Notes under the pieces: model-generated | Databases searched by the model: none | The model's input: only the letters and a program-made list of their open reading frames with translations | Told to the model about the DNA's origin: nothing | Part shown: in pieces, positions 1 to 64,000 of the stretch | Position numbering within the stretch: the first letter of the stretch is position 1 | Layout: every line of letters starts with the position of its first letter | Program-made: the position numbers and the translations under genes | Origin: a virus | Lineage: Duplodnaviria > Caudoviricetes | Direction: 5' to 3' (one strand) | Virus record (IMG/VR): IMGVR_UViG_3300022217_000169 | Coordinates: 6,746 to 70,745 of that record | Length of the DNA: 64,000 nucleotides

Positions 1-380
1 AGATCACCAAATCTATCTTTTAATGATTGAATTACGTTTTTAGGTTTAGCAGCTCTATTATGACATAAATTAAGTTTTATATCCGGCCTTGTTAAAAAAT
101 AAACTTCTTGTTTAAGATCTTTTAATAATCTAAAATATTGTCCTGCCCATATTGAAGTATCTATAGTACTTTGTCCTATTATATTTCCATAAGATACTAT
201 AGTTTCTATGGCGCATTCAATTTTACTATATTCTATACATCTTTTTATAAGTACTTTTATCATATAATCATTATCTAACCAATTTTTTTGTTCTATTTCA
301 AAACAATTATCATCTGATAATTTTAATAATATATATGCACTTTTATATTGACCAGGATCTAAACCTAAAATATATTTCAT
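1..380 (-). CDS. RuvC-like Holliday junction resolvase (3' end outside window)
   Basis: Manual translation from ATG at 380: [16 protein letters not shown]...AIET..., matching the RuvC ILGxDPG catalytic motif; overlaps the sigma gene stop; runs off the window edge. Confidence 0.75.
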
Positions 381-1339
381 GATCCAATTAAAGCCTTATA
401 TCTTACTCTTAATTTACTATTCTTTTTGATACTTCTGGTTATCAATCCTTGAATTTGTCTTATTCTTTCCCTTGTTAATTTAAAACGATTCCCTACTTCT
501 TCAAGTGTTCTTGTACCATTTTCATTTCCTAATCCGGTCCTCATTATATAAATTGCTTTATATTTTTCAGTTATTTTTCTTTCTGCAATCATCCAGTTAA
601 GATGTAATATAATATCTCTAATTAATTTATTTTTTTCAATTTTAGAATCAAAATTTTCAATACTATTATCAGTTAATTTTTCTTGTAAAGTAGTTTGTTT
701 ATTAGAATTTATATTGTTGAAATATATACTTGAAAAACTAACAGTATTACTAGTTCTAATAGAGTTAATAGTATATTCAATTCTTTCTTCAGAAAATTCA
801 GTAAGTTCAGATAATTCTTTTATATTTGGATCTCTATTGTTTTCTTCTCTAAATTTTTTAACTATTTTTATAATTCTATTAAAAGTTTCTAAAGTATGTA
901 CTGGTATTCTTATATTTCTTGATTTATCTTGTATAGCTCTAACAATTCCTTGCCTTATCCACCAAGTAGCATAAGTACTAAATTTATATCCCCTAGACCA
1001 ATCGAATTTTTCAACAGCTTTAATTAATCCAATATTACCTTCTTGAATTAGATCTTGAAAACTAAGCCCTCTATTAATATATTTTTTACCTACATTTATA
1101 ACTAATCTTAGATTAGATTCTATTAAAATTCTTTTAGCTTCTTCATCTCCTGAATCTTTTCTTTTTGTATATTCTATAACTTCTTCATCGGTTAGAAGTC
1201 CATAATCTTTTATACTATCTAAATATTCTTGTATGTCTGTATTTTGTCTTTCTCTTGATTTATTGCATACAGATTCATTACCAGTCATATATCCACAAAA
1301 CCTCTTCGTTTGAAGTATTATTATACTCAGGATTATCAT
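377..1339 (-). CDS. RpoD-like sigma70 family RNA polymerase sigma factor
   Basis: Regions 2.1-3.0: [47 protein letters not shown]; region 4: [19 protein letters not shown]. Confidence 0.95.
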
Positions 1340-1364
1340 CTATATGAATAAAATCTTTTTAAAA

Positions 1365-1712
1365 TTATTCATCTTTCTTTTTCTTTATTAATTCGAGATC
1401 ATTTTCACCTATATGTGATAATCTTCTATGTGTAATATCATTTTTTTCTATTATATACAATATAGTACCTTTTCTACTTATAAAATTTGCTAATATTTTA
1501 AATCTATTACTATATTCCGGCTGAATTATTTGATATAATTCTTTAAATTTTAAATATTTAACTATATCACCTTTAACATATTTTGCATTTTCATTAATAT
1601 AATTTTTATTTAAAAAAGATATTTCATCATCTGTAAATTTAATTTCTGTTTCAAATTCTTTTTTCTTTTCATTTAATTCATTTAATGCATGTAAATATTC
1701 TTTTTTGGTCAT
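1365..1712 (-). CDS. hypothetical protein
   Basis: 115-aa ORF in a tightly packed minus-strand operon. Confidence 0.6.
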   Translation of the reverse strand: MTKKEYLHALNELNEKKKEFETEIKFTDDEISFLNKNYINENAKYVKGDIVKYLKFKELYQIIQPEYSNRFKILANFISRKGTILYIIEKNDITHRRLSHIGENDLELIKKKKDE

Positions 1713-2125
1713 TTAATGTTCTCTTTATTTGCATATTCATTTATAATTTCTAACATAGACTTAGATGGTTTTTTTGTAAATGTTGTAATTTCCCAATTAT
1801 TAAAAGGATCATAATTAACGCGAATTAATCCTCTTTCTTTTTTTATTTTATCAATTTCATCATTATGTCTTTTATCATTTTCATCTAAAATTTTGATTAT
1901 TTCATCATATTCTTTTTTATGTTTATTATAATATTTTTTAGCTTCTTTAGTCATTTATATCACCTAGATACTTTATAATACTATCTTTATTAATAGTAAA
2001 TTTTATTTTGTTTTTAAATTTTTCATTTAATAATCTTTCATAATATATTTTAATTTTTTTATAATATTCGTCTTTATTTATTTTATTACTATTTATATAA
2101 TCATCAATTATAATAAGATTTTCAT

Positions 2126-2812
2126 TCATTCTAAGATCTCCCCCATTCTATTTAAATAATCTTGATATCTCTTTCCTTTTATTCCACCGCCACTAGCAAC
2201 ATACCGCGGGTGGAAATTTGCAGCAAAAATTCTACTATTATATTTATATGGCGGTAATTTAACTAATTTACTTATAGTTTCATTATCGTTAATATAATTT
2301 TTTATATTTTTAAATACTGAAAATGCAGCAGTTTTACCAAGTAAAATAACTTTTATATCTTTATTAAGAAGAGTTATAAAAGATTTTAAATGTTCAATAC
2401 AATAATCACATTCTGATTCAGTTGGAGTTCTATTAATAAATTTATTTTTTTTAATAGAAACTGGACGACAACCAATTATATTAGCTATTGCATAATTTTT
2501 TAATAAAAGATCTTTTATAACTTCTCTTAATATTTTACCAGATGGTGCTCCAGGATAAAATGGTCTTTTATATAATACTTCTTGTTCTCCCCCGGCTTCA
2601 CCAATAAATAATATATCTATTAAATGTAATGATCCTTTATTAATTATATTATCAATTGAGCATTCAAAAGGCACATAAAATTTATCTAAAAAAGTTTTTA
2701 TATTTATATATAGATCGGGATGAATAAAATCAAAACGTTGTTTAGTTGGGCATCTTTCATTGCATTTATTAAAATCATGCTCGAATACAAATTCACTCAT
2801 TTCATATTCCAA
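2126..2812 (-). CDS. uracil-DNA glycosylase family 4
   Basis: ILFIGEAGGEQE...PF..GAPSGKIL, NIIGCRP...NRTPT..E...C, and C-terminal HP motifs. Confidence 0.85.
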   Translation of the reverse strand: MEYEMSEFVFEHDFNKCNERCPTKQRFDFIHPDLYINIKTFLDKFYVPFECSIDNIINKGSLHLIDILFIGEAGGEQEVLYKRPFYPGAPSGKILREVIKDLLLKNYAIANIIGCRPVSIKKNKFINRTPTESECDYCIEHLKSFITLLNKDIKVILLGKTAAFSVFKNIKNYINDNETISKLVKLPPYKYNSRIFAANFHPRYVASGGGIKGKRYQDYLNRMGEILE

Positions 2813-3000
2813 AATCTATATTTAAATTAATATGTTTCTCATTGCCAGTTTTGTAAAGAGTTATTTGTTTAATAGTGCTATTAGTTTTCTTTTCAAATTC
2901 ATCAAGTAAATTTATTATATCATTTTTCAATTCTTCTTCTAAATCATATATTTTATTAATTGTAAGCTCTTTTACTTTCATTCTAACTCCATATTTATAT

Positions 3001-3130
3001 TATGCACCTACGGATTCGAACCGTAACATGGCCTGGTACTAAGGCCAATCAGCCAAGTCGTTCCATAGCCACGGTGAGCATTCCAAGACAGCTTAGTTTC
3101 CATATCTGCATTTATCTCACTAAGGTGCAT
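3001..3130 (-). ncRNA. tRNA-like structured RNA (~130 nt)
   Basis: Acceptor stem ATGCACC/GGTGCAT, canonical T-arm TACGG-TTCGAAT-CCGTA, D-like stem GTGAG/CTCAC around a long insert, extra arm TGGCCT/AGGCCA; no canonical anticodon arm; no encoded CCA. Confidence 0.7.
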
Positions 3131-3136
3131 AAAGTT

Positions 3137-3565
3137 TTAATTTTCCAATATTTTTTTATTAAATTCCCCAGTTCTATCAATTATTATACCAGTATTGTTT
3201 ATTACTTCACGAGCATTATTATCAAAAATTAAATCACAATCGAGTCCTTTTATATTAGTTATTTCAAGATCTGGTGGAAATCCATTTATTAATAACCATT
3301 TTCTTATAGGCGGAATAGTCTCTGGTTTATATGCTCTCGCAGTAAATATTTTTATTTTTATTTCCTTTTTTAACCAGTACAAAACCCATTTTTTCATTAA
3401 AGGAATTGGATTGCCAATATCACCTATATTCCCCCATCTTTCATAATAAGCTAATGTTCCATCAAGATCAACATAATAAACTAATTGCTTTTCTTTATAA
3501 TCATGGTCTATCAAAGGATTTGCAGGATTTGGATTTCTTGGTTTATCTATTCCTTTTATTTCCAT
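3137..3565 (-). CDS. HAD-family (polynucleotide 3'-) phosphatase
   Basis: VDLDGTLA (DxDxT), IFTARA and terminal IFDNNA motifs, as in Pnkp-type phosphatase domains. Confidence 0.8.
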   Translation of the reverse strand: MEIKGIDKPRNPNPANPLIDHDYKEKQLVYYVDLDGTLAYYERWGNIGDIGNPIPLMKKWVLYWLKKEIKIKIFTARAYKPETIPPIRKWLLINGFPPDLEITNIKGLDCDLIFDNNAREVINNTGIIIDRTGEFNKKILEN

Positions 3566-4134
3566 TTTTTATTCCTATTTATTCCGAAATCTTTTCCTTT
3601 TATTTTTATCATTCTCCCGTCTAGATGATGCCATACAATACCTTCGATATCATTTTGTAAAAAGAAATTTTTTAATCCATCAAAGTCTCTTGGTACATTT
3701 TTTATTTCTTCGCATCCGTGTTTAATTAAAATATGTTTTTCAAATTTTTCTGGATTCTTTTGAATTTTAGGACCACATAATTCATATGTACCATCTATCC
3801 AATCTAATTCGCATGTAAAATGTGGAATAATACTATTATAAGCTTCCATATGATATTTATCTGAGGATCTTACTGGCCTCCATCCTTCCTGTTTCCCTGT
3901 AACTGGATTTATTTCTGTTGCTGGTATAAAATCTCCTGGTGGAGTTTTATCTTTTTTAACTGTATATCTTTTAAAAAATCTACCATTTTTTATCAAACAA
4001 CATGTTCCATCAAATTTTCTTGTTGCAATACCCTCTCCATCTATTACCCATTTAGCTTCTTTATTTATTTGATTAATTATAGGTTTTTCTTTTTTTGTAT
4101 AATCTCTTTTAAATAATGATGGTATCTTTTTCAT
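3556..4134 (-). CDS. RLIG1/DUF5565-like ATP-dependent RNA ligase
   Basis: Motif I ATRKFDGTCC, YELCGPKIQKNP, IEGIVW and KIKGKDF nucleotidyltransferase-type motifs. Confidence 0.75.
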   Translation of the reverse strand: MKKIPSLFKRDYTKKEKPIINQINKEAKWVIDGEGIATRKFDGTCCLIKNGRFFKRYTVKKDKTPPGDFIPATEINPVTGKQEGWRPVRSSDKYHMEAYNSIIPHFTCELDWIDGTYELCGPKIQKNPEKFEKHILIKHGCEEIKNVPRDFDGLKNFFLQNDIEGIVWHHLDGRMIKIKGKDFGINRNKKWK

Positions 4135-4147
4135 ATTCTTCTCCTGT

Positions 4148-4399
4148 TTATATTATTAATGCTCCACTTATTAATTTTATTTTTTCTTCAGGCAATGTTA
4201 CAAATTGTGATAAGCAAAAACCGCAGAAAAATTCTATTCCTTCATAAAATTCATGATATGGTGTATACTCATATATAGCAATAGTTTCATTTATTTTATT
4301 ACATACTGGACATTTAAATGAAATTGGTAACTTTTTGTTACCTATCGAGTTACTTATCCAATAAAAATCAAAAACAGTTTTCTTGTGGTTTTTTTTCAA
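4148..4399 (-). CDS. small Zn-ribbon protein
   Basis: CPVC...CGFC. Confidence 0.55.
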   Translation of the reverse strand: MKKNHKKTVFDFYWISNSIGNKKLPISFKCPVCNKINETIAIYEYTPYHEFYEGIEFFCGFCLSQFVTLPEEKIKLISGALII

Positions 4400-4613
4400 T
4401 TATTACTGGTACTCCTACTTCACATTCTTTTATTACATCATAACTTGCAGCCATAGACAAACCATCTCTTGTATCTATATCGTAACTATCATGTTTTATG
4501 CCTTTTGCTTCAAAATACTTTTTAGTTGTAAAACAATTACAACACCCTTTTTTATAAAAAATTATCCATTCTTTATTTTTATCAAAACTTGCTAAATTTA
4601 TTAAATCATCCAT
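4368..4613 (-). CDS. glutaredoxin/NrdH-like protein
   Basis: FYKKGCCNC redox-type motif, later VPVI. Confidence 0.65.
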   Translation of the reverse strand: MDDLINLASFDKNKEWIIFYKKGCCNCFTTKKYFEAKGIKHDSYDIDTRDGLSMAASYDVIKECEVGVPVIIEKKPQENCF

Positions 4614-4810
4614 TTTATTTTATTTAATTATCATTATTATTACAGCCCATATCAACCATGATAACAAAGATATTATTATTCCAGCCGCGGCTCTTAATGG
4701 ATCTGCTCCACAATAGGGACCACCAGATCTATCATCTTTAAAACCTAAATATAAAGCTATTATTGTTATTATTAAAGGGAATGCCCAATATGGTATTGTT
4801 ATTGACATAT

Positions 4811-5362
4811 TTAATAAGCTCTTACTTCCCAAATTATTGTATTACGATTAGGAATAGTTCCAGTATAATGATTATAGATACTTAATTCAATTATATGATT
4901 TGGATAAGTTTCTAATAATTCAATTGTATCATTGTAACTATTAATATCCATTATTCTTTTTAAAAGTAACGAAACTTGTAATCCATGGATGACTTTACCA
5001 TCTTTTTTAAGTGCTATTCTTATTTTTTCTTTTAAAAAAGAATGGTAAAAATAATATCCATATTCATTTATAGTTAATTCACCTTGAACTATTATATTAT
5101 TGTCGTTTTGTGATTGATTTATAAATATATTTTCTTCTTTGGCTCCTTGATTTACCCATTTATTTATTGTTGGTTTTATCATATTTTTAGTAATATCATA
5201 AGCTAAAAAATTCTTACCAGATAATTTATTTCTATCTTTATATCTTAATGTAACTATTTCATTTTTAGGAATAAAATTTATATTCTTATAGTATTTACCT
5301 GTATTCCCAAAAAGACCTTTTTGAAGAGCTTTATACATTTTAGTTTTAGTATTAATTATCAT
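4811..5362 (-). CDS. hypothetical protein
   Basis: 183-aa ORF in operon. Confidence 0.65.
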   Translation of the reverse strand: MIINTKTKMYKALQKGLFGNTGKYYKNINFIPKNEIVTLRYKDRNKLSGKNFLAYDITKNMIKPTINKWVNQGAKEENIFINQSQNDNNIIVQGELTINEYGYYFYHSFLKEKIRIALKKDGKVIHGLQVSLLLKRIMDINSYNDTIELLETYPNHIIELSIYNHYTGTIPNRNTIIWEVRAY

Positions 5363-5475
5363 TTAAAATCTCATTTGCTAATCTAAGAACTTTACTATGT
5401 TTTAAAGCATTTTTTGTATCACCAAATTTAAGATGAATAGATAATAATTCATCTTTCATATTTAAATCTCAATTC

Positions 5476-6015
5476 TTAATATATTATATAAAATTCTTTA
5501 TTTAATTTATTTAAAATATCCAATACTCGAATAACAAATTTTCTTGCATCTGGTCCTGTTCCATTATAAAGTCCTATAGCTTTAATTAAATTATAATTTG
5601 ATATTTTTAATTTATCTCTAAAAATACACAAACCAGCGGAAATATTATATTGTATATTAAATAATTGTTCTTTATTAAAATTTATTCCACAACATTTTAA
5701 AGTATATACTTGCATTAATCCTTTAGCTCCTACAGGTGATACAGCTTTAGGATTAAAATGAGATTCAACTTCCATAATAGCAAGTGTAATTATCCATGGA
5801 ATATTATAATATATTGATTCGTTTATAATAAATAAAGATATGTCCTTTAATTGATTTTCATTCAATGATGGATTTATTTTACTTACATATTTTTCTATTT
5901 TATTATTTAAATTTATTAATTCAAGATTTGATGATTTACATTCTTTAATTAATAAAAATAAACAGAATAAAAGTATTATATAAATAATAACAATTGGTTT
6001 ATTCATTTTTTTCAC
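5476..6015 (-). CDS. lytic transglycosylase (SLT) endolysin with N-terminal membrane anchor
   Basis: AIMEVESHFNPKAVSPVGAKGLMQV and YNG motifs; hydrophobic N-terminus. Confidence 0.88.
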   Translation of the reverse strand: MKKMNKPIVIIYIILLFCLFLLIKECKSSNLELINLNNKIEKYVSKINPSLNENQLKDISLFIINESIYYNIPWIITLAIMEVESHFNPKAVSPVGAKGLMQVYTLKCCGINFNKEQLFNIQYNISAGLCIFRDKLKISNYNLIKAIGLYNGTGPDARKFVIRVLDILNKLNKEFYIIY

Positions 6016-6409
6016 TTTTAATAGTGCTTTCTATTGTATGATCAATATATTTATCTACATTACATACAACAGATTTAATATCTTTTATTACTTTATCACT
6101 AACTATGAAATTAATTTGTTCTTTAGCTAAGTTTTTAACTGCTTTCTCTTGTTTAGCGCTTAATTTCGGCTTTCCACTCAAAGCTCTATTTTTTTCTTTA
6201 GTTTTTTCACAAACTGTCTGATTTATAGATTTAACAACATTATATATAATATCATCAAGTATCTTTAATGATTCATTGCCTATTATTTCTTCTGTTTTTC
6301 TTCTTAATTTATTAATATATAATGTAATAATAGATGCTAATAATAGAATAATAGCAATAGTAATTGATTGAAAAATTTCTTGTAATATTTCTGTTACTAT
6401 AGGGTTCAC
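5999..6409 (-). CDS. putative holin (LL-H-like)
   Basis: Single N-terminal TM segment, charged C-terminus, NVVKSINQT segment; directly upstream of the SLT gene. Confidence 0.55.
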   Translation of the reverse strand: MNPIVTEILQEIFQSITIAIILLLASIITLYINKLRRKTEEIIGNESLKILDDIIYNVVKSINQTVCEKTKEKNRALSGKPKLSAKQEKAVKNLAKEQINFIVSDKVIKDIKSVVCNVDKYIDHTIESTIKSEKNE

Positions 6410-6424
6410 TTTTATTCTCCTATT

Positions 6425-6493
6425 TTAAAAAAGGCGAAGATTATCATTTCCAATCCCCGCCTTTGCCATGAAAAGAGGTGTATAAGATTATAT
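6425..6493 (-). ncRNA. orphan promoter-seed-terminator small RNA
   Basis: Behind TTGATA-17-TATACT; contains ACACCUCUUUUC, then stem AAAGGCGGGGAU/AUCUUCGCCUUU and a U-run. Confidence 0.65.
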
Positions 6494-6499
6494 ACTAAT

Positions 6500-6528
6500 A
6501 GTATATCATATTTTTAAATTTATATCAA
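6500..6528 (-). promoter_or_regulatory. sigma70 promoter
   Basis: TTGATA (6528-6523), 17-nt spacer, extended TG-n-TATACT (6505-6500). Confidence 0.75.
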
Positions 6529-6693
6529 TGTTTTTTTACGATTTAATTTATATTCTTTAATTAAATCAATTTTTGATTTAGTTTCTATAGATACAAAAAC
6601 TGATAACCAACAAAGAAATATAATCACTGATTTAATAAATATTATTGTAATGAAACAATAAGTCATAATTTTTAAGAATAACATCATAAATCC

Positions 6694-7590
6694 TTAACAT
6701 AAAATTTGTGGAAAATCAAACCTATTTTCAAGATTACTATGTTCTGGCATCTCTTTGCAATATTTGGATACAGGACAATAATTTTCACATTTTCTACCGC
6801 CCCAAGTTTCTTTATTATTACACAATGGCGACCACATTAATGCTATTGCTGTTCTCAGGGTTTTAGCTTTTTTATTGAAATAATCTAAAACATATTTTCT
6901 ATCTAAAATTGGTATATCAATTACTACAATATTTTTATCTATTCCATACGTGGCGGCTGCTTTCAATCCACCATCTCTTACTATTATTTCAATTTTAATC
7001 TTTTTTACTGGACGACCACTATCTTCAAGCCATATAGCATATCGATTAGTTTGTAATATCCATTCCCACATATCAACCGCGGATTGATCTTGGTTCCATA
7101 CAGTTACTTGTTTTATATCTCCTTTTTTATATCCTCTACCAGATTTTTTATATCTTTCTCCCAATGGATCACTTATTTTTATGCTTACTAATCCTAAAGC
7201 TTTTTTAACTTTATAAGATCCACTATTTTTATAATCCCACAAAGTAAAGTTTTTTGGACTATAATAATCAGCAATTCCACTTTGAATTCTATTAGCAAAA
7301 GAAATCTCACTAGTTCCTTCTGTATCGTTATCTTCCAATGATTTATGCACTTTATTCCCAAGTAATATCCATGCTAATTTTTGGATATCCTCATAGTAAT
7401 CTTTAAATATTTTTAATAAAGTATATCTAGTTCCGGTTATTAATTGTGTTGTACTTGGTAAACCAGTCCACGGTCTTTGTTTTGAAAGTATTGATAAAGT
7501 AGGTAATGAAACACAATGATTTTTACAATTTTCCATACAGTCTTTAAATAAAACTTCTTCTCCGTTAGTGCAAATAAATCCTACTTGCAT
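6694..7590 (-). CDS. Cas4-like PD-(D/E)XK nuclease
   Basis: Cys cluster CMENCKNHC at the N-terminus and CNN...C..YCPVSKYC at the C-terminus; SGIADYY...WDYKNSG catalytic motif. Confidence 0.75.
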   Translation of the reverse strand: MQVGFICTNGEEVLFKDCMENCKNHCVSLPTLSILSKQRPWTGLPSTTQLITGTRYTLLKIFKDYYEDIQKLAWILLGNKVHKSLEDNDTEGTSEISFANRIQSGIADYYSPKNFTLWDYKNSGSYKVKKALGLVSIKISDPLGERYKKSGRGYKKGDIKQVTVWNQDQSAVDMWEWILQTNRYAIWLEDSGRPVKKIKIEIIVRDGGLKAAATYGIDKNIVVIDIPILDRKYVLDYFNKKAKTLRTAIALMWSPLCNNKETWGGRKCENYCPVSKYCKEMPEHSNLENRFDFPQILC

Positions 7591-8556
7591 TTTAAATTTT
7601 CTCCTCTAATTTATAAAGTTCTCATCTATCAACTTCTATTAAATAATCTCCCATAGATTTTACAAGTAATTTTAATATATGTTGAAAAACTGATTCAGGT
7701 CTTTTCCAAGTATTTTAATCGCTTCTTTAAATGTCATGTTTATTCTTCTTTATTATTAAAAGGAATCCAATCATTTTCGTTATCACCTATTATTAAAACA
7801 TTTTGTGGTGAATCTATTCCCACATTGTCTTGTATTGGTTGATCATATAAATGGCCCCATGGTCCAAGTTTATTATCAATAATATCTAATTTTAAATAAG
7901 CATTAGGGTTGGCCCAAATAGCTTTTTTTACTTTATTAATTTTTTTAGAGGCTAATTCAATTAATATCATTTTTACCCTTGTTATTTTATAAATATATTA
8001 TTAATTTTTTAAAACCAAGATCTAATACAACCAAAAATGAAAGTAAAAAAATATTATTAATAAAGTTATCAATAATATTTTATAATTATATGATATCTTA
8101 TTATAAATTTTAAAAAATATAAATTCAATAAAACACCACATACAACTAATAATCATAAATAAATTAAAAAATTTATTCATTTTTATTCTACATATTTTAT
8201 TTTTATTTCTATTATTCCAGATTTTAAAATACACATTTTACTTGTATCATCTGTAGCATCGATAGTATTCCATGTAAGAAACTGGCCTTCATCTTTAATA
8301 TTTATACATCTTTTATAAATATTAAGCTTTCTACCTGAACATGATTTATGAATAATAGTACCAATATTACCAAGTATTTTTGGCTCTTTTTGAATCACAT
8401 ATTTGTTTTGTTTTTCTATTTTTTCGATCTTTTTTGAAAAAGTAGAATGATTTATAATACCAAAAAAAACAAATAAAATAAAAGTTATAATAAAAAACAT
8501 AGTAAGAGAAAAAAATATTGATCTTTGATTATTCATATTAACTCCATTTTATTTTT

Positions 8557-8597
8557 TTTTGCTGTGATTAATAATAATGTCATTAATCACAGCAAAA
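8557..8597. terminator. 16-bp perfect inverted repeat between genes
   Basis: TTTTGCTGTGATTAAT / ATTAATCACAGCAAAA. Confidence 0.6.
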
Positions 8598-8604
8598 TTA
8601 TTTT

Positions 8605-9003
8605 TTATAAATCGTCAATAATTTTTAACAATTCTTCTCTGGGCATATTCTTATATTGTTCTTTTTCTTGATTATATAATATTTCCATTAATTCTTGTTT
8701 TTTCTTAGATTTTTCTACTGCTTCTTCCCTCTCAAGTTCTATTTTGAGTTCTAAGATTTCTTCTTCTTCAGTCTTTTTTATAGATTCTGTACCGTCCTCA
8801 TCGATGGAATCACATTCAATTGATCGTAATTCACGATATTTTTTCAATTCTTGATAGAGTTCTTGATGAATTTCTTTTAATCCTTTTTCACCCATTTCCT
8901 TTTCTTCTTTTGAAACAAATAATGGTGCATACCATAAATCTTCTGTCGGGCATAATCCTTTGTAATTAAAACGCAATTTAAGCCTTGATGCTTTTTCAAA
9001 CAT
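8605..9003 (-). CDS. conserved phage protein (MFEKASRLKLRF type)
   Basis: N-terminus recognisable as a recurring phage family, found next to the large protein below. Confidence 0.65.
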   Translation of the reverse strand: MFEKASRLKLRFNYKGLCPTEDLWYAPLFVSKEEKEMGEKGLKEIHQELYQELKKYRELRSIECDSIDEDGTESIKKTEEEEILELKIELEREEAVEKSKKKQELMEILYNQEKEQYKNMPREELLKIIDDL

Positions 9004-9031
9004 TTTTCTCTCCTATGTTTGATTATTAATA

Positions 9032-11113
9032 TTAAAAGATCACTTTTATAAGTTTTTTATAAGAATGACCTTCGACTTTGCAAATTAATGAATTTCTTCT
9101 TGTTGAACTAAAACCTAACCCAGATAATTGATTATTAGACTGTTCAACTTGCATTTTATAACTTAAAGCCTCAAGTACATGTTTATGAGGTTTTAATTCT
9201 GTATTTAAAAATTCATTAAAAAAACCATTTGTATTTTCATTGTTTATACAATCATTTAACATAAAGAAAAAGTGTTTATTTCCTATACCTTGTTCTTGCC
9301 AATGGTTAGGGGATAACATGAAAAATGAAACGGGATGAAATTGATTTATACGTATATTCCATTCAATATTAGATGACATAGATGATTTTAATAAATGAGT
9401 AATTTTAAAACCTTCTTTTTTATTATAATCAATTTGTGCTATTTTAATTATATCATTTTGTTTTACTGATTTGTTGTATGAATATGAATATATTTGACCA
9501 TCAAATTCTATTTCTGCTTGAAATCCACTTATTCCATTTCTATAGGAATAAACATGTATATATAACATATATTTACCTTCAAGCATTTTATTTAAATTCG
9601 TCCATATCATATTTTCAATAGCTATTTTATTTCCTGGATGTATTACATCAACATCTAATCTACAAGAAGAAGGATGAATTGTAGGAAGTCTATTTTGATA
9701 AAAGATATGATTACGGTTTGGTTCAATGCAATGAGCATCGAGATCATTTTGATTATCACCATTTTCATTCCATAATATTGAAAATCTTAATGGCCCTTCA
9801 ATTCTACCTCCTGCTAATTTAACTTGTTGTTTCATACTACTATCTGTAATATTATTTTTATAAGCCCAAGTTAAATCATTATTCCACTTAAACATAGATT
9901 TGCTATTCTTATTTTTAGAAGTTATTAATGATACTAAATTTGGAACAAGACGATTTTCAAATAATGCTTCAATTTTAGTAATTTTTGGCAAGATATTATG
10001 TATAAAATCATTTATTTCTATTGTTTCAATATTATTAAATTTTTTAGGATTTACAATGGCTTCCTTTTTCAATTCTCCAAATATATCATTTTCATCAATA
10101 TAAGTTATTACATCTTTGTTTGAAAAAAGAACATTATTTTTAGGAATATCATCTGGTATTGCAAATCTTCTACTTATGGATTCTTTATACCCCAATTCAG
10201 ATACTTTTTTCTCAGCATCTTCTACCATTCTTTTACTATATACTGGTTTTGAATGATAAAAATTATTAGGATCAACAATTTTTAAATACTTATTTCTGGC
10301 ATTATTTAATTCTACTCCTTTTGAAAGATCTAACAAAAATGGCCCAATCCATTGTAAAACATATTTATCGAACCTTGAAAAGAGAAAAAAATGATTTCTA
10401 AGTCTACTTATTCCGGTTCCAAGTTCTACAGATTTAATCCAAATATAATTATCTTTATCTTTTTCATCAATATTACTATATTCATTATGAACAAAAAGAA
10501 ACTTTTCTAATATATCTTTACATTCTTCAGCCTTATAAAGTTTTTTTCGTAATATAAGCTCAAGAGTTGTTTCAACAGATTCTTTAGAAATTTCTTCTAG
10601 TGCTCTTAAAAGACCATTTTTATTATCCCTAAAAACATCTTGAAAAGATCCTACTGTCTTATCCATATCAAAGATAAATCTTTTAGGAAGTTCCAATTGA
10701 AAATGATACCATTTAAAAGGAAGATCATCTCTTTTTTCAAAATTATAATCTATCCCAAAGATTTGTTCTTTTGCTACAAAAACATTACAAACAGAAAATG
10801 CTTTTACATATAAAGATAATGCATTAATAACTTGTTGGTATTTAGGATCTTCTATATTAAAATCCCAAATACTAATTAATTTATTATTCTTTATAATAAC
10901 AACATTCCCAAATGATTTAATAAAATGTCTGCAACAACTACAATCAAATTCTCTTTTTTCTCTATATACATTATTAGTCCCTTCCGGAAAACTATTAAGA
11001 TATAGATTCCAAAGATTATCTTTATTTGCCTCTGTTACAAATAGTGTATTTTGATCTTTTATTATATTATTAAAATTATTTTGAAATACTTTTTTAAATT
11101 CATTAAATTCCAT
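9032..11113 (-). CDS. large conserved phage protein with CxCC motif and C-terminal YfaP/TerD-like beta domain
   Basis: REFDCSCCRHFIK; LRFSILWN...NDLDAHCIEP...LDVD motif. Confidence 0.7.
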   Translation of the reverse strand: MEFNEFKKVFQNNFNNIIKDQNTLFVTEANKDNLWNLYLNSFPEGTNNVYREKREFDCSCCRHFIKSFGNVVIIKNNKLISIWDFNIEDPKYQQVINALSLYVKAFSVCNVFVAKEQIFGIDYNFEKRDDLPFKWYHFQLELPKRFIFDMDKTVGSFQDVFRDNKNGLLRALEEISKESVETTLELILRKKLYKAEECKDILEKFLFVHNEYSNIDEKDKDNYIWIKSVELGTGISRLRNHFFLFSRFDKYVLQWIGPFLLDLSKGVELNNARNKYLKIVDPNNFYHSKPVYSKRMVEDAEKKVSELGYKESISRRFAIPDDIPKNNVLFSNKDVITYIDENDIFGELKKEAIVNPKKFNNIETIEINDFIHNILPKITKIEALFENRLVPNLVSLITSKNKNSKSMFKWNNDLTWAYKNNITDSSMKQQVKLAGGRIEGPLRFSILWNENGDNQNDLDAHCIEPNRNHIFYQNRLPTIHPSSCRLDVDVIHPGNKIAIENMIWTNLNKMLEGKYMLYIHVYSYRNGISGFQAEIEFDGQIYSYSYNKSVKQNDIIKIAQIDYNKKEGFKITHLLKSSMSSNIEWNIRINQFHPVSFFMLSPNHWQEQGIGNKHFFFMLNDCINNENTNGFFNEFLNTELKPHKHVLEALSYKMQVEQSNNQLSGLGFSSTRRNSLICKVEGHSYKKLIKVIF

Positions 11114-11146
11114 GACAAAATCCTCTCTTTAATATTAATGCATATC

Positions 11147-12871
11147 TTATGCCCTATTATAAAAATCATATTGACCTTTACACATATAACGCCTGCTATT
11201 TTTATCGAATGTTAATTGAATACTACCTAAATCACCAAACTCCCTATTCTTTCTTACTATTAATAATCCATCTACCCTTTCCCCTTCTTCTAAATCTTCT
11301 TCTTCATCATCTAAGTTCCGCCATACAGTAATAACATTGTCCGCGGTATCAGTTATTTCACCTCTTCCTTTCACGTCTGTTTTATCCGGCTTATCTTTAT
11401 CAGATTCTTTTTTCCGTGAATGCGCAACTAAATGACAATGGACATCAAATTTTTTTGCAAAACCTTTATAATCCATAACAAACTCAACTTGGCTCATATC
11501 ATTGTTATCACCCGATCCTTTAAGTCTTATTTTCATTAATGAATCTATTACAAATTGTTTTATCCCATGTTTTCTAGCAGCATATTCAAATAGCTCAAAA
11601 ATCTTACTTCCATAAACATTATCTTCTATATCAAGTACTAGAAACCACTCATCTAACCATTCAAAAGTTTTTATTATTTCTTCTTCTGTTGGATTTTCCT
11701 TTCCTAATATTTGTTGAACGGCCCATTTTAAGTATCTCGCTGGCCTTAATTCAAGAGATGCAATACAAGCTTTAACTTCTTGAGCACATAATAATATACA
11801 ACATTGATTTAACATTGTTGATTTTCCGCAACCACCTTGACCTGTCCAAATAGTTAATTCACTATTTCTCCATCCCCTTATCAGTTTGTCTAATTCTGGT
11901 ATTCCAGTTGGTATTCCTTTATATTTTTCTGGATTTTTAAATATATCAATAACTTCTTCACAAAAATCTCCCGCAGTTTTGATTTCTAATGGTGCAAATT
12001 CTTCAGCATTTTCAAAACACTGTCCTATTTCATTATTTGATACGCTTTTTATAAGACATTCATTAGCATCTTTATATGGAAGTCTTATTGATTTACATCT
12101 CCAAATACCAAGTCTATTTATTATAGGTTTAACTGCATTTTGGCCTGCTGAATCTATATCCATGTTGATAAAAATTTCTTTAAATTGCTCTAAAAAATCC
12201 CACTCATTTTCTATCCATCTTAAATCATCCGCTCCATTTGGTACAGATACAACGTTATTAAGTCCTAATTGAGTTAATGCAATACAATCATATTCTCCTT
12301 CAGTTATAATTAATAAATTTTCTTCATCTTCTTCTATTGTTACATTATCTCTATTAAATAATACTGGTTCTGCATTTTCACATTGCCACATTTCCTTTGT
12401 ATGTTTTAATCTTGATTTTACATTAACTATGACTCCATCTTTATAATATGGAATTTTAATTTCTCCTTTAGTTCCTTCAAAAAGATTAAATTTATTTATA
12501 ATCTCTTTTGTAAATTTTCTTTCATTTTGTAAATATTCAATACTGTTATTACTTAATGGTAATTTAATAACAGTAGGTACTTTATATTTCTTAACTTTAT
12601 CAATCTTACCTTTTCTATTTTTAAAAAAAGGATCTATAGGTTTTGGATTATCCCCTAACATTTCTTGAAGCTGATAGAATGTTCCAGATTTACCGCAGTT
12701 ATTAATTCTTTTACAATTCCATAATCCAGAGTTAGCATTAATGGCAAATGATTTTTCCTGCTTACTTCCGCCATTGCAAAAAGGACATACCAGTATATAA
12801 TTTTCTCCGCTCGGTCTATCTTTTATATCATATTCAAGATTTTTGAAATCTAAATATTTTGAAACTTTCAT
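11147..12871 (-). CDS. T7 gp4/Twinkle-like primase-helicase
   Basis: Zn-binding CPFC...C...C, TOPRIM ITEGEYDC and MDIDSAG, Walker A GQGGCGKST, VIDSL, HLVAH, KNRE. Confidence 0.92.
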   Translation of the reverse strand: MKVSKYLDFKNLEYDIKDRPSGENYILVCPFCNGGSKQEKSFAINANSGLWNCKRINNCGKSGTFYQLQEMLGDNPKPIDPFFKNRKGKIDKVKKYKVPTVIKLPLSNNSIEYLQNERKFTKEIINKFNLFEGTKGEIKIPYYKDGVIVNVKSRLKHTKEMWQCENAEPVLFNRDNVTIEEDEENLLIITEGEYDCIALTQLGLNNVVSVPNGADDLRWIENEWDFLEQFKEIFINMDIDSAGQNAVKPIINRLGIWRCKSIRLPYKDANECLIKSVSNNEIGQCFENAEEFAPLEIKTAGDFCEEVIDIFKNPEKYKGIPTGIPELDKLIRGWRNSELTIWTGQGGCGKSTMLNQCCILLCAQEVKACIASLELRPARYLKWAVQQILGKENPTEEEIIKTFEWLDEWFLVLDIEDNVYGSKIFELFEYAARKHGIKQFVIDSLMKIRLKGSGDNNDMSQVEFVMDYKGFAKKFDVHCHLVAHSRKKESDKDKPDKTDVKGRGEITDTADNVITVWRNLDDEEEDLEEGERVDGLLIVRKNREFGDLGSIQLTFDKNSRRYMCKGQYDFYNRA

Positions 12872-12876
12872 ATTTA

Positions 12877-13121
12877 TTATGAATCTATAGTTATTTTATG
12901 TTTTGAATCCTTTATGGCTTTACTTATAACGCCAACAATAGGGAAATCAGAATAAATTCTTGTACTGATAACATAATTTATTGCTCTTGATACCGCGGAT
13001 AGTTTATAATGTTTAAGTTCGTTAAAATATAAATCATTTTTTTCTCATCAATTTCGCCTTTAAAATTTAGAGAAAGTTTTTCCATTAAATCAACAAAATC
13101 AGAGTATTCATTGTCTTTCAT
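12877..13121 (-). pseudogene. frameshifted helicase loader/inhibitor (G39P-like)
   Basis: MKDNEYSDFVDLMEKL...DEKK continues in the -1 frame as DLYFNELKHY...AINYV...FPIVGVI; break at an A7 run (13037-13043); lies between initiator and helicase. Confidence 0.5.
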
Positions 13122-13277
13122 AATTTCTTTATCTCTTCTTTTATTTCTTTTAATAGTTTTATTTGTTCATATATTAATTCTGTTTTATTCTCAAAACCTT
13201 CTAAATCTATTCTTTCATTTAAAATAGCAATTGGAATAAATAAATAATAATCTTCTATAACCGTATCAAGAGTAATA

Positions 13278-14120
13278 TCAATTCTTTTGATTAAATTTCT
13301 CTCTTGCTCTGTCAAATACTCCTTTTTTTTCTTCTGCATATGTAGCTTTTTTTCTTTTATTAATTAATTGGGTTAATAAAGTATCATATTTAGCTTTAAG
13401 AACATATGGATTTTTAACTATACCTTGCCAATAATTATCATGTACCGCATAATATATTACTTCTCTAATTTCATCATATGATTTACCACCAACAAAAATC
13501 ATTATATTAAAACCAGCTTCCCATTGACCCATGTTTGGCGTTTCAAAAACTGGATCAAATTTTCTTATTTCATCCAACATGTATTGTGCCAGTTTTCCGC
13601 CCAACGAATCAGGGTTAAATTTTCTTTTGGTTTTTTTCTTTTTCGCCTCGGCATTTAATAATATTAAAATTTCTTTCTTGTTTTTCTTTATGTATTGTAT
13701 AATATCTTTATTAAGTAGCGTTAGATTTACCGTGTTCGGTAAAACCGTGTTCGGTAAAACCGTGTTCGGTTTTTCTAATTGCGGTTTAGTCTCTTTATTA
13801 TCAAGGTCTAGTTGATTCAAGTTCGGGATTTCAGAGATTATATAATCGAATCCGCGGAACTTACCTTGTGAATCTTTTACAGGAAGTATTTTACAGTATC
13901 CACATGTTGATAATTCTTTTATACCCTCGTTAAAAGATGTAATTCCATCTTTAGCATGGTTGGAGGCTTCTTTTCTGTTTAATTCCCAATTATTAGGTAA
14001 GCATAACAAAAATCCAAGAATACCTTTAGCTCTCCATGACAATCGATTGTCATCCCTAAAAGGTGCTTTATTGACTACAAGAAAATCTGCTTTATGATGT
14101 TTAATTCTTATAAATTCCAT
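13278..14120 (-). CDS. phage replication initiator protein (HTH N-terminus)
   Basis: DNRLSWRAKGILGFLLCLPNNW...LSTCGY typical of phage Rep proteins; internal PNTVL repeats. Confidence 0.8.
   Translation of the reverse strand: MEFIRIKHHKADFLVVNKAPFRDDNRLSWRAKGILGFLLCLPNNWELNRKEASNHAKDGITSFNEGIKELSTCGYCKILPVKDSQGKFRGFDYIISEIPNLNQLDLDNKETKPQLEKPNTVLPNTVLPNTVNLTLLNKDIIQYIKKNKKEILILLNAEAKKKKTKRKFNPDSLGGKLAQYMLDEIRKFDPVFETPNMGQWEAGFNIMIFVGGKSYDEIREVIYYAVHDNYWQGIVKNPYVLKAKYDTLLTQLINKRKKATYAEEKKGVFDRAREKFNQKN
13729..13770. repeat. three 15-bp iterons ACCGTGTTCGGTAAA inside the rep gene
   Basis: Exact tandem repeats; each has the palindromic core ACCG-N4-CGGT. Confidence 0.85.
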
Positions 14121-14354
14121 TTTTACATACCTGTACTAAGATCTATATAAGACTTTTCTTATTTCATGAATTCTTTCAAGATAAAGTTTTTTTATTTCTT
14201 GACCATGAATATCTTCACCTAAACCATTATCAATTAAATCTTTACAAAACATTTCTAAAGCTACTCTTATAGTCATTGATTGACTAGTAGTTAATATAAT
14301 ATTATTTATGGTAATATTAGCTTCTTTATATTTTTTTATCATTTTTATCATTTT

Positions 14355-14630
14355 TTATACTTCTATTCCATATTTATCAACTGCGGTATACCAGTTATTT
14401 TCTTCATTCGGGCATTCTTCACAAAGTAATGCTAAACATCTTTTAATGCTTTTATTTGATTGGCCTAAGCTTTCTACTGAATGATCACATTCTGAACAAG
14501 TCACCCTCACTCCTGGACGGATCATTTTTTTACCATTAATTTCACTTTCAATTTCATCACAATATTCAACTTCACATTTTATTTCTTTTCTATCTATGTA
14601 GTTTTTAAATTCTGGATTTAGAAATGACAT
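14355..14630 (-). CDS. Cys-rich hypothetical protein
   Basis: CSECDH...CLALLCEECP. Confidence 0.6.
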   Translation of the reverse strand: MSFLNPEFKNYIDRKEIKCEVEYCDEIESEINGKKMIRPGVRVTCSECDHSVESLGQSNKSIKRCLALLCEECPNEENNWYTAVDKYGIEV

Positions 14631-15461
14631 CTTATTTCTCCCTTAAATTAATTTGCAGAATAAAAAATAATATAAGATTTTTACCGTAAGTTACGGTAAT
14701 TTTCTTTATAAAAGTATTTTTTATGTAGTTTTATATTACTTAATATTCCATATGCTTAAATCGAATAATTTGGGCTGTTTTTTCGATTTTACCTCTTCTT
14801 CCCTATCAGTATTGATTTTAGGGTTATTTTGCTTCAATAACATCTTAGTGATTTCTTGTTGTCTTTTAGTATATCCACGCGGTTTATAAAGATGAATAAA
14901 ATTAATAGGTATAATAAAATTATTTTCATCTTTTTTTATAGCTTCTAATTTTTCCATCTTTCTGATAATTTTTATATCGTTAGTCCAAATATGGGCTTCT
15001 TTACTTGCCTTACTAAATGTAATTATAGTTTCTACTTCAGTTTTTTTCATAACTTAAGGATTTTTTTCTTTATTATTTTTCTTAAATTATCTATAATTTC
15101 ATCTTGTTCCAATATTCTATAAAATAATACATATACGGCCTTATCACCTGTTAAATCTCTCAACGGCTTACCATATCTATCACATTTAAATTTTCCGCTT
15201 TTAGTATAATAAAACCTATATTTATCACCTATTAATTTTACTTCATCAGTAATGGTTTCATTATCTAACGAATTTTGAAGTGCTTTAGGTAAGGGTTGTT
15301 TGTATTTACCTTTCATCTCTTCTCCTTATATAAATAGGGCGACGACTTATTCCGTATCGCCGCCCCGTAAAGGCAATAACTTAACTTAAATTTTTTACAA
15401 TAACTACTAGGCACAGTTGTTAGAAGTAACTACCAACGGTAGTTATTGCCGTTATCTTCGG

Positions 15462-16022
15462 TCATAATAAGGTATAACCACTATTCAAATTATACATACT
15501 TTTTGAAACCGATGGAGCGGCAGCAATACGCACGGGGTAATTATATAAACCTGTTTCAATCACCGTCCTAACATTATCCGTTGGTTGAGAGGGGATGCGT
15601 CTAATATTTCTTATCAATAATATATTATGCACTCTGATGTGGTTATTGGAAACAAAATTAAAACTATTATATGCTCGTAATAAAAATAATTTGTGAGAGC
15701 ATATTGGATGTAATAAAGTAGTAGTATTATTACATAGAGAATCATCATCAATCAGTTGGGAAAAAACTACTACATTATTTGGACAGGACTGTATATCATT
15801 TGTTCGTGCCGGAGATAGATGATTTACGCCATCAACCGAGGTAAAAATAAAATTTATAGGTTCTATATGAGCTAGTAATAATTGTGGTGGAGGATGAGCA
15901 TAATGAATGATCTTCGCAATCTCATAATTGCCATAATATGAATTGAATCCATGTGACGGCTGAGAGAAGAACATCATCCCAACGATAATACATATAAACA
16001 ATAAAGAAAATATTTTCTTCAT
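15462..16022 (-). CDS. putative secreted protein of atypical composition
   Basis: SD AAAGGAG, signal peptide MKKIFSLLFICIIVGMMFFSQPSHG; K/E-poor body, unlike neighbours. Confidence 0.5.
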   Translation of the reverse strand: MKKIFSLLFICIIVGMMFFSQPSHGFNSYYGNYEIAKIIHYAHPPPQLLLAHIEPINFIFTSVDGVNHLSPARTNDIQSCPNNVVVFSQLIDDDSLCNNTTTLLHPICSHKLFLLRAYNSFNFVSNNHIRVHNILLIRNIRRIPSQPTDNVRTVIETGLYNYPVRIAAAPSVSKSMYNLNSGYTLL

Positions 16023-16095
16023 ATTGTCTCCTTTGAAAATAAAATTAATAATATTTTTTAATACAGAAAAGTTAAGTTATTGCACAAAAATTTAA

Positions 16096-16545
16096 TTAAA
16101 AAGGAAGTCCTCTTTCTGTTGTTGGTGAATCTGATGTTTCTGAGTTAGTCTCAGGTAACAGATATCTATCAACATTATTTTTAGGTCTTCCGTTCCATTC
16201 ACCAATACTAATTTTTGCTTCGACTGTTTTATTTATCCAATTATCTGTATCAAATTCAAAATCACCTTCGTATGGTTCGCCTATTGCATGTAGGAATCTT
16301 TTTGTTCTTCCTATAATTTTATGGGCAGGAGAGTTCTTATCTGGAATAATAATATTATCAAATATTCTACCTCCTTCGTAATCACCTTCTTCTATACATA
16401 CAAGGACTATTTTTGCCATATAATCATGGTTTTCTCTTGTTTCGCTATCTTCTATTTCCTTAATTTCAAACATGTAGTTACCATCAGGTAATACTGGATA
16501 ATCTGTTTGTTCTGGTATCCCTTCGTAATTTCGTCTACCTCTCAT
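16096..16545 (-). CDS. DUF669-like single-stranded DNA-binding protein
   Basis: YPVLPDGNY..., OB-like core, acidic tail ending LPF. Confidence 0.8.
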   Translation of the reverse strand: MRGRRNYEGIPEQTDYPVLPDGNYMFEIKEIEDSETRENHDYMAKIVLVCIEEGDYEGGRIFDNIIIPDKNSPAHKIIGRTKRFLHAIGEPYEGDFEFDTDNWINKTVEAKISIGEWNGRPKNNVDRYLLPETNSETSDSPTTERGLPF

Positions 16546-17954
16546 TATTTAAAAGCTCCTATCATTATATCTAATGAATCTAATATGTTTTCTGCTCCTT
16601 CTTGGGTTATTTCTTCCCAAGAATATAAATCAAATCCTTTAAAAAATTTTGCTTCAGATACTTCATGTTTTTCTAATTCTGCTTTTATCCTTTCTTTTTG
16701 ATCTTCTCTAATCGGTTCGTTTGGTTTGTATTCTTGTTTATCTACATATCCTTTCTTTTCATTTTTTATAGGTTGTTCTTCTTTTTGTTTTTCTTTTTGA
16801 GTATCTTGAATACCCATTGTTTCTTTATATTTTGGGAATACTTTAGATTCCCAATTATCCAGTATTGTACCAGCTTCTTTTTTTGAAAGCTTTGTTAATA
16901 TATTAATATGTTTCCAATTAACAACGTTATTCAAGAATAATTTAAAATCTTTAATTTGTATATCATTGACTTTTAATAGTTCTTTTATTTTTTTAATTTT
17001 ATTTTCTAAACTATCTTCGTTACTTTTTTCATTTAAATTTATTTCTTTTTTTCTCTCTTCTTTTTCTTCTTTCTCTTGTATTTCTACCTTATCTTCTTTT
17101 AATTCTTTTTTCTTATTATCAACAAAATCATTTACAGCTTTTTGAGCCTTTTTTGGTCCATCTTTTTTAATTTCAGATTCATCAGTTTTTTCGGTTTTAA
17201 TTTCCATTTTAGAATTTACAGTCGGTCTTTCAAGATATCTCTTATTATAAAACATAATAAGATTTTCGTAATGCCATTTAAATTCATCTGGAAATCTTTT
17301 TTCTTCAGGGTCTATTTCTTTAGGGAGTATTCTTTGTTTTTCACAAATAGCTTTATATTCTTTTCCTCTTTTAATCAATCTAAAAACAAAATCGAAGAAA
17401 TATTCATCGTCTTTATCTGAAGCAGATGTTATCCCGATAACCTTCTGACCATCTCCATATTTATCTTTTTGATGAGATATTGTAATAACATTCATATCTA
17501 ATTCTTTAAGTAATTCTAACATTCTATACCAATCTCTTTTTACTTTACTCCAAAATCTATATCCAAAATCTTCTAAAAAATCGGCTTTATCTATTGTTTT
17601 CTTTAATTTTGCTGCTTTTTCTATAATAGCATTATTAAATTTATCAGTCCATAATATTTGATCATTGGTATATAGTGTACTTAATTCGTCAATTATTAAT
17701 GTTTGAAATCTATGTGGTTCATTTTTTAAAGTTTGAAGTTCTTTTATTACTTCATAAATATTTGAGCATTCAAAAACCTCACTGTTTTGTTTTTGAATTA
17801 ATTTATAGTAACTATCTGTTTCTTTTGCTGTATCAATAATGTAAGCATTAGGAAATTGTAGAGCAGCTATTGTTTTCCCTGCTCCTGGTGGCCCATAAAT
17901 AAAACCTTTTAATCGCATATCTTTACATTGTGGTGTTTTTCCCCTTAATGGCAT
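16545..17954 (-). CDS. Sak4/AAA_24-like recombination ATPase with long charged C-terminal extension
   Basis: IYGPPGAGKT, LIIDELS, ITISHQKD; adjacent to the SSB gene. Confidence 0.8.
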   Translation of the reverse strand: MPLRGKTPQCKDMRLKGFIYGPPGAGKTIAALQFPNAYIIDTAKETDSYYKLIQKQNSEVFECSNIYEVIKELQTLKNEPHRFQTLIIDELSTLYTNDQILWTDKFNNAIIEKAAKLKKTIDKADFLEDFGYRFWSKVKRDWYRMLELLKELDMNVITISHQKDKYGDGQKVIGITSASDKDDEYFFDFVFRLIKRGKEYKAICEKQRILPKEIDPEEKRFPDEFKWHYENLIMFYNKRYLERPTVNSKMEIKTEKTDESEIKKDGPKKAQKAVNDFVDNKKKELKEDKVEIQEKEEKEERKKEINLNEKSNEDSLENKIKKIKELLKVNDIQIKDFKLFLNNVVNWKHINILTKLSKKEAGTILDNWESKVFPKYKETMGIQDTQKEKQKEEQPIKNEKKGYVDKQEYKPNEPIREDQKERIKAELEKHEVSEAKFFKGFDLYSWEEITQEGAENILDSLDIMIGAFK

Positions 17955-18198
17955 TTACTTATTCTCCTTTTTTAATTAAAATCATTATTGCGTTTGGATC
18001 ACTATCTGTTATTTCTACTTTGTAATCTGGATAATATTCGAGAAGTACATTAATTATATCTCTATGAGTATGAATTGTACTAAAACACCCATAAATATAT
18101 CCTATAAATATTATAGTTAAAAAACCCATAACTATACCAGTAATTATTTTTTTCATTATTTCTCCTTATTGAAATTGTTATTGATATGTATATATTAT

Positions 18199-18227
18199 AT
18201 TATAACTCATTGTTTATTATATTTCAA
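18199..18227 (-). promoter_or_regulatory. sigma70 promoter for the recombination operon
   Basis: TTGAAA-17-TATAAT on the minus strand. Confidence 0.65.
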
Positions 18228-18956
18228 TAGCGATTTTTATTCTTTTTTTTCCTTTTATATTTCATATTATATTTCATATTATTCATTATGCTGATTATTG
18301 GTAATGATATTATCAATACTACGCTCACTATTAGGCGTACTAACTCCATGAGTAAACTCCTTATGATCATTACATACCCAATTAAAAAAATCTTCTCCAA
18401 ATAGTTCTTTTATTAATTCATCAGCATTTAAATTCTTCTCCTCATCTTTAAAATTTATTCTTCTATATATTATTTCAATTATTCTTCCTGCATAAAACCC
18501 ATATTTTATTAGATTTAATTTTACAAACTCAGGATAATTTTTTTTTATATTTTTTTCATATATTTTATGTATCTCTAATCTTTGTTTAATCATATAAAAA
18601 AAATATTTTATATTACTTATCTCTTTTTTAGTAAATTTCATTTTTAAACCTATGATATTTATATAAGCAAATTTAATACCAATTAAGGAGCTTCTTCATA
18701 AAAAATAGTTATTGTAATATTAAAAAGATCACTAATATCTACTGATTCTGATTGTAAAATTTCATGAATTATAGTTCCTTCATTTTTTTTAAAAAATTCT
18801 TGTATTTCATCTTTTATATGAATAGCATTGCCACAAAAAACTTTAAGTTTTATTCTTTTATTTATAATGAACATTAGAATTTATTCCTTATATAACAATT
18901 TTTATTTTGTATTTTTTGTTACTATGACATATAATAATATAAAAAAGGTTTATAAA

Positions 18957-19562
18957 ATGCAAATGATAGAAAAGAATCAACATATATCCAATCTGATAAG
19001 CAACAAATATAATTGGGAAAAAATTAAGCGTGAATATGTAGAAGGATATGTAGATAAAGAAAATGTTCAAAAATGGCCTACTATGAAGGAATTGTCTATT
19101 AAACATGGTTGTCCTTCTGCATATTTAAGGCGCGTTGCTTCTGCTCAAAAATGGGTTATTGAAAAAAATAATTATGTAACAAATTATGAACATACCCTAC
19201 AAGAAGAAAAAATAAAATATTTAGCAAGAAAAGCCGCTAAATTTGATTCAAAATGTATTAAGTTAGCTGAAACAGGAATAAGTAAAGTTGAACAATGGCT
19301 AACCGAAAGAAGTAATACTATTGATGAAGGTGTCAAAGTTGTATTAACCATGGATGACCTTGAATTGGCGGCTAAAACAATTGAAAAATTCCAAAAAATA
19401 GGAAGATTAGCTTTAGGAAGCACTACTGACAATATAAGTAAAAGTATAAAAGTTCCTGGTAAACAAGTTACTTTTGCTGAAGGTCTTAATAATGTTATGC
19501 AACAAATAGAAGGTAATTCAGAATTAAAGAAACATATCATAGGTGAAATAGTTGATGAATAG
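18957..19562 (+). CDS. terS: putative terminase small subunit
   Basis: NWEKIKREYVEG...TMKELSIKHG...YLRRVASAQKW HTH pattern followed by helical oligomerisation region; ATG 18957 preferred over the TTG at 18828. Confidence 0.6.
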   Translation: MQMIEKNQHISNLISNKYNWEKIKREYVEGYVDKENVQKWPTMKELSIKHGCPSAYLRRVASAQKWVIEKNNYVTNYEHTLQEEKIKYLARKAAKFDSKCIKLAETGISKVEQWLTERSNTIDEGVKVVLTMDDLELAAKTIEKFQKIGRLALGSTTDNISKSIKVPGKQVTFAEGLNNVMQQIEGNSELKKHIIGEIVDE

Positions 19563-19667
19563 ATCATTATTCTTGCTATAAACTTTATTTCTTTTTGATT
19601 TATCATATGGTTAAGCCGAAATTTTAATTTTTTATATTTTAGTTTTTTGGATCTACAGTTTTTTTTG

Positions 19668-20075
19668 TTATATTTTGTATTTTCCAGGAGCAAGTAAAGC
19701 TGTTTTATGTTCGATTTCCTTTTCTACTTTTTTTATTGTAGATGGGTTATTTTTGATTTTTTTCTCAACTTTCTTTTTAGGTTTACTGGATTTATTTTTT
19801 GATATCTTCTTAGTGCTTTTAGTTTTACTTAAAACAGGTTGTTCATCTGTTTTATCAATTTTCATTTCGGTACGGATTCTTTCCAATTCAGAAGCAGGTA
19901 TCCTTCTATGTCCGCCTAATGTACGAGTACATTTAATCTTATTGTTTTTTATCCATTGGATAATTGTTGATGAGGTTACACCTAATAATGAAGCCATTTC
20001 ATGAGTCGTTAAACTTCTAGTTATACCAGTTGTATCTTGATTTCTTAACTCTTCTAGCCTATTATTTCTACTCAA
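19668..20075 (-). CDS. MerR-like/excisionase-family HTH DNA-binding protein with Lys-rich tail
   Basis: LTTHEMASLLGVTSSTIIQWIKNNKIKCTRTLGGHRRI; SD AAAGGTGGTG. Confidence 0.85.
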   Translation of the reverse strand: MSRNNRLEELRNQDTTGITRSLTTHEMASLLGVTSSTIIQWIKNNKIKCTRTLGGHRRIPASELERIRTEMKIDKTDEQPVLSKTKSTKKISKNKSSKPKKKVEKKIKNNPSTIKKVEKEIEHKTALLAPGKYKI

Positions 20076-20197
20076 TGATTGTCACCACCTTTCTAATTTA
20101 TATATTTTGTCCGGCTTAACCATATATAAGATACTATTTTGTAAAATTTAAAAAGGGAATTATTTTTTTAAATTATCACCACCTTTCCAAGTAATTT

Positions 20198-20270
20198 GCC
20201 CAAAGTAGGATAAATTCGGACAATAGAGCAGTAGTTTGTACTGTATGAAACTATTTACCCTACTTTGGGA
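20198..20270 (-). ncRNA. structured leader RNA candidate
   Basis: CCCAAAGTAGGGTAAAT/ATTTATCCTACTTTGGG stem (G-U wobble on minus, A-C mismatch on plus) with inner CAGTA/TACTG hairpin. Confidence 0.5.
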
Positions 20271-20418
20271 TATTATATATCCACCCAATCTAGCTAATAT
20301 TTTATATATCAACCAAAAATTTCAGGGTGGTTATTATATATCTTGATAGTTTAAAAGAAACTAGTTAGGTTAGCGAATTTTATTCGAGCTACCAAGATAA
20401 TATAAATTATAACCTCTC

Positions 20419-20465
20419 AAAAAAGGCTGATAAAAGCGGGGGGGCTTTATTTAAAATCGGCCTTT
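20419..20465 (-). terminator. intrinsic terminator after the 20480-20794 ORF
   Basis: AAAGGCCGAT/ATCAGCCTTT stem followed by T6 on the minus strand. Confidence 0.65.
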
Positions 20466-20479
20466 CCCAGAAATTACAA

Positions 20480-20794
20480 TTACCAATCAAGAAATTTACT
20501 CGTTATTTTCGAGTATACCATATTTTCGAGTATACCATCAATTGCATCTTTAACGTATTCCGCATACATACCGACCATTTTGAGATCCAATTTTTCCGCG
20601 GGGGTAACAGGAGTCCCGGAAGTTGTTCGAGCATCAATAACAGTTTTTATCTTTTTAAATGTAGTGGGAAGAGAACCAATACTCATTTTCCTTTGAGCTT
20701 TTTCAGGTTTTGGTACAGGCTTTAGTATAGACTTTGGTACGGTTGTCTGTTTTTGATCTGACAAAAGAATCACCTCCTTTTTCTTGGAATTCAA
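20480..20794 (-). CDS. hypothetical protein
   Basis: 104-aa ORF; internal SD AAGGAGGTG suggests a slightly later TTG start. Confidence 0.6.
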   Translation of the reverse strand: MNSKKKEVILLSDQKQTTVPKSILKPVPKPEKAQRKMSIGSLPTTFKKIKTVIDARTTSGTPVTPAEKLDLKMVGMYAEYVKDAIDGILENMVYSKITSKFLDW

Positions 20795-20879
20795 AAAGCT
20801 TTTAATAAATCATCTGCTTGCTTCTTTTATTTCTATTATAACCTATATTTTTTATTTATGCAAGGTAATTGCCAAAAAT

Positions 20880-21125
20880 TTATTTATGCCTATCTTCATA
20901 GATTTTATTTATATAATGGTCTATAATATCCCAATTTATACCTATTTCCGCGGAGGAATCATTCTCTATCATTCTTAATACCTATTTTCTTTCCTCCCTA
21001 TTCAATGTAATATCAAGTTCACTTTTTCTACAGATAATGTCCGCCTCTGTCCAATAAATACACACTATTTCATCGTCGGGGAAATGATTCTTTTTTATTG
21101 TCTCTATAAATTTATCTGCTCTCAT
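20880..21125 (-). pseudogene. small phage gene with in-frame TAG
   Basis: MRADKFIET...EERK*VLRMIE...GINWDIIDHYI...; TAG at 20982-20984. Confidence 0.55.
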
Positions 21126-23408
21126 ATTATTTATCCTTTAATTATTAATTCATCTCTCATTTTACAAAATTCATTATCTTTTTCATTAAGGTAATTTATT
21201 AATGAATGTATAGCTTTTAATTTTGCATCTTCATCTAATTCTATATCGTGATGTGGTTTTATATATCCCTCTGACATATCCCATTCTTTATCTTTTAAAT
21301 TTATTGTTGTTTTTTCAAACCGTTTTAATAATTTTTTGAGTTTTTTATCTTTTAAATCATTTATTTCTAAACGTTTTCTTTTCATTATTTTATCTGTCTC
21401 CTTTTATTACATTTACATAAAAATGATCTAGGGGAGATCTTGTGCATACTATCTTGACTGTTTTTATATACATACCTAATACTTCTCCTGTGACGGTTTT
21501 CTTTATTATCCATTCTCCATATACTATAATGACTGCTTTTTTATTTATTCATAATAAAATATTGAAAAAATCCCTATGAACATGAATGCATCCTAAGTTA
21601 CTTTTTTTACCTATTTGTAATCGTGCTCCTTTTTTATTAGTATCGTTTACAAGTAAAGATAATTTATAACAAGGTTCATTATTATATTTATCAGATTTGC
21701 TGCTTAAATAAATATTATTATTATATCTTGCATTTATTCCTCTTAATGCCCTTTCTAATTCATTTATAGAAGCTTTTGTTATTATCATATTGTTTTTTAT
21801 TATTTAATTTTTTTTCTGTTATTTTTAATATTTTTTCTTGATTACTATTCAATTTAATATTGAGTATGTTTTTAATGAAATAGCATATATTTTTTTTGCA
21901 ATGAAAAATTCTTACTTTTGTTTTAGTATCTCCTATTTTAATTATTTTATTCATTTTTTATATTACTCTATAATTTATTTCCTTTAGTTTTTTTATTCCT
22001 AGTGAATAGCCTACACTCTCAATTATTTCTTGTGGTTTATTATACCCTGTTCCCCGCGGTCTATAGCTTTCAAAAAAATCACTCCAATGGTGAGATAATC
22101 CTTTTATTAATATCATTTTGTTTTTATAGAAGATATATAAGTTATATCCTATAGTTCTACCTCGGCTTATATTTTGTTTGGTTAAAAATATTCTATTTCT
22201 TTTTATCGCATTAAGAAATATTTTTTTAGTTAACCATGTATTAGTCATTATAATAATGCGCTCCTTATAGTGTCCTTTAGGCATTATTATTGCTCCTTTT
22301 AAAATAATTATTTGTTTCAAGATAATTAATGAATAAGTGAAATTTATTTAATAATCTTTGGTATTCCTCATAATCAATATTATTTTTTTCTCTTAAACTT
22401 GATATTTCATGTATAAATATAGAAAAAAGATTATGTTTTGATGGATCACATTTTAAAGCAAAACTTATATCATCTGATATCTTATTATAATCTTCTTTTG
22501 TTATTCTTTTATTTATATATTTAAATATCATTTCTTGTGCAACACATAATATTTTATCATTAACCATCATTAGCATTAAATATGATGTTGTTCCTATTAA
22601 CATAACTTTCGGTTCTGAAAGTTCATCATAAAGACAATTGTCAATCCAATAACCTATATATTTACCACAATTACAGTTTTCTATTAATGTTTCAAAGGTT
22701 TTTTTATATTTTTTACCTACTTCAAAATAATCTTTAACTTTCCATTTTTTAAGAAAATATTTTTCATCTTTCATAATAGTCTCCTTAATAAATTATTATG
22801 TCTTTGTGATATTTTAAAAAATCATTCTCCTCTTCACCTATAGCTCTTCTAAATGGATTATTAGAATTAGAAGACATTTTGATATATAAAGATTTTATTG
22901 AATGCATATAGAAAGAAATTATTCCATAATCAACATAAAGCATATTTTGAAATTGATATATAGTCATTATTTTATACTTTGTATGTCTTTTATCCATCCG
23001 TTATATAAACTCCAATGATAACGGCATAGACCTTTCTCTTTTTTAAAACCTGATAAAGACCTATACCCACATTTAAAACATTTTTGGTGTCCAGTATGTT
23101 TTACTGCTCGATTAAACTTAATAATTTTCTTTGTTAATTTCATTTTTTCTCTTTTTTTTATTGCAAAGTCTACTATTTTTTGACTCGTCTAAAATAAATT
23201 TATTCTTTTTTTGATTGAATTTTTTTGCTCTTTTATTCCAGTACGTATAGTAATCATCATTATAATGTCTACTTATATTTTTTTTACGTGTTTTATGCCT
23301 ACCTAAAAAATTAAATATGGTATTACTCATTTCTATTTTCTTTTCTCTGTTGAATGATTTATTAGTTGATCGATAACATTTGTATTAACCTGTTAAAACC
23401 ACATATCT

Positions 23409-23457
23409 AAAAGCATTCATCAACCTAGCCCTTGGCTTTAGTCAGGTTGAATGCTTT
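23409..23457 (-). terminator. terminator-like hairpin with nested stem
   Basis: AAAGCATTCA..CAACCT / AGGTTGAATGCTTT; followed by TTTT on the minus strand. Confidence 0.55.
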
Positions 23458-23775
23458 GTTATCTTCCCGATAATCCTCGCAGTTTTTTTGCTATTTCTCG
23501 CAATTCTTCTGCTTTAATGTTAAAACTATCTTCTTGATATACTACACCCTGTCCTAATATAATCCGTTGCTCATTTTTATATTTCATACCTTGTACTTCA
23601 CAAGAAATTGCTTGTGCTTCAGTTACTAATGCTTCAAATTCTAAAGCTCTTAATTCTTTTTCATCCAAATCAATCTCCTTTTTTTAGGAAGATAACAAAT
23701 TATTAAGGTGTTTTAAATTATAATTTAAATATTAATTTATATTGTTAAATTATCGATCAATTATATATTAATCAA

Positions 23776-24480
23776 TCAAGACGTATATTGAAAATCTTCA
23801 TCATTAAAGTAGTTATCCTCTTCGTTTTCTTCTTGACAACAATCCTCTACATCTTCTATATTAGTAAAAGCGGTTTCACATTTTGAACATTTAAAATTAA
23901 TAGGTATATTATTTAATATAGATTGATCAAATGCAATAGGATCTAACTCTTTTTAAATTCTACTAGCATAAAATTTTTGCCCTTCTATTTCAATAAATCC
24001 ATAAAGTTCGTCTAAATGTTCTTCATAATCTTTTTCATTTGGTTCTATTTCTATAGCATCCATTTTAATTAATCTCCATATATTGTTTTATGTGCAAGTC
24101 TATTTATTTCAGTTTCTTTTAATTCACGATGTTTAAATGTTAATTTTCTTGCTAAATTTCTGAATTCATCTCCTTTCCTATTTGATTCAATAAGAAGTTC
24201 TAAACTTTCTATATCTTCTTTTTGTCCTAATTGCCTTCTTATTTTTAAAGCCTTTATCCATTTACCTTTTTTTTCAAGATTTTTAGCCTTATCTAATAAA
24301 TAAAAACATTTGATATAGCTCCTTTATTGAAAAATATATGGTTTTTTTGCTTTCTTTTTATCAATAACTTTATATATTTCTTCGCTTATAAAGCCTTTTA
24401 AATCTTCATTAATACATTAACACAGATATTTTTTTAAATTCCCTGCATAATAATCATTTTTAGCAGCATAACATTTAAAA
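23776..24480 (-). pseudogene. three consecutive interrupted small genes
   Basis: In-frame TAA at 23953-23955 (SRI*KELDPIAF); extra T just after the ATG at ~24308; in-frame TAA at 24417-24419. Confidence 0.5.
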
Positions 24481-27400
24481 TCAAGCTTTCCTTTCTTTTC
24501 TTATATTTGATATAGCTTGTATACCATATTTTCTAAGCAGTAAATATAATTCATTCCTGTTCATTTTCTTCAATTGTTTTGTTCGATTATTTAACATTTC
24601 ATGTAAAGCTATTACATAAAGAGCTTTTGTTATACCATGGGATTTATTTTCTTTTACGACTGTTTTAAAATCTTCTCCCTCGATAAAATACAAAAATTCT
24701 TTCTTTCCTAACTTCTCTTTAATAGTATACGTGCGGTATAAATGTTTTTTATTTAAGCATTCTTGCTTTGTAATATTGTCTTTTTTAAATAGGTAGGATT
24801 GTAAATTACTCATATTATTATTCTTTCACGGTAAATGGTTCTATATTTTCTTTATCGAAGTATTCTAAGTATTCATTCTTATTACAATAAGGGCATATTT
24901 TACCAATTACTGTAACTTTACCGCACCATCCACATTTCATTTTATTTATTTTTATTCTTGCGTCATTAACAACATACTCCACACAATATGCCATTATTCT
25001 TAAGCCTAACTTACTTACTCCTCTTATTGGCACAGTATTAAATTGGTTATTAAATAAATATTCTGTTTCAACTTCAATTTCCATACCTGCTATAGATTTT
25101 AAAGTATCATACCATTGACCATTGAAATTATCTATAGGTTTATAAGGTCTTAATTCTTTTCTTCTGTATATTTCATGTGCATTATTTTTGATCTTAATTT
25201 TCATTATCTTTTATCCTCATGTAATCTATAAAAGAAATATTTACTACCATATTTTATACGACTTATTAATACTTTTACAATTTCTTTCTCAGTTAATTCC
25301 TGATAATAGCAACAACATTCATCAAATATATAACCGTTATATTGTTGTATATCATAAGCAAATATAATATAGCTATCATGGCTATTAAATTGTTTAATGT
25401 ACTCTTCTTTAGATAATCCCACATAAGAGAAAAATCCATCTTTCATATCGTCTATAGCTTCTCTTACATCATCTTTTGAAATATCGGTAAAGTCAAATAA
25501 AAAATTGTTTTCGTCTTGATTACAGATGATAGTATTTAAATACCTCTCATCTATATCATATTTGATAACCATGCCATAAAAGTATAAACTTTCTTCTATA
25601 CTCGCATCAATTCCACAATACCCTAATTTTTCCAGTAAGCCTATTAAGATATTTTTGTAATCCATTATGTTCTCCTTTATGGTAAAATATAATTTACTTT
25701 CCTATGGTAAAGGTAATTTACACTCTCCCTTACTTAATTTGTCTCTAAAGGTTATTGCTACTGATTTTGTAAAGAAATATTTTGTATGGGTAGCAATTCT
25801 ATTATATACGTCCGTAATTAACTTACCTTTGTCATTTTTATAGAACTTCTTATGCTCTTTTCTAACTTTAATATCGATTGCATAATTGCCATATGAGCTA
25901 TTTTTACAAGCTCTAATTTGACCTATTGAAATAATGTCTTTATGCTTCATGGTTATTCTTCCCTTTAAATATATTAAATGTGTCATAATATATTTTTTCC
26001 GTCTTTGAACGTATATTTTTTACTATCTTTATAAGATTTATTTTATTTGTTATATACATAGAAGTGGAATCAGAGAACCAGTATAATAAATTGTTATTTA
26101 ATGGATTGTAACCCGTTGATAATGATTCTATTTTCTCCTTATATAAAAATACTATATCAAACTGTTTTTTAAGCATACAATGTTTAACGGGCTTATATTT
26201 TTCATTACTCATTACTATATACCCTCTTGATATTCAATATCTGTTGTATGATTTTTAAGTTCATTAAGTCTTAAGAATATATCACTAATATTTACTGTAT
26301 TATTAGGAATAAAAAATTTAGGAAGGTTTAAATAGCATTCAAGTTCTTTTATACCTTCTCGATATGCAGTTATAATCTTTTTTTGTGCTTTTACTTTTTC
26401 ATGTAATTTCATAATAATTATTCCTCTTTTTTTCAATCAATGTGTACCCTTGAACATTATATTTTTCATAAATTCTAGTAACTATAAAAGCTATATCGGG
26501 ATATCCCATATGAATAGTATTTTGAGTAAGCTTATGCTCTTTTTTAATTAAATGATTATTTATTATTAAGTATAATGTTAAAGTGATTAATAATATATGC
26601 ATTTTCTTTACCTCTTTTTAATATGGTGTTTTGTCTAAATAAGCTTGTATAGACACTATGCTATCACTAGCTTCGGTTAATTTGTTTTGAATGTCTATCA
26701 TATCAGAGGTTATTTTTCTTACATAAGGTTCGTTTAATAAGGTTACAGTATATCTTATACTCTCGGCTAATTCATATAGCTCTTTAAGAGCCATTATTTG
26801 CTTTTCTTTCCATTCTTTAACAATAGTAATATTCATAATAAAATACCTCGTTAAATCTGATTTAATATCTTATTAAATCTGCTAATTTGATTGATAAATA
26901 TGAGTGTTCTGACACGGTTAAAAGACCTATCCTTTTTAAAAGGTCTACTATCTTTTTAAGTTCATTACTTATACTAACCCTATCTTCATAAAATATTTTA
27001 CTTACTCCATTATACTTTTTTACCGCTAGTTTAGCTTGAAAGATATAATCTATATTGTTTAAAACTTTTTGATAAAACATGTTAAACCCTCCTATTTATA
27101 TTACTCTCAAAAGCCTATCTTTATAACCTAATCTTTAACCTAATCTTAATACATAATTACAATATGATTTTTTAAAAGCTCTAAATCTTTCATTCTTATA
27201 TATTGCCTACTTAATTCAATGTCTTTTTCAATACATTCGGAACAAGCTTCTATATCATAATTGTTTTCTATATCATTTGTTTTGCAAATAGGACAGAGGG
27301 TAATATTATTGTATGTCTTACCATCTATATTAAATCTCATGATAATATACTCCTTTTTACTTACCATTTACCGATTGATAAAACTTTGTTAAATTTAATG

Positions 27401-28167
27401 GTGATTTGATTAATATCGTCTATTTTTTTCAAGTTCTCTTTGTCACCTAATTGAGTTAAAATACTGTCTATATATTCTCTCCACAATAAAGGATTTTTAA
27501 AATCGTCTTTATATAAAGTAAGTAAAACTTGTTTCATGATAATAAATCCTTATTAAAGTTTGAATAAATTATGGTATAATCTTTTAAATTTCCTTCGTTA
27601 ATAGTAAATAACTTTAGATTTGGATGTATAAATCTTAATTTAAATATTCTTTCTTTCGCATCTTGTATCATAGTTGAAAGCTTATTTCTACCATCTAAGA
27701 TAAAAACTCCGTCACTACCACATAACTCTACTATATGATCTTTTAAATTTCTTGTATAGAATTGTACGTAAAATTTCATAATAATAGCCTCTATATTGTG
27801 TATCGATAATACGCGGTATTGCATACTATTTGATATAACTTAAGGTATTCTTCTAATGTGTTTAAAGCTCCATTATATCTCTTATATTCAAGGAAATTAG
27901 ATGTCCATTTTACATATTTTGCTTCTCTATAATATGTATCTTCTATAGTATGTAAATTGTAAGATTTAAAAAGTTCATTCAACTTATTTATGGTTTTTTT
28001 ACTAAAGTTGTACATAATTAGTACTCCTATATAAGTTGTATCTTTTAAGTGTCTTTTAAGCTTGTTTAAGTCATTACACAGTTTCAATATTTTACGTCTC
28101 TTTGTGTGATAATTTGTATTGTTTTTTGATTATAATTTCCGATTATCATACATTTACTTAAGTTATG

Positions 28168-28185
28168 TTGCAATGTATATGCCAA
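28168..28185 (-). promoter_or_regulatory. sigma54-type -24/-12 promoter
   Basis: TTGGCATATACATTGCAA, exact GG-N10-GC spacing, upstream of the small-gene cluster. Confidence 0.65.
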
Positions 28186-28247
28186 ATAACTAATATTAAT
28201 ATAAATGATTGATTATAAAGAGAGTACATGTAATTAAGAGAATACAA

Positions 28248-28346
28248 CTGTTAGTATCTATTAACAGGGGTATTAAGTCAATGATAAATGATTACAATAA
28301 TATAAGGGTGTTAATAAATAATATCACTGTTAATTAAATATAACAG
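28248..28346. promoter_or_regulatory. paired palindromic operators CTGTTA-N8-TAACAG
   Basis: Perfect copies at 28248-28267 and 28327-28346; imperfect copy at 28308-28327. Confidence 0.7.
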
Positions 28347-28623
28347 TCATAATTCCAAATGATTTTTTTACTGCTATTATATCTATATTCTAATAGTGTT
28401 TACACGAATTGATAGGTATACCGCCATAAAAAACTTTTTTTGACATAATATACGTTAATATATTCCATGCTTTGAAATGGTCCATATTTTCGATATAAAA
28501 GCACATACCTATATGGCATTGATATTGCAGTGATTATAGAGGGTTTTTTTCTGGTATATATATTGCTATATGCAAGGAATGCCATGCTATATACAATTAA
28601 TATGCCTAATAGGGTAGGGTAAT

Positions 28624-28657
28624 AAAAAAGCGGAGTATAATTTAATATACTCCGCTT
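28624..28657 (-). terminator. intrinsic terminator
   Basis: AAGCGGAGTATA/TATACTCCGCTT stem with T-run on the minus strand, after ORF 28679-28876. Confidence 0.8.
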
Positions 28658-28899
28658 ATAATATATATTGTGATATTTTTAATAAATTTCTCCTTCATGA
28701 TACCACTTTTTAAAGTCTTCATACCATTTCTTAATTTTCTTTTTTAGTATACTTACTTTTTTTGAATAAAACAATATCTCTCCACGATAATAAGCATAAT
28801 ACAACTTCTTTTTACTATTATAACAAATAGTAATTTCACTCATTTTAAATTCCCTATATAATGTATAAGTAGTCATAATAAATACTTCATTAAGTTTAA

Positions 28900-29037
28900 T
28901 TAGAAGATGTTAATACTTACGTTCCATGAAGGTGATAAGGTCTCTATCATGTTAGTATAACCTTTGATGTTTTTTACGATACCATTGTAAGTCATAATTA
29001 CTGCTAATGTAATTGATAATGTAATTAAGTAACTCAT
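28900..29037 (-). CDS. 45-aa single-TM peptide
   Basis: MSYLITLSITLAVIMTYNGIVKN...; SD AAGGAG; directly behind a sigma54-type promoter. Confidence 0.55.
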   Translation of the reverse strand: MSYLITLSITLAVIMTYNGIVKNIKGYTNMIETLSPSWNVSINIF

Positions 29038-29078
29038 TTTCTTTCTCCTTTTTAATGTTTGCGTTATACTAATATATA

Positions 29079-29096
29079 TTGCATTCTACATGCCAA
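29079..29096 (-). promoter_or_regulatory. sigma54-type -24/-12 promoter
   Basis: TTGGCATGTAGAATGCAA, GG-N10-GC. Confidence 0.6.
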
Positions 29097-29158
29097 CATA
29101 GGTATAACATAAAATCAATACTTTAGAGGATATAGGTATGTTACATATTCGATACTAA

Positions 29159-29212
29159 TTACAATGATGTAATGACGATTACAATAATGTAATTTTGATT
29201 GCAATAATGTAA
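29159..29212. repeat. three palindromic TTACA-N4-TGTAA sites at 20-bp period
   Basis: 29159-29172, 29179-29192, 29199-29212 (third has TTGCA). Confidence 0.8.
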
Positions 29213-30975
29213 TGATATGTATATGACACAAGGTATAATATAAATATGATGATATGATGTATAAGAGAGTGCTTAAGTTGATTACATATATAATAAGATG
29301 ATATGATTTAAAGAGCAGGTTTAAATAGGATGATATTTAACGTCATACCACTAATAAGGTTTAAATTTTTTTCATGTTAATATCGATAAGATATATATAA
29401 CTAAGTTAGTTTCAAGAAGAGTTAAAAGTTTTCACATTTTTTTACTTTTAATATGCAAGTGCTACTACATGTGAAACGATATTCATAGTGTATTTGAGTG
29501 AGTAGAACTTACGTGCAAAAATGATGTATTTCCGTGTTTTTTTTCCGTACATTATGTTGATTTCGTGCAGATACATATATGCATATTTTGTACTGAGTTG
29601 AAGATCGTTGATATTAGTGCTTCTATGAGTGACACGATTTTCCTTGCGTAAAAGGGTCCCAATCCTCTATATGCGGATGCCGCACCCGGTTGTTAGACTA
29701 CTATACATATCTGGAATAGAACTATTCACAGAATAGAACCATTCATACTATACAAAAAATAATAAAAAAACTACCTAATATATCTAATAAATTTCCAATC
29801 TAGTGAATTTTCAATATAACTACATCATCCGACATAATAATCCCTCGCAAAAAATACAATAAAAAATCACAAAAGACTACCATATATATCTTTCAAAATC
29901 TCGATAAAATCTCGATAAAATCTCAACATGATTGCAAAAAAAATTCTAAAAAAATTAATCATTAAGCGAAAGTTATAATTCATTATAAACTTTTTGTAAT
30001 TCTTCTATTAATATTTTAATATAATTTTTTGTAAGAAATATAATACTAGGTTTTTCTTTGTCTCCTTGACAAATTAATAAATTCTTACCAATAACTTTAT
30101 TATTAGATTTTCTTATTATATGCATTATCTCTAACCATGTTAAATCTAAATCTTCTATATGTATTTTTTCAACTATTTTACTGTCAAAGTTAGACATTTC
30201 TTCTCCTAAAGAATTATAAAAATTTAAAAGTCTATAACAAATCACATATAATGCTTATTATCAAGCCATTGAAGATAACAAGCAGAATAAATTATAAGCT
30301 CAATCAAATAACATAATAAACCATATTTTATTAATAAATTATATTTTAAAAATTGACCTATAATACATATTAAAAGACCTATCATAAAAATCCTCTTAAA
30401 AAATTAAAAAAAATCCTAATGTGTGATTATATCTTCCCTTTTTATAGCTTTATATTTTTTGTATTTAATATAAAACATTGTAGGCCAAAAAAATTCTACT
30501 AAAAATTTTGCAAAAAGCATTAAGATTTTAAACTATCTAATTCATTTTCAATTTTATAACAAAGTTTATTATTCTGATATCCATCTAAATATTCTTCTAC
30601 TTCATTATATATAAATTCTAATAAATCTATAACATCATTAACTTTAACATAGTCTCCTTTTTCCACTACTCCCATATCATTATAAGCCGTACAATATTCA
30701 TATCTTTTCATTTAATTACATAATCTCCTAAAAAATTTTAAAAATTATAAAAAGACATTCTAACATATCTGCAATAATAACATCACATATAAATAATGCT
30801 TTATCTCCTATTTTCATTCTTGTCTCAAAAAAAAATTAAAAAATTTTTAATAGTAATTGATTGAAATAAAGTAAATAAATTGTTAAACAGGAAGCTAATA
30901 TTATTCCAAGAAGAAAAACCAATATAGCAATCAAGTAAAGTTTCATATTTAAAATCCTTTAAATTAAACATTTAT

Positions 30976-31074
30976 AAAAAAGTGTAAGGAAAATTATACA
31001 CTTTTAAAAATAACCCAATCTATATATAAATAAATAGAGATACCTTATAGGTAGTTAGCTCACTAGCGTTCGCT
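30976..31074 (-). ncRNA. promoter-to-terminator small RNA candidate (~100 nt)
   Basis: TTGACA-17-TAAAAT at 31109-31081, several short hairpins, AAAAGTGTA/TACACTTTT stem plus T-run; no ORF with SD inside. Confidence 0.5.
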
Positions 31075-31132
31075 AACGAAATTTTAACACATATTTTAAA
31101 TTCTGTCAAATAAAAAAATAAAAAAAAATTAA

Positions 31133-31516
31133 TTAACTTTTTACTCTTTCATATACAGTGATATTAATTTTAAAATATAATTTTCTACCACAATCACAAG
31201 TACAATTATGGTCACTATAAGTATGTATTATAAAATCCCAATTATCATATTCTTTACCGCAGACACATTTTGTTAATGGTAAACTATCTCCATCGGCCAG
31301 CCCAAATTCAACTTGATCTGTCACATCCTTATCCATACTATTATTTTTACAAACTGGCGGTGTCCATCCTAATTTTATTAAAGCTTCTTTTACAGATTTT
31401 TCTCTAGTATTAATAACCCAATTACCTACTCTTTGTGGCAAGTCATTTTCTTCGGTTAATAATTCTTGTTTAATAATACCATTTTTAAATACTTCTGTAT
31501 CAAGTTTGAATTCCAT
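31133..31516 (-). CDS. Cys-rich hypothetical protein
   Basis: CVCG...CTCDCG. Confidence 0.6.
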   Translation of the reverse strand: MEFKLDTEVFKNGIIKQELLTEENDLPQRVGNWVINTREKSVKEALIKLGWTPPVCKNNSMDKDVTDQVEFGLADGDSLPLTKCVCGKEYDNWDFIIHTYSDHNCTCDCGRKLYFKINITVYERVKS

Positions 31517-31584
31517 TGAGTCTCCTTTAAAGATTATTCAATTTTTTCAAATTGTCTTTTTCCGCTGGCGGTATATCCAAAGAA

Positions 31585-31770
31585 TTAATTTCTAGGGTGG
31601 GCCCATTTACGACCATCAGCACCTTCGTAAATAATTACATGACTATCTGGACACCATTCAAGAACGGCATCACAAATATAATGATTTATACCACCTTTAT
31701 AATGTCTGTATTTAGTTACCTTAAATTTTCTAAACATAGTTTCTTCTAAACTTATTAATATACTATACAA
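31585..31770 (-). CDS. DUF1653-like small protein
   Basis: KYRHYKGG...VIIYEGADGRKW. Confidence 0.6.
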   Translation of the reverse strand: MYSILISLEETMFRKFKVTKYRHYKGGINHYICDAVLEWCPDSHVIIYEGADGRKWAHPRN

Positions 31771-32259
31771 TCTTCTCTATTTAATAATGAATTAATTTCT
31801 TTTTTATTTTCTTTATTAAGATTAAGATCGGCTTCTATTGATAATATTTCACCTTGATTAAAAGGATAAAATGATATTTTAATTTGATCTTGTTTTGTAC
31901 TGTTTATTAAGTCAATAAATTCTTTTTTAGTTAATTTTATATGTGCTTTAAGCAAGTTGTTCTCCCAAAATTATATTTTAAATTTCCAAGTTCTACTAAT
32001 CTTTTTTCTATCAACATGTAAAAATCTAAATATATCATCTTCAATATATCTTTCTAACCTGTAAGTTAAATATAATATATATAAATAATAACAAATAGAT
32101 ATTATACAAAATATTAAGAAACATACTCCGATCATATATAATACCTATACATCATTAATTGATTCTTTAAATAAATTTAAACATAATGGCGAATTAAATT
32201 GTTCCGTATTATATAGTATACATTTGTAATTTTTTAATCCTGTTTTATGATCAACAAAT

Positions 32260-33060
32260 TTACAACCATTTGCTTTTCTTTTTTATTTGGTCTGTAATAG
32301 CTTCTCGAATTATTAATATGCACAAATTATTGATTTTATCTTTATCTGGTTCTATAGGTAATTTTGATTGAATATAAGCTTGTTCAGCAGAAATAAATAA
32401 TCTATCTGCTTCTTTTTTAACCTGTTCAAGTGACCATTCTCCGCGTTTAATCTGTAATAATTGCTGTGAATCATGTCTTTCAACATATAAAACTCCATCA
32501 GTTAGAAATTCAATACTCATTCTTAAAAGTCTGATTAAATGTGCCGCATTATGTGTATCATACCCAAATTTTTCAACAAGTTGTTTACGCTTTTTCCCCA
32601 TATATCCATTGAATGCACAATGTTCTATTCTTTTTAACTGTCCATAAGCATATCCAGTGAAGCTTTTATAAACATGCTTACCTATAAACAGTTCTCGATT
32701 GTCAATTAAATATTGCCCTGCGGATGTAATATTAATATAATGTTTCTTCTTAAGCCATAAAATCATTAATATATTAGGATTTCCATTAATAAGCATATTA
32801 ATTGCTTTTTTGGCTTCGTAAATAACAATATCCCATTCGTCTTGTTTTATTTCTTTAGTTCCGCGAGAACCATATTGTTTTAATCCAAAATAATAATCAA
32901 CAGGAGGAACACAAATACTCATAATATCTTTATCATCAATACTATCTGGATTACTATTTGGAATATACATTCCATGAGCAATACTTCCACGGTAACACAA
33001 TAATATACACCAGCTAGATAAGCCTGGATCTTTTTCTAATATATATTTTGATATTCCCAT
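32260..33060 (-). CDS. RlaP-like Pol-beta-superfamily nucleotidyltransferase
   Basis: YRGSIAHG...DSIDDKD, NGNPNILMIL, YDTHNAAHLIRLL, LLQIKRGEW motifs. Confidence 0.85.
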   Translation of the reverse strand: MGISKYILEKDPGLSSWCILLCYRGSIAHGMYIPNSNPDSIDDKDIMSICVPPVDYYFGLKQYGSRGTKEIKQDEWDIVIYEAKKAINMLINGNPNILMILWLKKKHYINITSAGQYLIDNRELFIGKHVYKSFTGYAYGQLKRIEHCAFNGYMGKKRKQLVEKFGYDTHNAAHLIRLLRMSIEFLTDGVLYVERHDSQQLLQIKRGEWSLEQVKKEADRLFISAEQAYIQSKLPIEPDKDKINNLCILIIREAITDQIKKKSKWL

Positions 33061-33097
33061 CTATACCTCCTATAATTACCAATTTATAATATGTATA

Positions 33098-33514
33098 TTA
33101 TTGAGTATGTATATGTATGATTATTTTAAAATTACTCGGAGATAATGGCGGAATATCATAATATACTTCATTTGAAAAATCAGATTCGTTTCCACCTAGA
33201 TCATACGCTGTTAATACGAAATAATTAATACTATTATAAGGGATATTATTTAAAGTATAAGTTATAGCATTTGGATCTGTTATATCTATAAAATTATTTG
33301 GATCATAAATACTTGAAATATTACTAGAATATAATTTATACCCTTTAAGATCTGGTTCTGTATTAGCATCCCATTCGAATATTAATCCTGTTATTTCTTG
33401 AGCTGATACTATTGGCATAGGGAGTATATGATATATAGATGTAAAATATAAAATAATAAATAAAGAAAATATAATTATTATATTACATAAATATGAATTA
33501 AATAAATTTTTCAT
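33098..33514 (-). CDS. membrane-anchored fibronectin type III domain protein
   Basis: N-terminal TM; FEWDANTEPDLKGYKLY...YFVLTAYD..GNESDFS. Confidence 0.8.
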   Translation of the reverse strand: MKNLFNSYLCNIIIIFSLFIILYFTSIYHILPMPIVSAQEITGLIFEWDANTEPDLKGYKLYSSNISSIYDPNNFIDITDPNAITYTLNNIPYNSINYFVLTAYDLGGNESDFSNEVYYDIPPLSPSNFKIIIHIHTQ

Positions 33515-33628
33515 TTTTAAATCCTTTCTTAAAAATTTTTATAATTACCAGAAAGTAACTCAACTTGCCTTGTATTTTCTTCTTTTATTTTATTTATAAG
33601 CCAATCTACATTTCTTAATTTCAAATCT

Positions 33629-34381
33629 TTATATTTTTGTTTCACTAAAATCCCCTAAATATAAAGCATTAAATAATTTTTCACCAATTGTTTTTTTAAT
33701 TTCAAGTAATTGTTTAACAGAATATTTATCCCAATAAGTATTATTATTTTTAATAGCTGGTATATTAATATAATCAGCTAAAAACCTTATACCATTAATG
33801 CTTATTATATTAAATACTTGTCCTATTAAGTCATTTACACACCATCTCGATGACATAATGAGTACAAAAGGATTAATAACTGAAGTTCTTTTGTAAAATA
33901 TTAAATGTCTAAACCATTCAAAAACTTTTGTTCTATAAATTAATGAATTAGCCGCTTCTTCATTTTTATAATAATCATCCAATATTAAAACATTATAATT
34001 TGGAATAGACATTATACTTTCACCAATGCTAATAGTATAAATTCTATTTAAAATATCAGGATTAAAATGAAATAATTTTGGACAAAGTTCATACTGTTTT
34101 TTAATGACATTATAATTTTCATTTAATAAACGCTTAGAATATCCAGTTAATATTATATTTTGATTTTTAAAATTATTAGCGATCCAACAAGGTAAATAGT
34201 TAGTTGCTATTGTTGTCTTTAAACTCCTGGGCGGCATAGAAATCATTAATAACCGTGGTATATTAATATTATTTGTAAAGCTTCTTTCAATTCTTTCCCC
34301 AATATAACTAACATGAGGTGGTATGCACCAATATCCGGCAATACTTGATATAAATTGTGTAAAATTATTTAGCCCCATCAA
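33629..34381 (-). CDS. truncated terminase-large-subunit ATPase paralogue (no nuclease domain)
   Basis: Collinear with the TerL ATPase of this genome: PPRSLKT, ILTGYS, LILDDYYKNEEAA, SSRW..NDLIG, YINIPAI, NALYLG. Confidence 0.8.
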   Translation of the reverse strand: MMGLNNFTQFISSIAGYWCIPPHVSYIGERIERSFTNNINIPRLLMISMPPRSLKTTIATNYLPCWIANNFKNQNIILTGYSKRLLNENYNVIKKQYELCPKLFHFNPDILNRIYTISIGESIMSIPNYNVLILDDYYKNEEAANSLIYRTKVFEWFRHLIFYKRTSVINPFVLIMSSRWCVNDLIGQVFNIISINGIRFLADYINIPAIKNNNTYWDKYSVKQLLEIKKTIGEKLFNALYLGDFSETKI

Positions 34382-36027
34382 AAAAATCTCCTTTTTATTG
34401 TAAGTTAATAAGTTATCTAAAAAATTTCAAGAATTCTTCATAATTCTCTTCATTAGCAACATTAATACATATAGAAGCATTAAAACCATATAATGTTTTT
34501 ACTTCTATATCTAAGTTAAATTTATTTTTCTTTAAACTTTTAATATATTCTATTAATTCTTTTTTTGTTTTTTTAGTTTTGTAGTGTTTTACATGAACTT
34601 CTTTATCTAAATTTAATAACATATATTTAAAATCTCCGATATTATTTATTTTGTTCTTCTCTTTTACATATATTATATCTTGCGTAATTATCAGTAAATA
34701 ACATAAACATTATTATAGATAAAATAAAATAAAAGATAGAACAAATAAATGCTTTTATATGACAAGTAGTAAATAATAAAAACATAATACAAAAAAATAA
34801 GAAAAATAAAAAAAATATTATACTAACTATTGTATTATTTAAATATGTAATACATTTATAATTATACATTTATCTTATTTCTAATTTAAAATCTTTAATT
34901 ATCTACTTATATGTTTTGTTCCCTAAATAATAAGCTTCCACTGTAATATAAAGTTGCTACACGATTATTAATGTCTGTTATAATTATTATAAATGTATTC
35001 GGAAATGTACCATATTTATCAATAGATATACTTGCTACTTCTGCAAATTGACAATATTCCATAATACCAAAACCTATTTTATCTCCTACTCTAACAATTT
35101 TTTTAGCATCTATTAAATTAAGACATTTACATTCCATGATATATTACTCCTTTTTAAAACAAAATTATTTTTACAATAACTGTTTAATAATATATCATAT
35201 AGTTACAATATGGACAAATAACATATTCATATTTAAATGTAAAAAATCTAAAAAACTTATAGATATTATTATTTTATTTTCTTTGATAATTATTCAAAGT
35301 ATTCTGAATTTTCCTCCAATACACATCGACATTCTTTATTAGGACAAATATATAGCCTATTATGATTTTGCAGTAGTTCTTTATCGAATTCTGCGGCTTC
35401 TTCAGTACCGTCCCAACCACATTTTGTACAAACATACCTTTTGTTTACTGCTCCAAGTTTCTTTATTATTTTATTATTATGTCTAGATGGTATTCTAACC
35501 CATTTTTTATTTTGGAATTTATATTTATTTTTAGCTTCTTCAAATGATATTTTACCTTTTCTTAACTCTATTTCCATAAGGCGAGCCAAATTCATTATTT
35601 CTTCCCGCGGTTCAATAATCACTTCAATACCTAATAATTCTCTTTCTTCTTCTCCTTTTCGTAATGTAAAATTAAATCTTTGGATAATATGTTCGGCCCA
35701 TTTTTCAGCTTCTTCAATAGTATCAATTTGTGAATCACAGTCTTTTTCAGAATTATACGATTCATACCAAGGAGCGTGATTAGTATTTTTTTCTTTTACT
35801 TTAATTTTAAATTTCATTTTTATTCCTCTCTATTCTGTTTCACTAAGTTTTATAGCTTCATCCATTGATAATAATTGGTCTTCAAAAAACCATTTATCTT
35901 CTTGTGATCTTTGAACATAATATTTTATACCACTACTATCTTTTGCAGCAGTTTCAATAATGCCTATATCTCCAAACGGTGTTTGTACTTTTTCTCGTAA
36001 TTCAAATTCAAATTTTATTATCATTAT

Positions 36028-36957
36028 TTATATTCCTCTTTTTAAATTTATAAATTTTTCAATATCTTCTTTTAAATTATTAATATTTATTCTTTCATTA
36101 TTTTGTATTCTTTTTTCTGTTGAAAAACTGTCTAAATCTATTTCTTTTTCTATTGAATGTTTAACAATACCTTCTAATATTGCTGGATTAAGTGCATCTA
36201 ATTCAACTGCTAAAGTTCCAAATTTTTTCATGTATTTTTTAGTTCTTGGGTCTTTAGGTTTAATAGCATCTATACTATGAGGTAAATTATATGCTTTTAC
36301 TTGATCTAGTGTAAGAGCACATCTAATTCCTTTTACAGTATCACCTAATTTCATTTCATTTTGTAATGTGTCTAGCATTGCTGGTAACATTTCCCAACCA
36401 GATGGATCAAGATCACCAAAATATAAAATTATAGTTTTTTTGCCATTATCTTTATTCCTAATAATTCTTTTTTTAGCTTCATTTATATAAGAAATAGAAG
36501 AAAATCCTCTAGCTACTATAACAGTAATACAATATTTAAATGCTATTTTATGACATATACGAGATAAGGCATCTTTTTCAATCCATAATTCTAAGTTTAT
36601 ATCTTGGGATTGCAATAAATCTCTTCTATACCCGCGAAGAAAATCTCTAATTTGATCTTGTATAAATAGTTCGCTATTAATCCAACCTCCTGAATATAAT
36701 ATAGTTCTGGCCCTATCTTCAATAGAATCCCATAAAACAAATTCATCTAATCTTGCTTTTGTTAATATTCTTGATAATCTACTATATTCTTTTAAATTAT
36801 TTTCAATTATTAAAGCTGATACAAGTTGATAATATATTTGCCTTAATGTTAAAGGCCAATAATCTCTTAATTTATTTAATATATTTTGTATTTTTTCTAA
36901 ATAGATTAAAGATTTGCTAGACCATCCATATCTATTTCTACATTGTATATTATCCAT
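36028..36957 (-). CDS. Topo VI-A/Spo11-like wHTH + TOPRIM protein
   Basis: LTLRQIYYQL, WIEKDAL, ARGFSS, YFGDLDPSG, ELDAL. Confidence 0.8.
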   Translation of the reverse strand: MDNIQCRNRYGWSSKSLIYLEKIQNILNKLRDYWPLTLRQIYYQLVSALIIENNLKEYSRLSRILTKARLDEFVLWDSIEDRARTILYSGGWINSELFIQDQIRDFLRGYRRDLLQSQDINLELWIEKDALSRICHKIAFKYCITVIVARGFSSISYINEAKKRIIRNKDNGKKTIILYFGDLDPSGWEMLPAMLDTLQNEMKLGDTVKGIRCALTLDQVKAYNLPHSIDAIKPKDPRTKKYMKKFGTLAVELDALNPAILEGIVKHSIEKEIDLDSFSTEKRIQNNERININNLKEDIEKFINLKRGI

Positions 36958-37979
36958 TGTTACTCAAAAGTTCCTTCTTTTCTTGTATAACTAATACATT
37001 TTCTATGCCTAACATGTAATACATGAAGAAAATGATCACTACATGGTTGATCACATATAATAAATTGACTACCAAATAAATTTAAAATTGTATTTTGAAC
37101 ATGAGCTAATACTGGTTGTTCTCCTGCTGTTTTAGATAATTCTTCAATAAAATATTCATTTATTTTTTTACTATATTTGCAGTTTTCACATGCTGGAAAA
37201 CAAACTTCTTCTTTATTCATCTTTTTAATCTTCTAATTTTTTCTCTTTCTTGTTTTTTTATTTGCAATTGCTTTTCTAATCTATCGATTTCCCTATTTTT
37301 ATCTTGTATTAAGCTTAATCTAGCACCTTCCCAAGTATCATGATAACTATAAAATGTGGAATTTTTAGCTTCTCTACGTTCAGTTTGACAAAACTCATCA
37401 TGTAAATAAATAAAACATTCTGTGGCTCGACTAATTTTAACTTTTCTTATAGTACCAAAAGTTTTTCTTGCTTTATACCAAATTTGTATATTATTTTTCA
37501 TTTTTAAATCCTAACTTTTTTAATATATTATTTTCAATTTCATTATCTTTTTCATCTTTATAAATAGTACCTTTAATTTTAACAGAAGTTATTTTCCCAT
37601 CTAAAATAACTGGATGCTTTTGTGTATTAATATTGACATTCATAGTATCTGAAGTAAAAGTTACATCAACACTATTTAAAGGAATATTTTTTAAATTACA
37701 ATATTTTATTAATTTATCTATATCTTTTTTAAGTATTTCGAGGTTCATTTTATTTTATATAAATTTAATAGAAAATGAATAAATATTATTCATTTTTATT
37801 AAATGAAAATTAATATCTTTTTTTATTATTCTAAATGTTATTTCTGATGCATATATATTTCTCATAATATGTAATCTATAAAAGAAATACTTACTATTAT
37901 ATTCTTTTACAGTAGGAATTTCTTTATTAATATTTAATTTATAAATGTGTTTTAATTTATTTGGCATGTTTTTGTATCT

Positions 37980-38609
37980 TTATTTATTACAATAACATTC
38001 ATTAGCATTCCAGCTATTTATTGGTTCATTTATTAAACTATATATTGGAATTTTATAATTTATTCTATTTTTTAAAACTATATATTGTATATTTGGATCT
38101 CTATTCCATAAACAAAATACAGCTATTGGAATTCCACCATATTTAAATATAGAATATGCAGTTTTTTCTACAGATCCGCCAGTTGTTATAATATCTTCTA
38201 TTATAATTACTTTAGATCTTTTTAAAGAGTTTTGATATTCTTCTCTAAATTCCATGAATGATTTCTTTATTTCAACAGTTATTAAATTGTTAATATCATC
38301 AGAAACAATTTTAGAAACTTTTTCCGGGAAAATGAATGGTTTTCTTAATAAAAAAGCTACTGGTGCAGCAAAACATATTCCTGCAACCGCTGGACCAGTA
38401 ATTATATCATATTCTTCTCGTTTATATTGAAATGTTATTTCATCATGTAAATAATGTATAATATATGGAAATAAACTTGGATATAATGTTATCTTAGTTT
38501 TTTTAATATATTCATCAGAATGTTTACCGGATCTAAGTATACAATGCTTTTTCTCAATAATACCACAATTATACAGTGATTTTAACAATTCTTTATTTTT
38601 TCTTATCAT
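37980..38609 (-). CDS. pyrE: orotate phosphoribosyltransferase-like PRTase
   Basis: ILRSGKHSDEY, GPAVAGI, PRPP loop IIEDIITTGGSV. Confidence 0.75.
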   Translation of the reverse strand: MIRKNKELLKSLYNCGIIEKKHCILRSGKHSDEYIKKTKITLYPSLFPYIIHYLHDEITFQYKREEYDIITGPAVAGICFAAPVAFLLRKPFIFPEKVSKIVSDDINNLITVEIKKSFMEFREEYQNSLKRSKVIIIEDIITTGGSVEKTAYSIFKYGGIPIAVFCLWNRDPNIQYIVLKNRINYKIPIYSLINEPINSWNANECYCNK

Positions 38610-39342
38610 TTTTATTATTTTCTTTTTTATTTTTAAAATTTAAATGTTCTTTTCTTAATATATTAGAAAGTTTATTTACTGATTCGTCAATAAAAATTTC
38701 TATTATATCATTTAAAAAATGTTCAGAATTATAATTTTGTAATATTTCAATTTCATTAATTGTATGTGTAAATGTATAAGAATTTCCATGAAATGAAATA
38801 CAGGACACAAATGATATACCCTCTGACGTTAAATTATGTGACGGTAATATATAAAATAAACATTTAGTTTTTATTCTTCTTGTCAATTCTTTCTGTATTT
38901 CATTCATAAAATAAAATAATTTTCTTATAAAATCATTATTTAATTTATTCATTTCTATTCCCATTCCCATTTTTCTATTTTTATTTTATTACTTTTAATT
39001 AATTCATCAAGGTTTTTTCTATCTTCTTCTATTAATTTCATAATATTTACATAAGTGTCTTTTTCACCTAATTGATATAATGCACTCACAGTATTATCTT
39101 TTTTTAAACTTATTTCTTTAGATCTCTGGATAGATTCACTTAATATATTATCAAGTTTGTGTAGTGTATTTACGTAGTCATCATAAAAAAGAGTAACAAG
39201 AGATAACCCCATTGTTGTATATCCAATTAAGAAATAAATAGCCACACCATGTTTATTAAAATGTAAATCTAAATATGTTGCTAATATACCGCCACAGATA
39301 GTTATTAAAGTTGCTTTAAAAAGTTTTTTAATTTGTATCATA

Positions 39343-39675
39343 TCATTCATTTTTACTCTCTCGTAATAACATGATTATTTCTTCCATAAGATGTTTTTTT
39401 GCTATTTTTAATATACACTCTATTGTATCTTCAGGAAATGGCCCTGGTATTTTTAAATCGGTTAAATTTTCTACTAATTTTGCAATTTTCCTTATACTAT
39501 CTTCTTCAGCTTCTTTTAATGCAGTCTTGATAGTATTATTTGAGCGTTTTTCTCCTCACTTTTTATTTAATATTGATAATGTATCTTGTAAATCATTTAT
39601 TGCATTTTCAATATACTCTTTGAATGATACTTCTTGTTCTACTATTATATTTTCAACTTTTGATTTAAAATTCAT
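39343..39675 (-). pseudogene. first gene of the leftward operon, interrupted by in-frame TGA
   Basis: MNFKSKVEN...LNKK*GEKRSNN...LLRESKNE; TGA at 39556-39558. Confidence 0.5.
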
Positions 39676-39861
39676 TCTACTCCATGATCTTTTCATTACC
39701 CATAAATCTAATACAAATAATTTTCCAGAATACTAAGTACCACCAGTTTTACACTCTAGTATACAGAGATCTTTTGAATGTTTTTGCAGTAGTAGATTTA
39801 AAATAGTTTTTGCATTAATTTTATTTTTCATATTCGCCTTGCTTTTTAATCATCTATTTAT

Positions 39862-39890
39862 ATTATATAATATAGCTAATATAATTTCAA
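39862..39890 (-). promoter_or_regulatory. leftward sigma70 promoter
   Basis: TTGAAA-17-TATAAT. Confidence 0.75.
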
Positions 39891-39927
39891 TAGCTTGAAT
39901 GATTTTTTTGTCATAATAATTATGATA

Positions 39928-40396
39928 TTGACAAAAAATTTTTTAGATGATATATTATTAATAATTCTTTTTCATTTTCATGCTTCCTTACCTCGAAAGG
40001 CGGGGATAAAACCTCGTCTTTTAAAAAACTTGACAAATATTATTTTATATAGTATATTATAGATAACATACTTTTACACCTCTTTTCTCAAAATGAGCGG
40101 GTTTTTTGGTGATTTAAAATCCGCTCATAAAAAATCTTGACAATTAATATTTAATGTGTTATATTATAAATAAGTTTCTCAAACTTCTCCTACACTATTT
40201 CAGGTCGGATTTTTTTTATTCGGCCTGAAATAAAAAAAATTATATAATATTTGACTTTTTATTATTTAAATGTTATATATAAATCAAATCATCTTTCTTC
40301 TCCTTAAACGCCTTGCTTCTATGGGATGGGATCGGACTCCTACCTTATGTCCGATCCCACTAAAAATTTGCAATAAAAAGATTTATATGTTATATT
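39928..40396 (+). promoter_or_regulatory. five tandem rightward sigma70 promoters
   Basis: -35/-10 pairs, all with 17-nt spacers: TTGACA 39928/TATATT 39951; TTGACA 40030/TATATT 40053; TTGACA 40137/TATATT 40160; TTGACT 40251/TATATA 40274; TTGCAA 40368/TATATT 40391. Confidence 0.9.
39963..40360 (+). ncRNA. array of four anti-SD seed + hairpin small RNAs
   Basis: Each promoter is followed by a C/U-rich seed and a 10-15 bp GC-rich stem; no ORFs. Confidence 0.7.
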
Positions 40397-40420
40397 ATTA
40401 ATAAGTTTTATTATTAAGTT

Positions 40421-40487
40421 TGAGGCCATTAGTTCAAAAAGGAGAACCGCTTTAAGTAAGCAGCGGTTCAAATTCGTTATGGCCTCA
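40421..40487 (+). ncRNA. minimal tRNA-like element
   Basis: Acceptor GAGGCCAT/ATGGCCTC, D-arm GTTC-AAAAAGGA-GAAC, T-arm AGCGG-TTCAAAT-TCGTT; anticodon arm reduced to GCTT-TAAGT-AAGC. Confidence 0.65.
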
Positions 40488-40512
40488 AATATATATTTGG
40501 AAAGATGATTAA

Positions 40513-40863
40513 ATGAAGGTTGTTATTGCTGGGTCAAGATCTATTACAAATTATGCATTATTAAAGAAAACTATATTAAGATCTAAATTTAGAATAACAG
40601 AAGTAGTTTCTGGTGCGGCTAATGGTGTAGATCTATTAGGAATAAGATATGCAATAGAAAATAAAATACCATTTAAAATTTTCAAAATTGAAAAAGATGA
40701 TTGGCAAAAATTTGGTAAATCTGATGGACCAAAAAGAAATAGGTCAATGGGTGATTATGCTGATGCTTTAATTGCGCTTTGGGATAATCATTCTAATGGA
40801 ACCAGAGATATGATAAATTATGCCAGATATAAAAATTTAAAAGTTTATGTTCATATAATATAA
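40513..40863 (+). CDS. YspA/DUF2493-like SLOG family protein
   Basis: MKVVIAGSR, VVSGAANGVD, GPKRNRSM, WDNHSNGTRDMI. Confidence 0.85.
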   Translation: MKVVIAGSRSITNYALLKKTILRSKFRITEVVSGAANGVDLLGIRYAIENKIPFKIFKIEKDDWQKFGKSDGPKRNRSMGDYADALIALWDNHSNGTRDMINYARYKNLKVYVHII

Positions 40864-40877
40864 TAAGGAGGTTTAAA

Positions 40878-43800
40878 ATGAATAATCTTATAATATTAAT
40901 TTTAGAAAACGGTCTAAAAATAGCAATTCCGAAAAATCAATTAAAGGAAATACAAGAAACTGATAATGAAGAAATTTGTATAGCTAATGGACATCGAATA
41001 AGAGGAAATTTTGAAGAATTATTGTTTACTATAAACTCTATTTTTGTAATAAAGAATTCAAAGAAGTGAAGAAAAATGAGTATAGAAAAAGAAAAAGTTT
41101 GTAGTTCATGTTGTCATTTATCTGAGGACAAAAGACCTTATCCAACTGCACCTCATGTTTTTATTTGTGATATAATAAATAAAGTTTTATCTTCATCACG
41201 AATATTGACTTTTAATTTAGAGTGGATAGGTAAATTTGAATGTAATTTTTATAAAGAAAAGAGTAAAGATAAAAAATGATGATTTTCTTATAGAAAAAAT
41301 AGTTATCTTAGATATAATATGCAAATTCCAAAACAGGCGATTTGAGGGCATTAAATTTAAATGATAATCTAATCATATACTTGAAATTCCACTATAGCGT
41401 TAGCTGGCGGCTGAGGTATTAAAATTGCATAGAATTTTATTATATTTTAATAAAATATATATGTTTTATATTGGGGAAAACAAAATTAAGGAATATATGT
41501 TGTGAAAAAGAATAAAGATGGTAAAGTTATAAGCTTAAATAAAAATACTACAAAAAGAATAAAAAAAGAAGAAATAAAAGAAGAAGAAAAATCTTTAAAA
41601 AGAGTATCTATTAGATTTACAAAAACCAATGTTTACTTTGTTCAAATTGACGCAAAAAGTGATTTTGAAGCAGTTGAGATTGGTTGGACTATATTAAATA
41701 GTAAATCTAAAGAATATAATTCAGAAAGATTTTTAATAGGTCATGGATTTTCTAATGAAATATTAAAATCAGAAGATTTAAAAGATGATATGAAAAATAG
41801 TAACAAAAAAAGCATTTTAGAGACAGTAAAACCGGAATGATAAATTGGAATAAGTTTTGTAAAATACGTGAATATAAGACTGAGTATGGTTCAACAATCT
41901 TTGTAGTTAAACATGAAAGATGTGATTATACCTTTCATGTTTTAGCTAAAATAAATTTTGATAAAAAAATAATTTAAGTTGTCCAAGTTGTGAAAATGAA
42001 ATTAAAAGTCGGTGATTGGGTTAGGTGGATTTCAGAAACCCGCGGAGTAAAATTAAAAAGAAAAGGTAAAGTAGTTTATATAGTTGATCCATTTACAAGA
42101 TTATGTGAGGTAATTAATGATAATGAATTTAAAAATTATGTAAGGAGAAATTTCAATATTATTTATAATAAAATAGATGAATATAGAACGCATGTTAGTT
42201 ATCTTGTTTTAACAAGAGATGATGGTAGAATTCAAAGTCTTTATTGGCCTAACGTTGATCTTATAAAAAAAATAAGAAAAAGAAAATCTAAAAGCAAAAT
42301 AAAAAATAAAAAAAGAGGTGATTAAATGAATAATGAAGAGAAAATATTTGATTTAAATAATGAAGAAGATGAAAAAAAAATAATACATAATGTTGAAGAA
42401 TCTATAAAAGCACAAGTTGAAAAATTAGTTATAAAAGAACATAATATACATATAGAAAAAATAGCATTTTCTTTGTTTATCATGTTTTATTATAATCAAG
42501 ATTTTACATCAATCTCTAATAAAAAATTAGTTAATATTAGAATAGCATCATTGAAAGAAATATGGAATATAGGTAAAAAAGAAAAAAGAGTACAAACTTG
42601 GTTTAATTTAGCAGAATTAATAATGCAATTAGATTTACATAAGTAAGGAGATTTTAAATGGAAATAATTAGGTATAAAATAAAAAGTACCGATGAATTAA
42701 TAAATAAATTAAGGCGTGTCACGATGTTAAAAGATCAATCTGTAAAACCATATCTTAATGCTCATATTTCTGTTATAGATATTGATCCAGAATGTTTATC
42801 TCCATGTCAATTTTATATATTAAAAGATGAATTAGACTCTAAAATTGAACTACAAGAAGCATTTAAAGATATAAATCAAGATATTTTTAATATATCTGGT
42901 TATATTGAATTTCAAATTTCTACAGAAAATAGTTATAGAACTTTATTACCGCCAGTTATTGAAGAATCAATAGAAAATGATTGTAGAATTTATCATTTAA
43001 TAAATGATGGAATGCATAGAATCTTCTTGTCAAAATTACAAAAAAGAAGATCAAAAATAATTTTAATAAGAGGTGCAAATGTAAAATATTATGCATATCC
43101 TTTACCTAATGGATGGCACGATGTAAAGATAGTTAATAAAATAGATAAAGGATTAATAAAAAAGATACATAGAATACGAGATAATAAAAGACTATATCGT
43201 AATTTTGATTCTGTATTTATGAATTGTTCAAGGCCAAGAGGAATAATTTCAAATGGAAATTAAAAATCATTGGATATGCCCTAATTGCTTTTCAGTTGAA
43301 TATGATAGTACAGAGCTAATTAAATATACAAAAGATTATGGTCAAGAACCTTTTGAAATAAATATTTGTAAAGGATGTTCTGTAATATTTAAAGATCATA
43401 ATTTATATAATTTAATTACTAATATAGAAAAAGAAATTGAAGCAGGTATTAAAGGAATATTTAAAAATAGTTGTAGAAATACAAAAATAAAACATTCATT
43501 TATACATGGAGGTATTAATAGTATTGAAAAATAAATTAATGAACAATGAGTTTTATGCTCATTGGCAATGTCCAGAATGTGAAGCGGTTAATGTGAACAT
43601 AACTGATAATTTTTTATTAAAAACAAAAATATTTAAATGTAAAAAGTGTAATAAAAATTATCAGTTAGAGAAAAAAACTACTCAAGTATTGTGCAAACCA
43701 ATAGCCCTATCTTATAATAATATAATTTAATATTATTTGAAAAAAAATTTTTTTTGTTTTATATTTAAAACTGTCAATATGGCTTTTAAAGTTTACGATA

Positions 43801-44322
43801 GAAAAAATAAGACATTTTACATAAGAAAACCCAAGTTAATACATATTGGATGTATTAAAAATAATAAAAAAAATGTAAAATTAACTGAAGATGACAAAAT
43901 TAGAATTTGTAATTTTGTTGACAAAGTAGAACTATTTGGTATAGAATTTGGTGCAAGAGAAATTATTTCTACTTCAACAAATGATATATTTAAAATAAGA
44001 GAAGAATGTAGAGACGATAAAAACTTTACAAATAAAGCTAAAATAAAAAAAATGAGAACAAAAAAGAAATCAACTAATATTAATAGAATTAAAAAACAAC
44101 TAGGCTTAAATGGATAAATTAAAAAAAAATTCAATAAGAATTAAAAACATTATCTTCTTTATCAAAAATTTAAAAAATAAAAAAGAAGTTTTATGTATTT
44201 CTTGTGGTAAGCCTAAGTACGCACATTTTAATAGAAATATGGAAAATGATTATTGTTTTCCGTATGGAAGAGACTTGAGTAAGTTCAATAATGACACCAC
44301 AACAAAGCGCAGCACTGGCTAA
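40878..44322 (+). other. run of small hypothetical genes, several Zn-ribbon type
   Basis: Packed ORFs with CxxC motifs at 41076, 43253, 43506 and 44110. Confidence 0.65.
42658..43263 (+). CDS. ParB/Srx-like N-terminal domain protein
   Basis: LLPPVIEE...LINDGMHRI. Confidence 0.6.
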   Translation: MEIIRYKIKSTDELINKLRRVTMLKDQSVKPYLNAHISVIDIDPECLSPCQFYILKDELDSKIELQEAFKDINQDIFNISGYIEFQISTENSYRTLLPPVIEESIENDCRIYHLINDGMHRIFLSKLQKRRSKIILIRGANVKYYAYPLPNGWHDVKIVNKIDKGLIKKIHRIRDNKRLYRNFDSVFMNCSRPRGIISNGN

Positions 44323-46771
44323 ACATTATTTATTTGCTTTCCCAAAATTTGTATCAAGCCTAAAATGCCCAAGACATATTAAGTTTACAGCAGACAAAAT
44401 ACAAGAAAAACTTAATAGCCCTAATAAAAAAAAATTTAAACTCTTAATGGTATCTTTTCCTCCGCGGCACGGAAAACCAGTAGATGAAGAATCTTTAGTA
44501 TTAATGGGTGATGGTTCTTTAAAAAAACTTAAATATATAAAAGTTAACGATACAGTAATAACTCATAAAGGTAGACCAAGAAAAATATCTAACGTATATA
44601 TTCAAGGTGAGTTAGAATGTGTTAATATTGAAACTTCTTCAGGAAGAATTGCTTCTGCTGCATTAGATCATCCATATTTAACCTCTGAAGGATGGGTTAA
44701 TGCTGGTGATATAAAAGAAGGAATGTATTTAGTAAGTCTTGGAAAGTTACAGAAAAGAAATTATTTAAATGAAACTGATAAAGAATTATGTGAAGCTAGA
44801 TTAGCTGGATATTTTGTTGGTGATGGGTGTTGCGTTTCTGCTGGAACAACAATTTTTTCAAGTATTTCATGTAATGACAAAATTGAAGCGGAAGATATAA
44901 GATATTGTATTAATAAATTAGGTTTTAAAGAAGGAAATTCAGTAGGCATAGAAATAAGAATTAAAAATGGATCAAGAAAATGGTTAAGAAAAATAGATTT
45001 AAGCGGTCAAACTTCTCATACAAAAAGAGTTCCAAAATTTATTTTTAAAGGAAGTGATTTATTAATATCAAATTTTATTGGTGCTTATTTTTCATGTGAT
45101 GGTAGTATAAATAAGAGAGGTGGTAAAAGAAAAGATGCTTGTGTTGAATTTTATAGTGTTAATAAATTCTTATTAAAAGATATACAACATCTTTTAATAA
45201 GAATTGGGATACAATCTACCCTTAAATTAAAAAATGGAAAGTATAACAATAAAAAACATATTTCGTGGAGACTTTCGATAACATCACAAGATGATATTAA
45301 AAAATTTACACAAAAAATACCAATATATAGTGAAAAAAATAAAATATTATATGAATGGAATTATTATAGACAAACTTTTGATCAAAAATTTATCACAGAT
45401 AAAGTTGTTAAAATAACTAAAAATATAAAAAGGAAATGTAGATGTCTTAATGTTAAACGCGATCATACTTTTATTGCTGATGATTTTATAGTTCACAATA
45501 CATTATTAATATCAAAACATGCAGTACCTTGGTATATAGGTAATAATCCTGATAAAAGAGTAATATTAACTTCATATTCTTCGGATCTATCAGATCAAAA
45601 TAGTGATTATGCAAAAGAAATCTTTGCTAAATGGGGCCCTATTTTATGGAATACGTATCCTAGTAAAACTTTATATAATAGAGATGCTTGGAATACAAAT
45701 AAAGGTGGCGGATGTGTATCTGCTGGTATTGGCGGTGGTATAACTGGTTTTGGAGCTGATTTATTTATTATAGATGATTATTTTAAAAATGAAGAAGAGG
45801 CAGAATCTATGGCTTCAAGAGAAAAATTATGGGAGAAATGGAGGGCGGTTGTATCATCAAGATTACATCCTGGTTGTTTGGTAGTTATTTTAGCTACAAG
45901 ATGGAATGATGATGATCTAATAGGAAGACTTATTTCAAAAGCGAAAATAGAAAAAGATAAATTCCCATTTGATTATGAGTATATAAATTTGCCAGCAATA
46001 GCAGAAGAGAATGATCCTTTAGGAAGAGAAGTAGGTGAAGCTTTATGGAGAAATAGATATGACGAAGAACAACTCGCAGATGTTAAATCAATAGTTGGAT
46101 CTTATTGGTGGAATGCATTGTATCAAGGAAGGCCAACAAAAAGAGGTGGAAATTTATTTAAATCACAAAATTTTAGATACTATACTAGAGATACTACAAC
46201 CTGGGATTATTTATGTTGGAGATCCGATGAAGAAGAGCCATTAAGAATTCGCAAATCAGATATGAAAATAACTACAATTGTCGATCCTGCCTTAGAGATA
46301 AAAAAGAAAAGTGATCCATGCGGTATGCATTCATGGGCTTATTCAAGAAAATATAAAATATGGTTGCTTTTAGACAGATTTAATGATAGAATAGAACACC
46401 AAAGAACTAATCAATTTATTAAAACATTTGCTTTTAAAAATAATTCTCACTACATCTTAGTAGAAAATGAAAAATTAGGCAAAGTTATTGTAAAACAGTC
46501 CGAAGGTAAAGACAAAATAGGTAATAGAAAAATACCATTTAAAGAAGTACCAAATAAAGGACTTGATAAATATACTAGAGCTACTCCAATGGCATCATAT
46601 TGTGAAAACGAAAGAGTATTCTTTCCAAAAGATGCCCAATGGTTATTTGAATTTGAAGAAAATTTAAAGAAGTTTCCAAGTGGTGGTCATGATGAAGATG
46701 CAGATCTAACAGCATATGCCGCTAGTATGGAAGATACGATATCAGTAGCAGAAGTATTAGCTAATTATTAA
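44291..46771 (+). CDS. terL: terminase large subunit containing an intein
   Basis: PPRHGK|T Walker A, IIDDYFKN Walker B, TRWNDDDLIG, RNase H-like C-terminus VDPA...HDEDAD. Confidence 0.95.
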   Translation: MTPQQSAALAKHYLFAFPKFVSSLKCPRHIKFTADKIQEKLNSPNKKKFKLLMVSFPPRHGKPVDEESLVLMGDGSLKKLKYIKVNDTVITHKGRPRKISNVYIQGELECVNIETSSGRIASAALDHPYLTSEGWVNAGDIKEGMYLVSLGKLQKRNYLNETDKELCEARLAGYFVGDGCCVSAGTTIFSSISCNDKIEAEDIRYCINKLGFKEGNSVGIEIRIKNGSRKWLRKIDLSGQTSHTKRVPKFIFKGSDLLISNFIGAYFSCDGSINKRGGKRKDACVEFYSVNKFLLKDIQHLLIRIGIQSTLKLKNGKYNNKKHISWRLSITSQDDIKKFTQKIPIYSEKNKILYEWNYYRQTFDQKFITDKVVKITKNIKRKCRCLNVKRDHTFIADDFIVHNTLLISKHAVPWYIGNNPDKRVILTSYSSDLSDQNSDYAKEIFAKWGPILWNTYPSKTLYNRDAWNTNKGGGCVSAGIGGGITGFGADLFIIDDYFKNEEEAESMASREKLWEKWRAVVSSRLHPGCLVVILATRWNDDDLIGRLISKAKIEKDKFPFDYEYINLPAIAEENDPLGREVGEALWRNRYDEEQLADVKSIVGSYWWNALYQGRPTKRGGNLFKSQNFRYYTRDTTTWDYLCWRSDEEEPLRIRKSDMKITTIVDPALEIKKKSDPCGMHSWAYSRKYKIWLLLDRFNDRIEHQRTNQFIKTFAFKNNSHYILVENEKLGKVIVKQSEGKDKIGNRKIPFKEVPNKGLDKYTRATPMASYCENERVFFPKDAQWLFEFEENLKKFPSGGHDEDADLTAYAASMEDTISVAEVLANY
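44477..45499 (+). mobile_element. 341-aa intein with LAGLIDADG homing endonuclease
   Basis: Block A PVDEESLVLMGDG, block B DHPY, LAGYFVGDG and IGAYFSCDG, block F/G CRCLNVKRDHTFIADDFIVHN then T; removal restores PPRHGKT. Confidence 0.92.
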
Positions 46772-46781
46772 GGAGGATATA

Positions 46782-48254
46782 ATGGGTCATAATATGCAAC
46801 AACAAAGAAAGTTTCAAAAAAGAAAATCAAATAGATATTCGTATAATTATGATAATTATAGTTTTGGTAGGGTATCAAGGAGAAATAAAATAGCATTTGA
46901 TTCTTTCAAAAATGCTGCAAGCGGTTTTGGTGGCACATATGATCCTATTAATAGATTATCTTATAATATTTCGTCTACTTTGTCAAAAGGCGACATTGAA
47001 CTTTTATTTAGATACGATTGGATATCAAGAAAAATAATAGAGACAATTCCAGATGATGCTACTAGAAAATGGATAGATATTCATATGCCAGAAGAATCAA
47101 TAGTAACTGATATTCAAGATAAAATAAAAAAACTAGGTGTCGTTACTAAAATAAAAGAAGCAATGGTAAATGCGCGTCTTTATGGTGGTTCTGTAATTAT
47201 TCCTGGAGCTTTTGATGGTAATCCACAAACCGAGCCTCTTGATATTAATAATATAGATGATATATTTCATTTAAATGTATTGGATAAACATGATTTAAAT
47301 GTTACTCAATATTATAAAGATCCATTCAAGCCTAAATATGGCGAACCTGAATTATATAAATTAAATACAAGATATAAGCCTGATAATTATAATTCAGATG
47401 ATTATATTATTCATGAAACTAGACTTTTAAGGTTTGATGGAGCTTATTTGCCTGGATTTACAAGACATATAAATAACGGATGGAATGATTCTATATTAGC
47501 TGGCATAAATAAAACATTAAAACAATATGGAACAAGTATTCAGTCGGGAGCAATATTATTTCAAGATTTTATAAGCAAAGTATTAAAATTGCCTAATTTA
47601 TCAGAACTATTGATGACAGAAGATGGTAGAAATGCTCTTAGATTAAGAATGCAATATGCAATATCTACATTTTCATCTATTGGAATGGTTTTAATAGGTG
47701 AAGGAGAAGAATATAATAAAGTACAAACTCCAATTACCGGATTGCCTGAGTTAATAGATAAGTACATACAGGTTGTTTCCGCTTCATCTAATATACCAAG
47801 AGCAAGATTATTCGGGCAATCTTTAGGTACTTTAGCTGGTGCAACTGAAACAACTAGAGCTTATTATGATTATGTTACAGCATATCAAAGAGATAATTTA
47901 CAAGAACAAATAAATAGATTAATAACTATATTATTATCAAGAAAAACTAGTATTACAAGAGGAGAAATTCCTAAAGAATGGGGATTTAAATTTAATTCTC
48001 TTTGGGATGCAACAGATAAAGAACTTACTACTGCAAGAAAAATGCAAGCACAAGTTGACGATTTATATATTAAAAATAAAACTTTGACACCGGAAGAAGT
48101 TGCAAGTTCAAGATTTAGACCTGATGGTTATAGTTTTGATACTATAATAAACATTAATGATAGAAAAGGAGAGTTTTTCCAAGAGCAAAATATTGGCTTT
48201 GGTAATATAAACAATAAAGAAACTGATGATGAAAAGAAAAGTGACAAAAAATAA
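46782..48254 (+). CDS. portal protein (DUF1073-like)
   Basis: Follows TerL; ARLYGGS, RLLRFDG, SNIPRARLFG, FKFNSLW motifs. Confidence 0.9.
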   Translation: MGHNMQQQRKFQKRKSNRYSYNYDNYSFGRVSRRNKIAFDSFKNAASGFGGTYDPINRLSYNISSTLSKGDIELLFRYDWISRKIIETIPDDATRKWIDIHMPEESIVTDIQDKIKKLGVVTKIKEAMVNARLYGGSVIIPGAFDGNPQTEPLDINNIDDIFHLNVLDKHDLNVTQYYKDPFKPKYGEPELYKLNTRYKPDNYNSDDYIIHETRLLRFDGAYLPGFTRHINNGWNDSILAGINKTLKQYGTSIQSGAILFQDFISKVLKLPNLSELLMTEDGRNALRLRMQYAISTFSSIGMVLIGEGEEYNKVQTPITGLPELIDKYIQVVSASSNIPRARLFGQSLGTLAGATETTRAYYDYVTAYQRDNLQEQINRLITILLSRKTSITRGEIPKEWGFKFNSLWDATDKELTTARKMQAQVDDLYIKNKTLTPEEVASSRFRPDGYSFDTIININDRKGEFFQEQNIGFGNINNKETDDEKKSDKK

Positions 48255-48274
48255 TTTTATTAAAAATATTTTTT

Positions 48275-48303
48275 TTGATTTTTTTTTATTGTTATGTTAA
48301 AAT
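48275..48303 (+). promoter_or_regulatory. sigma70-type promoter upstream of head genes
   Basis: TTGATT-17-TG-n-TAAAAT. Confidence 0.55.
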
Positions 48304-48330
48304 ACTATCGAATTTAAAAGGAGTTTTAAA

Positions 48331-49650
48331 ATGCCAATTCCGCAACCAACAAAAAATGAAGAAAGGGATGTTTATATCAGTAGGTGTGCTGGTTCAAAAG
48401 TAATGAATGAAGACTATCCAGATGATGAAATGAGACTTGGAGTTTGTTACTCTACTTGGAGGAATAGTAAGAAAGATTCTGTAGATAAAGACGATGATAG
48501 AAATTTCGTTTTTAATATTGATTATTCTTCAAATTTTAGAGTAGATCCTGAAACTGGATTTTTACATGCAAGAGCCAGATTAACAAGAACTGGTGTATTT
48601 GATTATTACGATTCTGATGGAAGCTTAATAAGAGAATTACGTTCAGAAAATGAAGTTTTTGATGAAAAATCATTAGAAACATTAAAAATGAAACCTATTA
48701 CATTTAGACATCCAAAAGGTTTTGTAGATACAACCAATATAAAAGATCTTGCCGTGGGAACAGTTGGTGAAAAAATTGATAAAATCGGCCCGTTTGTAGA
48801 AGGCAACATATTAATTACAGACAGGGAAACAATAAAAGATGTAATTAGTAATAAGCTAAAAGGATTACCCTCAGAATTAAGCTGTGGGTATAAATGTAAA
48901 CTGGTTCCCGATATCGGTATTCATGATAAAGATGGATATTATACTTATAGGCAAGAAAAAATAAGATATAATCATGTTGGGATAGTAGAAGAAGGAAGGG
49001 CCGGAAGGCATGTAAGAATAATGGACCAACAAGGTAAACATTTTAATAATAATTCAAAGGAGTCCGAAATGGCAAATAAAATTCAATTTACAAGAACGCC
49101 TATTAATATAGGTACATTTAAAATTGATAGTATGGCTGTTGTTGTTGATGAAGATAGTTTAAAGACTATTAATGTCTTAAATGGAAAAATTGATGAAGCA
49201 GCTACAATTATCAAAAATATTAATGATGAAAATGAAACTTTAAAAGGTAAATTTGATCAAGCACAAGAGACGATAACCAATTTAAAAAAGGAAGTGGAAA
49301 AACGTTCAGATATTAATTCACCTGAAATTGCTGAAATGGTAAAAAAGAGAATGGACGTTGAAAAAGTAGCAACAAGTCTTGGTGTTGAAGTTGAAGGGAA
49401 AGACATTAAAACTGTTAAATGCGACTGTATTAAGAAAGTTTCGGAGAATGCAACTCTTGATGAAAAACCAGACCCTTATATTGATGCTCGTTTTGATGCT
49501 ATTATAGAAATAATTATTGAGAAAAAGAAAAACGATGGTAATAATAAATTTTCAAATTTTATGGATGCCGCGACAAAAAACAGGCATCAAAAAAAGACAG
49601 ATGCTCGCAAGTCTTTTATTGATAAAGATAAAGAACAAAATCGTAAATAA
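48331..49650 (+). CDS. head maturation protease/scaffold (DUF2213-like)
   Basis: RTGVFDY, KPITFRHP, ELSCGY, NHVGIVEEGRAG; coiled-coil C-terminus ending ...ARFD... Confidence 0.9.
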   Translation: MPIPQPTKNEERDVYISRCAGSKVMNEDYPDDEMRLGVCYSTWRNSKKDSVDKDDDRNFVFNIDYSSNFRVDPETGFLHARARLTRTGVFDYYDSDGSLIRELRSENEVFDEKSLETLKMKPITFRHPKGFVDTTNIKDLAVGTVGEKIDKIGPFVEGNILITDRETIKDVISNKLKGLPSELSCGYKCKLVPDIGIHDKDGYYTYRQEKIRYNHVGIVEEGRAGRHVRIMDQQGKHFNNNSKESEMANKIQFTRTPINIGTFKIDSMAVVVDEDSLKTINVLNGKIDEAATIIKNINDENETLKGKFDQAQETITNLKKEVEKRSDINSPEIAEMVKKRMDVEKVATSLGVEVEGKDIKTVKCDCIKKVSENATLDEKPDPYIDARFDAIIEIIIEKKKNDGNNKFSNFMDAATKNRHQKKTDARKSFIDKDKEQNRK

Positions 49651-49685
49651 TATATGTTAAAATTTTATTTATAAAGGAGAAAAAC

Positions 49686-50459
49686 ATGCAAAATGTGGTA
49701 AATGATGCTTTACAAGTTGGGTTACCAGGTCAATTGTTTGACATAGGTGGCAATGATATAATCGGAAGAAATAATTATTCCAAACAACTTGAAAAAGTTG
49801 ATATTACAGCAGACGATACAACGACCACTGTTACAATTAATGGTACTGGATTTACTTTTACCGAAACTGGCGCAGCAGAAGATAAAGAATACATTGCAAA
49901 TTATCTTACGGGTGAAATTAATGCTGGTTCTGAACCAGTAACGGCATATCATGAAACTGGATGGGATTATCTTTTGGTTGAATCAAACACTCCTGGGACA
50001 TCAATGACAGTAGTAGGAACAGCAAATTGTACTGTTACACAGCAGATTGCTAATGCAGCCGCTATTAATTTTGGTCTTATTGTTACACAAGATCAACTGG
50101 ATCAAGAAAAAGCAAGGAATCCTATTGTTGCAACTGATATTACAGATATTAAGAAAATTCTTGGCATTACAGTTCATACTCAAGCGATTGAACAGTTCTA
50201 TCAAAGTCCTGGTGGTGCTGGATATGCTCTTAATAAAGAGATGAGTATTTGTAAGAAAAGCCGTGTATGGGTTGTTGTTGAAACTGCTGTAACAGTAATT
50301 ACGCAGCCATATGCTCGATTTACTGTGGCTGGTTCTACAGTATTAGGTGCAATTAGAGGAGATGATGATAGTGGTAAAGCCGCTGCAATTCCAACTGCAA
50401 AATTTTATCGTGGTGCAGCAGCAAATGGTTATGCTGTATTAGACATTAACTTACCATAA
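49686..50459 (+). CDS. capsid decoration/cement protein with inserted domain
   Basis: Between protease and MCP; PGQLFD..., FGLIV, RVWVVVE; ~80-aa Thr-rich insert. Confidence 0.75.
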   Translation: MQNVVNDALQVGLPGQLFDIGGNDIIGRNNYSKQLEKVDITADDTTTTVTINGTGFTFTETGAAEDKEYIANYLTGEINAGSEPVTAYHETGWDYLLVESNTPGTSMTVVGTANCTVTQQIANAAAINFGLIVTQDQLDQEKARNPIVATDITDIKKILGITVHTQAIEQFYQSPGGAGYALNKEMSICKKSRVWVVVETAVTVITQPYARFTVAGSTVLGAIRGDDDSGKAAAIPTAKFYRGAAANGYAVLDINLP

Positions 50460-50495
50460 TGATATAATTCGTTATGGATAAAGGAGGAATATATT

Positions 50496-51431
50496 ATGAT
50501 TAAATTAGATGGTGTTCAACACTGTTTTGACGATAATGAAACCTTGTTCTTGGCAAGAGAGTTAGAGTCAATTGAGGAAACTTTATATCAATGGGAAGAG
50601 AAAGAGCTTAAATATAGAGCTTTAATTCCGGTTAGTAATGAGGATTCCCCTGGTGCGGATACAATAACATATCGTATGATTACGATGATAGGAATGGCTA
50701 AGATTATAGCTAACTATTCTGATGATTTACCTCGTTCAGATGCGATTACCAGGGAGTATAGCCAAAATGTAAAAACAGTTGGAACTTCTTTTGGATATAA
50801 TACACAGGAAATAAGGGCTGCTGCATTAGCAAATAAACCACTTGACAGGATTAAAGCTGATTCTGCACGTAGAGCAGTTCGTGAGAAAGAAAATCGTATT
50901 GTATGGACAGGTGATGATTCTCATGGAATTATTGGATTTTTAAACAATCCAAATATTCCGGTTATAGCTGCTCCTGCCGGTGTAGGCGGTACTACATGGG
51001 TTTTAAAAACTGCTGATGAAATTCTTGGTGATGTGGCTCTTATGGTATCTACAGGGAGAACACAAAGTAAAGGTATTCATTCCGGTGATACTCTTCTACT
51101 TCCAATTACTCAACATACAGATATTACTACAAGACCTCGTGCAACAAATTCTGATACTACTATTGCTCAGTTCATATTACAAAATGCTGCATATGGTATT
51201 AAGCAAATAGATTGGCTAGATGAGCTTCAGAATGCTTTTGTTGGTGGTACAAAGGATGGTGCAGTTTTATATGAAAAGAACCCAAGAGTAATAAGTAATA
51301 GGATTCCTCTTGAAATGGTTACGCATCCTGCACAAGAAAGGGGTCTTGAGTTTATAGTTCCAGTAGAAGCCAGAAATGGTGGAGTAATAATTCGTTATCC
51401 ATTAGCTTGTTTATTTATGACAGGTATTTAA
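50496..51431 (+). CDS. major capsid protein (DUF2184/encapsulin-like HK97 fold)
   Basis: ARELESIEETLY, GTSFGYNTQEI, WTGD...GFLNNPN, GGVIIRYP. Confidence 0.92.
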   Translation: MIKLDGVQHCFDDNETLFLARELESIEETLYQWEEKELKYRALIPVSNEDSPGADTITYRMITMIGMAKIIANYSDDLPRSDAITREYSQNVKTVGTSFGYNTQEIRAAALANKPLDRIKADSARRAVREKENRIVWTGDDSHGIIGFLNNPNIPVIAAPAGVGGTTWVLKTADEILGDVALMVSTGRTQSKGIHSGDTLLLPITQHTDITTRPRATNSDTTIAQFILQNAAYGIKQIDWLDELQNAFVGGTKDGAVLYEKNPRVISNRIPLEMVTHPAQERGLEFIVPVEARNGGVIIRYPLACLFMTGI

Positions 51432-51462
51432 TTAAGATAGGTGTTTAATTAATAATTAAAAT

Positions 51463-51507
51463 TTTATTGTTACGAGATTTTATTTTATTTAATCTCGTAA
51501 CAATAAA
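51463..51507 (+). terminator. 17-bp perfect stem after the capsid gene
   Basis: TTTATTGTTACGAGATT/AATCTCGTAACAATAAA; no U-run. Confidence 0.65.
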
Positions 51508-51524
51508 TAAGATGGGGAGAAAAA

Positions 51525-52025
51525 ATGATAATTTTTTATCAAAAACCAAACATATTAAGTTTACCATTTAAAGTAATAAGAAAGATTGAACTTCGTGATA
51601 AAGATAATAAGCCAATTCTTGATGATGAAGGTAAACCAAAATTAATAGATAAAGATTTCGCTGAATATTTTAAATTTGTTCCAGGTAAAAATTCAATAAG
51701 TAAGGAATTATGGTTAAAAATTGTTGAATATAATAAAGAAGATATGGATTATTATTCGACAGTTTTAACTATTTTTAAACCTAAAATTGATGAAGAGACT
51801 GAAGAAGAAATAGGAGAAGATGACGAAAATATAAATATTAAAGAATTAAACGCAAGAGAAATGAAAGATTTAGTTGAGAATACAATGACAATTGGTGATC
51901 TTGTTTATTATGAAAAAACTGAGAGGGAAAGAGATAAGCCGAGAAAGACTATACTAAATGCTTTAAGAAAACAAAAAGATGCTATCTCCGCTGCTGATGA
52001 AGCCTTCTCAGGAAAAGAGGAATAA
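51525..52025 (+). CDS. hypothetical head-region protein
   Basis: ORF after MCP; C-terminal RKTILNAL segment. Confidence 0.6.
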   Translation: MIIFYQKPNILSLPFKVIRKIELRDKDNKPILDDEGKPKLIDKDFAEYFKFVPGKNSISKELWLKIVEYNKEDMDYYSTVLTIFKPKIDEETEEEIGEDDENINIKELNAREMKDLVENTMTIGDLVYYEKTERERDKPRKTILNALRKQKDAISAADEAFSGKEE

Positions 52026-52028
52026 TAA

Positions 52029-52400
52029 ATGGCATTAACTACTAAAGACAATGTATTAAAAATAGCTCCTGAATTATCTACTGTTAGTAACGATCTATGG
52101 GATTTAATGCTTGGAGATGTTAATAATCATATTAGTTCATCTGTCTTTTGTAATAAAACCGAAGAGGCGGCTCGTTATTGGGTCGCCCATCGACTAACAG
52201 TTTTAACTGATAAAAAAGTTTCTAATGTAAGTGGTCCACTTACTAAAGATAGAGTCGATGATGTAATGAAAGAATATGTTAGACTTCAAAAAGTTAGTGT
52301 ATCAGATGCAGATTATAATAGGACTGGTTATGGGAGTACGTTTCTTACCATAAGAAAGTCATGTATTGTAGCATTTGATAGTGTTCCACCAGGGATGTAG
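52029..52400 (+). CDS. head-tail adaptor (DUF4054-like)
   Basis: APEL, YWVAHRL, TGYGSTFL. Confidence 0.8.
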   Translation: MALTTKDNVLKIAPELSTVSNDLWDLMLGDVNNHISSSVFCNKTEEAARYWVAHRLTVLTDKKVSNVSGPLTKDRVDDVMKEYVRLQKVSVSDADYNRTGYGSTFLTIRKSCIVAFDSVPPGM

Positions 52401-52406
52401 AAAAAA

Positions 52407-52922
52407 ATGTTTGATGTGCAATTAATAGATGAAAAAACTCAATGGATCAATCTAGTAAAAAAAATAAAAGAAATGACCGACGATACTGGTAACATGGTTG
52501 AAGTAGGTTTATTTAAAGATGTTGGATTAATTTCTATTGCAAAAGAAAATGAGCTTGGAGATCCGCCACGAAGAGCAAGACCTTATCCAATTCCAGAAAG
52601 ATCTTTTTTGAGATTTGTTTTTGATCGAGATCTCGATATTAATACAGAATTATTAACTAAAGGTATTGATAGCATATTGTCAGGAATGAAAGAGAGAAAA
52701 AAAGTATTAGAAGAGATTGGAGAATCAGTTACTAATTCTATTAAGGAATTTATATTAAGTGGATATTATAAATTTAAAAACCCAAATCATCCTATTACTA
52801 TAAAAAGGAAAGGTCATGATTATCCATTGATTCAATCTGGTAAAATAGTAAGTACTATCACATATAAAGTTGGTAGAGGGAATCCAAAAGAATCTAAAAG
52901 AACAAAAATTATAACTTATTAG
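52407..52922 (+). CDS. neck/virion morphogenesis protein
   Basis: ENELG...IPERSFLR, NHPITIKRKG..PLIQSG. Confidence 0.8.
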   Translation: MFDVQLIDEKTQWINLVKKIKEMTDDTGNMVEVGLFKDVGLISIAKENELGDPPRRARPYPIPERSFLRFVFDRDLDINTELLTKGIDSILSGMKERKKVLEEIGESVTNSIKEFILSGYYKFKNPNHPITIKRKGHDYPLIQSGKIVSTITYKVGRGNPKESKRTKIITY

Positions 52923-52924
52923 TT

Positions 52925-53536
52925 ATGGGATTAATTAATTTAGAACCTATAGTTATTATCAAAAAAAATCCAGGAACAAGAATTAAAGGTCATTATATCC
53001 CTGGTAGTATAACTGCTACAGAAGCAGATGCTAATTCTCAACCTTTAAATGGTGAAGAATTACAACTTTTAGAAGAAGGAGATAGAGTTAAAAGTACAAG
53101 AAAATTTTATTCAGAATATGAGATAAAAGAAAATAATTTTATAAGAAGATCAAAAGAAAATGTAGCCCAAGTTGATACATGTTCAGTTGATACAGTTTTA
53201 GACAGTACAGATTATACATGTACTATAAATGGAACAATATTTACTTATAATTCTGGTATTGGCGCAACAGCACTTTCTATAGTTGATGGAATAGTAACAG
53301 AAATTCAAGGTGGTTCTGAACCAATAAATGTAGTAGATAATTTGAATGGAACTTATACTATAACTTCAAGTATAGTTGGTACTGAATTTACATTATCAGT
53401 CGATACAAATCAATCTTTTGATCTTGATGTTGCAAATGTAAGAAAGCAATATAGAATAATGCAGGTAAAAGATTATAGTGATCATAATATTCCTCATTAT
53501 AAAGGATATGGAGTTTTAGACGAAGAAAATGTATAA
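52925..53536 (+). CDS. head closure protein with inserted domain
   Basis: Position; QPLNGEELQLLEEG; ~85-aa insert before the final strand. Confidence 0.65.
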   Translation: MGLINLEPIVIIKKNPGTRIKGHYIPGSITATEADANSQPLNGEELQLLEEGDRVKSTRKFYSEYEIKENNFIRRSKENVAQVDTCSVDTVLDSTDYTCTINGTIFTYNSGIGATALSIVDGIVTEIQGGSEPINVVDNLNGTYTITSSIVGTEFTLSVDTNQSFDLDVANVRKQYRIMQVKDYSDHNIPHYKGYGVLDEENV

Positions 53537-54041
53537 ATTAGATCAAGTAAAAGAAGATGCAATTTATGATTTTGCAGTAGCTTCTTTATCGATTTTAACA
53601 CCAACAATAGAGGTTATTTGGGATAAACCAGACGATGATCAAAGACCACCAAGACCATATCTTACATTAAACATTCTAGGCGGACCTATTTTAGTAGGTG
53701 ATAGACCAGTAAAAAAATATAAAGAATTAGACACCTGGACTTATCAATTTAAAAAAAGAATAACATTAAGTATTAATATTTTTGCTTATGAAAATCATAC
53801 AAGAATAATGGAAGTACTTTTAAATTCTTTATGTTTTGATTCTAAAGTTGAAATACTAAATTTCGCAGGAATAGCTCATTGGGGTTATGATGGTCCTAGA
53901 GATATGAGCGAAGTTAGAGACACTAAATGGGAATTTAGATCTCAAGCAGATATATTTTTATCTTATGGTGAAAATATGGATGATATACCTAAAGAAATCC
54001 ATAAAGTTGAAATAAATGGTAAAATAATAGATATTACTTAG
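53529..54041 (+). CDS. tail terminator/neck protein
   Basis: Position before sheath; RPPRPYLTL. Confidence 0.7.
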   Translation: MYKLDQVKEDAIYDFAVASLSILTPTIEVIWDKPDDDQRPPRPYLTLNILGGPILVGDRPVKKYKELDTWTYQFKKRITLSINIFAYENHTRIMEVLLNSLCFDSKVEILNFAGIAHWGYDGPRDMSEVRDTKWEFRSQADIFLSYGENMDDIPKEIHKVEINGKIIDIT

Positions 54042-54058
54042 AATGAAAGGAATATAAT

Positions 54059-55417
54059 ATGAGTGAAATAAAAAATTTTGTAGACGTACAAATTTCAAGA
54101 GAAACAGCCAAAATAACAAGAACTGGATTCGGAACCACCTTGATATTTGCTCCACATTTTCATTTTCCAGATAGAGTTAGGTCTTATAGTGATCCAAGTG
54201 AAATGTTAGAAGATGGTTTTCTGTCTACCGATCCACATTATATTGCTGCTTTAAAATTGGTTAGTCAAGAATTAAGTCCTCCATTATTTAAAATAGGAAG
54301 AAAATTAGAAGATGTTAATTCAAAAGCATCTTTGGCGTTTGTCGGAACACCTACTGCTGGAACATGGACACTTGATGTCGGTATAGGTGATGCAACTCCT
54401 ATCACAACAGGTGCTATTACTTATACAGCAGATGATGATACAGCAGCTATTGAAACGGCTATCGAAGCTCTTACTGGAATAACTGAAGTTACAGTAACAG
54501 GATTATATAGCACTGGATATACTATCGAGTTTACTGGTGTTGATGCAAGTGCTGATTTTAGAATAACTGGAATTGATATTTCAAGCTTAACTGGTGTTAC
54601 TTCTGCTACTGTGACAATGGATCAATATGGTAGTGGTGTAGAAATATGGACTGATGGATTAAATGCAATTATATCCGCTGATAATGATTGGTATTTCTTA
54701 AATGCTTCAGCTACGGCAGATACAGATGTGAAAGCATTAGCTGCTATTATAGAAACTAAAATAAAGATATATTTCTTTGCAAACGATGATGCTGATATTA
54801 AAAATGGTGTAGCAGACAACACATTAGAGGATTTGAAAGCATTAGATTATGACAGAACAGCATATCTTTATTCTGGTGACTATACTAATTATCCTGAATC
54901 TGGTTGGGTGGGCGGACAGTCGCCTAAAGATCCTGGTAGCATAACATGGAAATTCAAGCCAATTGTTGGAATAACTCCTGACGATTTATCTACAACTGAA
55001 TTCAATAATATAACAGGTAATAATGGTAATACTTTTGAAGAAGTCGGTGGTATAAATATAATATCATCCGAAGCAGTTGTTGTATCTGGTGAGTATATAG
55101 ATATAATTCGCGGTTCTGATTGGTTAGCTACGAGAATGTCAGAAGATATTTTTACTTTATTGGCAAGTGCTGATAAAGTACCATTTACTGCACAGGGAAT
55201 AGGAGCAATTGAAGGTAAAATTGCATATTGGCTAAAAAAGGCCGAGTCTGCAACTATTGGATTATTAGTACCAGGAGAATCAACAATAATGATGCCTAAT
55301 ATACGTGATATTTCTACAGCAGATAAATTAGCACGATTTTTGAGAAATGTAACTTTTACTGGAAAGCTTGCTGGTGCTATTCATAAAGTAGAAATACGTG
55401 GTAAACTTACTGTATAA
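54059..55417 (+). CDS. tail sheath protein (DUF3383-like)
   Basis: FVDVQISRET...GFG, PGSITWKFK, EYIDIIRGSDWL, LAGAIH. Confidence 0.92.
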   Translation: MSEIKNFVDVQISRETAKITRTGFGTTLIFAPHFHFPDRVRSYSDPSEMLEDGFLSTDPHYIAALKLVSQELSPPLFKIGRKLEDVNSKASLAFVGTPTAGTWTLDVGIGDATPITTGAITYTADDDTAAIETAIEALTGITEVTVTGLYSTGYTIEFTGVDASADFRITGIDISSLTGVTSATVTMDQYGSGVEIWTDGLNAIISADNDWYFLNASATADTDVKALAAIIETKIKIYFFANDDADIKNGVADNTLEDLKALDYDRTAYLYSGDYTNYPESGWVGGQSPKDPGSITWKFKPIVGITPDDLSTTEFNNITGNNGNTFEEVGGINIISSEAVVVSGEYIDIIRGSDWLATRMSEDIFTLLASADKVPFTAQGIGAIEGKIAYWLKKAESATIGLLVPGESTIMMPNIRDISTADKLARFLRNVTFTGKLAGAIHKVEIRGKLTV

Positions 55418-55440
55418 CAACAAAAGAAAGGAATATTATT

Positions 55441-55845
55441 ATGAGAACATATAATCCAGGTGAAGGTGCATTATTAATTGGTGTTTCTTTATTGACTGGA
55501 TGGAATAATATAAGAATAGGAAGAGCAGAAGATGGAGCTATGTTTACTGCTGGAACTCAAGGCGAAATTACAAGAACTATAAATCTAAATAAATTAGGTA
55601 GTTTTGTAGTTACGCTGCCACAAAGTGCTCTTGATAATGAAACATTAAGTTATCTTGAAATATCTAAAGCTGCTATACCATGTTCTTTTATAGATAAAAG
55701 CGGTACTACTGTTGCAGTAATTGATTTTGGTACAGTAGTTAAAATCCCTGATTCTGATTTTGGTAAAGAAGCTGGTACAAGAGAATGGAGTATTACAGGT
55801 GAAATGACTTATGTTTTTATCGGATCAAATAATTTAAATATATAA
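55441..55845 (+). CDS. tail tube protein
   Basis: MRTYNP...; follows sheath; FGKEAGTREW. Confidence 0.85.
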   Translation: MRTYNPGEGALLIGVSLLTGWNNIRIGRAEDGAMFTAGTQGEITRTINLNKLGSFVVTLPQSALDNETLSYLEISKAAIPCSFIDKSGTTVAVIDFGTVVKIPDSDFGKEAGTREWSITGEMTYVFIGSNNLNI

Positions 55846-55863
55846 AAAAAGGAGTTTTTAAAG

Positions 55864-56325
55864 ATGGGGCAAAAATTTATTGAAAAAGAAATAGATGGGG
55901 AATCTTATATTTTTACAATGCTTAGACCTAGAATTAGTACTAAGTTATTAGTAAAGATTATAAAAATAATTGGTCCTTCCGTTGGTAAAGCTTTTAACAA
56001 AGAAGTAAAAATAAAAAATATACTTGATATAAATATTGATATCGGCAGTGCTGTGATGACATTATGTGAACGAATAGATGAAGATAATGTTCAAAATATT
56101 ATAGATACTTTATTTACTCAGGTACAACATAAAGGGAAAGGTATATTATCAAATATACAAGCATATGAAGAGTTATTTTCTGGAAGATTAAAACATTTAT
56201 TTAATGTTGTGAAAGCATCATTAGAGGTGCAATACGCTGATTTTTTCGACGGAAAAGAAGGGTTGGAAGAATTCTTAAATGTAATACAGGACAAGTCTCA
56301 AAATCAACAAGACTCCCAGAAATGA
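55864..56325 (+). CDS. tail assembly chaperone
   Basis: Between tube and tape measure; ends ..QYADFF with a slippery site. Confidence 0.8.
   Translation: MGQKFIEKEIDGESYIFTMLRPRISTKLLVKIIKIIGPSVGKAFNKEVKIKNILDINIDIGSAVMTLCERIDEDNVQNIIDTLFTQVQHKGKGILSNIQAYEELFSGRLKHLFNVVKASLEVQYADFFDGKEGLEEFLNVIQDKSQNQQDSQK
56241..56247 (+). promoter_or_regulatory. -1 ribosomal frameshift site T TTT TTC (G/GT-type)
   Basis: The -1 frame is open from the heptamer into ORF 56322-56537. Confidence 0.7.
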
Positions 56326-56537
56326 ACTTAGAAAATATGAACATAGATATGTTCATATGGAGGCCAATTCTAGCGGGAGTTGTAAAATTACAAGAGTTAG
56401 ATGAGCATTGGGATATAAATGATTTAGCGGATGCTCATGAGGCTCTTGATATTAAATCAGAAATAGAAGAATATCTAGGGGAGTCAATAAGAAATGACAT
56501 TAAGAACCCTATTAGTAAAACTGGGCTTCAAAGGTGA
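56322..56537 (+). CDS. frameshift extension of tail chaperone
   Basis: WRPILAG...W.INDLADAHEALD, typical pre-tape-measure domain. Confidence 0.7.
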   Translation: MNLENMNIDMFIWRPILAGVVKLQELDEHWDINDLADAHEALDIKSEIEEYLGESIRNDIKNPISKTGLQR

Positions 56538-58332
56538 TATAGCTAAATTAACTGATTTTGATAATAGAATAACTGGACTTAAAAGAAATGTTATTGGATT
56601 AGGAGCTATATTTGCTAGTGTTACAGCGGCATTAGGATATTTTCTTAATGAAGCTGCAAAATTAGAACAAACTAAAATTGCTTTTGAAGTTATGACTAAT
56701 TCTGTTCGTTTAGGACAGAAATTAATTAAAGATCTTTTTACTTTCGCAAGAACCACACCATTTAGAATTCCAGGAGTACTACAAGCATCTAAAATTTTAC
56801 TTGCCATGGGTGTAGCCGCGGAAGAACAAATAGATGTATTAACAAAAATTGGGCATGTTGCTGCTGGAATAGGAAAACCACTTGATCAATTAGCAAGTAT
56901 ATTTGGACGGGTTAGGGCTGCTGGATATCTTACTGGATACGAAATGGAAAGATTGAGACGTGCTGGTGTACCATTAGGAGCTTACTTATCTGAGTTATTA
57001 AAAAGACCAGAAAAAGATATTTTACAAATGATTAGACGTAAAGAAATATCATTTGAAATGTTTGCTGAAGGTTGGGAATTAATGGTTGAAAAAAGATTCC
57101 CGAATTTGATGGATAAGTTGCTATTAACATTCAAAGGCCTCGTTAGTAATTTACAAGATTATATATATGAAATAGTTGCATTTTCAGGTGAAGAGTTATT
57201 GCCAGTGTTTAAATTAATGGCAAGACAACTAATGTATTTGCTCGATTCAAGTAGAGATTTAATAGGATTAAAATTTAAACAATTCTTCGGCGGAGTATCA
57301 AGCGCACTTTTTTTACTTAATAAAGGATTTGTAAAATTATATTTTAGAACTAGAGAAACTATTTCTCAATTTGGTGGTATAAATAGATTATTTAAAATAT
57401 TTGCAACTATTTTTGGAACTTTTATTAGTATTAAATCATTAACTTTATTAGGTAAAATAGGGAAAATAGCATTCAGTATATTAAATATTGCATCTATAAA
57501 GTTAGCATTAATAGGTGCAGCTATGATAGGAATTTTTCTTGTAACCGAAGATTTACTTGGTTTTATTTTAGGTAAGCAATCAGCATTTCAAGATTTTCTT
57601 GATATGATAGCCAAAAAAGCTCCAACAGCATATGAGCATTTAATTAAATGGCTAAGAGTATTAAAAAGAGAAATAGAAGGATTATCTTTAATGGCTTTCG
57701 GATTGTGGGAAGGTTTAACTACTGGAAATTGGGATATGATGAAAGCAGGAGCGGAACAAGTTAGTGAAGCATGGAGGATGGCTTTTGAAAAAGTAGGTAA
57801 AGCAAAAATTAAAGGTCCAGATGTAGACAAATATCCAATAGATTATGGTGAACTTAATGTTATTGAAGGTATTGTAGCTGAGAGTCCAATATTAAGAAAA
57901 ATGGCTCAATGGACTGAGAGTATGAAGAATGTTGTTGATGAAGCTTTTACTCCTGGTGGACAAACGATAGAAGTTGATGTAATGAAATATTTTAGAGAGA
58001 AAAAAAGTGGTATCGAATATATGATGGAATATTATGATAGAGTTAAAGATGATCTTAGTAAAGATATTCAAATATATAAATATATGAGAGAGCGTAAACT
58101 TGCTGCGGAAGCAACTTCTCCTACTGAAAAAATATTAGAGAGGGGTAGGAAATTACGTGAATCAGGTATTATAAATATGCCAGTAGAAGTTAATTTTTCT
58201 AATTTACCTCAAAATGCAAATACCGATAGAATCGTTGAGTCAATAAAGCCAGTTCTTAGAGACACAGTTGATAGAAGAATTGATGAAATAGCAAGGGCTG
58301 GAAGTTCAGCCCTAGAAAGTGACCAGTTCTAA
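56494..58332 (+). CDS. tape measure protein
   Basis: LLVKLGFK start; tape_meas domain FARTTPF...GY; helical Ala/Gly-rich middle. Confidence 0.92.
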   Translation: MTLRTLLVKLGFKGDIAKLTDFDNRITGLKRNVIGLGAIFASVTAALGYFLNEAAKLEQTKIAFEVMTNSVRLGQKLIKDLFTFARTTPFRIPGVLQASKILLAMGVAAEEQIDVLTKIGHVAAGIGKPLDQLASIFGRVRAAGYLTGYEMERLRRAGVPLGAYLSELLKRPEKDILQMIRRKEISFEMFAEGWELMVEKRFPNLMDKLLLTFKGLVSNLQDYIYEIVAFSGEELLPVFKLMARQLMYLLDSSRDLIGLKFKQFFGGVSSALFLLNKGFVKLYFRTRETISQFGGINRLFKIFATIFGTFISIKSLTLLGKIGKIAFSILNIASIKLALIGAAMIGIFLVTEDLLGFILGKQSAFQDFLDMIAKKAPTAYEHLIKWLRVLKREIEGLSLMAFGLWEGLTTGNWDMMKAGAEQVSEAWRMAFEKVGKAKIKGPDVDKYPIDYGELNVIEGIVAESPILRKMAQWTESMKNVVDEAFTPGGQTIEVDVMKYFREKKSGIEYMMEYYDRVKDDLSKDIQIYKYMRERKLAAEATSPTEKILERGRKLRESGIINMPVEVNFSNLPQNANTDRIVESIKPVLRDTVDRRIDEIARAGSSALESDQF

Positions 58333-59006
58333 TGGCTAATATATTTAATGAATTATTAAAAGCTAATAAAATAAGCTTGATTAAAGATGGTGAAAAAACA
58401 ATTATTGCTTGTGATGCAGTTGTTTCAGAAAATCATCAATTAGCAGCAGAAGCCACTCAACATGAGATAGAAGATGGAAGTGATATACATGATCATATAA
58501 TTAATAGAGGAAGAACTTTATCATTGGAAGGTATTATAAGTGATGATCCTATAACAATATTACAAACTGGAATACTGAGTAGAACTATAGCAACCGCTAC
58601 ACCAGGATTCTTAAGATCAAAACTTGGTTACGGTATTAGTGGTGATAAAGGAAAGCCAAGTAAATCAATGTTCGATAACTTTAATGAAATATATAATAGA
58701 AAAATGGCAATTACAATTGTTACTGGATTAAAACTATATGATAATATGGTTATGGAGGATTTTAATGCCCCAAGAAGTTCCAAAACTGTTAGATCACTTA
58801 ATTTTACTGCTACATTTAGGCAAATAAGAATAGTTAGCGCGGCATTAGTAAGCGCACCATCTGTATATCAAGATGTTGAATTAGGTGCTCAAGAAAAAAA
58901 GAATATAGGAAAACAAAATACAAAATCTGTTATAGAAAACTCGAAAGAAACATTTACTAAAAAAGTAAAAGATTGGTCTGGAAGAGTTTTTAAAGAATTG
59001 TTTTAA
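58332..59006 (+). CDS. baseplate/tube initiator protein
   Basis: ENHQLAAEATQHEIEDGS..DHI, VTGLKLYDNMVM. Confidence 0.8.
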   Translation: MANIFNELLKANKISLIKDGEKTIIACDAVVSENHQLAAEATQHEIEDGSDIHDHIINRGRTLSLEGIISDDPITILQTGILSRTIATATPGFLRSKLGYGISGDKGKPSKSMFDNFNEIYNRKMAITIVTGLKLYDNMVMEDFNAPRSSKTVRSLNFTATFRQIRIVSAALVSAPSVYQDVELGAQEKKNIGKQNTKSVIENSKETFTKKVKDWSGRVFKELF

Positions 59007-59017
59007 GGATTAATATT

Positions 59018-59365
59018 ATGTCTATCGATATCAATAATACATATGTTATTCAATTTCCATTAGTTGCCAATGAATATAATTATGAATTTTCTACTTCTAT
59101 AAATAATAAAACATATATAATATGGATATATTTTAACAGGAGGGCAGGAAGATGGATAGTTAGTATAAAAGATGAAGAAAATAATCCTATAATCATGGGA
59201 ATCCCTGTATTAATTGGTGCAAAAATGGTATCAAGATTTTCCGATAATAGATTAGATGATATAAAATTATTAATGGCATATAATTTAAAAAGCGAAACAG
59301 AAGAAATAGGAGAATTTGATTTCGGAGTTACTGCCGGATTATTTACACTTAAAGAAATATCATGA
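59018..59365 (+). CDS. baseplate protein
   Basis: Position; FNRRAGRW. Confidence 0.7.
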   Translation: MSIDINNTYVIQFPLVANEYNYEFSTSINNKTYIIWIYFNRRAGRWIVSIKDEENNPIIMGIPVLIGAKMVSRFSDNRLDDIKLLMAYNLKSETEEIGEFDFGVTAGLFTLKEIS

Positions 59366-60423
59366 ATTCATTATATAATAGAAAAGCATATATTGCATTT
59401 GGACCAGTAAGAAAATTAAATGTAGCAGAACAAGTTTTTATAACTGGCGGAACTACACCTTTGAATATTTTAACTGGTTTTGATAATATAGGTGTTGCAA
59501 ATCTTGGTTGGCCTTTTGTCGATTTAGCTACTCCACTGAAAGATGATAATAAAGGGTTTTCAGATCTAAGAGTATCATTTGTTGTAGAAAAAACATTAGA
59601 AAGTAAAGAAAATGAAGCCGATATAGAAGTATATAATATTAGTAGAGATTCTTATAGATTATTACAGCAAATTACTGAAACATATTCAGTCCAATTATCA
59701 ATTGGGTATGGAGAGTCAAGTCATTCATTATTTTTAGGTAATATAGAAAAATCTTCATATCATAGAGAAAAAGCGGATTGGATTTTAAATATAAAAGGCA
59801 AAGATGGTCAAGAAGTATTACAGGATACTATAATTAACAAATCTTATAGAGAAGAATTTGATTTAAAAAGTGTACTTATTGATATGATAAGTTCTACTGA
59901 TATTTTGTCAAAAGATGCATTTAAAGACGCAAAAAAATGGATAAATGAAAAATTGACATCAGTTAAGAAAACACAAAATGGTTTATCAATAAGTGGCAGA
60001 TTAGTTAATGAAATTAATAAGCTTCTTAGTGAATTTGATGCTTCTTTAAGTATTCAAGATGAAAAAGCACAAATTATATATAATAACAGTAATACAAATA
60101 ATGATATTGTTTTATTAAATCCTAGTACTGGACTTTTAGGATCTCCAATAGATAAAGGAAAAGAAGAAGGAATAGAATTTAGATGTTTATTAATTCCAAT
60201 AATTAAACCAGGATCATTAGTTAAAATACAAAGCAAAACTATTAACGATTATTATAGAGTTGATAAAATTATATACAAAGGTGATACTTACGGTAATGAT
60301 TGGGAATGTAGATGTGAAGCTGTTAGACCAACAAATATTATTACGGATTTACCAGAAATCAAATATTATAGTAGTCTTCCTATTGAGCAAGAAATAGGGA
60401 CTACCTGGAAGCATTTTATATAA
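59362..60423 (+). CDS. baseplate hub protein
   Basis: ADIEVYNIS, SIGYG, TGLLGSP, CLLIPIIKPG, GDTYGNDW. Confidence 0.85.
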   Translation: MNSLYNRKAYIAFGPVRKLNVAEQVFITGGTTPLNILTGFDNIGVANLGWPFVDLATPLKDDNKGFSDLRVSFVVEKTLESKENEADIEVYNISRDSYRLLQQITETYSVQLSIGYGESSHSLFLGNIEKSSYHREKADWILNIKGKDGQEVLQDTIINKSYREEFDLKSVLIDMISSTDILSKDAFKDAKKWINEKLTSVKKTQNGLSISGRLVNEINKLLSEFDASLSIQDEKAQIIYNNSNTNNDIVLLNPSTGLLGSPIDKGKEEGIEFRCLLIPIIKPGSLVKIQSKTINDYYRVDKIIYKGDTYGNDWECRCEAVRPTNIITDLPEIKYYSSLPIEQEIGTTWKHFI

Positions 60424-61097
60424 TGAGAAAAAAAGTTATAACGCCAACATTTGTTCAATTTATTAAAGAAGGAGTTAGGGCTGGATTATTAGATACGCAT
60501 ACAAGTATGCCTGGGAAAATAAAAGAATATGATAAAGATACGCAAAAAGCAAGCATTATACCGTTATTAAAGAAAAAGTTTAAAGATACAAATGAAACTA
60601 TAGTTGATTTACCTGTGTTAAATAATGTTCCTGTGCATAATATAGTATGTAATAATAGAAAAACTTATATGTATTTCCCTGTAAAAGTTGGTGATCCTGG
60701 TATGCTTCACTTTTGTGAAAGATCAATAGATAATTATTTATCTTCTACACCAAATGAAAGCAAAGAGTTAATACCAGTATATCATGATAGTCCCAGACAT
60801 CATGATCTTAGTGATGCTTGGTTCGTCCCTGGAATATTACCTTTTTCAATTTCTTTACAAAATGTACCAGAAAATGATATAATAATTAAAAACGATCAAT
60901 TGACTATAACAATAGATCCAAGTGGTAAAATAAAAATAAATAATGACTCAAATGAATTATTTGAAACTTTGAGTACATTAATAAATAATTTAATAAATGC
61001 TAAAGTAATAACTATGTTAGGTAGTATGCCTTTTATTACTGATACTATAACAGCATTAACTCAAGATAAAAATAAAATCGATTCTTTCAAGGTTTAA
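60423..61097 (+). CDS. Gp138-like baseplate spike protein
   Basis: HTSMPGKI, NVPV, PVKVGDPG, RHHDLSDA. Confidence 0.85.
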   Translation: MRKKVITPTFVQFIKEGVRAGLLDTHTSMPGKIKEYDKDTQKASIIPLLKKKFKDTNETIVDLPVLNNVPVHNIVCNNRKTYMYFPVKVGDPGMLHFCERSIDNYLSSTPNESKELIPVYHDSPRHHDLSDAWFVPGILPFSISLQNVPENDIIIKNDQLTITIDPSGKIKINNDSNELFETLSTLINNLINAKVITMLGSMPFITDTITALTQDKNKIDSFKV

Positions 61098-61100
61098 ATT

Positions 61101-61352
61101 ATGCCATTAACAGGTACAGGAATAATTTGGAGAGATGCCATAATATCAGCAATAGGAATAGATTTCACTGGTATGACTACCGCAGAAGAAAATTTAGTTA
61201 AAGATGCTTGGTTGGCGTTATGTAATACACATATAAGTCATATAACTGGTAATGCTCTTGTAGGGACTACTGTTACTGGTGTTACTGGAACTGGCACTCC
61301 TGGTGGTCCATTGCCAATAGTGTCTCAGCCTGGAACGGGAGGTATAACATAA
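61101..61352 (+). CDS. small Gly/Thr-rich baseplate tip protein
   Basis: Follows spike; GTTVTGVTGTGTPGG. Confidence 0.55.
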   Translation: MPLTGTGIIWRDAIISAIGIDFTGMTTAEENLVKDAWLALCNTHISHITGNALVGTTVTGVTGTGTPGGPLPIVSQPGTGGIT

Positions 61353-61729
61353 TGTCAGAAATAATAGATTTGAAATTAGATCCTAATAATTGGAATAGTA
61401 TATTAATAGAAAATCAAGACTTGGCAACTGTTGACGGTATAGATGCTATAGAGCAGCATTTAAAACAGAGATTTAAATTCTTCCGCGGAGAATATAAATA
61501 TGATCTCACGAGGGGTATTCCTTATCATGATGAATTTTTTAAGAAAAATCCAAACCCAATTGTTATGGATACAGTATTAAAAGATGTTATATTAACTACT
61601 CCAGGAATAATAGAATTAACTGAATTTTTTATGGAATTAGATAATGCTACAAGGATATTAAATGTAACTTTTAAAACTCAAACAAGTGCCGGAGAATTAG
61701 ACTACAGTGAATATATACCATTAGGTTAA
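61352..61729 (+). CDS. baseplate wedge (gp25-like) protein
   Basis: FFRGEYKYDLTRGIPY, TPGI. Confidence 0.8.
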   Translation: MSEIIDLKLDPNNWNSILIENQDLATVDGIDAIEQHLKQRFKFFRGEYKYDLTRGIPYHDEFFKKNPNPIVMDTVLKDVILTTPGIIELTEFFMELDNATRILNVTFKTQTSAGELDYSEYIPLG

Positions 61730-61741
61730 AAGGAAAATAAA

Positions 61742-63289
61742 ATGGCTATAGAATATGGTGTTACATCACAAGGTTTTGTAATAAAAACATTAGATGTGAT
61801 AAAAGAAGAAATTGATGAAGATTTAAAGAGTCTTCTGGGAAATCAAATAAATCTTCTTCCTGAATCTGTATTTGGAAATTTAAGAGATAGATTTGCAGAA
61901 AGGCTACATGAAATATGGGAATTAATGCAATTAGTATATAATGCAAATTATCCTAATACAGCAGAGGATGTATCATTGGATAATATTTGTGATTATTCAT
62001 TGACAAAAAGATTAATTGCTATAAAATCAGTAATATTAGTACAAGCATTATTCGGGACAGCATCTACCGTAATACCAGCACTAACTAAAATATCTGTAGA
62101 AGATGATAGTTCAACTATATTTGAAACTGATGAAGAAGTTACATTAGTTGCTGGTGTAGATGAAGTACAAAATATAGAATTTTCTATAACTCCAACTGGC
62201 GGAACTTTTACATTAAAATATAATACAGAAGAAACGGCAGCTTTAAATTATAATGCATCAAATACTGATATACAGACTGCATTAAATAATTTATCAAGTC
62301 TATCTGGCGTTGCTGTAACTGGTTCTATAGCCGCAGATTTTGTTGTAACATTTTCTGGAAATGACGGTAAACAACCACAACCTTTATTAACAGTTGGGAC
62401 TAATTCTCTTACACCAGCAACTACGATAACTATAACAGAAACAACAAATGGTGAATACCAAGGCACTGTTTTAATGACGTGTACTGAAACTGGCCCTAAG
62501 AATGCTAATGCTGGTACATTAAATGTTATAGATAATCCATTGAGTGGGTTTACTAGAACATTCAATGTCGATGATGCAGTTCCAGGAAGAGATTTAGAAC
62601 CAAATCCAGAATTAAGAATAAGAAGAAATGAATCTATAGTTACAAGCAGATCCGCTACAGTAAATGCAATAAGAAATAAAATATTAGATTTAAATGGTGA
62701 TGAATATGCATTATTACCACAATTAACTGACGTTATAGTATATGAAAATGATACTGATATTACTGATTCAAGAGGAATAGAACCTCATAGAGTAATGGCT
62801 GTTGTTAGGCAAGCTGGTGATGTTACAACAAGAGATCAAGAAATCATAGATGCAATTGGTGATTCTAAAGCTGCCGGAATAGGTACATCATATGGTAATG
62901 CAACTGGTGGTAATGCAGTTACAGGAACATATACAGACCAAACTAGTATAGGTCATACTATTTATTTTGCTAGACCAACTAGTGTTGATATTTATCTTAC
63001 GTTTGATAATTTTACTACTACAAGTGATTATCCTACAGATGGAGATAATCAACTTAAAACCATATTAGCTAATTGGGGTAATTCCCTTGGCGTTGGTATT
63101 GATGTAATAGTTTATCCAGTATTAGTAGCTCAAGTAGCACAGATTCCAGGCATAATAGATTTTAATATTAAAATAGGAACTTCTCCATCACCGACGCTTG
63201 ATAATAATATACCTATAAGTGATGGGACTACTACTCCGCCGGAATTTAGTAATTGGAGTACGACTAATATTATAATAAATCATGTATAA
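61742..63289 (+). CDS. baseplate J-like wedge protein with inserted domain
   Basis: YGVTSQGFVIK, TAEDVSLD, PGRDLEPNPELRIRR, YFARPT. Confidence 0.9.
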   Translation: MAIEYGVTSQGFVIKTLDVIKEEIDEDLKSLLGNQINLLPESVFGNLRDRFAERLHEIWELMQLVYNANYPNTAEDVSLDNICDYSLTKRLIAIKSVILVQALFGTASTVIPALTKISVEDDSSTIFETDEEVTLVAGVDEVQNIEFSITPTGGTFTLKYNTEETAALNYNASNTDIQTALNNLSSLSGVAVTGSIAADFVVTFSGNDGKQPQPLLTVGTNSLTPATTITITETTNGEYQGTVLMTCTETGPKNANAGTLNVIDNPLSGFTRTFNVDDAVPGRDLEPNPELRIRRNESIVTSRSATVNAIRNKILDLNGDEYALLPQLTDVIVYENDTDITDSRGIEPHRVMAVVRQAGDVTTRDQEIIDAIGDSKAAGIGTSYGNATGGNAVTGTYTDQTSIGHTIYFARPTSVDIYLTFDNFTTTSDYPTDGDNQLKTILANWGNSLGVGIDVIVYPVLVAQVAQIPGIIDFNIKIGTSPSPTLDNNIPISDGTTTPPEFSNWSTTNIIINHV

Positions 63290-63301
63290 GGAATAAATAA
63301 A

Positions 63302-63502
63302 ATGACTAAAACAGAATATATTAATTCAATAGAAACTGATGCCGATACATTAGAGACCTTTGAATGTATACCATTAAGTAGTTATACTGAAAATACTAAA
63401 GAATATCAATTAAGATATTTAAAAAAAGATGGATCTGGAAATGCAAGTATAGAAACAGTTCAGTTCTTTGAATTTAATAATAAAGTTTATCCAAGGATAT
63501 AA
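63302..63502 (+). CDS. hypothetical protein
   Basis: 66-aa ORF with SD AAGGA. Confidence 0.55.
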   Translation: MTKTEYINSIETDADTLETFECIPLSSYTENTKEYQLRYLKKDGSGNASIETVQFFEFNNKVYPRI

Positions 63503-63505
63503 TTA

Positions 63506-64000
63506 ATGGGTTCTCTTGTTTATAAATCACATGTAACCGATACAACATATTTAAGTCATCCAAATGCTATTGATATAGTTGGTGGATTTGCATATATAGG
63601 TTGTTTTACTGGTGGAAATATAACTAGATTTTCAATATGGGATTTATCAAATCCATTATCTCCTGTAAAGCGTGGAACTTTAAGTAATCATGCTACCGAT
63701 TATGCATCTAATATTTATCAATTAAAAAAATTAGGTAATTATTGTTATGTTTCTGCCAGAAACAGTGATGCAATGACTATAATTAATGTTAGTGATCCAG
63801 ACAATCCATTTCATGCTGGACATACAGTAGATGGACAATGTGTTGGAGTTACAGTTCGTGCTCAATATGCATATATTACATCTTATAGTGGATGGAGGTT
63901 TAGAATATATGATGTATCAACGCCATCAAGTATAGTTCAAAAAGGACAAATTACTAGTATTTTTCAACCAGGACGCATTGCTATTGATGCTAATGGTCAA
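63506..64000 (+). CDS. LVIVD-repeat beta-propeller protein (partial)
   Basis: Repeats SIWDLSNPLSP, TIINVSDPDNP, RIYDVSTPSS; open to the window end. Confidence 0.8.
   Translation, partial: MGSLVYKSHVTDTTYLSHPNAIDIVGGFAYIGCFTGGNITRFSIWDLSNPLSPVKRGTLSNHATDYASNIYQLKKLGNYCYVSARNSDAMTIINVSDPDNPFHAGHTVDGQCVGVTVRAQYAYITSYSGWRFRIYDVSTPSSIVQKGQITSIFQPGRIAIDANGQ

Follow-up and report, generated by a model that had tools for sequence, protein, structure and literature searches.

A tRNA-shaped RNA gene beside RNA ligase and phosphatase-like genes in an AT-rich phage

tRNA-like RNAs and RNA repair in phages

Stable RNAs that are shaped like tRNAs but are not tRNAs have been known in phages for about fifty years, as species 1 and species 2 RNAs of T4. 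We know of no function for either. Species 1 RNA (rnaC; NC_000866, 70908–71046) is a small stable RNA of 139 nt; its fold comprises an acceptor stem, one long arm, a hairpin and, with GGUUCGAAUCC, a T arm. Compensatory changes are seen in 19 of its 46 predicted pairs among five Tevenvirinae. Here we describe an RNA element of an uncultured AT-rich phage (27% GC), found in a 64-kb stretch of the viral record (called here the window; 26.7% GC). Its closest analogue in architecture appears to be rnaC. Both RNAs are phage-encoded, 130–140 nt long, not recognised as tRNA and without an encoded CCA. In both, a 7-bp acceptor-type stem joins the two ends of the molecule and is stacked on a GGUUCGAAUCC T arm, and two larger arms take the place of the D and anticodon arms. 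Beyond the T arm, however, there is no sequence homology, and the acceptor stem, which has two U-U mismatches in rnaC, is perfect in the window RNA. Moreover, rnaC sits at one end of a cluster of tRNA genes, with conserved copies in 748 records, whereas the window RNA is a singleton in a protein-coding operon. A covariance model built from the five Tevenvirinae rnaC sequences (R2) has no match in the window under default filters, which takes the element out of the rnaC family. With the filters off on 351 nt, R2 gives 11.8 bits to an alignment that uses a different 'acceptor' and is carried by the T arm. The window RNA would thus be a second, T4-unrelated example of one ground plan: canonical acceptor and T arms with a swollen middle.

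tRNA-like structures also serve as processing elements, as in the tRNA punctuation model of mitochondria and in mascRNA. Plant mitochondrial t-elements (PMC1920247) share with the window RNA an acceptor/T-arm minihelix that lies in a longer transcript, between coding regions, and that could in principle direct cuts by RNase P and RNase Z. Such elements are eukaryotic or organellar and have been demonstrated by end mapping, whereas cleavage of the window RNA is presumed from its shape. The window RNA also has two large extra arms, which a pure processing signal would not need.

In bacteria, RNAs of the YrlA class do not decode but have a T arm like that of a tRNA as well as a D-like arm, and some are encoded near RNA-repair genes (PMC4201824). 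A Ro60/TROVE gene is found no more than 4 kb away from YrlA, the motif GNCGAAN0-1G stands close to the 5′ end of the RNA, and the acceptor-like stem-loop is closed; RNase P cuts the M. smegmatis YrlA, whose acceptor stem has 7 bp (PMC4201824). A likeness to YrlA had been suggested in a first-pass annotation of this DNA, and it fails on every feature tested. The Ro60/TROVE family (PF05731), which that annotation did not see in the window, has no match in the whole 70.7-kb record. The GNCGAAN0-1G motif is absent from the RNA sequence, and the element matches none of the 4227 Rfam models, the YrlA and tRNA models that the annotation had named for comparison included. The topology is different as well: the acceptor stem is formed by the RNA's own two ends. 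We therefore do not count the element among the YrlA or Y RNAs.

Two further comparisons are instructive. tRNAs with 8/4 or 9/3 acceptor/T-branches are reported from bacteria and apparently also from their phages (PMC5389517). The window RNA is like these in that its acceptor can be read as 8 bp and its T stem as 4–5 bp. The 8/4 and 9/3 tRNAs, however, are ~90 nt long, their D and anticodon arms are normal and the anticodon can be read; the window RNA has neither such arms nor a readable anticodon. For phage tRNA repair the comparison is with T4, where Rnl1 and Pnkp are set against the anticodon nuclease PrrC (PMC11494293). As in T4, a phage 5′-P/3′-OH RNA ligase (predicted in our case) is encoded beside a HAD-type phosphatase, the fold of which resembles the Pnkp phosphatase (5uj0). 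Unlike T4 Rnl1, the ligase is of the RLIG1 type; unlike T4 Pnkp, the phosphatase has no kinase domain fused to it, and the 70.7-kb record (~73% complete) has no match to AAA_33 (PF13671), the sole kinase family searched.

The locus and the predicted fold

Ligase, phosphatase and tRNA-shaped RNA are all encoded on the minus strand, where the first-pass annotation had placed them. The ligase gene (3556–4134, minus strand; 192 aa) encodes a minimal phage form of the RLIG1/DUF5565-family 5′-3′ RNA ligases, in agreement with the earlier reading of it as RLIG1-like. Membership of the RLIG1 family (PF17720) is supported by profile comparisons: the protein matches PF17720 at 4.9e-12 (45.8 bits against a cut-off of 25) and phrog_14301 ('RNA ligase') at 1.9e-68 over the full length of the phrog, and its profile matches Yasminevirus RLIG1 (PDB 9C6L) at an E of 9.4e-22. 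Homologues number 3090. The predicted adenylylation lysine is K40 of the ligase motif RKFDGT; across 21 sequences neither K40 nor D42 nor G43 varies. The KxDG region aligns to the PTAKTDGTCC segment of 9C6L with its catalytic lysine K73, for which a K73M mutant has been described (PMC11494293). Sealing of 5′-P/3′-OH RNA has been shown for several bacterial and viral RLIG1 homologues (PMC11494293).

The ligase ORF overlaps the phosphatase ORF (3137–3565, minus strand; 142 aa) by 10 nt, an overlap that had been noticed before. The latter gene encodes a capless HAD-fold phosphatase-like protein. An alignment places the HAD motifs at D33, D35 and T37 (motif I, DxDxT), followed by T75 (motif II), K106 (motif III) and D115 (motif IV), on a Rossmann-like fold. 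The protein has no match in Pfam or NCBIfam; it matches phrog_1238 at 3.1e-7 and phrog_415 ('polynucleotide kinase') at 7.5e-4, and its profile reaches PDB 1xpj at an E of 0.003. In the AlphaFold model (pLDDT 88) the best Foldseek matches are weak (E about 1e-2, TM 0.45–0.57) and are all HAD proteins: 2obb, 1xpj, KDN-9-P phosphatase, GmhB, the phage protein AfhF (9iqw) and the T4 Pnkp phosphatase (5uj0). The structural neighbours are thus sugar-phosphate phosphatases as well as Pnkp. Alignment, model and Foldseek together bear out the earlier call of a HAD fold with DxDxT, and the fold is supported; phosphatase activity is predicted. It should be noted that several close homologues, the nearest included, have Asn or Gly in place of the nucleophile D33. 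The homologues P0126, P0129 and P0124 are 72–77% identical. The T4-style repair analogy drawn in the first-pass annotation is accordingly incomplete. A ligase and a HAD fold are in place, but the record has no AAA_33 kinase and D33 is not conserved.

The phosphatase stop codon occupies 3137–3139 (minus strand), and the RNA helix begins 5–6 nt beyond it (6 nt in the earlier count), at 3131 if the acceptor is read as 8 bp or at 3130 if it is read as 7 bp. At 20 nt downstream of the RNA are the GGAG and ATG of a 59-aa ORF (2802–2981, minus strand), which thus has its own ribosome-binding site. No promoter-like site was found within ~250 nt upstream of the RNA on the minus strand, and no terminator was found after the element. 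The record is estimated to be 73% complete, and the 4-kb neighbourhood of the RNA is fully covered.

The tRNA-shaped RNA gene at 3001–3131 (minus strand; 130–131 nt) is real. It is marked out by its fold and pairing probabilities, by its base composition and by a scan for a tRNA frame. No GC island in the 64-kb window is stronger than the element (47–50% vs 26.7% GC), and GGTTCGAATCC occurs in the window only once. The frame, defined as a 5-bp T stem, a TTCRANN loop and seven Watson-Crick acceptor pairs with at least four G/C, all in register, has one match in the window and none in 600 composition-preserving shuffles. A relaxed frame, in which G-U pairs and AT-only stems are permitted, is seen in 13 of 300 shuffles. 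The minimum free energy of the RNA is -43.5 kcal/mol (z = -2.8).

The predicted fold, which is drawn from one sequence, has four helices round one junction. Counting position 3131 as nt 1, the acceptor stem pairs nt 1–8 with nt 124–131, that is, UAUGCACC (3124–3131) with GGUGCAUA (3001–3008), by eight Watson-Crick pairs out of eight with probabilities of 0.66–1.0. No CCA is encoded at the 3′ end, where AUAUAAAU follows GGUGCAUA as read directly. The T arm (nt 107–123; 3009–3025), UACGG-UUCGAAU-CCGUA, has the canonical T loop UUCGAAU with the equivalent of G53-C61 and stacks directly on the acceptor stem. Both the perfect acceptor stem and the T arm had been recognised at first pass. A D-like arm, likewise of 47 nt (3074–3120), is made by the 5-bp stem GUGAG/CUCAC (nt 12–16 with 54–58; pairing probability at least 0.99), which encloses exactly 37 nt, the size estimated earlier for an insert in the D-loop position. 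A small hairpin lies inside these 37 nt, and on their 3′ side, where G18-G19 of a tRNA would be, is the stretch UUGGAAUG. In place of a 17-nt anticodon arm the minimum-energy fold has an irregular arm of 47 nt (nt 59–105; 3027–3073) with the tip GGCU-GAUU-GGCC.

The earlier description of two non-canonical arms instead of the anticodon arm holds for an alternative fold of nt 59–105. There, two hairpins form, one with the loop UAGUACC; the energy of this constrained fold is -38.7 kcal/mol, 4.8 above the minimum of -43.5 that has one long arm, and the UAGUACC hairpin has an ensemble pairing probability of about 0. Almost all pairs in the four helices have probabilities of at least 0.95, the weaker ones being the closing pairs U1-A131 (0.66) and U107-A123 (0.60) and the innermost pair of the 59–105 stem (0.79). 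A true L-shape is not assured, since in the 7/5 register just 3 nt lie between the acceptor and the D-like stem, and the variable region has only 1–4 nt.

Known RNA classes, relatives and homologues

In one respect the element is like an orthodox tRNA: its 7-bp acceptor stem and 5-bp T stem are stacked, and the T loop is of the UUCRANY type. The rest departs from the canon. A canonical D arm has a 3–4-bp stem and a 7–11-nt loop, whereas here a 5-bp stem encloses 37 nt. The canonical anticodon arm, with 5 bp and a 7-nt loop bearing U33 and R37, is replaced by the 47-nt arm, and the sole candidate for a 7-nt loop, UAGUACC, has A33 and C37. Because it has no such arm, the RNA cannot decode. ARAGORN at default settings, with or without intron mode, calls no tRNA anywhere in the window or the rest of the 70.7-kb record, and the Rfam tRNA models have no match at E up to 10 on 151 nt. 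Lowering the ARAGORN threshold to 80% or less gives a poor 'tRNA-Tyr(gta)' within the 3027–3073 arm, and at 70% or less a forced 'tRNA-Phe(gaa)' with a 40-nt intron and a poor D arm and anticodon stem. As only such poor models, at thresholds of 60–80%, can be had, an ordinary or intron-bearing tRNA is ruled out, and the first-pass view of an RNA that is tRNA-shaped yet neither of these is upheld. Since the record has no ordinary tRNA, the element is not part of a decoding set either.

Other identities fare no better. A tmRNA is excluded, as neither ARAGORN (-m, 70% threshold) nor Rfam finds one. An attP or integration-site remnant is unlikely because both acceptor strands are present and the record has no tyrosine integrase. 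A 40-aa ORF (3008–3130) or a plus-strand ORF over the element is rejected for want of a ribosome-binding site, and because an RNA accounts better for the T loop and the inverted repeats.

The ligase-phosphatase pair is conserved in five phages of the clade. In the four related phages (L004; L006; L008, a contig also represented as L075 and L154; and L076, also as L156), ligase, phosphatase, small ORF, UDG and sigma factor come in the identical order. L004 is 78% identical to the window in the ligase and 79% in the phosphatase. Its 68-aa ORF lies directly 3′ of the phosphatase gene and is the homologue of the 59-aa ORF (49% identity, E 2e-13 by blastp), the start of which is ~9 residues later. 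None of the four has room for the RNA at the site: in L004 the next ORF comes just 3 nt after the phosphatase stop, and L006, L008 and L076 likewise have no space after the phosphatase. Because all four keep the pair and lack the RNA, ligase, phosphatase and RNA are to be taken as neighbours and not as a demonstrated three-part system. This goes against the anti-ribotoxin module of three parts put forward in the first-pass annotation, which had itself named the want of linkage in relatives as grounds for abandoning the idea. Nor is there a general linkage between the ligase and tRNAs in our sample. A tRNA of any kind is found within 3 kb in six of 84 ligase loci, adjacent in none, and in five of 80 phosphatase loci.

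The element is a singleton, with no copy in the phage, genome and metagenome collections searched. Comparison with 50,697 phage records by blastn gave nothing, and exact matches to three 20–22-nt words of the RNA (one or two per collection) are absent from IMG/VR, from 185,579 GTDB species genomes and from the JGI metagenomes. The heptamer TATGGAA is repeated within the RNA, and a motif pattern built on it found no homologue. A pattern of 18 bases has eight genome matches, roughly as many as we estimate for chance, and the RNA model confirmed none of them. The architecture itself, written as GCACC, 95–125 nt, T loop and GGTGC, has 65 matches in IMG/VR: 47 are normal tRNAs with a chance upstream word and the other 18, not called as tRNAs, are GC-rich and by eye differ from the window RNA. 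Finally, a covariance model of the single sequence (R1), run against the 84 ligase loci, the 80 phosphatase loci and T4, found only itself.

Possible origins and roles

The evidence tips us, if only by a little, towards a lineage-specific tRNA-like RNA gene that was inserted 3′ of the phosphatase gene in an early operon, ahead of the small ORF that follows. Since the window and L004 are the closest pair, the most parsimonious history is that the RNA was gained in the window's lineage. The gene would have come with no promoter or terminator of its own, and the RNA would share a transcript with the ligase and phosphatase. Bacterial RNase P may read the stacked acceptor/T helix (12–13 bp) as its determinant and, by general rules, would therefore cut at the 5′ edge of the RNA. 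A 3′ nuclease would cut at the other edge, and the two cuts would free a stable RNA of ~130 nt and split the operon transcript. The place of the RNA by the ligase-phosphatase pair would be an accident of insertion and not a conserved partnership. Helices that are intact and GC-rich in so AT-rich a genome argue for maintenance or a recent arrival. If the RNA is indeed processed and stable, such RNAs would seem to arise repeatedly and to have a use. It would then also be possible to ask, on a small and clean substrate, how such RNAs are treated by RNase P, the CCA-adding enzyme, modification enzymes and tRNA-targeting defences.

A singleton without relatives could equally be a decaying acquisition. 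The element would then be a nonfunctional passenger, the remnant of a tRNA or tRNA-like gene that arrived by illegitimate recombination and is tolerated between cistrons. The failure of the word and blastn searches to find kin and the non-canonical middle of the RNA are what such a remnant would lead one to expect. We nevertheless think it unlikely, though not negligibly so, considering that in a genome of 27% GC each of the four helices is GC-rich and unbroken and the acceptor has no mismatch, that the two arms are expansions rather than erosions, and that a decayed canonical tRNA should retain some score with the Rfam tRNA models, of which there is none at E up to 10. The element could conversely be an unusual decoding tRNA, the extra segments of which are tolerated or removed, for example through cut-and-reseal splicing by the neighbouring ligase. 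Apart from that adjacency, it is the forced 'tRNA-Phe(gaa)' that speaks for it, a model that passes only at 60–70% of the normal score and with a poor D arm and anticodon stem. Neither a splicing endonuclease nor a group I core is present, the Rfam tRNA models are silent and the relatives manage without the RNA, so that we regard decoding as improbable in the extreme.

The remaining alternatives give the neighbouring ligase a part. The RNA may act as a decoy or sponge. Its acceptor/T-arm face would bind tRNA-directed defence nucleases of the host, or other tRNA-binding proteins, and so spare the tRNAs, while the ligase would reseal those already cut. Phage tRNAs have been reported to counter tRNA-targeting defences (PMC10264068, PMC11555353, PMC13096335), RLIG1 homologues, apparently including one from a phage according to the plasmid list of PMC11494293, ligate tRNA halves in vitro, and the record has no ordinary tRNA. 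Yet none of the loops reproduces the anticodon loop of a known target (UAGUACC being wrong at 33 and 37 and hardly ever formed), four ligase-keeping relatives are without the RNA, and nothing ties it to a particular defence system; this scheme of sparing and resealing seems to us decidedly unlikely. A more detailed proposal is that RNase P releases a functional, non-decoding mimic from the ligase-phosphatase transcript, which then serves as a decoy against a tRNA-cleaving defence of the host or, as bait, holds the ligase on substrates shaped like tRNAs; this we hold to be quite doubtful. If true, no tRNA-like RNA of a phage would have been given an anti-defence role before, and the function of T4 species 1 RNA would gain a clue. 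That the RNA serves the adjacent ligase and phosphatase as a dedicated substrate, scaffold or guide might be suspected from the 5–6 nt that separate the RNA from the phosphatase stop on the same strand, and from the retention of the pair in five phages. We consider this very improbable. None of the four pair-bearing relatives has the RNA, tRNAs are seldom near either gene in the locus sets and never adjacent to the ligase, and the RNA structure model finds nothing in those sets; moreover, the record has neither an AAA_33 kinase nor Ro60, and D33 is replaced in several close homologues of the phosphatase. As its adjacency to the RNA is not conserved, the ligase-phosphatase locus is not to be annotated as a three-part RNA-repair system.

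One further observation came from the homologue search. R1 has a full-length match of 11.5 bits in L008. Following it up led to an intergenic element that is conserved in two relatives, and the similarity of this element to the window RNA is limited to the T arm.

The tRNA-shaped RNA and its predicted expression

The IMG/VR virus record is 70.7 kb long, about 73% complete, and has a GC content of 26.7%; the window is part of it. The minus strand carries nearly all ORFs from at least 7590 down to 1. Reading down this region, one encounters a glutaredoxin-like ORF (4368-4613), an RNA ligase gene (192 aa; 3556-4134, minus strand), a gene for a phosphatase-like protein (142 aa; 3137-3565, minus strand) that overlaps the ligase gene by 10 nt, the RNA element (3001-3131, minus strand), a small ORF (59 aa; 2802-2981, minus strand), a family-4-type UDG (2126-2812) and a sigma factor (377-1339).

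The RNA is the strongest GC island in the window. In a computed fold it forms four helices with high pairing probabilities: a terminal stem of 8 bp, all Watson-Crick, a 5-bp stem enclosing 37 nt, an irregular arm of 47 nt, and a T arm of textbook form (UACGG-UUCGAAU-CCGUA), predicted to stack on the terminal stem. Since the fold is of a single sequence, no helix is backed by covariation. A frame scan with strict pairing rules found the frame once in the window and in none of 600 shuffles (loose rules: 13 of 300 shuffles). The tRNA-shaped element seen in the first-pass annotation is thus real.

A tRNA in the working sense is ruled out by the silence of ARAGORN and Rfam. ARAGORN found no tRNA in the whole record, with intron mode on or off, and for the RNA itself gave poor, mutually inconsistent models, only when the threshold was lowered to 60-80%. 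Among 4227 Rfam models, including the tRNA, tmRNA and Y RNA families, none reached E = 10 on a 151-nt stretch or the gathering score in the window. The RNA, therefore, scores neither as an ordinary nor as an intron-containing tRNA.

As there is no promoter-like site within ~250 nt upstream of the RNA on the minus strand, no terminator after it, and the ribosome-binding site of the next ORF lies 20 nt downstream, the RNA should be made as part of a longer transcript of the operon. The stacked acceptor/T helix is what bacterial RNase P reads. An acceptor stem of 7 bp has been described as a major RNase P determinant, and a Y RNA with such a stem is cut and has CCA added to it (PMC4201824). In plant mitochondria, tRNA-like t-elements define mRNA ends (PMC1920247). 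From these considerations, we infer that a stable RNA of ~130 nt would be excised from the transcript and that the operon mRNA would be cut at the same site. We lean, if not strongly, to the view that this is a genuine tRNA-like RNA gene whose product is processed, and that it has no common descent with its neighbors.

The neighboring ligase and phosphatase genes

The identity of both proteins in the first-pass annotation is borne out. By sequence, the ligase is clearly assignable to the RLIG1/C12orf29 family: it scores above the cut-off against Pfam PF17720, phrog_14301 matches it end to end, its profile hits the crystal structure of Yasminevirus RLIG1 (9C6L), it has 3090 homologues, and its KxDG lysine is invariant in an alignment of 21 sequences. 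Family members seal 5′-P/3′-OH ends of RNA and can join tRNA halves in vitro (PMC11494293).

The 142-aa protein matched nothing in Pfam and NCBIfam searches. Its HAD fold follows from four motifs in the protein alignment (D33-x-D35-x-T, T75, K106, D115), a profile that touches the capless HAD protein 1xpj, and a confident AlphaFold model (pLDDT 88) whose structural neighbors are HAD proteins only, the T4 Pnkp phosphatase domain among them. Because these structural scores are weak, and sugar-phosphate phosphatases rank level with the T4 domain, “polynucleotide phosphatase” is a guess. The motif I (DxDxT) nucleophile, Asp33 (codon at 3467-3469), is present in the window protein; several close homologues, the nearest among them (P0122, 79% identical; homologue alignment A2), have Asn or Gly there, which suggests that some members of this small clade may not be active phosphatases.

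The pair could handle 3′-P/5′-P or plain nicked ends. The 5′-OH ends of classical anticodon nucleases would be beyond it, unless a kinase from the host or from the unsequenced part of the phage helps. No AAA_33-type kinase, Ro60 gene or tyrosine integrase was found in the 70.7-kb record (~73% complete); the lack of Ro60 noted earlier for the window thus extends to the whole record.

Linkage, history and possible roles of the RNA

The first-pass annotation had joined ligase, phosphatase and RNA into a three-part anti-ribotoxin module. Related phages argue against it. Those ranking closest when searched for with the two proteins are L004 (78% identical to the window in the ligase, 79% in the phosphatase), L006 (72 and 61%), L008 (same contig as L075 and L154; 64 and 70%) and L076 (same contig as L156; 62 and 63%). 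In all four the order ligase, phosphatase, small ORF(s), UDG is retained (L008 without the small ORF), and the sigma factor is in the same order in the three loci that reach far enough. The RNA is absent from all four. In L004, a homologue of the 59-aa ORF comes 3 nt past the stop of the phosphatase gene, and the other three likewise have no gap after the phosphatase. Linkage is also weak beyond the clade: ligase and phosphatase were not found together outside it (the phosphatase is in 5 of 84 ligase loci, representing three contigs, all in-clade), a tRNA lies within 3 kb in just 6 of the 84 and is adjacent in none, and for the phosphatase the count is 5 of 80 loci. HAD-protein homologues of two unrelated phages (L171:2501-2905; L203:899-1279) each have an array of ordinary tRNA genes 12-30 nt downstream; 2 of 80 loci are too few for an association.

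Since no two are closer than the window and L004, a ~150-bp insertion in the window's lineage would be the simplest history. Comparison of the junction with L004 suggests that the insertion also swapped out a few codons at the start of the downstream ORF and brought or created a new ribosome-binding site for it.

With the gene pair kept and the RNA missing in all four related phages, a true partnership of the RNA with ligase and phosphatase is very unlikely. An odd decoding tRNA, given the silence of ARAGORN and Rfam, is hardly credible. The RNA could be a decaying passenger, which we consider rather unlikely, or, once released, a decoy for tRNA-directed defenses, an unlikely role in our estimate. 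The processed RNA gene of independent descent remains our preferred reading.

No relative of the RNA was found by blastn against 50,697 phage records, by a motif pattern search, or by its covariance model over all fetched loci; exact words taken from three of its regions, one or two per collection, were absent from IMG/VR, 185,579 species genomes and JGI metagenomes.

T4 rnaC and other tRNA-like elements in phages

Two small stable RNAs are annotated in T4 where its tRNA cluster ends. One, rnaC (species 1, 139 nt; L234:2909-3047), was folded and aligned with four diverged Tevenvirinae copies (L235-L238). The 7 positions of its acceptor stem comprise 5 pairs flanking two conserved U-U mismatches, and the rest comprises a long arm, a 10-bp hairpin and a GGUUCGAAUCC T arm; one hairpin loop, GCGUCAAC, is invariant. 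With compensatory changes at 19 of 46 pairs in the five-sequence alignment, the tRNA-like fold of rnaC is supported by covariation. No Rfam match was reported for this element, and one GenBank record (H33) annotates the region as tRNA-Lys. The window RNA has the same ground plan, but the rnaC model recognizes nothing of it beyond the T arm, so the likeness is one of analogy, not family membership.

The second “tRNA-like” element of the first-pass annotation (40418-40492, plus strand) folds with a very stable 12-bp terminal stem and an internal hairpin (z = -6.8). It lacks a UUCRANY-type T loop, and the 3001-3131 RNA model does not match it; the two are, therefore, unrelated.

An architecture pattern finds that IMG/VR phages sporadically hold “long tRNA frames” of 110-150 nt that ARAGORN does not call and that, by eye, are unlike the window RNA. 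Scattered elements of 125-150 nt (L035, L041, L050, L024, L038 and others) have tRNA acceptor and T arms around a greatly expanded middle, some with a canonical D arm, and may amount to an overlooked class of tRNA-like RNAs, or of intron-bearing tRNAs, in phages. Two ARAGORN-silent frames have a perfect 7-bp acceptor and T arm: one of 114 nt, 1.1 kb upstream of an RLIG1 ligase (L091:1761-1874, plus strand), resembles a class II tRNA whose D arm is canonical and whose extra arm is very long; the second, of 121 nt (L171:4511-4631, plus strand), lies within a phage tRNA array that follows a phosphatase homologue.

Finally, two related phages share a conserved intergenic element of ~170 nt (L008:2436-2612, IMG/VR 3300033388_005916; L247:1362-1532, 3300022217_000160), directly after a 303-aa gene that is the positional counterpart of the window's exonuclease-like gene (6694-7590). 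A small RNA unit of a different kind occupies the syntenic place in the window (6425-6528). The two copies look ~85% identical by eye, whereas the proteins of these phages are 60-70% identical to those of the window, and a short overlapping ORF is not conserved in length (43 vs. 23 codons). At its end the element has a T-arm-like hairpin, GCGG-TTCGAAT-CCGC (with TTCAAAT in the second phage), and then a U-rich run. It could be a terminator with the look of a T arm, or else a degenerate tRNA-like RNA.

Follow-up and report, generated by a model that had tools for sequence, protein, structure and literature searches.

The genome analysed here is that of an uncultured, AT-rich phage of 70.7 kb, of which a 64,000-nucleotide (64-kb) stretch served as the window for inspection. 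A very AT-rich region of this window holds four bipartite boxes of the sigma-54 type, in which the GG and the GC doublet are separated by exactly 10 nt (GG-N10-GC; consensus TGGCAY-N5-TTGCW). The S1 box (28169-28184, minus strand; TTGGCAT-N5-TTGCA) and the S3 box (28514-28529, plus strand) match this consensus without a mismatch, and the S2 box (29080-29095, minus strand; TTGGCAT-N5-ATGCA) and the S4 box (28552-28567, plus strand; TGGTAT-N5-TTGCT) carry one mismatch each. A first-pass annotation of this DNA had described four such boxes, and all four were found at positions that agree within 1 nt; its statement that S1 and S2 lie on the minus strand and face genes is likewise borne out by the orientation of the boxes and by the next ORFs. 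Two additional boxes with one mismatch each, both intergenic, gene-facing and on the minus strand, lie outside the 28140-29220 range considered in that annotation. One of these (20859-20874; TTGGCAA-N5-TTGCA) precedes a 104-aa gene; in the other (18666-18681; TTGGTAT-N5-TTGCT) the TGC stops 25 nt short of the ATG that opens a 120-aa gene. Thus, S1, S2 and the boxes at 18666 and 20859 face genes, and S3 and S4 do not.

The boxes are enriched over shuffled background, the kind of comparison that the earlier annotation had proposed. The relaxed pattern TGGYA-N7-TGC occurs nine times in the 64-kb window against 1.4 expected, with none of 100 shuffles reaching nine, and the whole genome contains seven sites with at most one mismatch to TGGCAY-N5-TTGCW against 1.16 expected (0 of 300 shuffles), two of them perfect (0.12 expected). 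Six of these seven genome sites fall in four gene-free stretches. When the spacing was varied from N3 to N12, enrichment was seen only at the sigma-54 spacing, and the same was true of the intergenic enrichment. Two AT-rich distant relatives (45 and 53 kb), which served as a control, contain no boxes at all. The boxes fit [T/A]TGGCAT-N5-TTGC[T/A], the form seen at the bacterial nitrogen promoters recovered in this analysis, and they also fit TTGGCAT-N5-TTGCT, the sigma-54 consensus for Clostridiales (PMC6615313). Extended -10 and MotA-box-like readings of the boxes were dropped since the hexamers after the TGC lack the A2 and T6 of a -10 element, and the phage's own RpoD-like sigma factor (regions 2-4), taken as the reader of the boxes, cannot account for a two-part motif whose pitch is 11 bp.

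The S2 box is followed by a short, putative transcription unit. Its predicted start (~29069) lies 32 nt upstream of the ATG at 29037, which opens a minus-strand cassette (28679-29037) consisting of a 45-aa gene (28900-29037) with a hydrophobic N-terminus and a 65-aa gene (28679-28876). A hairpin with a 12-bp stem (28628-28657), which is a strong intrinsic terminator on the minus strand and a weaker one on the plus strand, ends the cassette. Neither protein gave a family match, and a function search for the 65-aa protein found nothing. Upstream of the box is an array of three ATTACA-N4-TGTAAT sites (29158-29213; sites at 29158, 29178 and 29198) with a 20-bp period, the third of which carries ATTGCA; this is the array that the first-pass annotation gave as three TTACA-N4-TGTAA palindromes. 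Counted upstream from the GG, the site centres are 72, 92 and 112 bp away, and a match to the IHF consensus (WATCAA-N4-TTR; 29113-29125, plus strand) lies between the array and the box, 18-30 bp upstream of the latter.

The S1 box repeats this layout. Its predicted start is at ~28158, and its first gene begins with an ATG at 28015 that is served by an AGGAG ribosome-binding site. The strong terminator precedes S1, and the genes after S1 therefore need a new promoter. Two CTGTTA-N8-TAACAG palindromes (28248-28267 and 28327-28346), both of them perfect as had been claimed, lie between the divergent S1 and S3; their 79-bp spacing places them on opposite helix faces. An IHF-consensus match (28202-28214, minus strand) is found between the palindromes and S1, again 18-30 bp from the box. 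The order is therefore identical at S1 and S2, with palindromes 60-140 bp upstream, an IHF-consensus match, the box and then genes. Of only 13 IHF-consensus matches in the 64 kb, one in the S1 spacer and one in the S2 spacer have the same offset from the box, and a check of the whole genome found both palindrome types only in the S1/S2 region. The S1 palindrome has the form TGT-N12-ACA and so resembles the upstream sites of Clostridiales sigma-54 regulons, which are several per promoter, often TGT-N10-12-ACA and placed 100-250 bp upstream (PMC6615313); neither phage palindrome matches an entry among the catalogued activator sites covered here. The S1 palindrome was neither in excess nor arranged in tandem across 401 genomes of one Clostridia order. 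It was absent from five candidate genomes that carry rpoN and from the bacterial nitrogen loci, viral contigs contained no tandem copies of it, and its 22 matches in metagenomes lie upstream of unrelated genes from which no regulon emerges.

To the other side of the S1 palindromes, the plus-strand boxes S3 and S4 have no ORF downstream and could at most produce an RNA of ~80-120 nt ending at the 28628-28657 hairpin; a comparison with known RNAs in Rfam gave no credible match. S4 forms one arm of an inverted repeat or hairpin (28553-28606), the other arm of which carries degenerate opposed boxes on the minus strand, namely 28592-28607 with TTGT and 28572-28585 with a spacer that is 2 nt too short. 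S3 may share the S1 palindrome enhancer divergently.

The S2 array could be placed in a bacterial regulon. A search of 185,579 species with the double ATTACA array (24 fixed bases) returned one MAG with two loci, both of which have an outward-facing sigma-54 box 50-120 bp from the array. This MAG encodes rpoN and 59 activator genes and has at least nine loci with the enhancer-box layout. The composite pattern of ATTACA sites plus a sigma-54 box was found at at least 120 bacterial loci, and among the loci listed the genes downstream include those for AmtB (15), type III glutamine synthetase (GSIII; 10), GlnD (7) and P-II (7). Such promoters of GSIII, amtB, glnK and glnD were seen in Desulfobacterota, Verrucomicrobiota/Lentisphaerota, Planctomycetota and Deferribacterota. 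The base before the GG, which the pattern leaves free, is T in 61 of the 119 loci listed and in 28 of the 29 nitrogen loci. In these 29 loci the site centres lie mostly between -66 and -128 from the GG, and the phage values of -72, -92 and -112 are inside this range. Candidate bacteria with the same enhancer do encode rpoN. In bacteria, across many phyla, the ATTACA-N4-TGTAAT element of the S2 array thus serves a nitrogen regulon as the upstream activator site of its sigma-54 promoters. In viral contigs the combination of ATTACA sites and a box was seen in one small contig family of 40% GC with a single site, which was unconvincing. The earlier annotation had suggested matching the palindromes to known activator regulons, and this succeeded for the S2 array and failed for the S1 palindromes.

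The glnAp2 promoter with its activator NtrC is the type case of the enhancer-dependent sigma-54 nitrogen promoters, and S2 resembles promoters of this class in box sequence and spacing, enhancer motif, copy number, distance and an AT-rich or IHF-type spacer. It differs from them in that its -12 element is ATGC, whereas 27 of the 29 bacterial nitrogen promoters have TTGC, and in that its sites are 20 bp apart, whereas those of most bacterial loci are 29-32 bp apart, a 20-bp spacing being found in one MAG. It also differs in belonging to a virus without sigma-54 or an activator and in having only the 45-aa and 65-aa phage ORFs downstream. Since no nitrogen-assimilation genes follow S2, it was filed as a promoter that would work in the manner of an NtrC-dependent one but lies outside the host regulon proper.

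Neither a sigma-54 gene nor an activator domain was found in the phage, which encodes the RpoD-like sigma factor mentioned above and has early promoters that are near-consensus for sigma-70. No integrase was seen. A small neighbouring gene has only distant homologues, and syntenic relatives were not found; the loci retrieved with the nucleotidyltransferase and with a 693-aa protein were rejected as evidence of conservation, as they are at most 66% identical, not syntenic and without boxes. The hints to the host conflict: a DnaD-like initiator and best matches in Firmicutes phages point one way, but a diderm host is suggested by an SLT lysin together with the IHF-type sites. A host search by DNA similarity matched only the sigma gene, and AT-rich Bacilli/Tenericutes MAGs that gave matches lack rpoN and were set aside as chance.

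From the motifs, enrichment and geometry observed in the phage and the regulon identity that the S2 enhancer has in bacteria, we infer, with somewhat better than even confidence, that the host's sigma-54 RNA polymerase reads S2 and S1 as enhancer-dependent promoters and that the activator of S2 is of the NtrC type; binding, host identity and activity in infection belong to the deduced part of this reading. In such a mechanism the sigma-54 holoenzyme would form a closed complex at the -24/-12 box. An activator ATPase from the host would bind the palindromes 60-140 bp upstream, and the spacer DNA would bend, with the IHF-type site at its fixed offset. The activator would then open the promoter, and transcription would begin ~12 nt past the GC. 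At S2 the activator would be the NtrC-type nitrogen regulator, and the terminator-closed two-gene cassette would be expressed under nitrogen shortage; judged from its promoter, the phage probably turns on the S2 genes when its host is short of nitrogen. S1 is, by its layout, probably a second enhancer-dependent promoter heading the next run of small genes, and it would answer to a second activator other than that of S2. The claim of the first-pass annotation that sigma-54 promoters and enhancers wire these genes to a host activator thus stands best for S2, with an array like that of bacterial nitrogen promoters at the same distance; it is weakened at S1 by palindromes that matched no regulon and by overlap with a plausible sigma-70 promoter, and S3 and S4 face no ORF.

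A broader picture, which we put forward tentatively and hold a little short of an even chance, is that of a virulent-looking phage without its own sigma factor of this type or activator that has plugged a small cassette into the NtrC/sigma-54 nitrogen-starvation circuit of its host and has wired a further block of genes to another circuit that depends on an enhancer, so that infection would be tuned to the nutrient status of the host.

The boxes could instead be docking or decoy sites at which the sigma-54 holoenzyme and its activator are bound without driving genes, so that host polymerase and NtrC are parked or titrated. We consider this unlikely. Boxes S3 and S4 with no ORF ahead, the head-on arrangement of S4 and the degenerate opposed boxes within a repeat that can form a hairpin, and the lack of a phage-encoded activator would all suit such a role, but S1, S2 and the boxes at 18666 and 20859 point at the next gene from promoter-like distances, and S2 shows the complete arrangement seen at functional nitrogen promoters of bacteria and is followed by genes and a terminator. 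Slightly less likely still is that the elements are operators of phage-encoded DNA-binding proteins and resemble sigma-54 and NtrC sites by coincidence. The phage does encode an HTH/MerR-like protein (19668-20075) and many small proteins without assigned function, a further motif, ATACCTAT, clusters with the boxes and is unexplained, and the two distant relatives lack boxes. Against this, chance would have to supply an 11-base consensus with exact spacing and, suitably placed, a 12-base enhancer motif as well. Repressor operators overlap the promoter elements, but these palindromes stand 60-140 bp away from the boxes. No regulator gene is adjacent, and no HTH gene lies within 8 kb of the palindromes; a CI/Cro-type operator would have a palindrome overlapping the hexamers and its regulator next door, and neither was seen. 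Composites of ATACCTAT and a box in viral contigs gave four matches, in unrelated contigs of 39-43% GC, and were taken as chance. Least probable of the three, at long odds, are ordinary sigma-70 promoters with the TTGCA of the box as -35 and the upstream TGGCA incidental or an upstream contact: TTGCAA-17-TATGAT overlaps S1, the 20859 box doubles as the consensus promoter TTGCAT-17-TATAAT, and the phage has its sigma-70 early promoters and sigma factor, but none of S2, S3 and S4 is followed by a suitably spaced -10, the hexamer pair (17±1 bp) is absent at 18666 too, the ATG lies 25-26 nt past the TGC at 18666 and at a box at 11139, which leaves too little space for a -35/-10 promoter reusing the box plus a leader, and a -10-like hexamer in two of six cases is near chance at 27% GC, and sigma-70-like sites occur in the region just as often as expected from shuffles.

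Sigma-70-type promoters, phage sigma factors or phage polymerases are considered to govern nearly all of phage gene timing. Cyanophage promoters carry sites for host nutrient regulators, i.e., NtcA and PhoB boxes, and like the proposed host-read S2 they place phage genes under a host regulator of nitrogen or phosphate status; unlike S2, they are sigma-70-type promoters with CRP-family or OmpR-family activators and do not use sigma-54 with an enhancer. Phage morons are promoter-gene-terminator cassettes with sigma-70 promoters, mostly described in temperate phages. The S2 unit is similarly complete in itself, from its own putative promoter through the two small genes to the terminator, but its box is of the sigma-54 type, and it sits in a phage in which no integrase was seen. 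The first-pass annotation called the arrangement unusual for phages, which is fair, yet a precedent exists: phage use of sigma-54 has been called rare (PMC5053324), with Pseudomonas phage YuA as the example. YuA depends on host sigma-54 and has a sigma-54-like promoter with a mapped start and a promoter-trap signal (Ceyssens et al., 2008, as cited in PMC5053324 and PMC10914365). Like YuA, whose programme uses host sigma-54, the present phage would draw on that factor, but YuA, a siphovirus that infects a GC-rich proteobacterium, is unrelated to it, and the descriptions cited here name no enhancer or activator for YuA.

Because the enhancer can now be named, a vague sigma-54-like motif becomes the prediction that the S2 cassette is induced by nitrogen limitation via host NtrC. 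If this is true, the phage would read host physiology through an ATP-dependent, tight off/on switch, its infection would be tuned to host nutrients by a route almost unstudied in phages, and the enhancer, bend site and box would make up a compact natural part for conditional expression. As a by-product, the ATTACA-N4-TGTAAT nitrogen enhancer shared across phyla is useful for regulon annotation and for predicting the host of the phage.

The virus record is 70,745 bp long (27% GC; window, bases 6746-70745), with a CheckV completeness of about 73%. The phage is myovirus-like: from about 40.5 kb onwards the plus strand carries genes for portal, protease, major head, sheath, tape measure and baseplate proteins, and a long block on the minus strand, running from about 39.3 kb to position 1, combines replication genes with numerous small ones. 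The gene at 377-1339 (minus strand) encodes an RpoD-like sigma factor (regions 2, 3 and 4) that shares 40-44% identity with the primary sigma factors of Thermotogota, Clostridia and Patescibacteria; neither a sigma-54 DNA-binding domain nor a sigma-54 activator domain was found in the phage genes. A 179-aa SLT-domain transglycosylase (5476-6015, minus strand) is the likely endolysin, and the only phages with a match to it infect Gram-negative bacteria, a hint of a diderm host; the hints on host identity as a whole point in conflicting directions. No syntenic relatives of the phage were found.

The four sigma-54-type boxes S1-S4 lie where the small-gene block has no genes (28088-28678 and 29038-29447), and the placement of these boxes, both CTGTTA-N8-TAACAG palindromes and all three ATTACA-N4-TGTAAT sites by the first-pass annotation was confirmed. 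The boxes and palindromes are not due to chance. Sigma-54-like sites were enriched over shuffled background across the whole genome, with seven sites at one mismatch or fewer to TGGCAY-N5-TTGCW vs 1.16 expected (0/300 shuffles) and two perfect sites vs 0.12 expected; within the window, TGGYA-N7-TGC was found nine times vs 1.4 expected. When spacers from N3 to N12 were compared, enrichment, including that in intergenic DNA, was limited to the sigma-54 spacing. The boxes were absent from two distant relatives (25% GC). Outside the S1-S4 region, further gene-facing boxes lie on the minus strand at 18666-18681 and 20859-20874, the latter overlapping a consensus sigma-70 promoter. This box and promoter head a second self-contained cassette (20313-20874, minus strand) with a 104-aa gene followed by a GC-rich hairpin-like stretch at about 20400-20440.

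The S2 cassette comprises, in order, the enhancer sites (29158-29213; centres at -72, -92 and -112 relative to GG), an IHF-consensus match (29113-29125), the box (29080-29095, minus strand), a ribosome-binding site and ATG at 29037, genes of 45 and 65 aa, and a strong terminator hairpin (28657-28628), which precedes S1. Upstream of the enhancer, 29241-29339 holds three copies of a 15-19-nt repeat containing GATGATAT. At S1, the palindromes span 28248-28267 and 28327-28346, an IHF-consensus match covers 28202-28214, and the box occupies 28169-28184 (minus strand); a leader of about 143 nt runs to an ATG at 28015, after which a series of small genes follows. Only 13 IHF-consensus matches occur in the 64-kb window. 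Two of them have an identical offset (18-30 bp) upstream of the box, one at S1 and one at S2, and lie in opposite orientation, a placement with a chance probability of about 2 in 10,000. S3 is a perfect box across the S1 palindromes, on their other side; no ORF was found downstream, and its product would be at most a structured RNA of some 120 nt that stops at the shared hairpin (z = -3.4). S4 forms one arm of a 54-nt inverted repeat with degenerate opposed boxes on the other arm. The 8-mer ATACCTAT/ATAGGTAT occurs 10 times in the window vs 5.2 expected; six copies adjoin boxes (20938, 20978, 28412, 28505, 29098 and 29132), two of them directly abutting the -24 element of S2 and S3, and an exact 12-mer is common to 28503-28514 and 29130-29141.

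Pairs of ATTACA-N4-TGTAAT sites at a distance of 20 bp were sought in 185,579 species, each represented by one genome. A single MAG, G409 (6.5 Mb), matched, at two loci, and both have a sigma-54 box that points outward at a distance of 50 or 120 bp. This MAG encodes rpoN and 59 activator genes, and at least nine of its loci have a box preceded, at 50-130 bp, by one to three of these sites. Enhancer and box also stand before genes for secreted proteins with cohesin domains and with thrombospondin repeats (L193:1920-2903, L194:430-1397). A second pattern, one site followed by a 41-101-nt spacer and GGCAT-N5-WTGC, was found at 120 or more loci in many phyla. Among the matches listed, positions left free in the pattern agree with the sigma-54 consensus (T before GG in 61/119 loci, A or T after TGC in 89/119), and the downstream genes include those for type III glutamine synthetase (10), ammonium transporter (15), GlnD (7) and P-II (7). 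The 29 nitrogen loci among these matches have a box of the form [T/A]TGGCAT-N5-TTGC[T/A], and GG is preceded by T in 28 of them. Most of their enhancer centres fall 66-128 bp upstream of GG, compared with 72, 92 and 112 bp at S2, and a second site usually lies 29-32 bp further upstream. The match of palindromes to an activator regulon, proposed in the first-pass annotation, was obtained for S2, as ATTACA-N4-TGTAAT heads bacterial nitrogen sigma-54 promoters. Because the same site and box head these loci at like distances, the S2 enhancer belongs to the kind serving a nitrogen (NtrC-type) sigma-54 regulon. In MAG G409, the predicted regulon extends past nitrogen genes. From sequence comparison, ATTACA-N4-TGTAAT appears to be a nitrogen enhancer motif shared across phyla, of which we found no description in the literature. 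Loci with the site and a sigma-54 promoter before GSIII, amtB-glnK and glnD (L211-L318, among the matches listed) come from Desulfobacterota, Verrucomicrobiota/Lentisphaerota, Planctomycetota, Deferribacterota and Acidobacteriota.

S1 and S2 are most simply explained as putative sites of enhancer-dependent transcription by the host sigma-54 polymerase; S2 would respond to an NtrC-type nitrogen signal. Were the boxes docking or decoy sites, or the boxes and palindromes operators of phage proteins, part of the observations would be explained, but not the full S2 geometry. Plain sigma-70 promoters likewise explain part, S1 overlapping a fair one, but fail to account for that geometry. Use of sigma-54 by a phage is already known from YuA (PMC5053324; PMC10914365).

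The S1 palindrome belongs to the TGT-N12-ACA class, which is common among activator sites (PMC6615313). The corresponding match to an activator regulon failed here, since no regulon could be tied to CTGTTA-N8-TAACAG. The TnrA/GlnR box of Firmicutes is TGTNA-N7-TNACA; the S1 palindrome (28248-28346), as TGTTA-N8-TAACA, is one base longer, and the likeness may be a coincidence.
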